Source: an uncultured archaeon
GTDB taxonomy: Archaea; Asgardarchaeota; Heimdallarchaeia; Heimdallarchaeales; Heimdallarchaeaceae
Direction: 5' to 3'
Length of the DNA stretch: 59,990 nt
Assembly (NCBI GenBank): GCA_964534625.1
Contig: CAZHRF010000015.1
Span: 1-59,990 of the forward strand
Shown: positions 1 to 59,990 of the stretch, piece by piece
How the letters are laid out: each line of letters begins with the position of its first letter
Numbering within the stretch: the stretch's first letter is position 1
Notes under the pieces: model-generated
Told to the model about the DNA's origin: nothing
The model's input: only the letters and a program-made list of their open reading frames with translations
Database searches by the model: none
Position numbers and translations under genes: made by a program

Positions 1-2
1 CA

Positions 3-548
3 CTTTTGGGTACAAAATGTTGTGTTTATATAGGACCATTTTGTAAGAAAGAGTAGACGTGGAAGAAGAAACTCACAAAAAAAACCAGTTGTACTGGAAA
101 CAGTGAGAAAACATAACCCACGTGAAAGTGAGGTCAAGAGAAACAATCTTGATCAGATACTACCTGCTATCCGGAACATGACGATGTTCGAATATCGGGT
201 AAGCAGTCAGGTATTCCATGTACTCGGGCAATGCTCGCAGTGCTAGATAGGGTGGTACGTATCTACCTTACGTATCAGCTATCATCCCGGAGGTGGTAGC
301 TTTCCTCAGGAGAGCCAAGTAAGCCTAGTTGGGCCAGTAATGAGTCCCGGGAAGAATGTCGCGATGAACCCACACACTGGCGTTAATCTTGTAGATTGCT
401 GGTGTAATCTTGACACTTATCGCTCCCAGGTGTAACAACACTGGATACCTTGGTATTCTTGTGTTGTTCTCCTTTTATCACGTGTCCAGTTGGGTGAGGT
501 GATACACTGGCGGGTGTATTGGGTTACGTACCCAGTTGTACCCAAAAG
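3..548. mobile_element. Non-coding element with terminal inverted repeats (MITE-like) and a highly structured interior
   Basis: Perfect 13-bp inverted repeats CTTTTGGGTACAA (3-15) and TTGTACCCAAAAG (536-548). Interior is visibly GC-richer than the flanks and full of hairpins. It truncates the ORF at 524-835. Confidence 0.7.
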
Positions 549-835
549 AACTCATGAGGAGAATAATAGACCCATTCAAAACGATCAGGTAATCGTTGTT
601 CGATATAATTTTCATCTATCAATTCTTTCTCAAAATTGACAAAAACTATACTCAAGGTCAGATTACGCTCTATTGTGTTAGCAGTAGAAAATTCTTGTAA
701 TTGGGAAGGAAAATAGTTAGAAGAAGATAAATTACCAGCTGTTGTATTTGAAAATAGTTGCAAGGTTATAATTAACACTATAAAGAGAGGTGTTTTCAAT
801 TTGTTTGTATTCATGATTAAATTTATTCTTGTCAA
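524..835 (-). pseudogene. N-terminal fragment of a secreted protein, interrupted by the 3-548 element
   Basis: Signal-peptide-like start (KLKTPLFIVLIITLQLFS). The last codons FWVQLGT* are encoded by the element's TIR and subterminal sequence. Confidence 0.65.
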
Positions 836-1047
836 CTTATATAATTTTGCAAATGAAAAAAGAGAAACATCTAGAACTTAATCTTCCTCATCAGATAGAC
901 GTTAATTGTACTTGTTTAAATTATTCTGTTAAAAAAGTGTGGTTAATCATATGTGAGTAAGGCAATCCATTTTTTGTCCTATGCTAAGGTTAAAAAGAAT
1001 TTTTTACAATAGTACTAGTTGACAATTAAGTCGTAAGGTGATTAAAA

Positions 1048-1425
1048 ATGTCAAAAGAAAAAATCAACAGAATCTGGATCATGCCACACGTACATTGCTC
1101 TTGCCATTGTCAAGAAGATGATGAATCAACAGAATGTACTGATGAAGAACACAAAACGTTTTACGAACTATTTTACGAACTCCCCGGCGTTTCAAAAGAC
1201 AATATAACTTTACGAGTGATCAAAAACGGTATTCGCTTAGAAGCAGAAAGAGATAAGAGTACGGTCTTTTTTAACGAATATAGTTTTGTTGCTGAAGCTG
1301 AACTCAATAAAGTAGAAGCGTCATACAGCAATGGCTTATTACTTGTGACTGTGCCTTTAAAAGAAGAAGATCCGTTTATAAAAGCTGAACCTATGGAAAT
1401 CAAAGATATAGAATTCAAAAAATAA
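1048..1425 (+). CDS. Hsp20/alpha-crystallin family small heat-shock protein
   Basis: ELPGVSKDNI and ASYSNGLLLVTVP alpha-crystallin motifs. Confidence 0.85.
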   Translation: MSKEKINRIWIMPHVHCSCHCQEDDESTECTDEEHKTFYELFYELPGVSKDNITLRVIKNGIRLEAERDKSTVFFNEYSFVAEAELNKVEASYSNGLLLVTVPLKEEDPFIKAEPMEIKDIEFKK

Positions 1426-1516
1426 CGATAAGAATAAGGATAAGCTTTTATTGGTCTAATCACATATGAGTTATACTTTGGGTTTTTCTTGATCCAAAAA
1501 TTAAGAAAAAAAGAAC

Positions 1517-2530
1517 CTAACTATTTGTTTTTTCTATTTTTATTTTTATGTCTTTTACCGCTTTTTTTGCATGTTTTCTTCCATTTTCAATAAATACTTT
1601 ATTAGTAGCATGTCCGGCTCCAGCAGAACCTATTACATATATGCCCTTTCTGGCTTGGCTTTCATAGTTTGCAAATAATTTTACACTTAAATCGTCATTA
1701 AGTTCCAACCCCCATTTTCTTAAGTAATCAATATCTGGTAAAAATCCAGTTAGGATGAACACAAAGTCTGCTTCTATAATGTATTCTTCATTATCCATTG
1801 CAATAATAACACCTTCATCTGTTATTTCTTTGGTTTCTGCAGGCATATACGTTTCTATTGATCCTTCTTTAATACGATTAAGAAGATCAGGTCGTACCCA
1901 GTATTTGATATTCTCACTTGGTTCAGCATATTTGTGAATAAGGTGTACACGTGTGCCATGTCGGAATAAGTCTAAAGCAGCTTCAGCACCAGAATTCCCT
2001 GCACCTATTATTACCACATCTTGATTATAAAACTCATGTGGATCACCAGAATAATAATACGACGTGTTAAAATTATCTTCACCAGGGATACCGCCTAACC
2101 CCCTAGGATTGTCGAAATAACCTGTTGCAATTATTACATATTTTGCTTTATAGGTATAAGGAAATTCTTCCCCTTTATCTACAAATTTACCTCTCACTGC
2201 AAAATTTTCTTCTTCTCCGGTAATTTCTTCAACAATATGATATAATTTCACGTTGAGATTTTCATTATGTACAACGCCCCTATAATAATCTAAAGCTTGT
2301 TGACGTGTTGGTTTAGTAGCAGTCGATGGGAGAGGGTGATTACCTATCTCCAACTCTTTAGCACTTGTAAAAAAACGCATAAAAACAGGATAATTAAAAA
2401 CTGAATTGGTTATTACTCCTTTCTCTAATACAATAACTTTTAATCCTCTTTGTTTTGCATCTACTGCAGCTGCTAATCCCACAGGTCCAGCTCCTACTAT
2501 TGCAATATCATAAATTTCTTCATCATTCAT
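1517..2530 (-). CDS. YpdA/Bdr-family FAD/NADPH oxidoreductase (putative bacillithiol disulfide reductase-like)
   Basis: GAGPVG FAD motif, MRFFTS..LEIG, ATGYFDNP, GAGNSG, IKYWVRP, FIENGRKHA. These are typical YpdA motifs; no CxxC. Confidence 0.8.
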   Translation of the reverse strand: MNDEEIYDIAIVGAGPVGLAAAVDAKQRGLKVIVLEKGVITNSVFNYPVFMRFFTSAKELEIGNHPLPSTATKPTRQQALDYYRGVVHNENLNVKLYHIVEEITGEEENFAVRGKFVDKGEEFPYTYKAKYVIIATGYFDNPRGLGGIPGEDNFNTSYYYSGDPHEFYNQDVVIIGAGNSGAEAALDLFRHGTRVHLIHKYAEPSENIKYWVRPDLLNRIKEGSIETYMPAETKEITDEGVIIAMDNEEYIIEADFVFILTGFLPDIDYLRKWGLELNDDLSVKLFANYESQARKGIYVIGSAGAGHATNKVFIENGRKHAKKAVKDIKIKIEKTNS

Positions 2531-2657
2531 AGTTTATTATTGGACTCTATCTTTTAAATATTCATCTGTTTTACAATAACATCTGTTCTTTTAATGTGTG
2601 TAATGCATGAATAATGTATTTTTCAGCATTAAATTATGCCAATAGCTCTCTCAATAT

Positions 2658-2690
2658 TCTTTAACCTACTTGAACAATCTTTAACCTACT
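2658..2690. repeat. 13-bp direct repeat TCTTTAACCTACT x2 (20-bp period) upstream of the ABC exporter
   Basis: Copies at 2658-2670 and 2678-2690. Confidence 0.7.
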
Positions 2691-2749
2691 AACAAAGATT
2701 TTTAAAACTATATTTTCTTTTAAATTTAAGTTTAATCGAGGAAAGTTCA

Positions 2750-4534
2750 ATGGAAAAAAAAGGTGAAACACAAAATCAATATGTTAAATGGTTATTTTCG
2801 CACGTTTTGAATCATAAAGGTTTGTTTACACTAAATTTTATTGGAATTATAATGGTCACCTATACACGTACGATTATACCTGTAAGAATAGGAAGACTTA
2901 CAGATCAAATTGCTACAAAGCAAGTTTCTGGTAATCTTCTATTGGCAATGACCATTTTACTGGGTTTTTACCTACTTCGTAATGCTGTTGAATATATTAC
3001 TTGGATGATAGGGCATAAATTAGGCTCCAAAACCGAGCAATCAATGAGGCGACAGTTTTTTGAGAATGTTCAAAATAAACCCCTTAGTTTTCATGACAGT
3101 ACTAAAACAGGTGATCTCCAAGCACTAGCCACTAATGACCTTCGTGTCATCAATACTATGATAGCCCACGGGTCATTTTATATTTATCCTTTTATTCAGA
3201 CTATAGTTACGCTTGTTCAAATTCAAACATTTAATTATCTTATGGCGTTGCTTACCTTACCTTTTCTAGGCTTGTATACATATTTTGTTTTACGATATCG
3301 AAAGCACTTAACACCTTATTCAAAAAAAGCCTTAACCAAACATGCTGATATTACAGTTTCATTGCAAGAAAGTTTAAATGGTATTCAAGTTACTCGAGCC
3401 TTTTGTGCTGAAGATCTAGAATACGAAAAGTTTCGTAAAACAGTTCAAGCATATCGTAAAAACAGATTAGGTGAGATACGCGTTCAAGCACGTTTTTATC
3501 CATTATTAGTATTATATATCGCTATTGGACTTTCCATTGTGCTTGGTGTCTTTTTTGTTCCAGAGATTCTTTCTTTAGGTGAGTTAACCGCTGTTCTTTT
3601 ATTGCTGATTGCACTTATCCATCCTACCACAATGATTTTTTGGGCTACTCGGGATATGATTGGTGGCTTTGCTGCTAGTGAAAGATTATTTGATACCATC
3701 TCATCTGGTGATGTAGAATTATTACCAAAACAAAAACAAAGTTATTCTGATGTATTCGAGGGTGAAATTGCATTTCAAAATGTTTCATTTTCTTATCCTA
3801 ATTCATCAAATGGCAACAACAATCCCAAAGTGTTAAAGGATTTGTCTTTTAAAATAGCACCTAATCAACGTGTGGCTTTAGTTGGTCCTACTGGTTGTGG
3901 TAAAACCACTTTAGCTAAACTACTGTTGCGGTTATATGACGCACAAGAAGGAACTATTTTCTTGGATGGGAAACAAATTCAAGACTATCCTCTTGAAATG
4001 GTTCGTCAACAGATTGCATTAATTGAACAAGACATTTTTTTGTTCTCACAAACTATCGAAGAAAATATCAAATTTGGCTCACCTAATGAATCTAAAGATA
4101 GAGTTATTGAGGCAGCTAAATTAGCTCATGCTCACGATTTTATTACTAACTTTGATAAAGGCTATGATACTGTTGTGGGTGAGCGAGGAACCACGCTTTC
4201 TGGAGGCGAAAAACAACGTATTGCTATTGCTCGGGCTTTCATAGTAAATCCAGATATATTAATTCTTGATGATTCGATGTCAGCTATAGATAGTGAAACA
4301 GAAGAAAAAATTGCAAAGGCAATAAATAATATATTAAAAAATCGCACCACTGTAATTATTACTCATCGTTTGCATACTATTCGTACCAGCGATTTAATTT
4401 TAGTTATGAAGAACGGTGAAATTGTAGCACAAGGACAACATGAAAAATTGCTTTCAACTTCTAAAGATTATCGAAAAATATTTGGTATGCATTTAGAGGA
4501 CACCAATCTTGGATTAAAACAGGAGGTGAACTAG
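2750..4534 (+). CDS. ABC exporter, fused TMD-NBD subunit (heterodimer subunit with degenerate Walker B)
   Basis: Six-TM N-terminal half, GPTGCGKT, LSGGEKQR, ILILDDS. Confidence 0.95.
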   Translation: MEKKGETQNQYVKWLFSHVLNHKGLFTLNFIGIIMVTYTRTIIPVRIGRLTDQIATKQVSGNLLLAMTILLGFYLLRNAVEYITWMIGHKLGSKTEQSMRRQFFENVQNKPLSFHDSTKTGDLQALATNDLRVINTMIAHGSFYIYPFIQTIVTLVQIQTFNYLMALLTLPFLGLYTYFVLRYRKHLTPYSKKALTKHADITVSLQESLNGIQVTRAFCAEDLEYEKFRKTVQAYRKNRLGEIRVQARFYPLLVLYIAIGLSIVLGVFFVPEILSLGELTAVLLLLIALIHPTTMIFWATRDMIGGFAASERLFDTISSGDVELLPKQKQSYSDVFEGEIAFQNVSFSYPNSSNGNNNPKVLKDLSFKIAPNQRVALVGPTGCGKTTLAKLLLRLYDAQEGTIFLDGKQIQDYPLEMVRQQIALIEQDIFLFSQTIEENIKFGSPNESKDRVIEAAKLAHAHDFITNFDKGYDTVVGERGTTLSGGEKQRIAIARAFIVNPDILILDDSMSAIDSETEEKIAKAINNILKNRTTVIITHRLHTIRTSDLILVMKNGEIVAQGQHEKLLSTSKDYRKIFGMHLEDTNLGLKQEVN

Positions 4535-6334
4535 ATGGGGTTATTCAGATCAGCTATGAGAGAAAAAAAGAAAGAACGATCATACAGTGATAAAGAACTT
4601 TTCAAACGATACCTTAAACGCTTAAGACCATACAAGAAGAATATTGTACTAATAGCCATTTTTATGATTATACAAACGATAGCCTCAGTGATTTCTCCTT
4701 TACTCGTTCGTTTTGTTACTGATGAAATAGTTGTATCTACCCCCCGTTTTTGGTTCGCATTAAGTGCGTCATTAGGTTTTCTAACTCTATATTTAATTAA
4801 TTGGGCTGCTTTTTCTTTACAGCAAATTCAATTAGGTAAATATATACCATTCTTTCTAGAAGACTTACGTTTAGAACTATTTTCTAAAATTCAAGAACAA
4901 GATATGACTTTTTTTGATGAACGAATGAGTGGAAAACTTAATAGCATTATTGTTAATGATACTTTGGATTTTAGTGGTACAGCTGTACTTATTAGTAATA
5001 CTATAGCAAATTTGATTATTAGTGTTGTCACATTAGGCGTTTTATTTTATTTTAATGCATTTTTGGCCCTTATTACAGTTGGAGCTGTTCCTGTTCTTTT
5101 TATCCTTATGTACTTACTCCGTAACTTAGCTAAGCGATTAAGTAAAAGATACAGACAAGCTATAGGTAGCGTTAACTCTGCAATGGTTGAGGCAATTGAG
5201 GGGATCCAAATTTCTAAAAGTTTCGGGCAAGAAATGAGCATCGCGAATCAATTTGAAAATATTAATGAGAATTACTTCAGGTCATGGATGAATTTAACTG
5301 CGGCCACACATTTTTGGCGCCCATTGCTTAATACCTTAACTTCTGTTATCCTTTGTATTGTTTTATATTTTGGGATTAGCATGGATTTGTCTGCTGGAAT
5401 TATGGTCATGTTCATATTATATATAGAAGATTTTTTCAGACCTGTTATGACACTCGCTAGATTCTTTCCAGAACTAAGTGAGGGAATGGCATCCTTTGAA
5501 AGAGCTTTGGAAATCATAGATAGTGAGCCACTCGTTCAACAAAACCCTTCTGCTCGACCTATTGAAGATATTCAAGGAGAGATACGCTTTGAAAATGTTC
5601 ATTTTTGGTATGATAAAAATAATATTGTTTTTAAGGGGCTTAATCTTACTATTAACAAAGGGGAAAAACTGGCTGTTGTTGGACACACAGGTGCAGGAAA
5701 GACTTCTTTAGTTTCCTTACTCTCCCGCTATTATGAGTTTCAAAAAGGAGATATTTTAATTGATGTAGAGAGTATTAGAAACTTTACTTTGGAATCATAT
5801 AGACGCCAATTTGGTAAAGTTGAGCAAGACGTTTATTTATTCCCAGGAACAATAAAAAACAATATCAAATATGGTAGGAAAAATGTGACAGACGAAGATA
5901 TTTGGAAAGTATTAGATATTGTCCAAGCAAGCGAATTTGTCCGTCGTTTACCTGCGGGATTGGAAACGAAGATTGGTGAACGTGGAAGTGACCTTTCTGC
6001 TGGTCAACGACAATTAATTAGTTTTGCTCGTGCAATCTTATTAGATCCAAAAATCTTGATTTTAGATGAAGCGACATCCAGTGTTGATGCCTATACTGAA
6101 GCAATGATCCAAGAAGCTTTAGATAAGATACTTCAAGAACGAACAGCTATCATTATCGCTCATCGATTATCCACAATTGTCAATGTTGACCGAATCATTG
6201 TAATGGATCATGGTAAAATAGTAGAACAAGGAACACATGAAGAATTACTAGCCAAAGAAGGGAAATATGCTTCACTTTACAATCAGTATTTTGCCCACCA
6301 AAGTTTAGAATGGCAACAACAACACCTTTCCTAA
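4535..6334 (+). CDS. ABC exporter, fused TMD-NBD subunit (partner)
   Basis: GHTGAGKT, LSAGQRQ, ILILDEAT; abuts the upstream gene. Confidence 0.95.
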   Translation: MGLFRSAMREKKKERSYSDKELFKRYLKRLRPYKKNIVLIAIFMIIQTIASVISPLLVRFVTDEIVVSTPRFWFALSASLGFLTLYLINWAAFSLQQIQLGKYIPFFLEDLRLELFSKIQEQDMTFFDERMSGKLNSIIVNDTLDFSGTAVLISNTIANLIISVVTLGVLFYFNAFLALITVGAVPVLFILMYLLRNLAKRLSKRYRQAIGSVNSAMVEAIEGIQISKSFGQEMSIANQFENINENYFRSWMNLTAATHFWRPLLNTLTSVILCIVLYFGISMDLSAGIMVMFILYIEDFFRPVMTLARFFPELSEGMASFERALEIIDSEPLVQQNPSARPIEDIQGEIRFENVHFWYDKNNIVFKGLNLTINKGEKLAVVGHTGAGKTSLVSLLSRYYEFQKGDILIDVESIRNFTLESYRRQFGKVEQDVYLFPGTIKNNIKYGRKNVTDEDIWKVLDIVQASEFVRRLPAGLETKIGERGSDLSAGQRQLISFARAILLDPKILILDEATSSVDAYTEAMIQEALDKILQERTAIIIAHRLSTIVNVDRIIVMDHGKIVEQGTHEELLAKEGKYASLYNQYFAHQSLEWQQQHLS

Positions 6335-6438
6335 ATTTGAGGATGAATATGCATTGTTTGATAAAATTGTACTATTAAATATTTATTTCAATTTAATTAA
6401 GACATGTTAAAAAAAGGAATAAAAGAAGTATACAATTC

Positions 6439-7359
6439 TTATTCTTTGAATACTTCTATTACTTTTTCTGCAGCTTCTAAACTAGCTCTTGTATTACCCT
6501 CTAGTGTTTGAGCACCTATATGGGGTGTTATTATAACATTTTCATGGTTTAGTAATGGATTATCTGGTGAGGGGGGTTCATTTTCAAATACATCTGTAGC
6601 ATAGACAGCCATTTTTCCCGACTTTAATGCTTCAAATGCATCTTTTTCATTAACAATTCCACCTCTTGCTGTATTTACCAGTATTACTCCGTCTTTCATT
6701 TTCTCAAAGGCTGTTTTAGATATGAGATTCTTTGTTCCATCAGTCAGAGGTAAATGTAAGCTGATATAATCTGCTTGTTTCAAAACTTCATCCATAGGCA
6801 TAATTTCAATATACTCTTTCTTCTTCATACTTTGGCTGTAACCAATTACATTCATTCCAAGAGCCAGAGCTTTTTGAGCTAAAGATTGTGCTATTCTTCC
6901 TGTTCCTATTACGCCTAATGTTTTTTCTGCAACTTCATTGCTAAATAACTGTTTTTTTACTTTCTTAAAGGAACTGGGATCTTTTCGTACCTCTATTGTT
7001 CCTATATCAACTCTTCTAGTTGATGCAAGGATTAAGGTTAAAGCCAACTCCGCCACACTATTAGTTGTCGCTGAGGGAGTATTGAAAACTTTTATCCCTT
7101 TTGCTTTAGCTTTTTCTAGATCAATATTATCAAGTCCTACACCAGGACGACCTATAGCAATTAACTTGTCTGCATTGTCCATTAGTGCACCTTTCACTTT
7201 AGTTGCAGAACGAACAATCATAGCTTCATACTCTCCTACTATTGTAGGAAGGTCTTCTTTTTTCATTTCCCATGCGGTTTTAACTTCAAAACCAGCATCT
7301 TCAAACTTTTTAATTGCTTTTTCATTTACCTTATCACAGATAAGCACTTTTGGTGCCAT
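6439..7359 (-). CDS. serA: D-3-phosphoglycerate dehydrogenase / D-2-hydroxyacid dehydrogenase
   Basis: VRSATKV, GVGLDNID, GTGRIA, NTARGG, DVFENEP, TPHIGAQT; adjacent to a class V aminotransferase. Confidence 0.8.
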   Translation of the reverse strand: MAPKVLICDKVNEKAIKKFEDAGFEVKTAWEMKKEDLPTIVGEYEAMIVRSATKVKGALMDNADKLIAIGRPGVGLDNIDLEKAKAKGIKVFNTPSATTNSVAELALTLILASTRRVDIGTIEVRKDPSSFKKVKKQLFSNEVAEKTLGVIGTGRIAQSLAQKALALGMNVIGYSQSMKKKEYIEIMPMDEVLKQADYISLHLPLTDGTKNLISKTAFEKMKDGVILVNTARGGIVNEKDAFEALKSGKMAVYATDVFENEPPSPDNPLLNHENVIITPHIGAQTLEGNTRASLEAAEKVIEVFKE

Positions 7360-7375
7360 TTTTTTTCCTCCTATT

Positions 7376-8464
7376 CTATAATCCCCAAACAGATTCTATG
7401 GCTTTCAACAACTCTTTCAAATCGCCCATGGTATGATCTCCCATATGACCAATTCTGAAAGTTTTCCCTTTTAATGCACCATATCCGTTAGCTATTGAGA
7501 ATCCTTTTTTAGCAAGTCCACCTTTTAATTCTCCGAAATCTAATCCTTTTGTGTTTGAAATAGTTGTGACAGTTACCGAACGGTTTCCTTCTTCAGCAAA
7601 AAGTTCAAATCCATGATCTAACGCCCATTTTTTAGTATGTTCAGCCATTTCTTTATGTCTTAAGGCTCTATTTTCATGCCCCTCATCTAACATTTTGCCT
7701 AATTGATAATCTAAAGCATACATAAGCGATATTGGTGGCGTTGAAGGGGTTTGTTTCTTTTTCCCATAATAGTCATGAATTCTTACAAGATCAGTGAACA
7801 TTCCTCTTGAGGGTACCTCTCTTCCACGTTCAATAGCCTTATCAGAGTAAATTGCTATAGTTAAACCGGGTGGTAAAGCAAAGGCTTTCTGTGTTGAAGC
7901 GAAGATCAAATCTGTTTGCCATTCATCAGGATAGACTAAATCTCCCCCGAGAGATGAAACAGCGTCAACAACTAGTAATGTTTCAGGATATTTTGCCTTT
8001 AACATCGCCCCTATTTCTTTTATTGGGGCTGTTACTCCAGTACTTGTTTCATTATGGCAACAAGTAACCACATCATATTCTGTCTTTTCAAGTTTTTCTT
8101 CAATCATTGCAACTGTGACAGCTTTTCCCCATTCCACATTAATAGCGTCAGCCTCAATACCACATGCTTTGATGGTCTTATACATTCGCTCTGAGAAAGC
8201 TCCAAAAACACAACATAGTGCTTTCTTTCCAGTTCTGATGAGATTACGTGCAGTTATATCAAAAAACATCGTTCCAGATGCAGGAGTTACAGCAATATTT
8301 TGTTCTGTATCAAAATAGTTTCGTAATTGATTTAGGATACTGGCATAAAGATCAGTAAATGCTTGACTCCTATGACCAATCATAGGTTTTGTCTGTGCTT
8401 CTAATACATCTTTTTTAATCTCTGTTGGACCAGGTATGAATAATTTTTCAGTCATATTTTTCAC
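7376..8464 (-). CDS. Class V PLP aminotransferase (serine-pyruvate/alanine-glyoxylate type)
   Basis: FIPGPT, HNETSTG, DAVSS, STQKAFALPPG, FRIGHMG. Confidence 0.9.
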   Translation of the reverse strand: MKNMTEKLFIPGPTEIKKDVLEAQTKPMIGHRSQAFTDLYASILNQLRNYFDTEQNIAVTPASGTMFFDITARNLIRTGKKALCCVFGAFSERMYKTIKACGIEADAINVEWGKAVTVAMIEEKLEKTEYDVVTCCHNETSTGVTAPIKEIGAMLKAKYPETLLVVDAVSSLGGDLVYPDEWQTDLIFASTQKAFALPPGLTIAIYSDKAIERGREVPSRGMFTDLVRIHDYYGKKKQTPSTPPISLMYALDYQLGKMLDEGHENRALRHKEMAEHTKKWALDHGFELFAEEGNRSVTVTTISNTKGLDFGELKGGLAKKGFSIANGYGALKGKTFRIGHMGDHTMGDLKELLKAIESVWGL

Positions 8465-8574
8465 CTTATTTTAAAGATATATAATAATAATTTACTTTGT
8501 AATTAAAATTTACTATATGTAATTGGAATATGTATAACAATATTTAACAGCATAGTAAAGGAAATTGTTAAAGA

Positions 8575-9081
8575 TCAATCGAGATTGTATAATGACTCAA
8601 TTGGAGGTTTGTATGCCTTTTCTGGCGCTTTCTCTTTGCTTTTATATATGCTCGATTCTGTAATAATTTCCCTTACAAAATAGACTAAAGCGAGTAACTG
8701 AAATCCTAGTGTCCATGATGAAACAACAATGATTACAAGCCTCAGTTCTCCATTGAATAAGCTTAAATAAACCCAAGTAGGAACAAGAAAAATGAAGAAT
8801 GATAGAATGGGAATAAGGATAAAAATATAAAGTAACTCATTCCATAAATAAAGCAAGGTGGACATAAATTTATAATTCAGTAAACTAAAAACTAGCATAG
8901 AAACAATAATAACAACTCCAATGGCGAAAAAAACAGATCTAAGTAAACTAAGCCAGATAGTTCTGATATAGGTGAATATTTCTATTATCAAAAAGAATAT
9001 ACCTAAAGCAAAGAAAAGGATGCATAATAAGATACCTTCCTCATACATACTCTCTTTTTTAAGAATCTTTAATTCGGGCAT
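8575..9081 (-). CDS. 4-TM membrane protein of unknown function (paralogue of 10375-10854)
   Basis: Four hydrophobic segments, WNELLY motif. Confidence 0.7.
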   Translation of the reverse strand: MPELKILKKESMYEEGILLCILFFALGIFFLIIEIFTYIRTIWLSLLRSVFFAIGVVIIVSMLVFSLLNYKFMSTLLYLWNELLYIFILIPILSFFIFLVPTWVYLSLFNGELRLVIIVVSSWTLGFQLLALVYFVREIITESSIYKSKEKAPEKAYKPPIESLYNLD

Positions 9082-9155
9082 CTATTACTAAATCATTTAT
9101 GGGATATTATAAACATATTCAAATATCAACTAAAACACCTAATGCGCTTATTTTG

Positions 9156-10244
9156 CTAATTTTTTTCTTGCCATTTCCTTGCTTTATCATGACTTTTGTG
9201 TTTTATCGTTAAATTAGGTAATTGACCTGAAGAAGCTTCCTCTTCAGATAGCCAATGTACTGATTGGTGATGGGGGTTATAAAGAACATTAAATGCATTT
9301 TCAACCATTTCAACTTTCAAGTGGGTACCAATAGTAGCAGGATAATAAATTTCGCCATCAAAATCAAAGGGTATAACTTTCTCAGTTTTAATTTCAATTT
9401 TCTTAGCAAAATCAAAAAGAGTTCCCTTCATATCTTTATGTTTACCTGAATAGATCCGTTTAATACCCAAAAGCGTTTGGAATTTAGTCACATCCTTGGT
9501 AATAAACACATTAAAATGGTTGTTTTGTGGATGGCCATCAATACAACATAGCATACCACCACCATTAGATTTGCCTAATCCTATGGTTACCAACATCAAT
9601 TTAATATCAATAGGTTCTTGATCATCGAGTTTAACCGTGGCAGAACGTTGTTTAACGGTTAACAATTTTTTCAAGGCCAATAAAGTATATCTTCGAGGTC
9701 CCTTAATAAAAGAAATTTCATTATTAAGGAGTCCAAGACCTACATCTGAAGCTATTCCCATATCTAAAACATTGATAAAATGTTTTTCGAAACCAGTATC
9801 AACCACTTTAAATTTCCCTGCATTAACAACTGTGCTTTTAGTTTCATTAATTAACGTGTGAACAGCTTTTTCAGGTGACCAAGGCAATCCTAAAACCGTA
9901 TTATAATCATTACCCGTTCCAAAAGGGAGCACACCCATACTCACCTTATCTCGTTCATTCTTTTCTAATTCGATTAATCCATTCGCAACTTCATTAACTA
10001 CGCCATCACCGCTGACAACAACTATTCTATTGCATCCCTCTCTCACCGCTTCTTGTGCTAATTCCCCTCCTTGTTGGGGTGCACTTGTCATTGATACAGA
10101 ATAAGTTATACCCGTTTTTTTAACATATGGCTCCGCTTTCTTCCATTTCTTTTTACATTTACCTAATGCCGAATTAGGGTTCACAATAAATTTCCAGTTT
10201 AAATCTTTCATAGTCGATAGAGAGGTGTTTTTCATAATAAACAT
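9156..10244 (-). CDS. Diacylglycerol/lipid kinase family protein (YegS/DagK-like)
   Basis: IVNPNS, SGDGVVNEVANG, LPFGTGND, FDGE. Confidence 0.9.
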   Translation of the reverse strand: MFIMKNTSLSTMKDLNWKFIVNPNSALGKCKKKWKKAEPYVKKTGITYSVSMTSAPQQGGELAQEAVREGCNRIVVVSGDGVVNEVANGLIELEKNERDKVSMGVLPFGTGNDYNTVLGLPWSPEKAVHTLINETKSTVVNAGKFKVVDTGFEKHFINVLDMGIASDVGLGLLNNEISFIKGPRRYTLLALKKLLTVKQRSATVKLDDQEPIDIKLMLVTIGLGKSNGGGMLCCIDGHPQNNHFNVFITKDVTKFQTLLGIKRIYSGKHKDMKGTLFDFAKKIEIKTEKVIPFDFDGEIYYPATIGTHLKVEMVENAFNVLYNPHHQSVHWLSEEEASSGQLPNLTIKHKSHDKARKWQEKN

Positions 10245-10374
10245 TTCTAAGAATAGTTATTCATAAGAGTAATTTTACTTTACTCAAAAAAGCATTATAG
10301 GGATTTGTTTCTAGCCAAGGTTTACATTAAGACGGAATAACAAAACATATAACTTCATTTTTTTTTTTTAATAT

Positions 10375-10854
10375 ATGTCAAGATTATCAGCCAGGAAAAG
10401 GCAAATAAGAGATGCGCAGTTACTTGGTGCGATTATGCTTGTTTTAGCTGCAATATTTTATATAAAAGGAGGGGTTATAATTAGGGGGGTAATTTTAGTT
10501 GCTGTTGGTCTTACATTAGCGATGTTTCTTGTTATTGTAATTATCAAGTTCCTAAACACTTCCCTAGGTGCAAAAACTGCTTTTGCATGGAATGAACTAC
10601 TTTATTCACTAGTTGGCATTCCAATCATGTTCATAGCTATTTTTTATTTGCCAGTGGCAATTTACATTTTGTTCTTTAAATATCAGTTCCCGTCACATGT
10701 AATACGCAATGTACTTCTTGGTCTAATGATTTTTGCCCAGATCATTTCATTAGCATTATTTTTCAAACAACTCGCAGAAAATAGAAGTGTAAAGGAGAGT
10801 TCTATCAAAAAGGAAGAGAAGAGAGACTTTAGTACATTATACGAAGAGAAATAA
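10375..10854 (+). CDS. 4-TM membrane protein of unknown function (paralogue of 8575-9081)
   Basis: Hydrophobic segments, WNELLY motif. Confidence 0.7.
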   Translation: MSRLSARKRQIRDAQLLGAIMLVLAAIFYIKGGVIIRGVILVAVGLTLAMFLVIVIIKFLNTSLGAKTAFAWNELLYSLVGIPIMFIAIFYLPVAIYILFFKYQFPSHVIRNVLLGLMIFAQIISLALFFKQLAENRSVKESSIKKEEKRDFSTLYEEK

Positions 10855-10890
10855 GTAGAAAAATTTATACAATGTATTTTTATGTGGTAA

Positions 10891-11268
10891 ATGATAAACA
10901 TGGTCTTAAAATTTATCAGAAATATATTTACAAAGAAATCTACATTAGATGAAAAAAGTGTGAAGGAGCTATTACACTTGTGCCTTGAACACAAGGATAA
11001 AGAAAACGCAATTTTTTTGAAAAAGATCCGTCCAAAATTAGAGAAAATATTAGGTGAAGAATATGCTCATCTTTTGCTCAAGTACCATTTCAACGAATTT
11101 AAATTACTCATACCTACACAAGAACATTATGATAGTATGGGGAGAATGGCAGTCTATGAATTTAAAATTGAATTAAAAGGTCTAAGAGAGAAGATTAGGA
11201 TACAAAAAGAATCCTATGAGATAACAAAGAAAATAGATGAGATAGGAGAAATGCTAGATAAAGTCTAA
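10891..11268 (+). CDS. Hypothetical protein
   Basis: 125-aa ORF co-oriented with its neighbours; no recognised motif. Confidence 0.55.
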   Translation: MINMVLKFIRNIFTKKSTLDEKSVKELLHLCLEHKDKENAIFLKKIRPKLEKILGEEYAHLLLKYHFNEFKLLIPTQEHYDSMGRMAVYEFKIELKGLREKIRIQKESYEITKKIDEIGEMLDKV

Positions 11269-11503
11269 CATTGTTTCTGCATAAGATAATAGATACTTGA
11301 TATAATTCATTTTCATTCATCAAGTGAAAAAAAAACTATGATTTTAGTGCGTGTTAAAAAATTATTAGGTACAAAAATTTATACGAATTACATGAATGCA
11401 ACAAAAAAATCCCAATTAAAAGACTCACGAACTTATTTGGTCTTCTCTTTAATATTTAGACTTATGATAATATTTAAAATGTTTATCTATCTATGTATAA
11501 AAG

Positions 11504-12472
11504 ATGTTAAAAATGGATACAACCAAAAAAATAAAACGCAAACACATTATTTATGGCATTTTTATTAGCATATTTGTTATTATGTTAGGATTGACTATTT
11601 ATAGTCTTACGCCAGATAATTTCATTCGTAATCTATTCAATCAATATTTGCAGGCTAAACTTGGATTAGAATACTTTGACTTTTTAACGATTTACATCTT
11701 AAGTTTTCTAATCTATTTCGTTCTTGCAGCACTTTTGTTGACCCTTTGGAATTCAGTTTTAAAAACCATCAAAGATAAACTATCTCCCACAATTTTGAAT
11801 TCTTTTAAAATACTTGGTCAGATTATTATTATCCCATTTTTTATCGTAGCTTATCTAAACCAGTTTCCAGCCTTTAGTGGGACATTAGTTGGGATAGCTG
11901 CCTTGTTGGGGACAGCCATAGGTTTTTCTTCAACCAAGACAATAGGTAATCTAATTGCAGGTATTTACATAATACTCAGTCGCCCATTTGACATTCTTGA
12001 TTACATTATTCTTCCTGGTCTTAATACAGAAGGAGTCGTAAGAGAGATATCTATTAACTACACAATAATTGATACGCCAGAAGGAAATACGGTAATTATG
12101 GCAAATAGTAAACTTATTGACGCAACTATCATTAACATTCGTCATGTTGAAAAAGAAGAGATAAATCTGAAAGATAAATTAGATTTGAAGAAAGCCTTTA
12201 AGAAAACAGAAGAAACAAAAACGTATGTGTATCCTCAACTTTGGGCAGTCGATGGAAATGATAAGCACGCTCCATGTGTTAAAGCCATTGAAAAAACTAG
12301 AAAGAAATTTGAAAAAAACCTAGCAGCACCCATCAGTTGGTTCATACTTAAACGAGAGAGATTAAATCGAACATATCAAATTAATCTCGCTGTTAAGGAC
12401 CCATATCTGCTTCTTGATCTTACTGGTGACTTTTTAAATGAACTAGAAGCAAATTATGATGAAGTGAAGTAA
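11504..12472 (+). CDS. Small-conductance mechanosensitive channel (MscS family)
   Basis: TM segments followed by AIGFS..IGNLIAGIYIILSRPF..D.I and EGVVREI..YT. Confidence 0.85.
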   Translation: MLKMDTTKKIKRKHIIYGIFISIFVIMLGLTIYSLTPDNFIRNLFNQYLQAKLGLEYFDFLTIYILSFLIYFVLAALLLTLWNSVLKTIKDKLSPTILNSFKILGQIIIIPFFIVAYLNQFPAFSGTLVGIAALLGTAIGFSSTKTIGNLIAGIYIILSRPFDILDYIILPGLNTEGVVREISINYTIIDTPEGNTVIMANSKLIDATIINIRHVEKEEINLKDKLDLKKAFKKTEETKTYVYPQLWAVDGNDKHAPCVKAIEKTRKKFEKNLAAPISWFILKRERLNRTYQINLAVKDPYLLLDLTGDFLNELEANYDEVK

Positions 12473-12636
12473 CAAACAGAGAAATAAAGTGATTAATATT
12501 TTTTTCTTTTTTATTCTCCTTTTGTAAGTTTTCTATTTCTTTTGAAAATTTGCTTGTAATGGAGATAAAAAGATTGAAAATTGTTGTTCTAATTCATTCC
12601 AAACTTTTATAATGCTTTTTTTACTCTTTATTATTC

Positions 12637-13554
12637 ATGAAAGATCAAAGCTTATTACTCTATCAAATTGATGCTTTCACCCGTATTCCATTCAAAGGTA
12701 ATCCTGCTGCTGTTTGCATTTTGACAGAAGAAATGGATGATATAAAATTAATTTCGATAGCAAAAGAGATGAACCTTTCCGAAACAGCTTTTGTTCTCAT
12801 TCCCAGTTTAAAAAATATTTCTTCTCAAAAAATTTTTCGTTTAAGATGGTTCACACCAACTCAAGAAGTACAATTATGTGGTCATGCCACGTTAGCAACA
12901 GCTCATGTGCTTTTTTCTGAATTAAATTTATTTGAACATAAAAATAAAATAGTGTTTGACACCCTTAGTGGACACTTAATAGCTGAAAAAGAAGGAGATA
13001 TGATTAAATTAGATTTTCCAAAAGATGAAATTCTACCCATATCTATTCCAGGAGGACTTAATGAAATCCTACAGATACCAGGAACTAAAGAAACAGTTTA
13101 TGGGAAAAATACCCGGTATCTGTTAATTCATACACTAGATGAAAAAAGTGTGAAGGAGTGTAAACCTAACTTCAATAAACTTACAGCGTTCCCTTTTAAA
13201 CAAAGTATTAATGGAATAATAGTGACAGCTCACTCAAATAGCGAAGAAAAAGATTTTGTTAGTAGATTTTTCACTCCTATGATGGGAATTAACGAAGATC
13301 CTGTTACTGGAAGTGCACATACATTGTTAGGTCCGTATTGGAGTCAAAAATTACAAAAAGAGAAATTAACTGCTGAGCAACTTTCAGAAAGAGGAGGTAA
13401 ATTAATTGTAGACTCTCCTCACGGAACAAGAGTCAAAATATTTGGCACTGCAAAAACTGTTTTAATAGGAAAAATAATTTTATGTGAACGTCTTCTTGAA
13501 GACCCTGTCCTTGAGGGCGGGGATGAAAAGAACAAAAAACAATACACGTTTTAG
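12637..13554 (+). CDS. PhzF-family isomerase; current C-terminus is derived from an inserted IS605-type element
   Basis: DAFT..FKGNPAAV, EMNLSETAF, LCGHATLA, EDPVTGSAH. Residues after GKIIL come from the element's left end. Confidence 0.9.
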   Translation: MKDQSLLLYQIDAFTRIPFKGNPAAVCILTEEMDDIKLISIAKEMNLSETAFVLIPSLKNISSQKIFRLRWFTPTQEVQLCGHATLATAHVLFSELNLFEHKNKIVFDTLSGHLIAEKEGDMIKLDFPKDEILPISIPGGLNEILQIPGTKETVYGKNTRYLLIHTLDEKSVKECKPNFNKLTAFPFKQSINGIIVTAHSNSEEKDFVSRFFTPMMGINEDPVTGSAHTLLGPYWSQKLQKEKLTAEQLSERGGKLIVDSPHGTRVKIFGTAKTVLIGKIILCERLLEDPVLEGGDEKNKKQYTF

Positions 13555-13872
13555 CATACAAACATTTTGTAAGTATGCTATTTTTATGTACGTGTCTTGG
13601 TACCATCTCGAAAACCAAGAGTGGTACGAAACAAAAAGAAAAAGATGGAAGTAGAAGATAGGGCTACACATTAAACAACGATAATGGGTATATGTATCGA
13701 CCTAAGTAAGAGTATTGAGGACTTCCGATGTAGAGTCGGTACGTTGTGTGTACTAGAACATTGTACCGTAGGTACTACGGGAACTTACGCTTGTGGAGAA
13801 GAGGTAAGCCCTCATTTTGAGGCAACTTCGTTGAAACAAGAAACCATCTGCCTTTAGGCAGTGGTAGTTCAT
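13484..13872 (+). mobile_element. Non-autonomous IS200/IS605-family mini-element (left end + omega-RNA + right end, no tnpA/tnpB)
   Basis: Preceded by TTTAT (13479-13483). Left-end hairpin CCCTGTCC-TTGA-GGGCGGGG; right end CTGCC-TTTA-GGCAG-TGGTAGTTCAT. No target duplication; excision restores the phzF end GKIILS*. Confidence 0.85.
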
Positions 13873-13888
13873 CATAACAAAATCGATA
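13763..13888 (+). ncRNA. TnpB-type omega-RNA (reRNA) scaffold with downstream guide
   Basis: ACCGTAGGTACTACGGGAACTTACGCTTGTGGAGA...TCGTTGAAACAAGAAACC + right-end hairpin, matching the typical 3' segment of IS605/IS1341 elements. The guide would be the flank CATAACAAAATCGATA. Boundaries approximate. Confidence 0.65.
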
Positions 13889-14083
13889 ATTATAATTGGA
13901 TTTGATGACACATATCAAAGAAGAGTATGGCATAAACATATATTCAAATAAAATACCTATCTAAAACAACGATATACTTGCATCTTTCCTTCTTTCCCTT
14001 TTAAACAAAATATCAAAAGCAGATTAACATATTAATGTGTTTCTAAGCAATAGAAAGATTATAAAAATATGGTATGGGGTGTT

Positions 14084-14168
14084 AAATGTTGAGAAAATGA
14101 TTAGGTTACCCCTGGCGGAGAGGCTTTCCTCAATGAAGAAAATTGCATAAACCTGATTCTCAACATTT
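14084..14168 (+). ncRNA. Box C/D methylation-guide sRNA
   Basis: 12-bp terminal stem; box C ATGATTA 14097-14103; 12-nt guide; D' CGGA 14116-14119; hairpin GAGG-CTTT-CCTC; C' ATGAAGA 14133-14139; 13-nt guide; D CTGA 14153-14156; upstream TTATAAAA at ~14059. Confidence 0.75.
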
Positions 14169-14194
14169 TAGGTTTTTATAATTGTATATCTTTT

Positions 14195-15088
14195 TTATAA
14201 TTTATTGATGTTAAATTCGCACTTTTTATCTCCAATAGCCCTGCAACTAACTTCAGTAACACTTATTTTTGGATTATCAAATATACCCTCAATAAATCCT
14301 GAATAAAAATCACAGATCATTCTATCCGCTTTTTTCCCCCTACAAATTGGGCATAGTTCTAGAGTAATTTTTTCTTTTTCTGGTTGATAGGTTGCAATTG
14401 CTATCTCATTTAACAATCTTAAAACATCTTTCATATTAGTTGTAACAGTTTTTATAGTCTTTACCTGTCCTATTTGATAGCCTATATATTTACCCAAGAA
14501 ATACATTACTTGATCGCGTATATATGGCTCAGTATATTTTTCTTCTATTTGTCTAATTATAGTTATTACTTGGTTTGGAAAGCCATTTATCAAGTCCTTG
14601 CTATCACCCAATATATCTAAAAGAAATGTTAGCGGTACATTACTTGGAAAAAATTTGAAAAATATAGGATTAGCCTCGTACAAGTCCATTATGCGTTGAT
14701 ATATATCCATAATTTGCTTTTCAATTTGTTTGCTATGTGTAACGTTTAATATCTCTTTATTGTCTATGATCCGTTCCCTAAAGGTTTCTTTAAATTCCAG
14801 CTCTATCTGTTTTAATAAAAAGCCACCAAAGAACTCGTCTTCTCGTTCTGTTAATTGTATTACATACACTATCCCATCTGTGACGGTGTAAATCAGCATA
14901 CCTACTGGTGTCAATACACTTCGTATATCTTCGTTTTCTAATTCTTTTAGCTGAAAATTTAATGTTGATGATAATCCAGTAAAAACACCTTTTTCTATAT
15001 CCTCTTGGGTAGTGTTTTCTTTGAATTGGAAAGAGAAAACAGGTACACCATTTTTGTTAAATATGTAAAGCCCTTGAATCATCAACAA
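14195..15088 (-). CDS. Longin-like N-terminal domain fused to a C-terminal V4R domain
   Basis: N-terminal GLYIFNKNGVPVF...VFTGLSS longin-like pattern; C-terminal CPIC...CDFYSGFIEG...EVSCRAIGDKKCEF V4R motif. Confidence 0.75.
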   Translation of the reverse strand: MLMIQGLYIFNKNGVPVFSFQFKENTTQEDIEKGVFTGLSSTLNFQLKELENEDIRSVLTPVGMLIYTVTDGIVYVIQLTEREDEFFGGFLLKQIELEFKETFRERIIDNKEILNVTHSKQIEKQIMDIYQRIMDLYEANPIFFKFFPSNVPLTFLLDILGDSKDLINGFPNQVITIIRQIEEKYTEPYIRDQVMYFLGKYIGYQIGQVKTIKTVTTNMKDVLRLLNEIAIATYQPEKEKITLELCPICRGKKADRMICDFYSGFIEGIFDNPKISVTEVSCRAIGDKKCEFNINKL

Positions 15089-15095
15089 TTCTCCT

Positions 15096-15458
15096 TTATT
15101 CTAAATCCTCGCCCAAGAACCTCTTTGTATATCTAAAAAAAGTAATACTGCCAATAACTAAATGCATCAATCCAATAAATAGGAGAAACAATTTCGTGGG
15201 TTTCCAAATGGTATTATAGAAATATTTGCTTGTAAACCATAAAAATTCATCTAATGCATCCATAAAAGAGCTTATTGATCCAAATATTAAGAAAATTCGT
15301 AGAAATAACGAACTATGCTTGTCGAGGATGGGATTCTTCTTTCTAACATGAATAACCAATATTACAAGCCCTATAAATAACAGAAATGTTAGAATATCCA
15401 ATATAGCTTTTAGTATATCGAATACACTAGAAAATTCAGCTAATGTAACAAAACTCAT
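15096..15458 (-). CDS. Small 3-TM membrane protein
   Basis: Three hydrophobic helices; DALDEF in TM2; tightly coupled to neighbours. Confidence 0.7.
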   Translation of the reverse strand: MSFVTLAEFSSVFDILKAILDILTFLLFIGLVILVIHVRKKNPILDKHSSLFLRIFLIFGSISSFMDALDEFLWFTSKYFYNTIWKPTKLFLLFIGLMHLVIGSITFFRYTKRFLGEDLE

Positions 15459-15791
15459 TTATTCAAACCCCCATAGTGTTTTACTGTGTTTATTGATCCG
15501 TAAGATACCTAGAGCTAATAATAATAAACCAAAAACAAAAAAGAGACCGTCAAAAAAATCCAGTATATCTCGGGTTATCTTTTTCTCCCATTTCAGAGTA
15601 TCAAGAACATCAAAAACAGCATGAATAAAAATAAAAAAAAGCCCAACGATAACAAAATTCCATCCTTTTGATATTTTATGATAATCAGTCGACATAAATA
15701 GACTAAAAAGAAAAACCACTAAGAAGCCAAAAGCAATTATGATTTCTACAACAAATAAAAACAAATCAGCACTATCTAAGTAAAATGTCAT
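15459..15791 (-). CDS. Small 3-TM membrane protein (similar layout to 15096-15458)
   Basis: Three hydrophobic helices; DVLDTL in TM2; abuts the next gene. Confidence 0.7.
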   Translation of the reverse strand: MTFYLDSADLFLFVVEIIIAFGFLVVFLFSLFMSTDYHKISKGWNFVIVGLFFIFIHAVFDVLDTLKWEKKITRDILDFFDGLFFVFGLLLLALGILRINKHSKTLWGFE

Positions 15792-15839
15792 CAGTCAATA
15801 AAAGATTCATTCTCTAGGTATATAAGTGTTAGTCATTTT

Positions 15840-15946
15840 TAGTACTTCCGAATTAAGAAAATATTCAACTGTTATATCCATTTAAAGCAAATTTTAGCAT
15901 TTCTATCTCAGAAATTATACAGTAAAGCCCTATTTCGGAAGTATTA
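15840..15946. mobile_element. ~107-bp MITE, copy 1
   Basis: Inverted ends TAGTACTTCCGAA / TTCGGAAGTATTA; TAGTCATT occurs at both junctions. Confidence 0.65.
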
Positions 15947-15994
15947 GTCATTAAAGAATACATAATATTATTGGCCATTTATGAAATAATACCT

Positions 15995-16011
15995 ATGAAC
16001 TACCACTACCT
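15995..16011 (-). mobile_element. IS200/IS605 right-end remnant
   Basis: Reverse complement AGGTAGTGGTAGTTCAT nearly matches the right end AGGCAGTGGTAGTTCAT at 13856-13872. Confidence 0.5.
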
Positions 16012-16084
16012 TATCCACGCAGACAATAAATTGTTATCTTTTTCAAAAAAGATTTCCCTAAATAGATTAACTGAGGTTTTTGTC

Positions 16085-17818
16085 CTAAATAGTGATGATG
16101 TGTTGGTGCAAAATTTTAGGCTCTACTTTTTTTTCCGTTTTTGAAGTCATTGTAGGACGTTTAGTTTTTCTCTTTTTAGATCTTTTATTCTTTTTTGTAT
16201 TTTCTGAGTTAAGCAGATTAAGATTGTCGAGATGAATTTCTATTCTTTCTTCACTAGAGTGAGATTTAGATTTCATCTCTATATCTCTGAGATTTATTTT
16301 TGTACTTGGAAAAAGTTCTTCTCTTTTCAACCTGATGAAGCCTCTGTCTTTGCCCTTCGAATAGAGCCCGAAGTTAAAATCCATCAGCTCTTTTGCTTCT
16401 TTATTAACATAATCCATTCTAAATTCTACTTCATCAACAAATACCTGCAAGTTATCAAGCAAAGTTATTTTTTCTAAGCTTGCATTAAAATATGTATCCC
16501 GTATTTGGTAAGGGATAGGTCTACCCCATTCTTGTAGCTCGTCAATTAATACCAACAGAAAAGATAGAGGATTTTTATCGAAAGTAAATTCTGGTAAACG
16601 GTCTTTAAAATTATGAACGGCTATAGCTTTAGCTGCTTCTACATATCCTCTATACTCATCGTTATTTTGTTTTATTGTCTCTGGTGAGCCTAAACTTGCA
16701 AGAAGATTGATGGCACCCACCACACCATGATCAAGAGCGATTGATGGTTTATAGTTGAATTCGCCATGTCCCTTTTCAGGATTACTCAGAAAAACTTGGC
16801 TTTTAGAATGTAAAGGACCATCTAAATTATAACCAGCACCATTTCGGATTAAATATTTAGCTTCTTTAGACATTCCTTCTTCAATAATCTCTAAGTAAGC
16901 TGCTTGATTTCTTCCTTTAGAACTTAAAGTTACTTCTAAAGGGATCATTTCCAAGTCCAAATGCGGATAACATTTAAGAATTTGGTTAACTAAACTCCAA
17001 TTAACTGAAGTAGTTAGTTTTTCCAGAGGATAGCCAATATCATGGATTAGGCCTGTCACCCACCAATATTTTTCCTTGATTCCTGTTTTATCCAATTCAG
17101 TTAGATCAGCGATAATGTTGAGTAATTTGCCTTGTCCTAAATCTTGTTCAAGAAGAAAATCGCCTAATACAGCTACACGTAATTGATGCTCAGTATGATC
17201 ACGATAAAATTTTTTAGCACTGGTAGAATAAAGGAAACTCTCTAAATCAGGTAAACTTTTGATCAAATATAAAATCCCTTTATTAGTTACCCCTCGTTCT
17301 TCAGCTGTGTCATACAAGGCTTCAGCAAGCGTTTTTCTTTTACCAGAAATAAAATCTAAATTGATAGCAAATGTTTTATCCATAAGCTTACCAAAATTTG
17401 ATTCTTTTAAAGAAGATTGGACGTTTTTGCTGATAGATGAAGCGAGATTGGAAAAAAAACCTCCAGAAGAAGGTTTAAAGGCTTTTATACCTTCAACAAG
17501 TGCATCAAGTTCCTTAAGTCCAGAAAGGTCGATATCTAGATCATCAACGTTTTTTCCTTGTTCTTCTATCTTTTTTTCTATAAAAGGCGTTAGAAACTTT
17601 GAAGGAGAACTAGTATCTATATTGTTTACATTTTTCTTTTCCATTTTTTTAGAAATAAGGTCTTGTGTAGTCGTAGTAACTCTTTTTATGTAATCATCCA
17701 AATCTTTTGCCCACTGTGTGAAAGATTTGCTTTCTTTAGAAAGTCTATTAAGCACCCATTCATCATCTATAACTATAGCACTCATTGTACTAACACAAGG
17801 TATATCGCATTTAGACAT
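16085..17818 (-). CDS. HD-superfamily metal-dependent phosphohydrolase-like protein
   Basis: RDHTEHQLRV, LIHDIGYP, DHG, AIAVH, LIDELQEWGR. Confidence 0.7.
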   Translation of the reverse strand: MSKCDIPCVSTMSAIVIDDEWVLNRLSKESKSFTQWAKDLDDYIKRVTTTTQDLISKKMEKKNVNNIDTSSPSKFLTPFIEKKIEEQGKNVDDLDIDLSGLKELDALVEGIKAFKPSSGGFFSNLASSISKNVQSSLKESNFGKLMDKTFAINLDFISGKRKTLAEALYDTAEERGVTNKGILYLIKSLPDLESFLYSTSAKKFYRDHTEHQLRVAVLGDFLLEQDLGQGKLLNIIADLTELDKTGIKEKYWWVTGLIHDIGYPLEKLTTSVNWSLVNQILKCYPHLDLEMIPLEVTLSSKGRNQAAYLEIIEEGMSKEAKYLIRNGAGYNLDGPLHSKSQVFLSNPEKGHGEFNYKPSIALDHGVVGAINLLASLGSPETIKQNNDEYRGYVEAAKAIAVHNFKDRLPEFTFDKNPLSFLLVLIDELQEWGRPIPYQIRDTYFNASLEKITLLDNLQVFVDEVEFRMDYVNKEAKELMDFNFGLYSKGKDRGFIRLKREELFPSTKINLRDIEMKSKSHSSEERIEIHLDNLNLLNSENTKKNKRSKKRKTKRPTMTSKTEKKVEPKILHQHIITI

Positions 17819-17881
17819 TTTTAATGGTTTGGTTAAGACATGTTAGGGGAAAAACATTCCAGAAATCATCCGACAATTCTT

Positions 17882-18673
17882 CTAAAAATCTACATCCGAC
17901 AATTCTTCTAAATCTTTGAATAATTTCTGGAGCTTTTTATTAACTATTTTTTGTACTTTATTAGAAATTTCTATGCCTAAAGTCGAAAGTTGATCAATAT
18001 GTTCATAGAAACCTTCAGATACTGTTGTTTCTTCAGGTATAACGGTACTGAAATCCAAATTTCTAGTCACATCTTCAATTGTTTCAGATATCTGTATTCC
18101 AATGTTTTCTAAATCTTTAGGTAGATTTGTAACTCTTCCTGTTTCTGAAACAGAAAGTATTCCGGTCTGAGAAATCCAATTGAGTCTGTTTTCTTTTTTT
18201 TCTATTACACCTAATTTGCCAATGTACTGCGTATTTTGCTCTTTTATTACCCATATATCGTTTGGATCTACGCTCATAATAAGTAATTTTTCCTTTATCT
18301 GATCGACTCCAGAAGCAGCTAATTTGGCATCAAATTCTTGCATGTATTTGTGATATCGATCAAAATTTGTTACAGCAGGTATTTTTTCCACCACATCACC
18401 TAAAAAGGCTATGTCTAAATTAAAACAGATACAAATAGGATATACATGTTCAAGAAATTCTCCATAAATATTTTCTTCATGAGTTACTCTAAGATTAGCT
18501 GTTACAGTTAATTCTCCATCAACAACATAACCCACAGTTTCTTCCTCTAAGACTATAGGAAAAAATACTGTATTCTTTGTGAATTTCAAATTAGTAAACT
18601 CATTTTCGACAATATCATATAAAACATCCTCAGTAATGGATAATGGTTCATTTACTATTTCAATTACCTTCAT
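17882..18673 (-). CDS. Hypothetical protein
   Basis: 263-aa ORF; a 20-bp repeat with 26-bp period spans its stop codon. Confidence 0.7.
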   Translation of the reverse strand: MKVIEIVNEPLSITEDVLYDIVENEFTNLKFTKNTVFFPIVLEEETVGYVVDGELTVTANLRVTHEENIYGEFLEHVYPICICFNLDIAFLGDVVEKIPAVTNFDRYHKYMQEFDAKLAASGVDQIKEKLLIMSVDPNDIWVIKEQNTQYIGKLGVIEKKENRLNWISQTGILSVSETGRVTNLPKDLENIGIQISETIEDVTRNLDFSTVIPEETTVSEGFYEHIDQLSTLGIEISNKVQKIVNKKLQKLFKDLEELSDVDF

Positions 18674-18726
18674 ACTATCATCTCTTATTTAGCTAATAGT
18701 AATCAATTACCTCAAATAAACTTTAC

Positions 18727-19554
18727 CTAAGATTGCTTGTTATTGCTCATATATTTTTTTATAGCAAAATCAATCCAACGGTCAGGAAAAAGGTCTAGGA
18801 AGCATCTAAGGAGATTATTCCCTATCTTGTATCTAAGTTTAGGACGTTTTTTGTATATTACTTTATAACATAATTGTGCTACTTTTTCTGGATTCAAACT
18901 AGCAGTATATTCTTCAATAGTCTTTTGTACTACTTGTTGTAATTGCTTCTTGAATACAGTTTTTTCAAGATTTTGTTTATATTCCTGTACTGTGCTAGTT
19001 TCAAAACTTGTAGCAATGGCTCCTGGTTGTATAACTACAACATCAATATTGAACAATGATAATTCCCTTCTTAACGAATCTGAGTAAGCTTCTAGGCCAT
19101 ACTTGGATATACTATAAGGCCCGTTAAAAGGTAAGGCCGTCAATCTTCCACATTCGGAGCTCATATGAATGATTTTTGACTTTCGTGATTTTTTCTTTTT
19201 GTTCAATAGTGGGAAAAAGTGCTTATTAACTCTAAAGGCCCCTAAAATATTCACATCTAGTATTTGCTCCATCCTTGATGATTCAACTTCTATCAATGAT
19301 CCTCCAACAAAGATCCCTGCAGAATGTATGATAACATCAATAATTTCGTGTTTTAAGCTAATTTGTTCATAGATTTGGCCTATGTTCTTATCATCAGTTG
19401 CATCCATTCTATAAACATCCAAAAAATCTTTGGGGAGTTCAAGCAATTTGTCTACATGGATATCTGTAGCTATAACGCATATTCTTCGTTTAATGAAATA
19501 TTGCGTAATGGCAAAACCTATACCATTTCCAGCTCCTGTTATTAAAACCTTCAT
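18727..19554 (-). CDS. Short-chain dehydrogenase/reductase
   Basis: TGAGNGIG, HSAG, YSISK. Confidence 0.92.
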   Translation of the reverse strand: MKVLITGAGNGIGFAITQYFIKRRICVIATDIHVDKLLELPKDFLDVYRMDATDDKNIGQIYEQISLKHEIIDVIIHSAGIFVGGSLIEVESSRMEQILDVNILGAFRVNKHFFPLLNKKKKSRKSKIIHMSSECGRLTALPFNGPYSISKYGLEAYSDSLRRELSLFNIDVVVIQPGAIATSFETSTVQEYKQNLEKTVFKKQLQQVVQKTIEEYTASLNPEKVAQLCYKVIYKKRPKLRYKIGNNLLRCFLDLFPDRWIDFAIKKYMSNNKQS

Positions 19555-19577
19555 GCTATATTACACCTAGTTCTTCT

Positions 19578-20366
19578 TCATTTGATAACAATTTTTGGAG
19601 AAATTTTATTAGATTGATGGTCTTCTTTTTGTTTATTAATTTCTTCATGTGTATCAAACTCTTTTCCTTCTGAGCTATACTTTGCTTTAAAAAAAGTCCA
19701 AAGCAGAAATATGATGGGGATCCCAGTATTAAATTCTATAAAACTATTGAATAAGAGGACGCCTATGATACCATCATAAGGTCTAATTTCAGAGATCAGT
19801 AAACTGAATTCCATGCCAAAATGCACTAAAAAGCCTATGAAATAAAGTTCAAGTATGTCTAACCACTTTAAATATTCCAACTCCACCCAAAGAAAACGGA
19901 GTATAACTAGAAGCAAATAGCCCCCTAAAAACATAGCAAGTTGACCAGTTCTTGCCTTAGTCATATCTCTGCTTACTTCAATTACACGGTTATCTATATC
20001 AATTAATTGTGATAACAAGGCAGATAGCATCCATCCACCATATAAAAACAAAGTCCAATAGATCTTGTCTACAGTTTTTTCTTCACGAAACATCGCAGTA
20101 ACATAACTGAATTCTATCACTCCATAAGTAAAAGAAAAGTATAACAGAAATAAGTTTGGGTTCATAGGCGCAGAAATGGTTCTGGTCCCTTGTATGTGAA
20201 ACCATAGTATATTATCAGCAATAAAAACAACAACAAATCCGAATAACCCAAAAAGAAGCTCTTTGTAATATTTTTTCTTTATCAATGCTATTATCCAGAT
20301 TATGCAAAAAAGTAAATCAAAATAAATGAAATCCACATCAAAAACCCTAGCGACAATAGCATCCAT
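19578..20366 (-). CDS. Multi-pass membrane protein of unknown function
   Basis: About 7 hydrophobic segments with internally repeated layout. Confidence 0.75.
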   Translation of the reverse strand: MDAIVARVFDVDFIYFDLLFCIIWIIALIKKKYYKELLFGLFGFVVVFIADNILWFHIQGTRTISAPMNPNLFLLYFSFTYGVIEFSYVTAMFREEKTVDKIYWTLFLYGGWMLSALLSQLIDIDNRVIEVSRDMTKARTGQLAMFLGGYLLLVILRFLWVELEYLKWLDILELYFIGFLVHFGMEFSLLISEIRPYDGIIGVLLFNSFIEFNTGIPIIFLLWTFFKAKYSSEGKEFDTHEEINKQKEDHQSNKISPKIVIK

Positions 20367-20549
20367 AGAAGTAGGGGTAGACTACTATCATTTAAACCTT
20401 CTTACTTCTTTTTGAATATGCTTTCATTTTTAGAAAAACGATTTTAATCGTCATTATTTATCAAGTTTTGAGTTTTGCTTACTTTGCGAATAACCATAAA
20501 ACAAATTTTTTCATGCATTGATAATTTATTCAACTAAATTAACTCTACT

Positions 20550-20849
20550 TCAAGATAAATAGGAATCTATAGCACGTTTAATATGCTCATTGACAGAATG
20601 CCCATCTTTTTTTTGAAGTTTCTTTAATTCTTCATAAGCACCCACATCGAGAAAAATTTGTACGGTTAAATGTGTTTTTGTATCAAATTCTATTGTGATC
20701 TCTTCACCTTTTTTATACAAATCAATATAGTAAATAATCGCGTCATTAACAATCTCGTTTCTTGAAATGTCTTCTGACTCTTGTTTTTCTTTAATTTTTT
20801 TCAATAAACTATGATTGAGAGCTATTGAATAAAGTTTAGACTTTGTCAT
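20550..20849 (-). CDS. Tandem ribbon-helix-helix (CopG-like) DNA-binding protein
   Basis: Two RHH-like units: YSIAL...ISRNEIVNDAI and VQIFL...SVNEHIKRAIDSYL. Confidence 0.6.
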   Translation of the reverse strand: MTKSKLYSIALNHSLLKKIKEKQESEDISRNEIVNDAIIYYIDLYKKGEEITIEFDTKTHLTVQIFLDVGAYEELKKLQKKDGHSVNEHIKRAIDSYLS

Positions 20850-20974
20850 AGGTCAACATCTTTCTCTGGATATATAAGGTTTAAAGTAGTAGTACCTCCA
20901 AAATAGCGTTGAGATACCATAATTTCTTGAATTAAAAGAGAAAAAGGGTGGGTTCTTGATTTTACAGCGATTCT

Positions 20975-22564
20975 TTACAAACGTGGCTGTAATTTTCTAT
21001 CTTGTGGAAACGTAACTGTAAAGTCATAGAGTATTTTTAACTCTTCAGATCCTTTTAAATTTAGCTCCCACTCAAACACATTTTGATTTTTCTTTTCAGG
21101 TTCTACAGGTTTAATATTATTCAGCTCAATATTTACGTTTTCATCTGTTGAGTGAGGAATACGATCTACTATTTTGAGTTTTACAGATTCTTCTTTGAAA
21201 TTTTTCATTTTTATTTCATATCCAAAATCCATCACTCGTTTGCCTTTAATCATACCTTTTTTCGATACTTCTCTTTTCACTAGCTCTTTTTCTATTTTAA
21301 GATCAAAACTTTCTACAACCCCCAATTCGAACTTTTCTTTTGGATGAATTAGCGGAATTGTTGTTTGGCTGATATATTCCCCTTTAAGAAACACTTTAAC
21401 TTTACCAGGTAATAAGAAATATTTTTCATTTTCCAATTCGTGTGTGAGAACCACTTTAGGATTTGTTGAAGCCCAATAAAACATTCTTTCTAAAGGCAAT
21501 TCAAACGCATCTAGATGCAGTGTTTTAGGTTCTTTTGAGCTTTCAATTGTGTTCTTGCCCTTTATTTCAAATGTTTGTTGCCCAGTCTCTGAGATATCTA
21601 TCTGTGCTGTTCTTATTTCCATCTCTTCCTCAGGTTCTTGTCTTCCGATTTTACCGCCTCCAAGAGCTGCTGTTGGGGCAGGCATACTTGCTTCCATTCC
21701 CATCTGAGGTCTCATCACAGACCGCTTAGCTTTAGTGGGAATAGATTTGTACTCGGGTTGTAATCCCACATAAAAGGGATGAACTTCAGACATTTCTACA
21801 GGTATTCTATTAGACGTACTAATCACAACAGAAACATTGTTCCAATCGAATCCGCTTTTATTTGTTATGCGAGCTAAACGTTGTATATTTGCTCTTTCTT
21901 TTGATAAATCAACCATGTAGAGTGGATTCCACCAAACATTACCCACACTATAGCTGACTTCTAACTCAATCTTTGTTGTAGCTGTAACATCTAGGGTCAC
22001 GTCTATTTCATAGTATTGATCTTTAGTTTGCGAAAGCTGATTCATTCTTGATTCCAAAACACGGATCTCCTTTTGTAAGTCTTCTATTTTTTTATTTAAT
22101 TTCAATCTGCTTTTCCTATTGGCTTCAGCCTGTTCACTATAAAAAACATAAAATGCATTAAATTGATCGATTTCCATACCTTTTCTAATGCCCCATTCAC
22201 CAAACTGTGAGGAAATTGAGTGAATAAGTTCATCTAATGAATCTATAGATTGATTTGTCACCTCTACTTCTGCTTCTTTTTCTTTCAATTCTTCTTTCAG
22301 TTTTTTTATTTTTACTTCAATTTCTGACAAATCTTTGTCATCCAATTTTTCATAAAAATACCGAGGTACAACATCGATCAGCGTAATTTTTCCTTTTCCC
22401 GTTACTTTAATAGAATCTTCATCTAAAAAACGTGAGATTTTAGTCAAAGTAACTGTCTGCTCTCCTTCTTTTAAGTCCAATTTGCCTAGATGGCTTATAA
22501 TAGCGCCATCAGTTAGGACAATAACAGAATCAATGGGTAGTTCAAGTTTATTTTTTTCTTCCAT
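20975..22564 (-). CDS. DUF4140/DUF4139 (MuiA-like) protein
   Basis: N-terminal IDSVIV..DGA.I, coiled coil, SY.V..V.W.P.Y, NKSGFDWNNV, LLPG, DRIPHS. Confidence 0.85.
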   Translation of the reverse strand: MEEKNKLELPIDSVIVLTDGAIISHLGKLDLKEGEQTVTLTKISRFLDEDSIKVTGKGKITLIDVVPRYFYEKLDDKDLSEIEVKIKKLKEELKEKEAEVEVTNQSIDSLDELIHSISSQFGEWGIRKGMEIDQFNAFYVFYSEQAEANRKSRLKLNKKIEDLQKEIRVLESRMNQLSQTKDQYYEIDVTLDVTATTKIELEVSYSVGNVWWNPLYMVDLSKERANIQRLARITNKSGFDWNNVSVVISTSNRIPVEMSEVHPFYVGLQPEYKSIPTKAKRSVMRPQMGMEASMPAPTAALGGGKIGRQEPEEEMEIRTAQIDISETGQQTFEIKGKNTIESSKEPKTLHLDAFELPLERMFYWASTNPKVVLTHELENEKYFLLPGKVKVFLKGEYISQTTIPLIHPKEKFELGVVESFDLKIEKELVKREVSKKGMIKGKRVMDFGYEIKMKNFKEESVKLKIVDRIPHSTDENVNIELNNIKPVEPEKKNQNVFEWELNLKGSEELKILYDFTVTFPQDRKLQPRL

Positions 22565-22921
22565 ACCTTGTTAAAGGTATTTCACCTATTTAAGATTAAT
22601 TCTAAGAAAGCAATTGTTAATTTCGGAGGAATCTGAAAGAATACAACCTATGAGGCGGATTATTCTTAATTGGTAGAGTTCCTTATGTTAAGCTAAACAC
22701 AAAATGTGCCAAAAAAATCTTCTTAGATATATATATATCTAGAGAAAGAGAAAAAAAAAGATCTCATTATCATTTAGATCTTTTATATTCATTGAATATA
22801 ACGCTTTGTTTTGTTTATCCTACTAAAAACCTAGTTTAGCCTAATTTTTTTCATATATAGTCAAATTATTAACGGAAAAGATAATAGCCTTTAAATAGAT
22901 TTATGTGTATTATTAACCGTT

Positions 22922-23658
22922 ATGACTTCAAACCATCTTGTAGATAGAATGCTTGAGGAAATAGAAACAAATCCCGCTCTTAAACGGAAGCTCAAGTTGG
23001 CTCTAGATTCAGACCAATATGCAACAAAAGAGGATATTAAAGCTGTATTAACTGAATTAAAACAGCTAAGAATTGACATGAATAAAAGGTTTGAAGCAGT
23101 AGATAGAAGGTTTGAAGCAGTAGATAAAAGGTTTGAGCAACTTATTAAGGAAATGAAGGAAAAATTCAAGGCTTCCGACAAGAGGATTGAACAACTTATT
23201 ACAGAAATGAACAAAAGATTTGAAGGTATGTCAAATATCCTGAATAAAATGGGGCTAGGTTTGGAGAAGGTTTAGAATTATTCAGTCAGTCATTTTTGTT
23301 TGCTATTTTACAAGGAAAAGGTTTTTTAGCTTATACAGAACGAAATAAGTTACAATGGCGAAGGAGATTTCCTGATCCCGAGATGATAACTGGTCATTCC
23401 TTGGTTGAAATTGATATCTTTTGCGAAGACCCCTTAATTGCAGTAGAAGTGACTGGTGAGATAGGATCTATTGAAAAAGTGGACAAATTTATTGACAAAT
23501 TGAAATTTCTTGAAACAAAATATAAGAAAAAGCCAAAAGGGATCATTATAACCTATGAAATTAAGCCAGGAATTATAAACCCCGTACATGCACTTATTGA
23601 AAAACATGACATCTATCTTCATATGATAGGTCATCCTCTTGATTTTGATAAATTATAA
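22922..23658 (+). pseudogene. Coiled-coil repeat + PD-(D/E)xK nuclease-like protein (DUF3782-like), split by a 1-nt frameshift
   Basis: RFEAVD heptad repeats (21-bp tandem). Adding one G to GGGG at 23251-23254 gives MGARFGEGLE, in frame with the 23296 ORF that carries VEIDI...AVEVT. Confidence 0.7.
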
Positions 23659-23890
23659 AGTAGCATGATCATCTGTGTTTTCAAACCCATAAATAATCCG
23701 TTTCTAACTTTATTTTCTGAGTTTCAAGCTTATAATTGAATATTTGTCTGTCAAATTCACAGCAAAGTAACTGGAAAAAAAAAGTTTTAGACTACGAATG
23801 GCAGCACAGAACATAGTTTAGGGAGAGAACTAGTTGATTTTAATATAAGAGTAAAGGAAAAGAAAAAAACAGAGGGTTCAATCTCTATTA

Positions 23891-24550
23891 TTAGTCCTTC
23901 TTTAACTGCTTTCTAGTCAAATAGGCTTGGAATAATTCCATCACACCAAAGACAGAACCAAAAATTATACCATGAAATATACTGAATTCCGTATTATCTA
24001 TTGCTAGAAAGGTTATAGTGACATTAGAGATAAATAAGTATCCCAAGATATTGACTATTGCAGTTAGCATTATTAGAACAGGGGTTAAATATTCAACCAT
24101 CCTTAATTGGCCGGGAAGAACAAATGTTCTATCAATAAGCAATGCTATACCCATTATTATACCTATGCTTGGCATAACTAAGAAATAAAGGGTTTCATTA
24201 CTAGTAATGATTATAGCTATGATTATAAATACAAAAGCGATATTAATGGGTTGTTTATAAAAAGGGGGCTTTTCTTCACTCTCTTTGATAATTTTAGTTT
24301 GATTCGATAAAAAGTGAGTCATTAACAATCCAACTGGGATGATCAGTACCCAAGGAATGAAAACTGGTCCATACTCAAAAATGTATGCTGCAAACGTGAA
24401 ATCAATTATACCTGCTATAATTAATAATAGTCCCCAGATTATCCTTTCAACAGCTATAATTTGGAGTTTATATCTTTTTTCAAAATTCTTTATTTTCTCC
24501 ATGTAACTCAAAAGTTCACGTATTTCTTCTGGGGAAATTTTTTTAGTCAT
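23891..24550 (-). CDS. Multi-pass membrane protein (divergent from a winged-helix regulator)
   Basis: About 6 TM segments, IIWG motif. Confidence 0.75.
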   Translation of the reverse strand: MTKKISPEEIRELLSYMEKIKNFEKRYKLQIIAVERIIWGLLLIIAGIIDFTFAAYIFEYGPVFIPWVLIIPVGLLMTHFLSNQTKIIKESEEKPPFYKQPINIAFVFIIIAIIITSNETLYFLVMPSIGIIMGIALLIDRTFVLPGQLRMVEYLTPVLIMLTAIVNILGYLFISNVTITFLAIDNTEFSIFHGIIFGSVFGVMELFQAYLTRKQLKKD

Positions 24551-24659
24551 TATGTGTTAATTTCAGTAGGAGTATATAAAACATAAACCTAGTTTGTATA
24601 ACAAAGCCAAAGGAAATACTAATTAAGTGAGTTTGATACTACCATTCTAAGGGTATCAA

Positions 24660-25013
24660 ATGCACGAAGAAACGGTGAGACATAATAATAATCTCAAGAT
24701 TAAAGATATCACTAAGATTAATGACATCATACACACGCCAGTCCGTCTTGCTATGATGATGTTTTTGCTTCCTCGTGGAAAGGCACTCTTCACCGAAATA
24801 CAAGAAGCATTAGATTTAACAGCTGGTAATCTATCTTCACATACAAAGAAGTTGGAAGAAAATGGTTTTGTTCAAGTTCAAAAAGCATTTATTAAAGCCA
24901 AACCCACCACAATAATATATCTAACAGACAATGGAATAAAAGCCATGCAAGAATATGCTAATTTGATGACCAATGTACTTGGCAACATGTTAGAACAAAA
25001 TGAAAAAAAATAG
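24660..25013 (+). CDS. Winged-helix transcriptional regulator (ArsR/MarR-like, HTH_34 type)
   Basis: IIHTPVRLAMM, LTAGNLSSH.KKLEENG, KP.T...LT..G. Confidence 0.85.
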   Translation: MHEETVRHNNNLKIKDITKINDIIHTPVRLAMMMFLLPRGKALFTEIQEALDLTAGNLSSHTKKLEENGFVQVQKAFIKAKPTTIIYLTDNGIKAMQEYANLMTNVLGNMLEQNEKK

Positions 25014-25042
25014 AACTCTCTCCCTTTTTATAGATTGCAATT

Positions 25043-26356
25043 CTACTTTGGTCTAAAGTGTTTTCTAGTATAGATTATCAATCCCAACACCAAATACGTT
25101 ATTGATAAAACAGCTAGTAATCCGAGATCAAACCAATTATCTTGTAAAGTTCTCTGCCCTAAAATAATTGATCTCAATATTCTTATTGCTGGAGTTGAAG
25201 GTAAAATGTCAAACATTCTGAATGAGTATCCACCTAGCCATGCGATATTGGTGATTAATTCAGGATTTGGCATCATGCTAAAACCACCAGATAAGAAAGT
25301 CATTGGGACAGCTATTAAATTTGCCAACCCTTCTGCATCCTGACTACCTCCTGCTAAACCAGCAAGTAAGAAAGCGATTCCTGTCGTTGCAAAGGATAAT
25401 ATAACACCTACAAGGATGCCTGATAATACATGAATCGTTGGTTCAATACCAAATACTATTGCAGTTCCGAACATTATTGGAACTTGAATGCTCACTAGTA
25501 TAGCTTGACTAACTATTAGTGCTAGAACATAGATTTTGGCTGGTACTCGAGTTAATCGTATACGCTCTAAAGTTTTTGATTCTACATCACGCATTGTAAC
25601 ACCAGCAGAAGATGTTAAAGATTGAAGAACACCAAAAATAATCACACCAGGCACAATATAATGGAATCCCGTAAACCCTTTAGTTGCATAGCTACCTTTA
25701 ATATTTGTTTGAACACCAGTTTGTTGATCAGTATTACCCAATTGAAAGAAAATATCACTAAATTCTCTAATTATTGTTCCAGTTACCGCAAATTCTTGCA
25801 GAGAAGCATCACCCTCTACTGTTATAGTAAGGTTCTCGACTACATCAGGATATCCTTCCCAGTTGTTTGTAGCTGAAGCCAATTCTGTGTTGTTGTGGTA
25901 ATATTCTTTAAAGGAGGATAACACTCCCAAACTGAAATTTTCAGGTAGTAAAACAATAGCTACAATGTCTCTTCTTTCTAATTTGAACATCGCATTGTCA
26001 TATTCAGAATGATTCATCACTTGCAACGAAAATAAAGTCGTGTTGTCCTTTGAATCAGGATAGATAAGCTCATCTAATAATTTAACATATTTTTCTGAAT
26101 AGAAAGTACCAGAAACAAGTTGTTCACCATAAAAGGCTATGGTATTTTCAGGTATTCCTGTATCAGTATTAATAATCACAATTTCCATTGTATTGGCATT
26201 ATTTGCTGTCCCAGAATAAGATATCCCAAAAACAGCTATAAAGATGAGTGGAAAGATGATTGTGAAAAAGAAAGCCATCTTTTGACGGTATATAGCTTTC
26301 AAATTGGTATCAATTAGTTTTATAAACATATTATCTTTAATTTTCATTGTTTTCAC
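25043..26356 (-). CDS. ABC-2 type transporter permease
   Basis: FFTIIFPLIF, large extracellular loop, YIVPG, TLERI, FLSGGF. Confidence 0.88.
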   Translation of the reverse strand: MKTMKIKDNMFIKLIDTNLKAIYRQKMAFFFTIIFPLIFIAVFGISYSGTANNANTMEIVIINTDTGIPENTIAFYGEQLVSGTFYSEKYVKLLDELIYPDSKDNTTLFSLQVMNHSEYDNAMFKLERRDIVAIVLLPENFSLGVLSSFKEYYHNNTELASATNNWEGYPDVVENLTITVEGDASLQEFAVTGTIIREFSDIFFQLGNTDQQTGVQTNIKGSYATKGFTGFHYIVPGVIIFGVLQSLTSSAGVTMRDVESKTLERIRLTRVPAKIYVLALIVSQAILVSIQVPIMFGTAIVFGIEPTIHVLSGILVGVILSFATTGIAFLLAGLAGGSQDAEGLANLIAVPMTFLSGGFSMMPNPELITNIAWLGGYSFRMFDILPSTPAIRILRSIILGQRTLQDNWFDLGLLAVLSITYLVLGLIIYTRKHFRPK

Positions 26357-27335
26357 TCTGTATATCTTCTAAATGATTATTCCCTTCCCTAAGTTGTTTT
26401 CCTGTTAGATGCAAGAACACATCTTCTAATGTTCCTAGTCGTAATTGGATGTCTTGGAGATAATTAACAGCGTTTGATTTTTCAAGTATTCCCATTACTT
26501 TCGTAATGTCGGATACGCCTGTAGATGTTTTAATATAATGGCGTTCATTTTCAGTAATTAATTGAGGATATTTTGCTTTTAGCTTGCCTAGTAGTTTTTC
26601 TTCCTGTTTCTTATCAATATTCTTAGAAAATTGAAGTTCAATTGTTTCTCCCGTTTTATGCTTGTTTTTCAATTCATCAGGGGTACCGATTGTTAGCACT
26701 TTTCCATGATCAATAATGGCGATTCGGTCACTTAACCTATCTGCAACTTCCATCAAATGAGTCGTTAAGATTATTGTAACGCCTTCATTTTGAACGAGAT
26801 TATCAATACTCTCCCAAAGAACATTGCGACTTTGGGGATCCATTCCGGCAGAGGGTTCGTCTAAAAAAAGTATCTCAGGCGAATGAAGAAGACTAAGAGC
26901 GATGTTGAGCCTTCTTTTTTGTCCTCCGCTCATATTTTCTGCTTTACGATCTGAAAGGTCCAATAACTGAAATAATTCCATTAATTCAAATATTCTTTCT
27001 TCCGCATTGGGAACATTGTAAAGACTAGCGAATAAGCGCATGTTTTCTAGGCAATTAAGAAAAGGATAAAAAACAAGCTCTTGGGGGGTATAACCTATTA
27101 ATCCTTTGAGTTCAGAAAGATTGCCATTAAGTTTCTTTCCATTAACTAGGATCTCACCATTATCTGGTTTCAAAATGCCAACAAGCATTTTGATATAGGT
27201 TGTCTTTCCAGCACCATTAGGGCCCAAGAAGCCAAGTACTTCACCTTTGTACAATTCAAGGTTTATACCTTGTACAGCCTTGACTTTTTTATCGTAAGTT
27301 TTTACTAATTGTTTTGTTTGTAGTACGACTGACAT
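26337..27335 (-). CDS. ABC transporter ATP-binding protein (start probably MSVVLQ at 27335)
   Basis: GPNGAGKTT, MSGGQKRR, LFLDEP, TTHLMEVA. Confidence 0.93.
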   Translation of the reverse strand: MSVVLQTKQLVKTYDKKVKAVQGINLELYKGEVLGFLGPNGAGKTTYIKMLVGILKPDNGEILVNGKKLNGNLSELKGLIGYTPQELVFYPFLNCLENMRLFASLYNVPNAEERIFELMELFQLLDLSDRKAENMSGGQKRRLNIALSLLHSPEILFLDEPSAGMDPQSRNVLWESIDNLVQNEGVTIILTTHLMEVADRLSDRIAIIDHGKVLTIGTPDELKNKHKTGETIELQFSKNIDKKQEEKLLGKLKAKYPQLITENERHYIKTSTGVSDITKVMGILEKSNAVNYLQDIQLRLGTLEDVFLHLTGKQLREGNNHLEDIQSENNEN

Positions 27336-27484
27336 AAGATACATTTGAATAGTTAGTATATAAAGAGAGAAATTTCTTGTAAAAACAGAGTAGTTTAAGT
27401 AACAGACAAGTTTGTTCCACAAACCAAATATTCACTCATTGTTATGACCGACATAAATGACAAAAAATTATTTAATAAAAAAAA

Positions 27485-29158
27485 TTAGGAAAACATTTTT
27501 TTTATGTCTTCCTCAGGTGTTGTTGTTGGTTTAATCTCAAATTTTTCTACCAATATATCCACAACATTTTTAGATAGAAATGCAGGAAGAGTTGGTCCCA
27601 ATCTGATATCTTTTACTCCTAACGCCAATAAAGCTAATAACACAATAACCGCTTTTTGTTCATACCAAGCTATATCAAAAGCTAGTGGCAATTCGTTTAC
27701 AGACAATCCTGTTTCTTTTGAGATTTCTAATGCTAAGACAGCCAATGAATAAGAATCATTACATTGTCCCGCATCAATAATTCTTGGAAAGTTACTTATA
27801 GTACCAAGATCTAAATGATTATATCTAAACTTAGCACAACCAGAGGTTAATATTATACTATCTTCAGGCAAGTGTTTAGCTACTTCTGTAAAATATTCTC
27901 TTGACTTAAATCTTCCATCACAGCCACTCATAACTATAAATTTACTAATCTGTCCTTTCTGCACTGCTTCTAGGATTTTTTCTTTGTTAGTAAGAAGCGT
28001 ATTTCTAGCAAAACCTATTGGAATTTTTTTCATTGGTCTTTCTTTTAAATCGCCTAGTTCTATTGCTTGTTCTATTATTTTGCTAAAATCTTTTTGTTTT
28101 CCTTTTTCTCTGTCTGATATATGTTTAGTATCTGGCCATGCTACTAGTCCTGTTGTATAAATTCTATCACTGTATGAATTTTTAGGTTTTTGTAAGCAAT
28201 TTGTTGTCATAAGGATGGGCCCTTCAAATTCTTCAAACTCTGTTTGTTGATTATACCAGCTAGTACCATAGTTCCCTATCAAGTGAGGATATTTCTTTAA
28301 TTTTGGATAAGCATTAGCGGGTAGCATTTCACCATGCGTATAAATATTTACACCTTTTCCTTCAGATTGGATTAGTAATTCTTCTAAATCTAAAAGGTCA
28401 TGCCCACTAACAAGTATTCCTGGTGCGGGTAACGTTCCCCATGTCATTTCTGTAATTTCTGGATCACCATATGTTTCTGTATTGGCTTTATCCAATAAGG
28501 CCATTACCTTAACTCCGTTGTTACCTGTTTCAATTGTCAACTCATACAATTCGTCAATAGTTGCATCTGTTAGAAGTGTAGAGAGAGCACCGTGGACAAA
28601 AGTCATAATCTCACCATCATAATAACCGAGTATATAAGCATGATCTGCATAAGCAGCTATTCCTTTAAGTCCTATAAGGATAAGATTCTTCAAAGAGCGT
28701 ACATCTTCATTGGGTTCTGATAATACTCCTTGTTCCATACCTTTTGCAACTAGGTCATCACGAGAGGCATTTTCTTTGTACCATCTAGCTGCTTGTGGTA
28801 CTGCTCCCTCATAGTCAGTGCCTTTTTCTTCCTTATATTTCTCCAAATACTGATCTTTAATGTAATCTCGTATCATAAATGCTTCTTTTATTTGAGTCTC
28901 TATTCTTTCTGGATCAAAATTTACATTAGTTATTGTTGAAAACAATGCTTCTATGACAAATTTATCCACATCTTTTTCAATCACATCTAATTTTCGTGCT
29001 TCATTCGCATAAAAGCCAATTCCTTTCACAATGAACAATAACATATCCTGTAGACAAGATACTTCTGCTGTTTTTCCACAAATACCTTTAACCGTACATC
29101 CTTCATTTTTCAATGTTTCTTGGCATTGATAACAAAACATATTCATAGTTTTACTCAT
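27485..29158 (-). CDS. hcp: Hydroxylamine reductase (hybrid-cluster protein)
   Basis: MFCYQCQET..GC...G.CGK, SGHDL, YTHGEM, TTNC, GCDG, GQCNDSY, WYEQKA. Confidence 0.97.
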   Translation of the reverse strand: MSKTMNMFCYQCQETLKNEGCTVKGICGKTAEVSCLQDMLLFIVKGIGFYANEARKLDVIEKDVDKFVIEALFSTITNVNFDPERIETQIKEAFMIRDYIKDQYLEKYKEEKGTDYEGAVPQAARWYKENASRDDLVAKGMEQGVLSEPNEDVRSLKNLILIGLKGIAAYADHAYILGYYDGEIMTFVHGALSTLLTDATIDELYELTIETGNNGVKVMALLDKANTETYGDPEITEMTWGTLPAPGILVSGHDLLDLEELLIQSEGKGVNIYTHGEMLPANAYPKLKKYPHLIGNYGTSWYNQQTEFEEFEGPILMTTNCLQKPKNSYSDRIYTTGLVAWPDTKHISDREKGKQKDFSKIIEQAIELGDLKERPMKKIPIGFARNTLLTNKEKILEAVQKGQISKFIVMSGCDGRFKSREYFTEVAKHLPEDSIILTSGCAKFRYNHLDLGTISNFPRIIDAGQCNDSYSLAVLALEISKETGLSVNELPLAFDIAWYEQKAVIVLLALLALGVKDIRLGPTLPAFLSKNVVDILVEKFEIKPTTTPEEDIKKMFS

Positions 29159-29425
29159 TTTTTCACCTTAACTATTCTTTTTTTCTTACTTTTGACATTC
29201 TTCAATCATGCCACAATATAGGTGTCCTATATATTATATTTAAATATTTGTTTTTACCAAGAGTTTCAAAAGAGCGTCTAAATCAGCAATTTCACAAACG
29301 GATTCACATCTAGGCATGAAAATAAAATACGGATAATATCAAAAATCTTCATTGATTCACTAACATCTATTTCTATTTAGATGAGGAACTTTTTTCAAAA
29401 TCCCCAAACCTGTTTTGGATATAAA

Positions 29426-30784
29426 TCAAATGATTTCTTCAATTATATGTTCAAGGAAAGGATTTATTTTTTGTGTAATAACTAGAGCATAGCTAACAAG
29501 AGAGCTGTTATAAGCGCTTCTATACTCCGCTATTTTTTGTTGGAGCTCTTTTTTTGTGTGAGAGCTTAGCTGTAGAATTGATCTTACAATATCATTAATA
29601 AGTTTCAATTGTGACTGAACATCGGAAAAAATTAATTTGTCATCATCAATAAATTGCTTAAAATATTTATCTTTGATCGGGCATGTATTATTCTTAATTT
29701 TACCCTCATTTAAATCAATTATAGCTGTGTCTTGTATGTCTATTTCGAGCTCATCAATACTTTGATATTTTTGAACTGACATCCCTATGAATGTATCTTT
29801 ATCTATACCTCTTATGTCGTCTAACCAATAATTTGTTGATGCATTTAGATGTTGATTAAAAAATCTTAGCGTGTTAATTGCGGTGTATACAACAGGTTTT
29901 TCTCCCACCACTATTGTTTTACTACTAGTTACAAAAAGGTTAATTGCCAAGTGAATTTTGTTTTTTATATAGTCTTTTACTAACTCTAACGATGTTTCAT
30001 CTTTCAAGCTTGGTATTATATTACAGATTAAACTTTTTTGTATCATTCCAAACACTTGTAAAAGTGGTTTATCTTGGTTCAGCCTTAATATTTTATCATA
30101 ACGCTCTTTCATCATTAATAGCACATCAAATTGAGTATCTGTAATATTTACATATACAATTTCTGTTTTATTTTCCTTAAACTCACAAGTAGCAAAAACG
30201 CCTGATTCTGCTTCTTTCAAATAGAATAAACTATTATTTTTTTTTCCCATTTTCTCTGGAATAATATGTTTTCTATGCTTATTAACAACATACCCTATTT
30301 GTGCCATTATAGCGCTCATTTCGCTTTTTTCAATTATTTTCCATCCTACCCCTTCCTCATCATGTTGCATCACAAAATAATAGGGTTTATTTTCTTTAAT
30401 TGGGCTTATTACACAATTTTCATATTTTTGTTCAATTTCATCCATAACTGCTTCCAAAGTTAATTCTATCGACACAGGATCTTGTCTTCCATCTCTGACC
30501 ATATTGTCAAATACATTTTTTACAAATTCAAATAACTCTTTTGTCATCTTCTCATTTAGTTCTCTACTTGTTTTAAATGCCAAACTAAAATGTTCTTTCT
30601 TATAAAAATTAATGGTATATTCTGCAAAATTTATTGAACTTATTTTTTTCTCGTCAATCGTATTTGAAAACGAGAAAATGGCAGAGAGTAAACCTCCTTC
30701 TAATTGTGAATTACCTTCAAAATCAGGTCTACTAGCCAACAAGTTATTATTTTGATCAAAGACAAATATTTGGATGCTAGTCAT
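29426..30784 (-). CDS. N-terminal longin-like domain + putative DENN-like domains
   Basis: IFVFDQN...LEGGLLSAIFSFS longin pattern. Later IVVGE.....AINTL..F, FIGM and AIIDLNEGKI resemble the cDENN core. Fold call is by eye. Confidence 0.55.
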   Translation of the reverse strand: MTSIQIFVFDQNNNLLASRPDFEGNSQLEGGLLSAIFSFSNTIDEKKISSINFAEYTINFYKKEHFSLAFKTSRELNEKMTKELFEFVKNVFDNMVRDGRQDPVSIELTLEAVMDEIEQKYENCVISPIKENKPYYFVMQHDEEGVGWKIIEKSEMSAIMAQIGYVVNKHRKHIIPEKMGKKNNSLFYLKEAESGVFATCEFKENKTEIVYVNITDTQFDVLLMMKERYDKILRLNQDKPLLQVFGMIQKSLICNIIPSLKDETSLELVKDYIKNKIHLAINLFVTSSKTIVVGEKPVVYTAINTLRFFNQHLNASTNYWLDDIRGIDKDTFIGMSVQKYQSIDELEIDIQDTAIIDLNEGKIKNNTCPIKDKYFKQFIDDDKLIFSDVQSQLKLINDIVRSILQLSSHTKKELQQKIAEYRSAYNSSLVSYALVITQKINPFLEHIIEEII

Positions 30785-30871
30785 CGTACCAATTACTAGA
30801 TTGCATTGATGTTATTTTAATTTGTTGCTCAATACTTTATACAAGCTGTTTCTCTTTAACATGTTTTTCTA

Positions 30872-31678
30872 TTACGACAGCGATTTTTTATATTGTATTT
30901 CAAACCATGATTTTTCTCTGATCATTTTCTTGTACCAATTAGGCATTACCCAACCCAAATACAAGCAGATATAGGCTATCATCAAAAGTAATAATCTCAA
31001 TGACCATAAGACTATTACTATTATAGAATTTTCTGCACCATAAGCAAAACCAACTATATTATTTCTAAAGTAGTATATCACTAATCCAATAACAACTAAT
31101 TCCAACGCTCTTTTTCTCATTTTATCCTTGGCTTTTCTAGATAATACAAATGCTCTATAAATAATTTTAAAGAATAAATATATCTGAATGAAGATATAAG
31201 GGACTAAGAATAGGGTACTAAGTGACAGTCTAACAAGTTCGTTTGAAATAGTATTTTCGACGATCACTATTGGTTGAGATGGTTTGAACAACATCAATTC
31301 TGCTAAGGTTAAGGCAAATAGCGCACCAGAATAAGCTGAAAAAGTATAAACTGTTATCCCTTGAACTATTTCTGAATCTTGTAAAATATGTCTGGATGAA
31401 AAAATATAGAAAAATATCCAGCCAACTAATGGTAAAATAACAGATAATACGGACATTATTGCATAGGTCATGAATTGGGAATTCATAACTTGAAAATATA
31501 AGGAGAGACTATTGGTAAGTGCAGATAAACCAAAAAAGAAATAAGTTATAAACAAAAGTGCTGTGCCTGTGGTTTTCTTTTTAATAAAATTAATCAGAAG
31601 ACCTAGTACCAAGAGTGCAATCAAAAAACTATTTACCCAATCCGAAATTACTATAAACGTTGTTATGGTATCAATCAT
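30872..31678 (-). CDS. 7TM membrane protein (receptor-like)
   Basis: Seven hydrophobic helices, basic TM5-6 loop SRKAKDKMRKRA, C-terminal LGWVMPNWYKK. Confidence 0.75.
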   Translation of the reverse strand: MIDTITTFIVISDWVNSFLIALLVLGLLINFIKKKTTGTALLFITYFFFGLSALTNSLSLYFQVMNSQFMTYAIMSVLSVILPLVGWIFFYIFSSRHILQDSEIVQGITVYTFSAYSGALFALTLAELMLFKPSQPIVIVENTISNELVRLSLSTLFLVPYIFIQIYLFFKIIYRAFVLSRKAKDKMRKRALELVVIGLVIYYFRNNIVGFAYGAENSIIVIVLWSLRLLLLMIAYICLYLGWVMPNWYKKMIREKSWFEIQYKKSLS

Positions 31679-31682
31679 TTTT

Positions 31683-32210
31683 CTAACCTTGTAATTTGTT
31701 TACAAACCATTTGAAACTTTCAAAAATGTTTTGTCCGTTCTTTGCAGAGGTTTCAAATATACCCCAGGTGTATTTTAATTCTATCAGTCCAAATTCTTTA
31801 ATGAATTCACTTTTGTCTATTAATTCGCTTTTGTCTGATTTATTTAATAAAATTAAAACAGTTACGTCATCTCCTAGTTGATGATCGATCACAGTTCTAA
31901 AAACGTTTCTTGCTTCTTCAAATCGCATTTCATTTGCTCTATCAATAACAAAAACAATCCCATCTGATTTTTCATTAACATTCTTCCAGATACCTCTAAA
32001 ATCTTCTTGTCCTGCTAGATCAAATATATTCAGTTCAAGCTTAGGCAAGGAAATATTATCATGGTTGATACCCATAGTAGGAGAGGTTTCTTGGAAAGTA
32101 CCAGTTTCAAGATATTTCAAAATAGTTGTTTTTCCTGCACCATCCAGCCCACAAATAGTTATATCTGCTTTTTTATTTCTTGAAGAAAAAAGTTTAAGTA
32201 AAAATGACAT
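31683..32210 (-). CDS. Arf/Sar-like small GTPase
   Basis: GLDGAGKTT, PTMG, DLAGQ, NKSD, TSAK; N-terminal amphipathic MSFLLKLFS. Confidence 0.92.
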   Translation of the reverse strand: MSFLLKLFSSRNKKADITICGLDGAGKTTILKYLETGTFQETSPTMGINHDNISLPKLELNIFDLAGQEDFRGIWKNVNEKSDGIVFVIDRANEMRFEEARNVFRTVIDHQLGDDVTVLILLNKSDKSELIDKSEFIKEFGLIELKYTWGIFETSAKNGQNIFESFKWFVNKLQG

Positions 32211-32232
32211 TTCTATCGTGTTTCCTCTTTAT

Positions 32233-32727
32233 TTACCAGAGATCGCCAGCTAATGAATCTAAGGCGTCTCCATTTTTGTCTTCGTTTTCTTTTTCTTCAA
32301 AATTGAATCTTATTGTTGCTGTTGAACTAACTTCAATTACTGCTTTTCCTTTCTTGAATCCTTTATATAGATTAGGCATAATCTTTTTTAGTACCTCACC
32401 ATTCAATAATTGTTTTGTTTCTAACTCGTAAATAGTTACTGAAAATACTCTTTTAATTAAGTCTGCGTTATATCCATCACTTGAAAAAACAGCTACAAGA
32501 GTTGCAATATTGTCTCTGCCTTCAGTATTTGGCAATTTAAATGCATAACTAGAGAAATTTACATTTTCTGCTGTTGAAGAAGTGAAATCGCCATGATTAG
32601 CACCCATAGGCATGCACTTGTAAACAAGTTTATTAAGAAGATCTGATGGAAGAACATCGGGAAAAACACTTACTAATTCTAAGCCTGTTTTTCCCATCTG
32701 TACCAAACATAAACTGATAGGTTTCAT
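32233..32727 (-). CDS. Putative uDENN/longin-like protein
   Basis: G.ELVSVFP..L......L..KCMPMG...SYAF.L...GR...TLVAV resembles uDENN-type longin folds (inference). Confidence 0.5.
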   Translation of the reverse strand: MKPISLCLVQMGKTGLELVSVFPDVLPSDLLNKLVYKCMPMGANHGDFTSSTAENVNFSSYAFKLPNTEGRDNIATLVAVFSSDGYNADLIKRVFSVTIYELETKQLLNGEVLKKIMPNLYKGFKKGKAVIEVSSTATIRFNFEEKENEDKNGDALDSLAGDLW

Positions 32728-32832
32728 ATAATCATATATACATTTGTAAAGATTTGATTATAAACATTCATGTGAAGGTAATCAGAGTTACATCTAAGTA
32801 GAAAAAAGGCTTAATTAGCCAATTAAAACCAA

Positions 32833-33471
32833 TTATTCAGTTTCCGATGGATAAAGTAAACCAATTCCAAGAACAATATAAGCGATAATTTGTACAATAC
32901 CAGGAATAATAATCAGAGGCGTACCTTTTGTTTGAACAGTAAATATCCCACCAATTGCAGATAAGATTAATCCTAATGAAACAAGCGAAATCCGCCAATC
33001 TTTGCTTTTTATACCCAAATAGGCAAAAAAACCTGTAGACCACAAAGACATAAGAATGGTAATATATCTGTTAATTTCAGTCGCGTCTCTATAAACAAAA
33101 CTTGTTACACTCAGATAAATGATATTAATTAAAGCTAAAAGAATCGTAATTGTTGTACCTATTAAATTAACTTTATTATCAAAAAGCCCTATAAAAAATG
33201 TACTAAAAGCAAGCATAAAGACAAGTATAAAGACTCCCATTCCTTGAAATAGTCTACTGTAATCAAAAGTTTCCTCCAGAGATGGATTGGTTAGATCAAT
33301 TATCACTTTAGTCAGTATCCCCACCCCTACAGACAAAAAGCCTATAGCCCAAAATAAAGTGATACTTTGCTTCAAATTTATGTATCGCCTCAGATAGTAG
33401 CTGCCTATCCCTAGTGCGACACAAACACCTATTAATATCATTATTAAATGAATAATTTCAAATGTTTGCAT
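32833..33471 (-). CDS. 7TM membrane protein (paralogue of 56204-56881)
   Basis: Seven hydrophobic helices; KDWRI and GIGLLYP shared with the paralogue. Confidence 0.75.
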   Translation of the reverse strand: MQTFEIIHLIMILIGVCVALGIGSYYLRRYINLKQSITLFWAIGFLSVGVGILTKVIIDLTNPSLEETFDYSRLFQGMGVFILVFMLAFSTFFIGLFDNKVNLIGTTITILLALINIIYLSVTSFVYRDATEINRYITILMSLWSTGFFAYLGIKSKDWRISLVSLGLILSAIGGIFTVQTKGTPLIIIPGIVQIIAYIVLGIGLLYPSETE

Positions 33472-33497
33472 AAGTTTTCCTCATGTATATGTATATT

Positions 33498-34154
33498 TTA
33501 TCTGAATAATGCGTATTTTAGTTTTGACACTGCTTTTTCTAATCTGTTTCCGTATTCATCAATGAGTTGACTAAATGTATCTTGATAGTCTACTGTCAGC
33601 CCTATACTTGTAATTAATGTTTTTAATAGTACAACTCTTTTTTGGACATCTTCTTTTGATAATGTGTCTTTTTCAGTATGTAGATTCAATAATTCTTTAG
33701 CTGCTTCCTTTTTGTTTATTTGTTTTGTTTCATATGCTTCTAGAACAGCCTTAACTTGATTTTCTATACTATGTTCTTTACTACCCTCAAATTCGCATAT
33801 CTCAATAATATCTTGAGCAAACTCCGTATTTAAAAGATCCTCGTTATGTTCAAAAGACACCAGTTTTTCATATTTTGATTTAAGTTCATCAAAATTTTGA
33901 TGTAATTCATTAACTTCCATATCAGATACAGGTTTTTTTAGCATTAGAGCTACTCTTAATTTGTCTAACGGAAAAGTAACTAATGAATCTGAATCAAAAT
34001 CTACTTGATGGATATCGGTCCCTAGTGTTTGTGCCAAAGTAATAATAGCTGAAAGCACACCACCAAATAATTGCTCATCTATTATTTTCGATTTGCTATG
34101 GGAAAACAAGGTTAACCCTGTGTTGTTCATTATCCAACAACTTTGCACACTCAT
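33498..34154 (-). CDS. Longin-like domain protein (paralogue of 55515-56183)
   Basis: WIMNNTGLTLF, DEQLFGGVLSA, helical C-terminus ending ALFR. Confidence 0.7.
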   Translation of the reverse strand: MSVQSCWIMNNTGLTLFSHSKSKIIDEQLFGGVLSAIITLAQTLGTDIHQVDFDSDSLVTFPLDKLRVALMLKKPVSDMEVNELHQNFDELKSKYEKLVSFEHNEDLLNTEFAQDIIEICEFEGSKEHSIENQVKAVLEAYETKQINKKEAAKELLNLHTEKDTLSKEDVQKRVVLLKTLITSIGLTVDYQDTFSQLIDEYGNRLEKAVSKLKYALFR

Positions 34155-34702
34155 ATTGTTCTCTCAACCTTTATACTAATTACTATCTAATAACTAATAA
34201 ATATGAAACAAGGAATTTAAATGTTACCTTATTGTTAGTCTATCCAAGATATTACAAGTAGAGAGAGATAGACAAGATCAACTTGAGTTAAATAGTATCC
34301 AGTTACTCCTTGAATTGTATATTATACGTTTTAATGTAAACTATTTACAAGATCAAACATTGTTTGCCCTATTCCGAAAAAAATAGTTCATCCGTAAAAA
34401 ACTCCCCTTAAAAAGGCGTAAAAGAGATCATTTAGTGATTATTTTTCCCTCTTAATATTAATCTGAGATCATTCACATCGACCATCAACATTACTTTTAC
34501 AAGTTCAGGTGCATTTTTCCAATCATCTCTCAGCATTTAATCTATTTAGATATTACTCTTAAAATTTTTTATGGTTCTAGTACTTCAAAGATAGTTCTTT
34601 AATTCCATAATTTCCAGCATAAAAATAATTAAAAAAACTATTTGCAGATATTAAAAAAAGAAAAGAAATATTTTTTGTAATGATCGTGTTTGTTACTAAT
34701 CA

Positions 34703-34891
34703 TTATTCTTTCTGGATCATGGCTTCTCTTCTTTCAATTTCGTTGTCTGGGACTTCGAATAAGCCGTGTGAATCCTGTAAATGTTGTCTAATTTTTTGTG
34801 ATGTTTCGTCTTTAGACTTTCCTCGTAGTTTTATGTCGCACATGTCGCATGTGTAAGTGTATTGTGTCATAGTATTCACTCTGTGTACCAA
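34703..34891 (-). CDS. Small metal-binding protein (DUF1059-like)
   Basis: CDMC...G....E......H....HG. Confidence 0.6.
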   Translation of the reverse strand: MVHRVNTMTQYTYTCDMCDIKLRGKSKDETSQKIRQHLQDSHGLFEVPDNEIERREAMIQKE

Positions 34892-34953
34892 TTAGTGCTT
34901 ACCTTCTTTTCAATCTTAGGGTTTGTCCGTTCAGAAAATATTCATCAATAATA

Positions 34954-34985
34954 TAAACTACCCCACCCTAAATAAGTGGTCTTTC
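34954..34985. mobile_element. Degenerate IS200/IS605-type end hairpin
   Basis: TAAACTACCCCACCCTAAATAAGTGGTCTTTC resembles AACTACCCC.CCCT.AAGGG.GGGGCTT ends. Confidence 0.45.
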
Positions 34986-35148
34986 TGTCTAGATATAGTA
35001 AAAAAACTAAGAGTGAACATATGAAAAGGTTGTTGTACTATTATAGAATTAAGCTCTGAACGAGAGTTAGATTTATGTAATTTAGTCACATAATTAATAA
35101 TCCTCATTTATTTCTTAGCCCCTTAGAAACACAAAACAAATTATTCGT

Positions 35149-35256
35149 TAGTACATCTGAATTAAGGACATAAACTCACCTTAAGGTGGTAAAAATGCAC
35201 CTAAATAGGTTTTGACCTTCTCTTTCATGTCTGTACACACTATTTCTGAAGTACTA
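35149..35256. mobile_element. ~108-bp MITE, copy 2
   Basis: Ends TAGTACATCTGAATTAAG / TATTTCTGAAGTACTA match copy 1; nearly the same length. Confidence 0.65.
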
Positions 35257-35301
35257 TTCTTACTATAAAATTTATATAACTAGTAATTTATTAACGATAC
35301 A

Positions 35302-35949
35302 ATGAAAAAAGCAAAACTTATTGTTATAGGAAGTGTTTTTTCTCTCTATCTTTTGATTTTGATCTTACTCCTTATTAAGCCCATAGATTCTGCAGTATTC
35401 TTTTTTATTGATTTCTTTGCCCTTTTTGGTCTCACATCAATGTTCATAGCTACAATGATTGCTCCTTTCCAAAAAGAACTCTTCAGAATATTTAGAAAGC
35501 CTTTCATTAAAATCCATCATGCGTTCAGTATTACAGGGTTCATCTTAATTGTACTCCATCCACTTACGCTAGCTATTCATGTTAATAGTTGGGAAGTTTT
35601 TCTCCCTGATTTTTCTTCTTGGTATAATTTTTGGTTATTAGCAGGAAGACCAGCTTTAATCTTAATTGTTATAGCCTTAATAGCTTCTATTCTTAAAAAA
35701 CAGATCGGTGATTATTGGAAATATATTCATATGCTAAATTATGTAGGCTTGATATTCGGAGTAATCCATGGTATACTATTAGCTTCTACTTTCTCTGATT
35801 TTAGTAAACCTCTAAAAATAAACGAACTTATTATAACAATACTATTCTTAACAATGACAGTAGTATCAGTAAGCACATTTATCTACAAAAGATATTTAGA
35901 GAAACTCAAAAGAGATAAAAGAAAAGAGAAGATGATCAAGGATCAATAA
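35302..35949 (+). CDS. Ferric reductase-like transmembrane (cytochrome b / MsrQ-like) protein
   Basis: KIHH, LHP, WKYIHMLNY, IHG histidine pattern in TM helices. Confidence 0.8.
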   Translation: MKKAKLIVIGSVFSLYLLILILLLIKPIDSAVFFFIDFFALFGLTSMFIATMIAPFQKELFRIFRKPFIKIHHAFSITGFILIVLHPLTLAIHVNSWEVFLPDFSSWYNFWLLAGRPALILIVIALIASILKKQIGDYWKYIHMLNYVGLIFGVIHGILLASTFSDFSKPLKINELIITILFLTMTVVSVSTFIYKRYLEKLKRDKRKEKMIKDQ

Positions 35950-36079
35950 CGCCTCTTTTTTCTTTTTTAGTATCTATATTCTTTTTTTCAATCTAAAACC
36001 TGTACTTTCGATTATGATAAAATTGTCTATGTGACCAACGTGAGTAATAAAAAAATAAGGTGAAAGAAGAATTTCTTCT

Positions 36080-37600
36080 TTATTGATAAGGATACAAATT
36101 CCCTACTGCTTGTCCAATTATATTTAAGATACCTGAATAAAAGATCGCCATTGCAATAATTAAAACAACTAATATTACCAAAACTCCTGTTTCAATTATT
36201 GAAAGCTTGATTGTTCCTTTTTCTTCTTCCGGTTCACCAAAGAGTATAGTTTTAATTACATATCCATTCCCAACCAATGCAAAGACACTGCAAATTATAG
36301 CTAAAATCATTAGTGCCAAGTTCATATTAGCACTATGAGATCCATTCAGTGTGGCAATTATAATTAGTATTCTACTTACGAACCCTCCTGTAATTGGTAA
36401 CCCAGCTAAAGATAAACAGCCTGTTGTTATGGCTACACCAATCAATGGTGTTTTTCTTCCAATTCCAGTTATTTTTCGTAAGTCACTTGTTCCTGTAGCA
36501 TTTAATAGTATACCACTAGTTAGGAAAAGTACACTAATACTTAAAGTATGACTTAAAATTGCAAACAGTGAGGCTTCTAGTCCAACCCTTGTCCCCGCTC
36601 CAAGTCCTAACACTATAAATCCTATTTGTACTATGCTTAGATATGCAAAAATTCGTTTTAGATCAACAATATCATTGCGTTTAAATTGAACAAATACTAA
36701 ATAGTTGCCTTCAAGTATGGTTAAGATAGCTATCCAAGAGATTACTAGGGATGTATCTGAAAGAATTGAACCAGCTTTTCCTGCAAATGCCCAATAAAGA
36801 GTGCGATAAATACCATATACCCCAGCTTTTGCCACAAGACCACTCAAGAGAGCTGAAACCGTTGATAAAGCATTAGAAGTAGCATCACTTACCCACGTAT
36901 TAAGAAAAATCATACATGCACTAAAACCAAATCCAATTATATATAGCCCAATAATGACACCTAAGATATTGGTATTAATTGCTGTACCGCTTGCACTTGT
37001 TTTTTCCACAATAATAGTATTTAATTCTTGGAAGTTGACCGTTCCATAAACACCAAAAGTTAATGCTGTTGCAAAAAGGATCAAGAAAGCCCCTACTGAT
37101 CCCATGATAAATGCTTTTAATGATGCTTCCACAGCTCCTCTTTTTTCTCTTTCGTAACCAATTAAGGCGATTGCACTTAGCGCCATAAATTCCCATGAAA
37201 CAAATAAAGTGAAATAATTGGTTGCCATGATAACCCCAGTAAGGCCAGCGAACAAAGTGAAAATCAATGCATAGTAATAACTGATAGCTTTTCTTTTTTT
37301 CATAAATTTAACACTAAATAAAACAACCATCCACACTACACAAGCAAACAAAGTTATAAGCAAGCTTTCAAGTAATCCATATTCAAGTAAACTTACAGTA
37401 TTATATTTTCGCAAACCATCTAAAATAACAGTTAATAATGAAAATATAAACGCTACAGCTGCAGTTACATTCGCAATACTATGAATCACTATATTGTATA
37501 CATTACTGTTTTTGAAGATAGTTTTTAGCTGTTCAACTATTGTTAGTAGTATGGCTCCAATTACTGGAATAATTATTATTAATGATAGATATAAGTTCAT
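36080..37600 (-). CDS. Proton-conducting antiporter-like subunit (NuoL/M/N, MrpD-like), divergent
   Basis: LFVSWEFM, ASLK, VSALLSG..AKAG, DLKRIFAY, SLAGLP.TGGF. Confidence 0.85.
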   Translation of the reverse strand: MNLYLSLIIIIPVIGAILLTIVEQLKTIFKNSNVYNIVIHSIANVTAAVAFIFSLLTVILDGLRKYNTVSLLEYGLLESLLITLFACVVWMVVLFSVKFMKKRKAISYYYALIFTLFAGLTGVIMATNYFTLFVSWEFMALSAIALIGYEREKRGAVEASLKAFIMGSVGAFLILFATALTFGVYGTVNFQELNTIIVEKTSASGTAINTNILGVIIGLYIIGFGFSACMIFLNTWVSDATSNALSTVSALLSGLVAKAGVYGIYRTLYWAFAGKAGSILSDTSLVISWIAILTILEGNYLVFVQFKRNDIVDLKRIFAYLSIVQIGFIVLGLGAGTRVGLEASLFAILSHTLSISVLFLTSGILLNATGTSDLRKITGIGRKTPLIGVAITTGCLSLAGLPITGGFVSRILIIIATLNGSHSANMNLALMILAIICSVFALVGNGYVIKTILFGEPEEEKGTIKLSIIETGVLVILVVLIIAMAIFYSGILNIIGQAVGNLYPYQ

Positions 37601-37610
37601 TTTTAATCAC

Positions 37611-38024
37611 CTATAATATGAGTATAAAGACGCAAATAATGGTTATAGCAAAGACTATCGATAGTATCATACTCCAATTGATCTTGTGAGTTGGTAAAGT
37701 AAATAATTTTCCTTGAGAGAGTGTTGACATTTCGTCTGTATCTATGGCATTTGTGTGTCTATAATTATTTATCACAATTGAAAACCCTATAGCCATCGTG
37801 GCTCCGCCTATTGTCATAGAGAGCAATGGAAAAATGTATGACAACATAGCCACTTTTCCTATCTGAAGATTTGTACCAAATGCTATAAAAATCACATTGA
37901 AAGCTACAATCATTATTTCTATACCAATTAATATTTTAACAGCATTTCTTTTAGAAATTACTGCATATAACCCTATACAAAAGAGTATCACGCCAAATAT
38001 GAGTAAAACTGTATTTTCTATCAT
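37611..38024 (-). CDS. NuoK/MrpC-like subunit
   Basis: GLY....RNAVKILIGIEIM...N. Confidence 0.8.
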   Translation of the reverse strand: MIENTVLLIFGVILFCIGLYAVISKRNAVKILIGIEIMIVAFNVIFIAFGTNLQIGKVAMLSYIFPLLSMTIGGATMAIGFSIVINNYRHTNAIDTDEMSTLSQGKLFTLPTHKINWSMILSIVFAITIICVFILIL

Positions 38025-38569
38025 ATTTCTACCTCCTCATCTTCTTCTTGGTATGCTTTTGGTCTATAGTGTTTTTTCTGTTTGTGTTGAAAGAATAATA
38101 TACTTATTGCCAGAGTAGTAGCAAAAAACAGCAAAGCTTGTAACAATAAATCTGTTGAACGGATATTCCACATATAATTAGTTATGATATCACTATTTTC
38201 TCCAATATCAATTGTGTTTGTACTATCAAAAACAAAAGGTTCAACATAAGATAGAAAGAACACAAGTATAACTGTAAAAATAGAAGCAGCAGAACCACCT
38301 ATTACTGTCCTTTTCCAATCAAAACTTTCATCAATTTGATTTTCTGTTAATGTAACTACAACTAGAAACAAAGCAGCTAGTCCACCACCATAGCATATAA
38401 CTTGGAACCAAGCAATGAAACCTGCTTGCATTACCAAAAATGTAATCCAAATGAATAAATTCATGAGGATTAAGCTAACAATTGAAAGAAGTATATTTTT
38501 GAGTTCTATAGCGGTTAGACCACAAAGTATGGCTAAAGACATCAAAACCGTTACGCTTATGAGAACCAT
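38021..38569 (-). CDS. NuoJ-like subunit
   Basis: A.FIAWFQVICYGGG..ALF. Confidence 0.75.
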   Translation of the reverse strand: MVLISVTVLMSLAILCGLTAIELKNILLSIVSLILMNLFIWITFLVMQAGFIAWFQVICYGGGLAALFLVVVTLTENQIDESFDWKRTVIGGSAASIFTVILVFFLSYVEPFVFDSTNTIDIGENSDIITNYMWNIRSTDLLLQALLFFATTLAISILFFQHKQKKHYRPKAYQEEDEEVEI

Positions 38570-38949
38570 TATTCAGATCCTCCTAGGTATTTAATTGGTT
38601 TAAGCGTTTCTCGATCAAAACTCTTCTTTACACCAAAGATAAGTGTGATTCCTATGATTGCAACGTAAATTAGTACTACTGGTGTGATATCGTGCGCAAT
38701 AAAGAATACTGTTGTTATAACAAATACAATAGCATTAAATAACACGAAGTATGCAATAAAAGCATATAAATCAAGGTACATCCTTCGTGATATAGGTTCA
38801 GCAGCATCACCGCTCATATAAAGATCTCCCTTCATTTTACTCTCTTTTGGTTTTAAGTGGCTACGCATACTTTTACTTAACCAATAAAGCAAAACAACAA
38901 CTAAACTAGTACCGACTAAATCTAAGATTAAAGACATCCACAATTCCAT
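38569..38949 (-). CDS. NuoA-like subunit
   Basis: TM1, K...Y.SG loop, Y.FIAYFVLF; position in the operon. Confidence 0.65.
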   Translation of the reverse strand: MELWMSLILDLVGTSLVVVLLYWLSKSMRSHLKPKESKMKGDLYMSGDAAEPISRRMYLDLYAFIAYFVLFNAIVFVITTVFFIAHDITPVVLIYVAIIGITLIFGVKKSFDRETLKPIKYLGGSE

Positions 38950-39987
38950 TTATATCACCAATAACACTAACGTAATAAACAATGCCAATGAAGAAACGGG
39001 TACAACATATTTCCATGCAAAATTGGCTGTTTGGTCTATTCGAACATTTGACAGTACCGCTCTAAGGTATGCCAAAAGTGCAACAACGAATAGTAATTTC
39101 AAGCTAAAGACAATCAAATTAAGAATGAAATCTACGACAATTATACCAGTTGCTATTAAATAAGGACCTCCAAGAAAGAATGAAACAATAAAGCCTGCTC
39201 TAAAACAAGCTCTAATGAGTTCAGTAATATAGATTAAAGCATATCTCCAGCCACCATACTCTACTAGCCAACCATCGGCAATATCTGTTTTAGTAATTGG
39301 AGAATCAAAGGGTTGTTTTTCTAGTTCTGCAAGTACAACAAGAATAGCAACACCAAATGAAATGATCAATCCTATAGCCAATAATGGATTAGCACGTAGA
39401 CCAGGATAAACATTTTTTGTTATATATGCTATATTAAAAGATTGGTCGCCAGTTTGACCCGCAATTAACATCGGAACTATAAAACTAAATCCCAAAGGTA
39501 TTTTAAAGCATAACACTTGCAAAAGTGAACGGGTTGCCCCTACTTGACCAAACGGGTTCTTGGACAAAAAGCCTAATAGAAAGATGATTATACCATCGGT
39601 TAGAAGAATAAAGAATATGAAAAATACATCAAATTCAAATGATGTAAAACCCATTATTATACTTTCAGCTACATTATATTTACCCAATGTAAAACCCGTC
39701 TCTATACTAATAAGTGCGATAGGTAGAACCAAGAGATCAAGTAAAACTGCGCCTAAAAATAAAGTTGGAAGAGCAGTAAACCAAAAAGAATTAACACCAT
39801 CTGGTTTGATTGAATCCTTACTTAGGAGTTTTAATACATCCCACAAAGGTTGTAAAAGAGGAGGTCCTCGTCGGCTCTGACAGCGTGCATATATTTTTCT
39901 GTCAACGAAATCTACTAGAAGAGCCATAAAAAGAACGTAAATTATCCCAGGTATAGTTGCAAAACCTATTATCTTTAACCAAATCAT
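38950..39987 (-). CDS. NuoH/HyfC-like complex I subunit 1, divergent
   Basis: DRKIYAR.Q.RRGP..LQP..D..KL, PFD, EYGG, RIDQ. Confidence 0.88.
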   Translation of the reverse strand: MIWLKIIGFATIPGIIYVLFMALLVDFVDRKIYARCQSRRGPPLLQPLWDVLKLLSKDSIKPDGVNSFWFTALPTLFLGAVLLDLLVLPIALISIETGFTLGKYNVAESIIMGFTSFEFDVFFIFFILLTDGIIIFLLGFLSKNPFGQVGATRSLLQVLCFKIPLGFSFIVPMLIAGQTGDQSFNIAYITKNVYPGLRANPLLAIGLIISFGVAILVVLAELEKQPFDSPITKTDIADGWLVEYGGWRYALIYITELIRACFRAGFIVSFFLGGPYLIATGIIVVDFILNLIVFSLKLLFVVALLAYLRAVLSNVRIDQTANFAWKYVVPVSSLALFITLVLLVI

Positions 39988-40173
39988 ATATTTTTCCCCA
40001 TCATATATTTCTCTACCTATAGAGTCATTTTTTAGCAGTAAAGGGATACATAATTAGAGTGTACGTTTTATAAATGATAATGCACCCTATAATCTGCTAT
40101 GTTCAATTTGAATATATGCTATAATAATAGTTTAAAATAATTTCGCTACATATAAAATCTTTTTCCTATTGTT

Positions 40174-40245
40174 TAGTACTTCCGAATTAAGCGGATAACC
40201 TCAACGTAAATAGATTTTGAATAGGTCTAAATTGGTTTTTACCTA
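40174..40245. mobile_element. Partial MITE, copy 3 (left part)
   Basis: TAGTACTTCCGAATTAAG identical to copy 1 left end; interior ATAACCTCAAC.TAA and CTAAATTGGTTTTTACCT similar to copy 2. Confidence 0.55.
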
Positions 40246-40250
40246 TCCTA

Positions 40251-40434
40251 GCCAGAATGCTCACTCACTTGGGGGTGGGATGAATGGCGTAAAATCTTTA
40301 TGGTTAGTTATACGTTTAAATAGGAAAAAAGAATGTATACATACGTAACAATGAAACGTAACAGAACTTACAAAGTGAGAATATACCCAACGGAAGAACA
40401 AGAAATTAAGAGAACGCATTACTATCTGGAGTAG
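40251..40434 (+). pseudogene. tnpB: IS200/IS605 left end plus 5' fragment of tnpB
   Basis: Left-end hairpin GCCAGAATGCTCACTC...GGGTGGGATGAATGGC; ORF 40351-40434 MKRNRTYKVRIYPTEEQ is the TnpB N-terminal HTH motif. Confidence 0.75.
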
Positions 40435-40528
40435 TGTGGCTCTAAGGTTATTTTTTGATTAAATTCCAGTATATTTCTTTATTTTAAATATATTTAAAAA
40501 TGTAAGATTTATTATTTCTTTGTAACAA

Positions 40529-43321
40529 ATGAAAGCACATAGCAGTTCTATAGATGAATTATATCAAAAATATGATACTAGTTTTGAAGGGTTATCTCAA
40601 TCTGAAGCTGAGAAACGGATTCAAGAATATGGAGAAAACACCATTGACACTGGTAAAACTTATAATCCTTGGGTCATTTTTTTCAGTCAATTTACAGATC
40701 TCTTAGTCATAATATTACTTTGTGCAGGTATAATTACTGCAATTATTGGTATCATAGAAAGAAACGCTGAACAGGTCATAGATGTTATAGCTATTGCTGT
40801 TGTAGTATTATTAAACGCTTTTTTAGGCTTTTATCAAGAGATTTCCGCGGAAAAAGCCATTAATTCTTTGAAACAATATACAATGAGCGAGATTATTGTT
40901 ACTCGTGATAAAAAGAAAAAACGAGAAAAAGCAGTAAATCTTGTTCCGGGAGATATTGTATTTATTGAAACTGGTGACCAAGTTCCAGCTGACATCCGCA
41001 TTATACAAAGTTATGAAATCAGAACTAATGAAAGCATCCTTACGGGAGAGTCAACTACAGTTAAAAAACGGAATGAGATCTTACCTGAAAATACCTCTTT
41101 AGCAGACCGTACAAATATGTTATTTAAAGGAACAGCTGTTGTTAATGGAACAGGCGTGGGTTTGGTTGTTGCTACAGCCATGGACACAGAATTAGGGAAA
41201 ATAGCCTTTTCGCTAAAAGAAATCAAAACAGACGACACACCAATTAAAAAGAAGTTAGCTAATCTCGCCAAAAATATCACATATATAATTATCAGTTTAT
41301 CGGTCATAATTCTCATTCTTGGTTTATTCCTTATGAAGGATACAACCATTGCAGAAATTTTTATTTTTGCAATAGGATTAGCTGTTGCAGCTGTCCCAGA
41401 AGGTTTACCCGCTGTTCTCACCCTATCTTTGGCATTAGGTGTTACACGAATGGCGCGTAAAAAAGCGCTTATACGCAAATTACCTGCAGTTGAAGTCTTA
41501 GGGAGTACAACAACCATTTGTACTGATAAAACGGGTACATTAACGCGTAATCAGATGACAGTAAAGGCACTCTGGACTACTAAACATAGATATGAGGTAA
41601 CTGGTTCAGGATATCTCAATAATGGGGACATACTAGAATCAGATTCTTTGACACCGGTCACAGCTGCAGAAAATGAAACACTTAAAAGAGCACTTGAAAT
41701 CTGTAATTTTGCTAATGAAAGTTCTATTGAAGAACAAGGCCCAATGCAACCGTATAAAACATTCGGGGATCCAACTGAGATTGCCTTACTTATCCTTGTT
41801 GAAAAAGGCAAAAATGGCAGTAATTTACGACAACAATGGAGCAAGGAATACGTTTTCCCTTTTGACAGTAATCGTAAACGCATGAGCACTATAATTAAAA
41901 ACAAAGAAACAGGCAAATATATAGTTGTGGTTAAGGGAGCACTAGATATCCTTTTAGAACTCTGTGATAAAAAATATGAAGAGGGAAAAGAAAAATCACT
42001 CAAAAAAGATGAAAAAGAACGAATACAAACAGTTAGCGACAATTACTCATCTAAATTTGCTTATAGAGTACTAGGTTTAGCTTTCAAAGATATAGACGAA
42101 GAAACAGCTAAAAAACTTATACTCAGTGAGGATAATGAAAAAGTCGAGAAAGAGCTTACCTTTGTTGGATTTAGTGCTATGATAGATCCAGCAAGAGATG
42201 AAACAAGACCTGCAATTGAAAAGGCGTATTTAGCGGGTATTAATGTAAAAATGATTACAGGTGATCATATGACTACAGCAGAAGCTATAGCTAGAGAGAT
42301 TAACCTTCAAAGCGAGGTTGAAACAATATCTGGAAATAGGCTAGATCATATGTCAGAAGAAGAATTAGACAGTGTTATCGATAACACAAATATCTTTGCA
42401 CGTGTTTCACCTCAACATAAACTATCCATCGTCAATTCTCTAAAAAGAAAAGGTGAGATAGTAGTTATGACAGGTGATGGAGTAAATGATGCTCCTGCTT
42501 TAAAAAGAGCAGATATAGGAGTAGCAATGGGAATTACTGGTACAGATGTTAGCAAAGAAGCCAGTGACATGGTTCTTGTTGATGATAATTTTGCCAATAT
42601 AATCGATGCTATTGAAGAAGGACGTATTATTTATGATAATATGAAACGGTTTATTACTTATCTCTTAAGTGCAAATGCGGGTGAGATATTGACGGTTATT
42701 TTTGCTATGATTCTTGGTATGATCTTTCATCAAACAGCATATATTCCCATCTTAGCTATCCAATTACTTTTTATTAACTTACTAACAGATACATTCCCAG
42801 CTATAGCATTGGGAGTTACACCCCCTGAAGGAGAAATCATGCTCAGAGCTCCGCGAGATCCTGATGAACCTTTACTTGACAAGGAAGTTATTCTGACTAT
42901 TTTTCTAACAGGATTCATTTACGCTATCGGTACCATGATCCTCTTTTTCTGGGCATTAGATAGATATGATACTGATACTAAGATTGCGGAAACAATGGTT
43001 TTTACTGCCCTTGTCTTTTATCAGCTTTTCCATTCCTTATCTGTAAGTAAAAATGGCACCATCTTTAACAAAAAAATCTTTGAACATAAATCTCTTTTCT
43101 TGGCAATCTTTGTTGGAGCAACACTTCAATTAATGGCAATCTACATGCCAGGTATCAATACAATACTTCATACAGCACAGTTAGAATGGGTTCATTGGAA
43201 GATGATACTATTAACACTTATACCCATTGCTATCATAGGAGAATTGAAAAAACTATTAATAAAACATAAAGTTAGCAGATATACAAGGAAGAAGGAAGAA
43301 GGAAGAAGGGAAAAGGAATAA
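40529..43321 (+). CDS. Cation-transporting P-type ATPase (type II, Ca2+-like)
   Basis: TGES, PEGL, DKTGTLT, KGA, TGDGVNDAPALK. Confidence 0.96.
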   Translation: MKAHSSSIDELYQKYDTSFEGLSQSEAEKRIQEYGENTIDTGKTYNPWVIFFSQFTDLLVIILLCAGIITAIIGIIERNAEQVIDVIAIAVVVLLNAFLGFYQEISAEKAINSLKQYTMSEIIVTRDKKKKREKAVNLVPGDIVFIETGDQVPADIRIIQSYEIRTNESILTGESTTVKKRNEILPENTSLADRTNMLFKGTAVVNGTGVGLVVATAMDTELGKIAFSLKEIKTDDTPIKKKLANLAKNITYIIISLSVIILILGLFLMKDTTIAEIFIFAIGLAVAAVPEGLPAVLTLSLALGVTRMARKKALIRKLPAVEVLGSTTTICTDKTGTLTRNQMTVKALWTTKHRYEVTGSGYLNNGDILESDSLTPVTAAENETLKRALEICNFANESSIEEQGPMQPYKTFGDPTEIALLILVEKGKNGSNLRQQWSKEYVFPFDSNRKRMSTIIKNKETGKYIVVVKGALDILLELCDKKYEEGKEKSLKKDEKERIQTVSDNYSSKFAYRVLGLAFKDIDEETAKKLILSEDNEKVEKELTFVGFSAMIDPARDETRPAIEKAYLAGINVKMITGDHMTTAEAIAREINLQSEVETISGNRLDHMSEEELDSVIDNTNIFARVSPQHKLSIVNSLKRKGEIVVMTGDGVNDAPALKRADIGVAMGITGTDVSKEASDMVLVDDNFANIIDAIEEGRIIYDNMKRFITYLLSANAGEILTVIFAMILGMIFHQTAYIPILAIQLLFINLLTDTFPAIALGVTPPEGEIMLRAPRDPDEPLLDKEVILTIFLTGFIYAIGTMILFFWALDRYDTDTKIAETMVFTALVFYQLFHSLSVSKNGTIFNKKIFEHKSLFLAIFVGATLQLMAIYMPGINTILHTAQLEWVHWKMILLTLIPIAIIGELKKLLIKHKVSRYTRKKEEGRREKE

Positions 43322-43444
43322 TTCTCTTCTCTTTCTTTTTCATCTATGGGGTTTATAGTAGATAATGAAAGTTAACTATACATATTTGAACAAAGATGCA
43401 TCCTAATATGTTTTGATCTAATATTTACTTACACCCACCAGTTT

Positions 43445-43840
43445 TTAATCCAAAATGATATTTACTATCATTGACTGATACTTCTTTTCGTTTATATTGA
43501 CTCGTTTAGCCAATATTTCTATTAATTTATTATCTTCAACATCGTAAATCTGATTTGTAGTGTTATCAATAACATTAATGTGGACTTTTTTATTCATCTC
43601 TATTCTAGTTTCATCATTAAAATCAAATGTTTTAACTACTCCTATTTCTTCTAATGTGACTATGGTATTGAAAATTGTTGAGAAACTTATTGTAGGTAAT
43701 TTTGATTTAACATGTTCATATATTCCATTCATAGAGGGATGTTCATCAGCAAGCTCATGAAGGACTTTTAGTATTGTCATACGTTGTGGAGTTAGTTTAT
43801 ACCCCTTATTTTTTAACCTTTTAATGCTGTCTGCATACAT
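43445..43840 (-). CDS. Fur/PerR-family regulator
   Basis: KLTPQRMTIL, HPS, ISFSTIFNT; divergent from the DPS-like gene. Confidence 0.85.
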   Translation of the reverse strand: MYADSIKRLKNKGYKLTPQRMTILKVLHELADEHPSMNGIYEHVKSKLPTISFSTIFNTIVTLEEIGVVKTFDFNDETRIEMNKKVHINVIDNTTNQIYDVEDNKLIEILAKRVNINEKKYQSMIVNIILD

Positions 43841-43894
43841 TATGATTAGATATGTATTCTAGACTATAAAAAAATTTAGTTAATAGTAATTTTT

Positions 43895-43931
43895 ATTTAG
43901 AAATAGTTTTGTAATAGAAATAACTTTAAAT
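43895..43931. promoter_or_regulatory. Possible Fur/PerR operator between the divergent genes
   Basis: TAGAAATA repeated at 43898 and 43915 with imperfect dyad ATTTAGAAA-TAG-TTTTGTAAT; AT-rich context weakens the call. Confidence 0.3.
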
Positions 43932-43951
43932 AATAAAAATTATACTCATTA

Positions 43952-44515
43952 GTGGTGACTAAAATGGCAAGAGTTGCACGAGAAGTTGTAGAAAAAACAG
44001 GAATCAATGTTGATGAACTTTTAGAACTATTAATTAAAAATGCTGCTGCTGAGCTAACTACATATTATTACTATACAATACTTAGAGCTAATTTAATAGG
44101 ACTAGATGGAGAAACCATAAAAGAGATTGCGGAAGTTGCAAGAATAGAAGATCGAAATCATTTCGAAGCTTTAGTACCACGTATCTATGAACTTGGAGGA
44201 AGTCTGCCCGAGAATATGAACGATTTTCATGATATATCGGCTTGTCCTCCCGCTAAATTACCAAAAGACCTAACAGATATGACGGCTATTCTAAAAGTGT
44301 TAGTGGAAGCAGAAAGATGTGCTGTTCGAGGATATTCAAAAATTTGCAACATGACAGCTGGAAAAGACCATAGAACGTATGATTTGGCTTTAGCTATTCT
44401 CAATGAAGAAGTTGAGCATGAATCATGGTTTTCGGAATTTTTAGGAGAAGGCCCATCTGGTCATTTCATGAGACGAGGAGAATCATCACCTTTTGTATCT
44501 AAATTTCTAAAATAA
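43952..44515 (+). CDS. DPS-like (DPSL) ferritin-superfamily protein
   Basis: AAAELTTYYYYT, EDRNHFE, SACP, AERCA, EEVEHE, GPSGHF. Confidence 0.92.
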   Translation: MVTKMARVAREVVEKTGINVDELLELLIKNAAAELTTYYYYTILRANLIGLDGETIKEIAEVARIEDRNHFEALVPRIYELGGSLPENMNDFHDISACPPAKLPKDLTDMTAILKVLVEAERCAVRGYSKICNMTAGKDHRTYDLALAILNEEVEHESWFSEFLGEGPSGHFMRRGESSPFVSKFLK

Positions 44516-44814
44516 ATATGAAAATTAATTATTTTCTCTTTATTTTTATCTATTTTCTTTTCTTTTCTTTTCTTTGTTTTGGATCAAGCTATGTAATAAT
44601 AGTATTTTCTTGGTTCTAAAAGCAAATCGGAAGCATTAAAGTAATTACTGGTCTCATATCCTTATCTTTCATCATATGAAATGTTAATACTAGATTCTTG
44701 GGACAAAGTACTCCTTACGTTACACTTATTACTCTCACATCTATTGACAAAGATATAAATAATAACAACACAACGTAATACTTGACTAATTATCAACATT
44801 AAGAGGTCAAAAAA

Positions 44815-47679
44815 TTGTTATCTCGTAAAATTTATGGCGCTTTAGTGCTTATTCTAGTTATTCTAGGAATTGGATCTTTTTCTATACATGAAAATATAGT
44901 TTTTGCTTATCCAACAATCACTCAAAGTAGCTTAACCAATATTAATGATTTTCAACTAGCTATTGATAATCATATTGTAAAAGTTAATCCTTTAACCGAT
45001 AGAGACAGAGATGGTATTCATGATACTTTTGAAACTTCACTTCAGAAAATGGCTCATGATGAAATAACAGAGGCTATTATTTCTTTCTCGAACCCGATAG
45101 ATTCAACTATTCTTAATTATGTGGAATCTTTGGGTTTGGAAGTTTTAAACGAATACTCTGTGATTTATGCTTTACATGTCAAAGGTGCAGCTGATAGAAT
45201 AAAACAAATAAGAACTCTTGATTCTACTGTTTTTATTGAGGGTAATAGTTTATCTCATTCTTTACTCTATAATGTTACCACCTCAACAGGTGTTAGAACC
45301 CTCTGGCAGGAGAGTTCAGGCTTTGGGTATACTGGTAACCCAAATACAGCTATTGCTATATTAGATACTGGTATCGATGATTCTCATACTGACGCCAACT
45401 TCAGTCTTGTCTATTGGGAAGATTTTGCTGGTGCTGATTATTCTGTTACAGGTGATGAATATGAAACGCCTTCCGATAAAGGTGAACATGGAACCCATTG
45501 TGCCGCCATAGCCGCTGGTAAAGGTGAACACTCGAATAATACTTTTTATTATCAAGATTCTGGTCGATTACCACCTGAAGACTATGCAAATTATGGTTCG
45601 TGGTTTTATGTAGAAGAAAAACAAACAGTAACAATAAACTGTACTTGGGAAGGTACAGGTACAGAGACAACTTTCTTTGGTTTTTGGAATACCACAGATG
45701 CATGGATTGCTAGTAATTATGGTTCTGGATCTTCGACTTCTCCCGCTTCATTTTCAGCTGAGTTAGAACCAGGTTGGTATCGATCCATGTATGGTAATCA
45801 AGCAGGTGCCCAAGGATTATATTATTCTGGTCAAGTTACATTTGAGTATGACTGGACAAATCCTTATGCTGATGATAGAGGTCCTTTTGCAGGCGTAGCC
45901 CCCTCTTCAAACATTGTCGGTCTAAAAGTATTAGATGATACTGGTGTTGGTTCCTCAACTGCTCTTCTCAATGCTTTTGAATGGCTATACAACTATGGAC
46001 AAGATTACAATGTAACTGTAGCCTCGCTCTCGCTTGGATGGGACAGTATTGTTTCTTCTATAGATTCTGCTCTAAGCAATTTAGTTCGAGAAAAAGGCAT
46101 TATTTGTGTTGTTGCAGCAGGTAATAGTGGTACATCTTCAGGAGGGATTTTCTCTCCCGCGTCTAGTCCCGATAGTATTGCTGTGGGCTCTGTAAACAAA
46201 GCATTTGAAATAGCATATTATAGTAGTAATGGTAACCCAGCATTAGATTATATCCGTCCCGATGTGGTAGCACCAGGTGGATCTACCGCAACAGATGGTT
46301 CTTCTGCACCTTTTCAACCTATCATTGCTGCTGACTCGAATTCAGCTGATGGCGTTTATGATGAATCTCCTGGCACGGATTATTATCATAACAACTTTAG
46401 AGGGATGCAAGGTACTTCAATGGCTTGTCCTTTTGTTGCTGGTTTGGCACAATTAGTCATTGATGCTATGATAGAACGTGATGGATCATGGGAATATTCA
46501 TGGGAAAATGCTAAAAAAGTGAAACAAATTATTTCAATGGGTACATTCGAACTTAGAACTCTCGAGAGCACCTCCTCAACAGGTGGAGAGAGTCATGATG
46601 GAGATGGAGATGCTGTTAGCCAAGATGCGCCTATTAACAGAATTGAAAAAGATGTTACTGAAGGTTGGGGGTGTGTTTCACCCATTGCGGCCATTCAAGC
46701 TGTAACTAATTGGTTAGACGTTGGACAAGAAAAAACAGTTGATCTTTCAGGGAGATTAGGGGGAACACATGTGGTTATTTATCAACTTAATTTAACAGCC
46801 AATACGATGTATTTAATGAAAGGCAATTATACAGTTGATTTTTTCATAGATGCAGATTTATTACTTTTTGATAGTATCCCTGATGAATATGGCGATCCTG
46901 TTCTTGTTGGAAATAATACTCTTGGTCTTGTTACTAATGATTCTTCCATCTTCTCTGTAAGTGAAAATGGGACGTACTATCTCGTTGTAAGATGGGTTGA
47001 CGGCAATTATGAAGGTTCATGTAAACTTTCTATAGAGGAACTTATCCAACTAGAATCTCCTGAGAATGAATCAGTTTTAAACTCTGGAACTTTAATCACA
47101 TTGAATATAACTGATTCAGATCTAGATTTGCAATACCAATGGAACGATGATCCACTTGCGCCTCTAGATCCTTTGGAAGGTATTTATCTCCCCTTAGGAG
47201 ATCAAATGCATGTTCTTTCAATTTACGCTACAGATATACATGGCACGACTGGTTCTATATCGTTTATGTTTACTACTGACGACACACCACCTTCTATTTC
47301 ATTAACTTCCCATGCTAATAATACAGAAGTTTCTATTGAAGAGACAATTGTTTTAAGCATAACTGATGTTCATCTTTTAGAAGTTAAATATAACTGGAAT
47401 GGAGAAACTAATGACACGCTGACTGACCCTTTTGAAGTTAATATACCAGAAGAAAGTGGTCAGCATATTCTCAATGTCTTTGCTGAAGATCTAGCTGGCA
47501 ATAAACAAAAAGCTAGTTTCACATTTACTTCAATTACAACGACTACTACAGAAACAACTACACCTACAGATACAACAACACCCACAGAAACGGAACCTTT
47601 AAGCAATAATCTATATCTATTAATTATGCCTAGTGCTTTAATAATATGTTTAATTGCAAAAAAGAAGTACAAAAAATAG
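44815..47679 (+). CDS. Secreted, membrane-anchored S8 (subtilisin-like) protease
   Basis: Signal peptide, LDTGID, HGTHCA, AAGN, GTSMA, Ig-like repeats, Thr-rich linker, C-terminal TM + KKKYKK. Confidence 0.93.
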   Translation: MLSRKIYGALVLILVILGIGSFSIHENIVFAYPTITQSSLTNINDFQLAIDNHIVKVNPLTDRDRDGIHDTFETSLQKMAHDEITEAIISFSNPIDSTILNYVESLGLEVLNEYSVIYALHVKGAADRIKQIRTLDSTVFIEGNSLSHSLLYNVTTSTGVRTLWQESSGFGYTGNPNTAIAILDTGIDDSHTDANFSLVYWEDFAGADYSVTGDEYETPSDKGEHGTHCAAIAAGKGEHSNNTFYYQDSGRLPPEDYANYGSWFYVEEKQTVTINCTWEGTGTETTFFGFWNTTDAWIASNYGSGSSTSPASFSAELEPGWYRSMYGNQAGAQGLYYSGQVTFEYDWTNPYADDRGPFAGVAPSSNIVGLKVLDDTGVGSSTALLNAFEWLYNYGQDYNVTVASLSLGWDSIVSSIDSALSNLVREKGIICVVAAGNSGTSSGGIFSPASSPDSIAVGSVNKAFEIAYYSSNGNPALDYIRPDVVAPGGSTATDGSSAPFQPIIAADSNSADGVYDESPGTDYYHNNFRGMQGTSMACPFVAGLAQLVIDAMIERDGSWEYSWENAKKVKQIISMGTFELRTLESTSSTGGESHDGDGDAVSQDAPINRIEKDVTEGWGCVSPIAAIQAVTNWLDVGQEKTVDLSGRLGGTHVVIYQLNLTANTMYLMKGNYTVDFFIDADLLLFDSIPDEYGDPVLVGNNTLGLVTNDSSIFSVSENGTYYLVVRWVDGNYEGSCKLSIEELIQLESPENESVLNSGTLITLNITDSDLDLQYQWNDDPLAPLDPLEGIYLPLGDQMHVLSIYATDIHGTTGSISFMFTTDDTPPSISLTSHANNTEVSIEETIVLSITDVHLLEVKYNWNGETNDTLTDPFEVNIPEESGQHILNVFAEDLAGNKQKASFTFTSITTTTTETTTPTDTTTPTETEPLSNNLYLLIMPSALIICLIAKKKYKK

Positions 47680-47943
47680 TTAGGATTTTTTGTTCTTTCT
47701 TTTCTTTCTTTTTATTTTGTTACTACAATATCGAATACTGAATGTCATTTTGATCTTTAATCTGCGTTTAATACCTAATGCTCTAAACTATCACTCTAAA
47801 TATAACATAATGTAAAAAACACCATTAAGAGGTGTTTAGGACGTTTTTAAATTGTTTCATGCTATATTGTTCAAATTTTAACTAAAACAAAAATGTTTCA
47901 AACTTAGGTTTATATAGTCTTTTTTAGTATATTAACAAGTAGA

Positions 47944-48888
47944 ATGCTTTCGAATGTAAAAAAACCTATTGAATATCAATGTAATCTGTGTAATAAATCG
48001 CGTTTAATCTATGTATCTGAAGATTTGCATATTATTGATGAGACAGGAACTAAAGAATATGTCGATGTACATCTGTGTAAAAACAATACTAATAAAGCAG
48101 TCATTTTGAATGTTGATCCTTCATTTGTTGTACGTTCTCAATTTGCAATAGATCCAATTAAAGAAGATAGCGATACTCTGAAGGAAAATTATTTTAACAT
48201 TCCTATTCCCAATAAAAGTGATTTAACAAAGAAAAATATTCTTTTTAATGATTATACAGCCAAAAATCTTAAAGAACTTTCAATAATTGATAAATTACGA
48301 CAGACTATTTTGGTTCTTGATTCAAATCTTTCTTCAAAGGAGGAAAGCCAAAGAACAAAAATTATTGGGATAGCATCTAATTTACAATTTATTCATATAG
48401 AAGCTAGAATTACAAATGATATTAATACCAAAAATGCCTTAGAGTGGTTAAAAAACTTGGCAGATATTTTAGAATCTATGATTGTGTTTAATGAAGATCT
48501 CTTTTACGTTCTGGGTGGATATATTGATGGACATTTAATGGAAGCACCAAGTTTACATGAAAATTTGGTTATGAAACTACTATTACAAGCTTCTCTAGTC
48601 ATCCCTTACACAACAGAAGATTACATAAAAGACTTTGAAAAAGAGGTAGAGAGTCTTTTATTAGAAGTATCTAATAAACGACAAGAGAAATTAATGAGAG
48701 CAATTATACAGGAAACAAAAAACAACTCAAATCAATCAATTTTATTTCTCTATTATATCATCTGTGCAAACTTATTGGAAGAACTAGAAATGAGTTATAA
48801 TTTATTAGAATTTATTGAAGCTTTTATTCCCTTTATTATAGAAGGACTAATTTCTTTGGATCAAATAGAATTCATAACAATCAACTAA
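47944..48888 (+). CDS. Hypothetical protein with N-terminal Cys/His metal-binding motif
   Basis: CNLC...DVHLC; otherwise unrecognised. Confidence 0.7.
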   Translation: MLSNVKKPIEYQCNLCNKSRLIYVSEDLHIIDETGTKEYVDVHLCKNNTNKAVILNVDPSFVVRSQFAIDPIKEDSDTLKENYFNIPIPNKSDLTKKNILFNDYTAKNLKELSIIDKLRQTILVLDSNLSSKEESQRTKIIGIASNLQFIHIEARITNDINTKNALEWLKNLADILESMIVFNEDLFYVLGGYIDGHLMEAPSLHENLVMKLLLQASLVIPYTTEDYIKDFEKEVESLLLEVSNKRQEKLMRAIIQETKNNSNQSILFLYYIICANLLEELEMSYNLLEFIEAFIPFIIEGLISLDQIEFITIN

Positions 48889-49317
48889 ACTGCTCTTTAA
48901 ATTGAGTTTAAAAGGCATATCAATCACCTAATAAGCAGATGTGATTATTTTCTTTAATACATTGTCAATAAAACGAGACATGCTTACTTTTATCTATTCT
49001 GCAATTTATCTTCATCAGTAGGACAGAAACACCAATGAATTAAGATATAAGGAACACCGCATTTAATAAGTAGTGCTGAAATTTTAAGTTTCAATAATTA
49101 ATCTGTCATCAAAAGTTATGCTAACAATATCAGGAGGATAAGAGTGAATAGAGGGATCAGAGGGATTGGCGAGTGTACAACTAGCTTGAGTTAGATCGTT
49201 ATAATGGATTTAGTGCAAATAGTAAAAATAATAAACTTTAATGCCCATTTTTTCCTTGACTCAATGTCATACAAATGAGTTAATATTTACTAGTCACAAA
49301 ATTATTTAGGCGATAGA

Positions 49318-49542
49318 ATGGAAAAAAAGATAATTAGAACCATAACTGAAATTCTTAAAAAAAATGACGCAGTCAAAGTGTCCATTTTCGGTTCATTTGC
49401 AAGAGGAGAAGAAAGAGAGGGGAGTGATATTGATCTTCTGGTAGAGTTTGCAAGGTACAAGAGTCCGTTTCTTTTTTTGCTTGGGCCTGTTATTCATCAA
49501 GAAACAATCGTTGAGACAAGTATAGTAGCTAACCCCAAATAG
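49318..49542 (+). pseudogene. Truncated minimal nucleotidyltransferase (MNT)
   Basis: FGSFARGE...SDIDLLV; the expected C-terminal half is replaced and no HEPN gene follows. Confidence 0.65.
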
Positions 49543-49867
49543 TCTATATAGTTCTAAATATAAACAATTCAATATAGTCAAGATATTTTCAGCAAAATTA
49601 AGAACATATCCGCTCCAGAGTGCACAAGATAGAAAGAATATACGCTATCTCAAGAAAGGCATATAAAATGATTTTTTCTTACTCCAAGTGAAATGAAGTC
49701 TACTCATTCTTCTTTTACTTTTCTTTGTGTTTGTATTATGTTTCATCAATATTGAATCATCCATTGGAAACTTTTTCATCAATTATTATTCTCTCAAGTT
49801 CATCGATTTTTAATAGTTTTTTGAATTCAAATCACACAATAACGCAAGATCTAGATCTTGTTATTCT

Positions 49868-50905
49868 TCATTTATCTTTTTCTAACTGGTTTACAATTTT
49901 TTTAGCCAAATATTTTCCACTGAGAAAGGCATCTACAACACCTTTTCCTTGAAAAAAGTCTCCACAAAAACCTACATACTTATGTTTGTCAAAAATAGAT
50001 GATTTGGAGAGTTTTTTTCGAACAATAGCATATCTCCAAAGATGGACACTATGATATTCAGGTTGTAAATTAGCTAGATTCGTAACAGTTTGGAAAGATT
50101 TTAACATTTCATCCTTTATCAATATAGATCCTTTATTTACATGGGTTTTTGACCATTCTTCACTAGCATGGACAGTCCATGCTTCGCGCATTGGTCTTTT
50201 TGGTTTGCTATTATTCCTTGCTATCCAACGTATCTTGTTATCCTGAACAAACGCTGCATCAAATGGCAAGGCTAATCGGTCATTAAAACCCAACAATAAT
50301 ACCCAGCGAGGTGTTATTTCAACATTTTTTAGAGAATGAACATATTTTTCTAGTCCACTTATATTTGATTTGTTGATTAAATCTATAGCTTGTGGGGCTG
50401 GGATTGCAATAACAATTAAATCAGCAATACCAACTTGTTTTTGAGTTTCATCTATCAATACCCATCCTTGGCTATTTTTGTCTCTCTTTATGGAACCTAT
50501 TTTTGTTTGATATACCATTTTAACAGATGAATCAATTTTCTGAAGCAAACTTTTGGGAATACTATTCATAGCAGGTGATCCAACAAAGACTTCTCTATTG
50601 GTGAACGTTGGTGTAAACATACCCGTCTCTGGATCAATTTCACCAATATTACCCCTCCAGAGTGATATAATATCTTTTTTTAGCCATTCCAATCTTTTTA
50701 CTGCATTCTCAAATTCTTTGTTAGTCATACCAAAATACTGCGCACCATGATCAAAATGATATCCTTTTGCTCTTCTATTTGCCATCCTTCCCCCTATTCC
50801 CCTACTCTTTTCATATATGGTAATTTTGTTAATTCCATGTTTAGTTAAGTGATAGGCGCAACTTATTCCAGCCATTCCTGCTCCAATAATAGCTACATCT
50901 GTCAT
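49868..50905 (-). CDS. Renalase-like FAD-dependent oxidoreductase
   Basis: GAGMAG, EKSRGIGGRMA.RR, FDHGAQYF, H.WRYA, CGD. Confidence 0.9.
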   Translation of the reverse strand: MTDVAIIGAGMAGISCAYHLTKHGINKITIYEKSRGIGGRMANRRAKGYHFDHGAQYFGMTNKEFENAVKRLEWLKKDIISLWRGNIGEIDPETGMFTPTFTNREVFVGSPAMNSIPKSLLQKIDSSVKMVYQTKIGSIKRDKNSQGWVLIDETQKQVGIADLIVIAIPAPQAIDLINKSNISGLEKYVHSLKNVEITPRWVLLLGFNDRLALPFDAAFVQDNKIRWIARNNSKPKRPMREAWTVHASEEWSKTHVNKGSILIKDEMLKSFQTVTNLANLQPEYHSVHLWRYAIVRKKLSKSSIFDKHKYVGFCGDFFQGKGVVDAFLSGKYLAKKIVNQLEKDK

Positions 50906-51118
50906 AGTTCAATCACCAAGATATATTAAAAATAAGTTCTTAAATAGTTATTTAATTTACCTTAGAAAAAAAGGAAATAAACATTGTTTAGTGGGATGGT
51001 AAAGAATTAGCTAGTTACATTACTCAACACTGATTTTTTCTAATTTTGTTTATTTCAATTACAAACTTTTATTAATTGTTTTGGAATGTACTAGATTGAA
51101 ACAACAAAGGCTTATACA

Positions 51119-51646
51119 ATGTCGTTATATGATAAAATACATTTTAAGATGATTAGTTTCATGCATGATACACTTTATGGTTTATTCGTTGACGCTGATA
51201 AAATGCTTAACGATTCAGGTCTTGATAAAGGTCAAACAGTTTTAGAAGTTGGTTGTGGGCCTGGTCATTTTACTATTCCAGCAGCCAATATTGTCGGAAA
51301 TAATGGAAAAATTATTGCTATTGATCTTAACCCTTTTGCTATTAAAAAGGTACAAGAGAAACTTTCCAAACAAGATATTACTAATGTCGAATTAAAAAAG
51401 ATTGATGCCCAAGAAACAAACTTAGAAGATAACAGTATCGATTTAATATTTGTTTTTGGCGTGCTACATTATCTTGATTTAGATAAAGCTCTACCTGAAT
51501 TTCATAGACTCTTGAAACAAAAAGGTACACTTATTGTTCAAAAATCTCGCAAAGCAAAGAAAGTTTTACTAGAAGCAGCTAAACGCGGTAATCTTTTCAA
51601 GAAAAAGGATCAAAAAACAAGAGTAATAATTTTCGAAAAAAACTGA
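51119..51646 (+). CDS. Class I SAM-dependent methyltransferase
   Basis: VLEVGCGPG, IAID, SIDLIF, RLLK.KG. Confidence 0.9.
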   Translation: MSLYDKIHFKMISFMHDTLYGLFVDADKMLNDSGLDKGQTVLEVGCGPGHFTIPAANIVGNNGKIIAIDLNPFAIKKVQEKLSKQDITNVELKKIDAQETNLEDNSIDLIFVFGVLHYLDLDKALPEFHRLLKQKGTLIVQKSRKAKKVLLEAAKRGNLFKKKDQKTRVIIFEKN

Positions 51647-51665
51647 AAATTCCCAATGACCAATT

Positions 51666-52625
51666 TCATTTTTTCTTTAAATTGTTTAAAATTAAGTTAA
51701 CTTTTTTTTCCGCAAGACCTATTTTAGCTATAGTACCCGATAAAAACTCAACATAATCTTTCTCTATTCCATCACTGAAGATCACCCCTTGGTCTGACAT
51801 ATGAGATTCTATTTCCAAAGTTTCGTTCTTGTATAATTTTCCATAAACTAGAGAGGAACCACTAATTTTACTTGGCCAAGGCTCTCTAACTACGAAATAG
51901 AGAAAGTTAGCATCCCACGGGAATCGGTAATCTTTTTCATTAGGTGCTTCAATTTTATACTGTGTGTGATACCCATTTACAATCCTTGCTGCTCCATATA
52001 CAACTGCTTTCAACCAGCCTGTTGAACCTACCCCTGTTGAAATAATGATCCCGCTTGAGCTTTGTTTTTCAGTTTTACCTCTATATGTAACAGAATATCT
52101 TGCAGACATGTGCGAGCTATGACCAATAAAAATATCATTAATGCCTATGACTTTTTGATTTGTTGATAGTTCTGCTTGAGCTAAAGACATTTTTTTTATA
52201 GCTTCCTCATCATCAAGTATTTTTTTAAGCTGAGGATTAAAATCCTCTAATGAGAAAGGTATCAATATCCCATCTATACGCTTAGGATCAGGGTTAACAG
52301 CCAATAACAATTGATCATCAAGATATTTAGCTGTATTAATAACAAGGCCATCTTGACCAATAGTCACAACAAGGTCATTTGGTCCAAAAAGAAAGTTGGG
52401 TAAAAACTCTCTTTCTACAACTTGAGAATTGATAGTATAGGGTATGCTCTTTTTTAATCGAGCAAGTGATTCATGATATGCTTTATGAGCTAACTCGTAT
52501 TCCTCAAAATTTCCACCCATTGATTCGATGTAAAATTTTGCTTGGCTCTTTGTATTATACTTCTGTATTAACTCTTCGAGCCAGGTTTTTTTCGTCACCA
52601 CTACGATATTATCAATTTTAGCCAT
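51666..52625 (-). CDS. NAD-kinase-like (sugar/NAD kinase fold) protein
   Basis: GQDGL, NDIFIG, QSSSG, STG.GSTGW, VREP, FSDG. Confidence 0.8.
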   Translation of the reverse strand: MAKIDNIVVVTKKTWLEELIQKYNTKSQAKFYIESMGGNFEEYELAHKAYHESLARLKKSIPYTINSQVVEREFLPNFLFGPNDLVVTIGQDGLVINTAKYLDDQLLLAVNPDPKRIDGILIPFSLEDFNPQLKKILDDEEAIKKMSLAQAELSTNQKVIGINDIFIGHSSHMSARYSVTYRGKTEKQSSSGIIISTGVGSTGWLKAVVYGAARIVNGYHTQYKIEAPNEKDYRFPWDANFLYFVVREPWPSKISGSSLVYGKLYKNETLEIESHMSDQGVIFSDGIEKDYVEFLSGTIAKIGLAEKKVNLILNNLKKK

Positions 52626-52634
52626 TTTTCGTCC

Positions 52635-53504
52635 CTATTTACCTTTCTTTAAGAGCTGAGAAAGTATTTCAGAAGTAATGGTCAAATCACCTATTTTTTC
52701 TGCATTTTTGGCAAGCTCTTTTATCGCATAGGCTAATAACCTATCAGGTTCAAATTGATCATAATTCGCTATAGTTTTGGCTTCAGCTTGTGCTTTAAAT
52801 CCTGCTTCCGCTAGCAGATTATCGCCAGTTAGTTCTATAAGATGTTTCTTTTTCTCTTCTAAAGTTATCTGAGTTTGTAATTGATTTTCTTTGATTTTAC
52901 TTTCTTGTTCTACTGCTGCAGCTCGTCTAGCATAAATTGCTTCATCTGCTTTTCTTTGTAAGGCTTCTCTATATTCTGCTTCCAAAGCTTTAGAAATTTC
53001 AGGCGTGGGTTTGATGTTAGTGAAAGTGCACGATAGGACATCGATACCCATTTCTTGCAATATATGTGCATCATTAGCTTGTTCCATAACTTTCGTTGCT
53101 AATTCTTCAGCCACAAACAAAGAATCTTTCAGTTTCATCCCCATTATTTCTTTTTTAACTATCCGTTGGACAACATTTTTTATTCTAAGTTCTAATTTCT
53201 CAGGATCTTCTGAGAGATATTGACCATTCATCGGATCAATACTGAAATCCAATATTTGTGAAATTTTGACAGGATCATTTATCTTGTAGGTTAGGTGTCC
53301 TTGAAGAGTAATGTCTTGAAAATTAGCTGTTACTTCGCTGAAAATGAAATTTGCATCTGTGGTAGTCCTAGGGATAGCTACAATATTTACAAAGTTTTTC
53401 AGATAAAAAAAGCCTATACCTACGCCTTTTCGCTTGATATTTCCCCCTCTATATTTTATGACGAACCTGCTTGGTTCTCCTTTATAGTAACCCATATTTA
53501 ACAA
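52635..53504 (-). CDS. SPFH/band-7 domain protein
   Basis: T.NFQ.IT.QG.LTY.I.DP, ALEAEYRE.LQ..AD.A.Y.RR..AVEQE coiled coil. Confidence 0.85.
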   Translation of the reverse strand: MLNMGYYKGEPSRFVIKYRGGNIKRKGVGIGFFYLKNFVNIVAIPRTTTDANFIFSEVTANFQDITLQGHLTYKINDPVKISQILDFSIDPMNGQYLSEDPEKLELRIKNVVQRIVKKEIMGMKLKDSLFVAEELATKVMEQANDAHILQEMGIDVLSCTFTNIKPTPEISKALEAEYREALQRKADEAIYARRAAAVEQESKIKENQLQTQITLEEKKKHLIELTGDNLLAEAGFKAQAEAKTIANYDQFEPDRLLAYAIKELAKNAEKIGDLTITSEILSQLLKKGK

Positions 53505-53676
53505 ACTACATTCTTGCTAACCTTATTTTAATGTTGTCTATTTCTTAATTCACTTTTCTTTAAGTTTGTCTAAAAATGACGAGAAAAAAGAAGTATCGTA
53601 TTATGTCGTTTAACTTCATATATAAGACACTAATCAATCAAGATTTAATTTTGTATTTTTAAAAATCAATATTTGT

Positions 53677-53727
53677 TTTTATTTAAAGTAACACCCAACA
53701 TATTTTATTTAAAGTAACACCCAACAT
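53677..53727. repeat. 25-bp direct repeat x2 (26-bp period)
   Basis: TTTTATTTAAAGTAACACCCAACAT at 53677-53701 and 53703-53727. Confidence 0.85.
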
Positions 53728-54408
53728 TCTGAGAGTTATGGACTTATAATTTATTCAGAAAGAGGAAGGAGTATTGAGAACAACACCATCTACCTAAATA
53801 ACTTCATTGCGAATCAAGGACAAAATTCACAAGGGTATGATGATGGAACAAACAATTTATGGTACAACGGATCACTTGAAAAAGGAAATTATTGGTCAGA
53901 TTGGGAAGGGGAAGAACCATATTATATCGATGGTTCAGCTGCATCTCAAGATATCTATCCTTTAGATGAACCCACCATTGATGATGATATTAAACCTGTT
54001 ATTAGCGATATTAAATATACACCTCAAGAACCTACTGAAGAAGATGAAATAACAATTACTGCTACAGTTACAGATAACCTGGCTGTGAATATTGTAACTT
54101 TATACTATCGTGTCAATGGAAAGACATGGGAAACAGTTAACATGGATTCTGATGGAACCGGATATTCAGCAACTATTGGTACTTTTGAAGCTGACGACAC
54201 TATTGAGTTTTATATTTCTGCAAGTGATCATTTTGATAATATTGTAGAAACTGATGTCTTTTCCTTTGCAATCGGTACTGAAGAGGATAAGTTACCTGAA
54301 ATACCTGAGTTTAATTTTTCATCGGTAGTATTTATCAGTCTAACAATATGTATTATTAGCTTATTGACACACAGATATATCGATAGGAAGAAGAAAATAG
54401 CCCAATAA
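53713..54408 (+). pseudogene. 5'-truncated cell-surface protein (NosD/CASH beta-helix C-terminus + Ig-like domain + TM anchor)
   Basis: Frame is open from 53713 with no plausible start. It reads NNTIYLNNF, GNYWSDW, DIYPL and joins the 54085 ORF, which ends IPEF + TM + RKKK. Confidence 0.75.
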
Positions 54409-54474
54409 ATAGTTTTGAGGTCCTCCCTTTTTAGGGCAAAGGATTTTCTTTTTCCTTTTTTCTGTTTGCTATTA

Positions 54475-55410
54475 TCACTTAATTTTATTTAAAAACTCAC
54501 TAATTTTTTCCTCATACTTTTTATGATGGTGCATTTTAGAATGTCCCGAAAAAGGAACAAGCCAAGAATGAAATGTTTCTCTAGAACTCATTAACTCGAC
54601 TATTTTATTATAATGCTCCTCATACTTAAATAAACGATCTTTTTTTCCGTGTATTAAAAATAGAGGAATAGAAACTTTAGTAATATCATAGTCAAGATCC
54701 ATATCTTTTAATTGTCTCCAAGCTATTTTTTTTGAGATAATTTCAATCCCAGGGAATAAAAATGAAGGCAATCTTAGATACCTTTGTAATTCTTTATACA
54801 TATTATCAAAATTATACGCAACAGCCTCACAAATTATAGCTTTACACAAATTAGGCTTTTGTTGTCCTATTATTACAGCAGCTATTCCTCCCATTGAAAC
54901 TCCGTGTACTACTGGATCTCTGAGTTTTAACGTTTTAATAATATTAATTGTTTCAATCGCATATCTATAACCACTAGGGAAAAGCAAATTTGAACTCTTT
55001 CCATGTCCTAGGTTGTCAATAAAAATAATAGTATATCCTTTGTTGTAGTAGATCTGAGCTCTCTTATCTAAAGTGGCACTGTTTCTTGTAAATCCATGAA
55101 GGAGAATGACTGTAGAGTTTTCTGCATTTGTAGATGTACTGTTCTGTTTTCTTTTCTCTACTTCCCAATAAGCTATCTTTTTACTTTTATCTAACGCAGA
55201 TGGAATGTAATTTAATGTAACAGCCATACTAAAATTATGCTTTTTAAAACGTCGCATTGGGATAATGTTGCTATTTAAAAAGAAAAATGCTATTAAATAA
55301 AGTATCAAGTAACAAACCAGAATTAGGAGGAGTATTGTGAGTATCACAAGATTATTTGAATAAGGGTTATTAATATTTAACGCAAAATGTAAATGTATAA
55401 TACAACCCAT
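54475..55410 (-). CDS. Membrane-anchored alpha/beta hydrolase
   Basis: LLHGF, D..GHG.S, GVSMGG, HG.KD, GH. Confidence 0.88.
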   Translation of the reverse strand: MGCIIHLHFALNINNPYSNNLVILTILLLILVCYLILYLIAFFFLNSNIIPMRRFKKHNFSMAVTLNYIPSALDKSKKIAYWEVEKRKQNSTSTNAENSTVILLHGFTRNSATLDKRAQIYYNKGYTIIFIDNLGHGKSSNLLFPSGYRYAIETINIIKTLKLRDPVVHGVSMGGIAAVIIGQQKPNLCKAIICEAVAYNFDNMYKELQRYLRLPSFLFPGIEIISKKIAWRQLKDMDLDYDITKVSIPLFLIHGKKDRLFKYEEHYNKIVELMSSRETFHSWLVPFSGHSKMHHHKKYEEKISEFLNKIK

Positions 55411-55514
55411 GGTTTTTTCCCTCTAATGAGAAAATAGGTATTATTTATTTCCTTAATAAGTCAAATTTAGTACTAAAATTACGTTTATAAATAATTTAAC
55501 ATTTTAATAATCTA

Positions 55515-56183
55515 ATGGATGCGCAGACGCCCCTAGGTTTTTGGATTATCAATCATGGAGGTTCGACATTACTAAGTTACACTTCTGAAAGTGAAAAGGT
55601 GGATGAACAGCTTTTTGGAGGTGTTTTATCAGCACTTATGTCTTTTGCTCATTCATTGGGAGAAGACATACACAAAATAGATTTTGGGAAATCCAGTTTG
55701 ATTACTTTCACAATAAAAAATCTTAGAATCGTTTTAATGCTACGAAATCCTTTAAAAGACAAAGAAATCTCTCATTATCAGACACAATTTCTGGGTCTAG
55801 AAGACAGATTTCCTTCTTATTTTAAAGAAGAGATATATTACGAAATAGCTGATACTCCATTCGCTGATGAAATATTTGAGCTATTCGATCTGTCAAAAAA
55901 TGAGCAAAAATCAACTATATTTGTTGATCTTAATGCTATTTTAGTTTCATTTAAAAGAGATAAATTGACTAAAAAAGATGCTGTAGAAGAAATGATAAAG
56001 ATTAGTAAAGGATTAGATATTAATCAAAAAGAGATTAAAAATTTACACCAAAAAATAGGTTATTTAATCAAAAATGGCGGTTTTAACGAAGAAGACAAAA
56101 AAATATTTGGTGAGTTAATGGAAGATTATCAAACAGGATTACTTAAAGCACTAAGTAATTTTCAATCAGCATTATTTAGATAA
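55515..56183 (+). CDS. Longin-like domain protein (paralogue of 33498-34154)
   Basis: WIINHGGSTL, DEQLFGGVLSA, ends ALFR. Confidence 0.72.
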   Translation: MDAQTPLGFWIINHGGSTLLSYTSESEKVDEQLFGGVLSALMSFAHSLGEDIHKIDFGKSSLITFTIKNLRIVLMLRNPLKDKEISHYQTQFLGLEDRFPSYFKEEIYYEIADTPFADEIFELFDLSKNEQKSTIFVDLNAILVSFKRDKLTKKDAVEEMIKISKGLDINQKEIKNLHQKIGYLIKNGGFNEEDKKIFGELMEDYQTGLLKALSNFQSALFR

Positions 56184-56203
56184 TAAATAGAGAGTGTGAA
56201 AAA

Positions 56204-56881
56204 ATGTTGTTATTATATAAATTAGATAACTTTATCCTTTGGGAAGCAATTTTATTTTCATTTGGATCTATTGTTACTTTGGGAATTGGAATTTATTATT
56301 TGCATAGATATAAAAACACTAAATCACTATTAACTTTACAATGGGGATTAGGTTTCTTCATTTTAGGATTTGGACTTTTTATAAACACAATTTTCGTAGA
56401 TTTCTTTGAAGTATTTGAATATGAAGTGGAAGGGAGAAGGGTATTATTTCAAGATCTTTTCGCTAGAACAGGCCTTCTTATCTTCTTAACATTTTTAGCC
56501 TGGAGCATATTTTCTTTACAATTTTTCAGTAAAGAAGTAGAAAAAGTAGGCTCGAAAATAGTTCTATCAATTGGATCGGTTTGTATTGCCTATCATGTAA
56601 TTGTTACATTATTCTCAATTGATGTTTTTAATTTAGGTCTAATTGTCTTAGTTTTGTATTCTATATTTATACTAGGATTCTTTTTTTATTTCGCATATAA
56701 AACAAAAGATTGGCGGATTGCATTAATATCGATAGGCATGCTAGGTTCAGCTATTGTGAGGATAAGACACATACCATCAATAAGTGAAACAATATTGGCA
56801 CTCATAATCCTTTTTTTGGTTAATATTTCGTATCTGTTAATTGGAATTGGTTTATTATATCCAAAAAAGAAAGAAGCATAA
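56204..56881 (+). CDS. 7TM membrane protein (paralogue of 32833-33471)
   Basis: Seven TM helices; LGIG.YYL.RY, KDWRI, GIGLLYP. Confidence 0.75.
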   Translation: MLLLYKLDNFILWEAILFSFGSIVTLGIGIYYLHRYKNTKSLLTLQWGLGFFILGFGLFINTIFVDFFEVFEYEVEGRRVLFQDLFARTGLLIFLTFLAWSIFSLQFFSKEVEKVGSKIVLSIGSVCIAYHVIVTLFSIDVFNLGLIVLVLYSIFILGFFFYFAYKTKDWRIALISIGMLGSAIVRIRHIPSISETILALIILFLVNISYLLIGIGLLYPKKKEA

Positions 56882-57144
56882 AACATAAAATATGAATGGT
56901 AGATGTGCCTTAATTCTATTCTTTATTATTTTTACGTCTTTTAATCTGTTCAAAGGATTCTTTAAAGGACATCTAAACATGTTTTATTGCTCTTCTGTAG
57001 GATCATTTCATTGTTTTGCAAAAAGGACATTTACATGGTATCTTATTAGAAAGACACCCATATTAGAAAGTCTACCCGTTTAAACCAATTGGTTAAAGGG
57101 ATAGAAAAAGTTTTTACTCTTAATATCATAAGACAATTGGAGGT

Positions 57145-57681
57145 ATGTTGATGGAAAAGAAATTGACATTAACTTATGATGAGTTTTTAGTTACTGATTT
57201 TGGATCCTTCTTTAATTTTACAGAGAAAAAGAGAGAAGGTGACAAAATTTATCTTAAACCTGGTGGTTTTAGTGAACGATTCGTTGATCTTATACTTGTT
57301 ACTAATGCCAATAATATTGTTATCGAAGCATTATTATTAACTGATAGAAATTGGTTGACTAAAGTCGACAATAAACACTTCGCCCTTGACATTATAAGAG
57401 GTTTTATCGAGTCTTTTTTGCCTGATGACGAATATAATGAAAAAGAAAGCATACTGGGAACAATATGGAATGCTAAAGAAAAAACAGAAAATGGTAAGCG
57501 ATCACTTCATCAACCAGAGTATGCAAACATCTATTCTAATGATTATGTGGAAACCATATATACAATAGATGGAGAAATAGAAGAGGTAACGTATAGTTTT
57601 ACAGACGCCCAGATTGTGTTGACCAATATTGTCCTTGACACAAAAGAAGTGCTAAAAATAGTGATAGAGATATACACTTAG
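57145..57681 (+). CDS. Hypothetical protein
   Basis: 178-aa ORF with upstream GGAGGT ribosome-binding site. Confidence 0.7.
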   Translation: MLMEKKLTLTYDEFLVTDFGSFFNFTEKKREGDKIYLKPGGFSERFVDLILVTNANNIVIEALLLTDRNWLTKVDNKHFALDIIRGFIESFLPDDEYNEKESILGTIWNAKEKTENGKRSLHQPEYANIYSNDYVETIYTIDGEIEEVTYSFTDAQIVLTNIVLDTKEVLKIVIEIYT

Positions 57682-57720
57682 ATGGTCATATAGTGATAAT
57701 CGCTGATCTGTTTTTTAAGA

Positions 57721-57795
57721 ATAATAAGTAAGTGTTTCATACCCTATAATAAGTAAGTGTTTCATACCCTATAATAAGTAAGTGTTTCATACCCT
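57721..57795. repeat. Perfect 25-bp tandem repeat x3
   Basis: ATAATAAGTAAGTGTTTCATACCCT, three head-to-tail copies, no spacers. Confidence 0.95.
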
Positions 57796-57906
57796 ATTTA
57801 CATTAAACTAGGAACGAAACGGAGAAACGGCTATGTAATGAAAATCCTTACAGAAACATTTATTTGATGGATATAAAGAATAATTATTAATGGAATAGAG
57901 ATTAGC

Positions 57907-58296
57907 ATGGATAAGCTTTCAAAAACAGAGTTAATGACTGAACTTTTAATGTTACTCGCGCTAGAAAGAAACTATCTGGCAGAAAGAAGGACATTTTTAG
58001 CAGAATTTAGAACAGGATTAGCTCTTGCACTTGTTTCACCATCCATAATAACGCTAATATTTTCATCTTCAATGATACAAGATAATCTCCCTTCGTTAAT
58101 CATTATTGTCGTTTTATTGTTGACACTCACCATCACAGGGGTTGTTATGGTGATTAAAAGCTACGTAAAATTAAGAAAAACAGCTGATAAACAGAAATTA
58201 CTTGACGCCAAAAAGAATCAGCTCATAACAACAAATCCTCGAATTAGGAAAGATTATTATGATGTCATGTTTTTTCAAGTAGATGATAAAATCTGA
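57907..58296 (+). CDS. DUF202-like small membrane protein
   Basis: LA.ERN.LA..RTFLA.FRTGLAL plus two TM helices. Confidence 0.75.
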   Translation: MDKLSKTELMTELLMLLALERNYLAERRTFLAEFRTGLALALVSPSIITLIFSSSMIQDNLPSLIIIVVLLLTLTITGVVMVIKSYVKLRKTADKQKLLDAKKNQLITTNPRIRKDYYDVMFFQVDDKI

Positions 58297-58456
58297 TTCT
58301 TGAACTAAAATTTTACTGGCTAGGATTAATCTGACTAAAAACAATAAAAAGCAAATTATTCCATCAAAATTACAAAGAAAAGGTACACAAATGCTCTTAG
58401 CTGGAAATGGTATAATCGGATAATTTTAAAACATAGAACTACTAATAAATCTTAAA

Positions 58457-59191
58457 ATGGATGACACTACCCGCAGATATGTTTTTATAAACTCAAAGGT
58501 TTTTACAAGTTTGCTTTTAGCTGCTTTAGAAACTTATCCAAAAGAATCTGCTGGGCTATTATTTGGTTATCAGTGCTTGGAGCCAGATAATATCGAGTAT
58601 GAAGTATGGCATGTCGTTCCACATCAACTAGTATATCATCGTGACGAAGATAGTATTGATGAAGACTATAAAGCTTATCTACGAATAAAAGGGCTCCATA
58701 GAAAACTTATTGGGGCATCTATACTAGGTGGTTTTCACTCTCATCCAGATAGCACGCCTATTTTAAGTCATGATGATAAAGAATACATTTTGACTAAACC
58801 ACTCCATAAAATTGAATTGGTTGTCGGAATTAAACCTATTGGAAATGAAGGTGAATATTGGACACTATCTGACGATGATTTGCTTATACAAGGTAGTTTT
58901 CCTATTGGCGATATTGTTTATGATGTTAATATTGCAGGTTATTATGTTATAGGAAAAAAGTTTTACCGTTTAGGATTACGTTGCGGATACATTGAATTAT
59001 TAGATGATCTAACTCAATGGGCTTTTCCTAATCTTGAAACAATAGGCGATTTATACGAACAAGCCAGATTACTTGGGAAAGATGTTTATGATCTTTTTGA
59101 TCTTTTAAGCCAATTAGAAAATAATCTTGATGATCCTGATTCAAAGCGTAAGGAAATAGTTCTTGAAATTAAAGCATTAATTGAAGAATGA
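58457..59191 (+). CDS. JAB1/MPN+ (JAMM) metalloprotease-domain protein
   Basis: PKESAGLLFG ... GGFHSHP...LSHDD complete JAMM motif. Confidence 0.88.
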   Translation: MDDTTRRYVFINSKVFTSLLLAALETYPKESAGLLFGYQCLEPDNIEYEVWHVVPHQLVYHRDEDSIDEDYKAYLRIKGLHRKLIGASILGGFHSHPDSTPILSHDDKEYILTKPLHKIELVVGIKPIGNEGEYWTLSDDDLLIQGSFPIGDIVYDVNIAGYYVIGKKFYRLGLRCGYIELLDDLTQWAFPNLETIGDLYEQARLLGKDVYDLFDLLSQLENNLDDPDSKRKEIVLEIKALIEE

Positions 59192-59317
59192 TCCTCGCTT
59201 CAACAATTGACAAAATAATCTTTTTGGAATGATGAAATCAGTTCTGGTGGAACGTTGTTTGTTTTGTTAAACCAACAAGTATTAATAAATAAAAAGTTAT
59301 AAGTAGAAAATGATACT

Positions 59318-59713
59318 ATGAATGACACACCAGAACCAGAACTCAGTTATTGTGGTATTGAATGTAAAGAATGTTTGGCTTATCTCGCCAAAGTAACTGG
59401 TAACAAAGAATTACAAGAAAAAGCTTCTAAAGTTTGGTCTACCAACGAATTTGAAGTCGACCCCGTCGATGTCCATTGCGATGGCTGTAGGACAGACACA
59501 GGTGATTTATTCAAACATTGTGTTATCTGTGCTGTACGAGAATGTGCCATGGAAAATAATTTTGCTAATTGCGCGTATTGTAATGATTATCCTTGTGATA
59601 AACTTGAAAATCTTTGGAATATGCTCAATGCACCCGACGCAAAAGACAGACTAGATGAGATATGTAATACTCTTACAGGATTAGCAAGAGGCCAAATTTC
59701 TCGCTACAGATAA
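59318..59713 (+). CDS. DUF3795 Cys-rich protein
   Basis: YCG..C..C, C.GC, C..C..R.C, C..C..YPC. Confidence 0.85.
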   Translation: MNDTPEPELSYCGIECKECLAYLAKVTGNKELQEKASKVWSTNEFEVDPVDVHCDGCRTDTGDLFKHCVICAVRECAMENNFANCAYCNDYPCDKLENLWNMLNAPDAKDRLDEICNTLTGLARGQISRYR

Positions 59714-59940
59714 AATAGAAGAGTAAAAAATTCACTTTCCTCTCAAATATTTGCACATTTAGCAACTGTTAATCCCAAGTTAACGTACTCCCTTATAACA
59801 ACGTGAAAATAACGAGAAAAAAGAAGAAAAAATGAGAGAAAAAAGAATACTTCAAATGTTACATCAAGGAAGGTTTGTTATCATTGTATTTCTACATTAG
59901 TTTTTTGCAATAATGCTTCATTTACTGAATAATGCTTCTA

Positions 59941-59990
59941 TAATGCCTTCAATTTCAACCGTAAACATTTCTGTAATGCCTTCAATTTCA
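59941..59990. repeat. 17-bp direct repeat (33-bp period) at the window edge
   Basis: TAATGCCTTCAATTTCA at 59941-59957 and 59974-59990. Confidence 0.7.

Follow-up and report, generated by a model that had tools for sequence, protein, structure and literature searches.

The conserved unit in the stretch of DNA considered here is a trio of adjacent genes encoding, in this order, a longin protein (P0003), an Arf-family GTPase (P0004) and a seven-helix (7TM) membrane protein (P0005), and not the full set of six genes in which the trio lies. The trio probably, though with no great assurance, encodes a membrane-bound small-GTPase switch, of which P0003 would be the dedicated regulator and P0005 the docking platform. 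No published description of a longin-Arf GTPase-7TM trio was found in the literature, and the locus supplies native partners with which archaeal Arf GTPases can be tested.

The window is a stretch of 59,990 nucleotides from an uncultured archaeon of the Heimdallarchaeaceae. Six minus-strand open reading frames lie within positions 29426-34154, with intergenic gaps of 26, 105, 22, 4 and 87 bp in gene order; the coordinates and gap lengths with which an earlier sequence-only reading had described six co-oriented genes are exact. The features, in gene order, are:

33498..34154, minus strand: P0001, 218 aa, N-terminal 'GGxLSAI' longin-like domain and helical C-terminal half ending ALFR (hhalign)
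32833..33471, minus strand: P0002, 212 aa, seven-helix membrane protein (hydropathy)
32728..32832, minus strand: P0002/P0003 spacer, 105 bp, holding a T6 tract and, after it, a TATA-like TTTATAAT that lies about 40 nt ahead of the P0003 start (read from the sequence)
32233..32727, minus strand: P0003, 164 aa, NPRL2/NPRL3-type longin (AF2 model and fold comparison)
31683..32210, minus strand: P0004, 175 aa, Arf-family small GTPase (Pfam and motifs)
30872..31678, minus strand: P0005, 268 aa, 7TM protein of an Asgard-wide family (hydropathy and positive-inside analysis)
29426..30784, minus strand: P0006, 452 aa, longin (1-124), second longin (135-251) and folliculin-type DENN domain (262-441) (AF2 model)

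The adjacency of the middle three genes is, unlike that of the two upstream genes, demonstrably beyond chance, because each of the 17 other close cassettes examined repeats their order; the trio is contiguous and identically ordered in 18 of 18 close cassettes (this one and 17 in related genomes) from two Heimdallarchaeial families. Since small-GTPase matches number about 47 across the 3.4 Mb of the genome itself, chance adjacency would amount to about 5% per gene. Among 29 modules with a P0003-like gene, an Arf-type GTPase is found in 26 and an adjacent multi-TM protein in all 29, the latter being only a 125-aa fragment in module L062; the adjacent GTPase is absent from the variants L062, L067 and L068, and from a further copy in the same genome at C36. 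The pairwise distances of the three trio proteins across the 18 cassettes are correlated (r 0.87-0.91, Mantel p 5e-4) and, therefore, the cassette appears to have been inherited and duplicated as a block, with the caveat that shared history alone can yield correlated distances. The cassette GTPases form an exclusive clade (support 1.0), and those of the modules fall into two exclusive clades (1.0 and 0.999), sisters at 0.68, which exclude 37 other GTPases of the same genome. Single genomes carry many diverged cassette copies, with up to eight P0003 matches per genome. Other Asgard families have a distant variant in which a longin is accompanied by two 7TM paralogs and the Arf GTPase carries a fused longin of a second type, one that is homologous to the N-terminal longin of P0006 (hhalign 95.9%, E 6e-9); 341-aa Asgard Arf proteins that include a P0003-like domain are also found in the ESM Atlas.

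As to the conservation of gene order in relatives, the survey bears out the trio and not the set of six. That all six genes form a single operon, as the sequence-only reading had it, and encode one six-protein machine is very improbable. Shared orientation and short gaps speak for it, as does the way in which two 7TM proteins, an NPRL2-like longin, a GTPase and a 'GGxLSAI' longin mirror the four-gene variant of other Asgard families. However, P0001-P0002 were found adjoining the trio at none of the 17 other cassettes examined, and none of 28 further genomes from this family has the pair; it occurs three more times in its own genome with no GTPase nearby, and no kinship of P0002 with the variant's first 7TM protein is detectable. 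Furthermore, the 105-bp spacer with its T6 tract and TATA-like box is, to judge from its sequence, a probable boundary between two transcription units, which agrees with the absence of P0001-P0002 from the trio flanks in other genomes.

P0001-P0002 is a separate, patchily distributed longin plus 7TM module that simply lies upstream of the trio. The genome carries four such paralogous pairs, each P0002 copy adjoining a P0001 paralog, and P0002 is always paired with a P0001-like gene; it is absent from the 28 further genomes of its family and present in a few genomes from other families. P0002 is predicted to have its N-terminus outside and its C-terminus inside, and shows no detectable kinship with the P0005 family (hhalign 14.6%). 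The longin-like domain of P0001 resembles the first longin of P0006 (families aligned 6-89 to 6-89, 78%, E 1.7e-5 by hhalign); an HMM of the latter matches three P0001 paralogs of the same genome (E 2e-8 to 7e-7), P0001 itself not reaching E 1e-3.

In a Pfam search of the six proteins only P0004 found a match (Arf, E 1e-41), in line with its earlier designation as Arf-like: the Arf model (PF00025) scores 142.9 bits (E 9.5e-42) and Ras 62.2 bits. Its motifs are GLDGAGKTT, DLAGQ, NKSD and TSAK; the catalytic Gln68 is kept and switch I lacks an Arg. The N-terminus is a conserved amphipathic segment, MSFLLKLF, and M1, F3, L7, F8 and Q68 are invariant among 16 orthologs.

P0003 is a candidate regulator of the neighbouring GTPase, its model pointing to a GAP as the most likely function. 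The AF2 model (pLDDT 82.8) aligns with NPRL2 5-166 at VIA Z 16.1 (rmsd 3.7, 150 residues), with the additional helix and the hairpin of NPRL2 covered, and with ordinary longins at about Z 10; the top 12 Foldseek matches are GATOR1/SEA subunits (E 5e-7), the ESM Atlas returns NPRL2/NPRL3 clusters (TM 0.72-0.73), and no Pfam family matches. Thus, the uDENN-like label first given to this protein was right as to the longin-type fold, to which uDENN belongs, but NPRL2/NPRL3 is closer than the uDENN of DENND proteins (Z 16 versus 10). Among 39 homologs P23, P40 and R71 are invariant, R71 being the sole invariant charged residue, and the acidic, disordered C-terminal tail ends in a conserved D-L-W. 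It is because of the NPRL2/NPRL3-type fold and the invariant Arg71 that a GAP is preferred to a GEF, and for the same reasons the proposal that the GTPase is encoded with its 'own GEFs' is the less likely reading of P0003. Counted against a GAP are the facts that longin GAPs, where known, act in heterodimers and that longins serve more often as GEF platforms or adaptors. A further point counted against it is that, where GAP longins have been described as carrying a GP motif (PMC12290439), P0003 itself has G-L-E rather than G-P, distant members having G/N-P-E.

A lesser but appreciable probability attaches to P0003 being a GEF platform, or a GTP-state effector or adaptor bridging the GTPase to the 7TM protein, with GAP activity provided by P0006 or another protein encoded elsewhere. 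Most longin assemblies (TRAPP, Mon1-Ccz1, DENN) are indeed GEFs and occur among the fold matches, at lower Z, and the Pro of the GP motif is absent; however, GAP-type longins are best by 4-6 Z units, with the NPRL2-specific elements covered, and no charged residue other than R71 is invariant.

The 7TM calls made earlier for P0005 and P0002 hold, each protein having seven hydrophobic segments by hydropathy, and so do the GPCR-like features ascribed to P0005, namely a basic TM5-6 loop (7 Lys/Arg in residues 176-190), a tail after TM7, NWYKKMIREKSWFE, in which hydrophobic and basic residues alternate, and the absence of any domain beyond the 7TM found. Hydropathy and the positive-inside analysis predict an outside N-terminus and a cytoplasmic C-terminus. 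In alignments, the conserved motifs (KKK-T-GT, RHILxDxE, SRKxDxxxRKRG and YLGWxMPxWxRK..K.WFE) are all cytoplasmic, and majority identity in the family is 0.54 in cytoplasmic loops, 0.42 in TM segments and 0.31 in outside loops (Mann-Whitney p 2e-8). P0005 is related to the GTPase-proximal 7TM protein of the distant variant (hhalign 97.5%). It matches no Pfam family; the NCBIfam model MAB_1171c ('putative transporter') gives weak, sub-threshold matches in 10 of 18 members (best E 3e-6). Because there are GTPase-less modules, and because 3 of 5 P0005 paralogs in the genome have no longin neighbour, the 7TM family works outside the cassette too.

In a GPCR-like mechanism, the line taken by the sequence-only reading, P0005 would be a ligand-activated receptor itself catalysing exchange on P0004, with the longin/DENN proteins as further GEFs. 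The topology, the basic TM5-6 loop, F..RHIL.D at the cytoplasmic end of TM3, the amphipathic tail, the conserved cytoplasmic face with variable outside loops and the gap of only 4 bp between the P0005 and GTPase genes would all suit such a receptor, which is nevertheless improbable: the sequence matches no 7TM receptor family, helices and outside loops lack conserved polar residues that would point to a common ligand pocket, P0003 has its closest relatives among GAPs and not GEFs, and the variants that drop the GTPase while keeping longin and 7TM protein are more readily explained if the 7TM protein touches the longin than if it touches the GTPase. Somewhat less remote, but still unlikely, is a role in membrane identity or trafficking free of any external signal, in which P0005 is a passive anchor, transporter or cargo-like protein while GTPase and longin mark or remodel the membrane (cf. 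Sar1/Sec12, SR-beta/SRX, Arl8). This would account for the N-terminal amphipathic helix, conserved as in Arf/Sar1, and is in keeping with the membrane association of Asgard Arf proteins expressed in eukaryotic cells (PMC11914678), with the transporter similarity of P0005 and with the SRX-SR-beta pair at rank 40 among the weak fold matches of P0003; the transporter similarity, however, is far under the family cut-off, and the many diverged cassette copies per genome, with their highly variable outside loops, are more in keeping with diversified inputs than with a single housekeeping route.

For P0006, the longin plus DENN assignment was, if anything, too brief, the AF2 model (pLDDT 81.6, pTM 0.73) being longin, longin and DENN. 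Its top Foldseek matches are DENND1A, FLCN and C9orf72 (E 4e-7 to 1e-6); by VIA it reaches Z 13.4 to FLCN 345-558, and residues 1-126 about Z 12 to longins. Within the same family, 25 of 30 genomes encode full-length homologs, which share about 25% identity; at all five trio loci of genus g5 such a homolog sits downstream of the trio. Mostly, the homologs are away from any GTPase gene, and P0006 follows the trio only in its own family. P0006 is a candidate accessory regulator.

Starting from the observed folds, motifs and gene order, we infer how the proteins may touch one another and in which direction regulation would run. In the preferred GTPase switch, P0004 would bind the membrane via its N-terminal amphipathic helix, and its fast hydrolysis would need an arginine supplied in trans. 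P0003 would be a dedicated GAP inserting Arg71, the putative counterpart of NPRL2 Arg78, in the way of NPRL2, FLCN and SMCR8, a GEF or GTP-state adaptor being less likely; a precedent for a longin pair as Arf GAP is SMCR8 Arg147 on ARF1 (PMC8213707). The conserved cytoplasmic loops and tail of P0005 would dock the longin and/or the GTPase, fixing the switch to the membrane, and signal input, if any, might be an outside or lipid-phase cue coupled through P0005. P0006 may be a regulator added in its own family, either as a non-catalytic longin partner of P0003 or as a DENN-type exchange factor.

Among known systems, GATOR1 (NPRL2-NPRL3 on RagA/B) shares with P0003 the longin fold with its extension (Z 16.1) as well as an inter-strand loop bearing an invariant Arg, and FLCN-FNIP (RagC/D) shares with P0006 the longin plus DENN layout, the FLCN C-terminal domain being its best match (Z 13.4). 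The client of these eukaryotic complexes is likewise a small GTPase with a catalytic Gln, although an Rag and not an Arf-like one. At the sequence level, the Pfam NPR2, NPR3 and folliculin models match neither P0003 nor P0006; P0003 is a stand-alone 164-aa longin without C-terminal domains and with G-L instead of G-P, P0006, with its two longins, lacks a conserved Arg, and the archaeal proteins, encoded in an operon with a 7TM protein, are known here from sequence and models. PQLC2 recruits the longin GAP complex C9orf72-SMCR8-WDR41 at the lysosomal membrane. C9orf72-SMCR8, acting on ARF1, shows that such longins can act on Arf (PMC8213707), and in LYCHOS/GPR155-GATOR1 a polytopic, GPCR-like membrane protein is tied to an NPRL2-type longin GAP controlling a membrane-surface small GTPase (PMC11525196). 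Unlike LYCHOS and PQLC2, P0005 is a bare 268-aa 7TM protein without a transporter domain, and the link is one of gene adjacency alone.

Longins like NPRL2 and longin-DENN proteins like FLCN have already been published from Asgard archaea, as has an Asgard operon of a LAMTOR1-like Roadblock protein, a Rab-like GTPase and a DENN protein (Liu et al., bioRxiv 10.1101/2020.10.19.343400). Both clusters join a small GTPase, a Roadblock/longin-superfamily protein and a DENN protein, but here the GTPase is of Arf type (142.9 bits, Ras scoring 62.2), an NPRL2-type longin is the small partner and the DENN protein is only loosely linked; the conserved third member is here a 7TM protein, which is unmentioned in the text of Liu et al. 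With its Arf-type motifs and N-terminal amphipathic helix without Gly2, P0004 belongs with ArfR (bioRxiv 10.1101/2024.02.28.582541) and AArf (PMC11914678), in which papers operons, neighbours and transmembrane partners are unmentioned; the GTPase clients of GAP-like Asgard longins were left open in PMC12290439. Finally, the actinobacterial conservons, long compared to G-protein-coupled signalling (PMC13343842, PMC13621833), and MglA-MglB resemble the trio in being prokaryotic operons of a membrane sensor, a small Ras-superfamily GTPase and a Roadblock/longin-superfamily regulator, but the conservons have a histidine-kinase-like sensor, an MglB-type Roadblock protein and an MglA/Ras-like GTPase where the trio has no kinase, a longin regulator and an Arf GTPase.

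The six minus-strand open reading frames at 29426-34154, taken in the sequence-only reading for a single signalling operon, are found with exactly these bounds in the ORF listing, co-oriented and separated by gaps of 26, 105, 22, 4 and 87 bp, and they encode, in gene order, proteins of 218, 212, 164, 175, 268 and 452 aa (P0001 to P0006). The window is AT-rich (G+C approx. 32%). Searches of Pfam and NCBIfam return nothing for five of the six proteins, P0004 alone having a family match, and by Pfam a kinase domain is absent from all six. Upstream, the cluster is bounded by a 1.1-kb spacer before P0001, the sole content of which is a small CxxC ORF. The flanking features are:

25043-27422, minus strand: ABC-2 transporter pair, also downstream of the cluster
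27485-29158, minus strand: hybrid-cluster (prismane) protein, Pfam E 3e-161, directly downstream of the cluster
34703-34891, minus strand: 62-aa ORF with a C-x-x-C pair, in the spacer upstream of P0001, T-rich tracts after it

The prismane gene and the ABC-2 pair are served by an upstream region of their own and bear no relation to the six-gene cluster. A scan for sigma-70 promoters and hairpin terminators, a type of scan inapplicable to an archaeon, gave counts not above those of shuffled sequence. The host genome (3.37 Mb in 120 contigs, 90% complete) contains 47 matches to the Arf model, which is a GTPase expansion of the Asgard type, and related genomes with the same genes bear the labels Heimdallarchaeota or Promethearchaeati MAGs. 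The DNA of the window is present in four DNA runs of one microbial-mat study, possibly its origin, with no RNA run listed.

The unit that recurs in relatives is a trio, or cassette, formed by the longin protein P0003, the Arf GTPase P0004 and the 7TM protein P0005. Among the 40 loci fetched from related genomes, where counts over related genomes and paralogs are non-independent, the order P0003-like gene, Arf GTPase gene, P0005-like gene is found in 17 of 17 close cassettes, as in the window itself; the three genes abut or overlap in the close cassettes, and the flanks are unrelated. The proposed operon, therefore, survives this survey of gene neighbourhoods as regards the trio, and is given up as a six-gene whole, the true unit being smaller. 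Close orthologs of P0003 (43-58% identity) occur in 11 of 30 genomes of the family to which the window belongs; within the class, a second family has them in 10 of 12 genomes. Some genomes contain up to eight P0003 matches, and distant homologs of 165-175 aa reach three further families of the phylum. Over 18 cassettes, the pairwise distances of the three proteins correlate with r 0.87-0.91, so that the cassette appears to be copied and inherited as a block, a correlation that shared history alone can also yield.

P0004 scores 142.9 bits against the Pfam Arf model (PF00025; cut-off 22.3) and 62.2 bits against Ras, and is assigned by its sequence to the Arf family, with a score above the Ras/Rab models. 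It carries the motifs GLDGAGKTT, DLAGQ, NKSD and TSAK, and 16 orthologs keep GLDxAGKT, DxxGQ with an invariant Gln68, NKxD and TSA; the catalytic Gln is, thus, retained, and switch I contains no Arg of its own. A putative N-terminal amphipathic segment, M-x-F-x-x-x-L-F, has M1, F3, L7 and F8 invariant in the 16 orthologs. The protein starts M-S-F and is devoid of Gly2, the N-myristoylation site of the classical Arf1-6, a residue that is missing also from Sar1, Arl8 and Asgard Arf proteins. A tree built from 65 GTPase domains groups those of the cassettes in a clade of their own (support 1.0) and those of a distant variant of the module in a second one (0.999), the two being sisters (0.68) to the exclusion of the 37 other GTPases of the host genome.

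The distant variant, found in other Asgard families among ordinary metabolic genes, consists of a P0003-like longin, two paralogous 6-7TM proteins of approx. 215 aa (hhalign 93.6%), the second of which is homologous to P0005 (hhalign 97.5%, E 5.5e-12), and an Arf GTPase of approx. 300 aa. The 105 residues by which this GTPase is extended at its C-terminus form a 'GGLxSAI' longin, a homolog of the first one in P0006 (HMM E 3e-9 to 7e-6; hhalign 95.9%). Such modules were seen at loci L063-L066, L069 and L070, in some cases as two divergent copies back to back (L069, L070). At L062, L067 and L068, the longin and the 7TM protein are kept with no adjacent GTPase, and a module with the L067/L068 layout is also found in the host genome:

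contig C36, 31027-32793, at the contig end: GTPase-less module with a P0003-like gene cut by the end, a 213-aa 7TM protein and a 269-aa P0005-like 7TM protein (HMM E 9e-20)

Because some variants keep the longin and the 7TM protein but not the GTPase, the primary contact of the membrane protein may be the longin and not the GTPase. In a complex prediction of P0003 with P0004 and GTP in which P0005 was scored, the score was still high after replacement of the GTPase; it is, hence, non-specific and counts neither for nor against an interaction.

The predicted structure of P0003, built with 39 homologs (pLDDT 82.8), is a longin with an extra helix and hairpin, in the order two strands, helix, three strands, helices. 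Its best Foldseek matches are NPRL2, NPRL3 and yeast Npr2/Npr3 (E 5e-7, TM 0.73 by query). VIA-align superposes it on NPRL2 5-166 over 150 residues with a Z of 16.1 and an rmsd of 3.7, and places the other longins lower, with FLCN at Z 12.2, the uDENN domain of DENND1A at 10.3 and the SNARE/adaptin longins at approx. 10. A shape search of the ESM Atlas leads independently to NPRL2 and NPRL3 clusters (TM 0.72-0.73), as well as to an Asgard cluster of 341-aa Arf proteins containing a similar domain; the Atlas contains no model of P0003 itself or of P0012. By its predicted fold, P0003 is, therefore, a longin of the NPRL2 type, nearer to NPRL2/3 than to other longins, and the earlier description of the 164-aa protein as 'uDENN-like' holds at the level of fold while the more precise assignment is to the NPRL2-type longins. 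By sequence, no match to the Pfam NPR2 (PF06218) or NPR3 models was obtained for P0003 or 24 homologs, even at E 5, and a search of the PDB with family profiles gave none for P0003, the sole lead to NPR2 being a language-model match to NPR2-carrying clusters. Fused forms of P0003 were not found among longer proteins, which is weak evidence. The possibility that P0003 is a copy of either longin of P0006 was considered; hhalign of the two families shows no relation and, therefore, it is not. The last 19 residues of P0003 (window 32233-32290) are acidic and predicted, at low confidence, to be disordered or helical; close homologs share the ending D-[DL]-W-[KR], and the distant ones end in K-G-S-F.

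In the eukaryotic proteins NPRL2, FLCN and SMCR8, a longin paired with a second longin inserts an Arg into the catalytic centre of a Rag or Arf GTPase, as directly seen in the C9orf72-SMCR8-ARF1 complex (PMC8213707), the reference positions of the finger being Arg78 of NPRL2, Arg164 of FLCN and Arg147 of SMCR8. Only P23, P40 and R71 are invariant in the P0003 family (39 sequences), and R71 lies in the loop joining the fourth and fifth strands of the model (56-65 and 73-81). Its correspondence with Arg78 of NPRL2 is compatible with the alignment ranges (model 1-150 to NPRL2 5-166), a comparison of ranges and not a residue superposition. A 2025 survey described some Asgard longins as sharing the Arg finger and, ahead of strand 2, a 'GP' motif (PMC12290439); the motif is not present in P0003 and its close orthologs, which have G15-L16-E17 there, and the site reads G-P-E or N-P-E in distant members of the family. 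With eukaryotic longins acting as Arg-finger GAPs, R71 invariant, and P0004 keeping its Gln without a switch I Arg of its own, the favoured reading, advanced tentatively, is that P0003 may be a GAP for P0004. The small regulator had previously been proposed to be a GEF; with NPRL2/3 as its closest fold and an invariant R71, it looks GAP-like instead, so that a GEF function is now considered unlikely, while a role as adaptor is doubtful, if slightly less so.

P0005 has seven hydrophobic segments, with the N-terminus outside and the C-terminus inside as predicted from hydropathy and the positive-inside rule, and the same prediction holds for P0002, in agreement with the initial 7TM call for both; both features attributed to P0005, namely, a basic loop between TM5 and TM6 and an amphipathic basic tail, are seen. 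Since a word-based search gave one relative only, its homologs were taken from the genome loci. Conserved positions cluster in the tail and where TM1, TM3, TM5 and TM7 meet the cytoplasm, and majority identity is 0.54 in cytoplasmic segments versus 0.31 in outside loops (p 2e-8). This pattern would fit a conserved cytoplasmic partner and an outer face that is free or diversifying; being compatible with a receptor and an anchor alike, it does not tell the two apart. Pfam 7TM families give no match to P0005 at a meaningful E-value, and the NCBIfam model MAB_1171c ('putative transporter') matches 10 of 18 members at a best E of 3e-6, far below cut-off, a likeness that may serve as a lead only. 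P0005-family paralogs having no P0003-like neighbour are also encoded in the host genome (C80:44-811, C4:11790-12509 and C4:22853-23695), that on C80 being preceded by an overlapping 144-aa soluble ORF.

The first two genes of the cluster are read by us, from their distribution and sequence, as a probable unit separate from the trio. The P0001-P0002 pair is absent from the flanks of all other cassettes examined; with P0002 as query, no match was obtained in 28 other genomes of the family, and only a few distant genomes gave any. In the 105 bp that separate P0002 from P0003, a T6 tract precedes TTTATAAT, which lies approx. 40 nt ahead of the P0003 start codon. There are four paralogous pairs in the host genome, the second of them in the window:

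55515-56881, plus strand: P0001-like and P0002-like pair of 222 and 225 aa, with a gap of 20 bp and 33% identity to P0001-P0002

The remaining two pairs are on contigs C14 and C90, and the further pairs are all without a GTPase nearby. The N-terminal 90 residues of P0001 correspond to the longin that opens P0006 (hhalign 78%, E 1.7e-5), and three P0001 paralogs match the HMM of that longin. A relation of P0002 to P0005 or to the first 7TM protein of the distant variant was also considered and is unsupported (hhalign 14.6% and 1.1%, respectively). The P0001 paralogs all end in [AS]-L-F-R, and the conserved C-terminal ends of the P0003 and P0001 families may represent a short docking motif. Elsewhere in the host genome, C6:60403-61704 encodes a 433-aa protein in which an N-terminal 'GGLxSAI' longin is fused to at least five TM helices, with a membrane part unrelated to P0002 and P0005, which shows that longin domains are here also covalently tied to polytopic membrane domains.

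The last protein of the cluster, P0006, was modelled with 32 homologs (pLDDT 81.6, pTM 0.73) as a longin (residues 1-124), a second longin-like domain (135-251) and an alpha/beta domain (262-441). The top Foldseek ranks are taken by DENND1A, FLCN, C9orf72, DENND1B and Mon1-Ccz1 (E 4e-7 to 1e-5; 4e-7 to 1e-6 for the first three). In VIA-align, residues 1-126 match many longins at a Z of approx. 12, and the best match of 262-441 is the DENN domain of folliculin (FLCN 345-558; Z 13.4, rmsd 3.6, 174 residues), with DENND1A at Z 11.8 and SMCR8 at 11.4. The model has, thus, the N-terminal longin followed by a DENN core that had been assigned to the 452-aa protein. No match better than E 0.69 was given by the Pfam DENN, folliculin and C9orf72 models, and the invariant or near-invariant columns of the 32 homologs contain no Arg, so that a conserved longin Arg finger of the FLCN/SMCR8 class is missing. 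Of 30 genomes of the same family, 25 contain full-length homologs (approx. 25% identity), often in tandem pairs; such homologs account for only 29 clusters among 1.8 billion library proteins. In the sister genus, P0006 homologs lie downstream of the trio in five of five trio loci and many others have no GTPase nearby, and the link between P0006 and the trio is, therefore, a lineage-specific synteny, to which domain fusion in the variant adds a hint. Residues 1-124 of P0006 and the GTPase-fused longin of the variant are candidate longin heterodimer partners of P0003. In the sister genus, an opposite-strand GNAT acetyltransferase gene is interposed between tandem P0006 paralogs (L031:8201-8953, with equivalents in L034, L046 and L049), and in L031, L046 and L049 the first P0006 copy is separated from the 7TM gene by a flavin-reductase-like gene.

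An operon that is probably inherited as a block and that joins a longin to one specific Arf subfamily and to a 7TM protein provides a matched trio for co-expression and, therefore, makes three questions directly testable, namely, whether longin-based GAP control of Arf-type switches predated eukaryotes, whether such control was already tied to a membrane protein, and whether a folliculin-like DENN protein belongs to the same circuit. Should the membrane protein prove to be a sensor, the system would represent, in a prokaryote, a eukaryotic-type pathway leading from a receptor to a small GTPase. A broader proposal, which we regard as improbable at present, is that the cassette is an archaeal forerunner of the logic of eukaryotic lysosomal nutrient sensing. 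The 7TM sensor would change shape on a ligand or membrane cue, and its conserved cytoplasmic face would control the NPRL2-like longin GAP; the latter would pair with a second longin, as NPRL2 does with NPRL3, and the longin pair would set the GTP state of the Arf-family switch. The diverged copies of the cassette, of which a genome has many, would make up a receptor repertoire.

Asgard Arf GTPases and GAP-like longins are already in print, their native partners are not, and among the papers searched no description of a longin-Arf-7TM unit was found. Two papers on Asgard Arf proteins do not treat gene neighbours and membrane partners, and Tran et al. state that the small GTPase genes of MK-D1 generally do not share an operon with a longin or Roadblock gene. 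Whether the clients of Asgard NPRL2/FLCN-like longins are Arf-related GTPases or Rag GTPases is a question raised by the 2025 survey itself (PMC12290439). Liu et al. (bioRxiv 10.1101/2020.10.19.343400) reported NPRL2-like longins and FLCN-like longin-DENN proteins in Asgard archaea, along with an operon for a Roadblock protein, a Rab-like GTPase and a DENN protein; that operon has a Rab-like GTPase and a LAMTOR1-like Roadblock protein, whereas the cassette has an Arf-type GTPase and P0003, which by its strand-helix order and its fold matches is a longin and not a Roadblock protein. In logic, the nearest prokaryotic analogue is the actinobacterial conservon, formed by a sensor kinase, a Roadblock protein and a Ras-like GTPase (PMC13343842, PMC13621833), but its sensor is histidine-kinase-like and its Roadblock protein of the MglB type, whereas the six proteins of the cluster are without a kinase domain. 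The nearest eukaryotic analogue is LYCHOS/GPR155-GATOR1, in which a 7TM-type protein is tied to a GAP of the NPRL2 type (PMC11525196).
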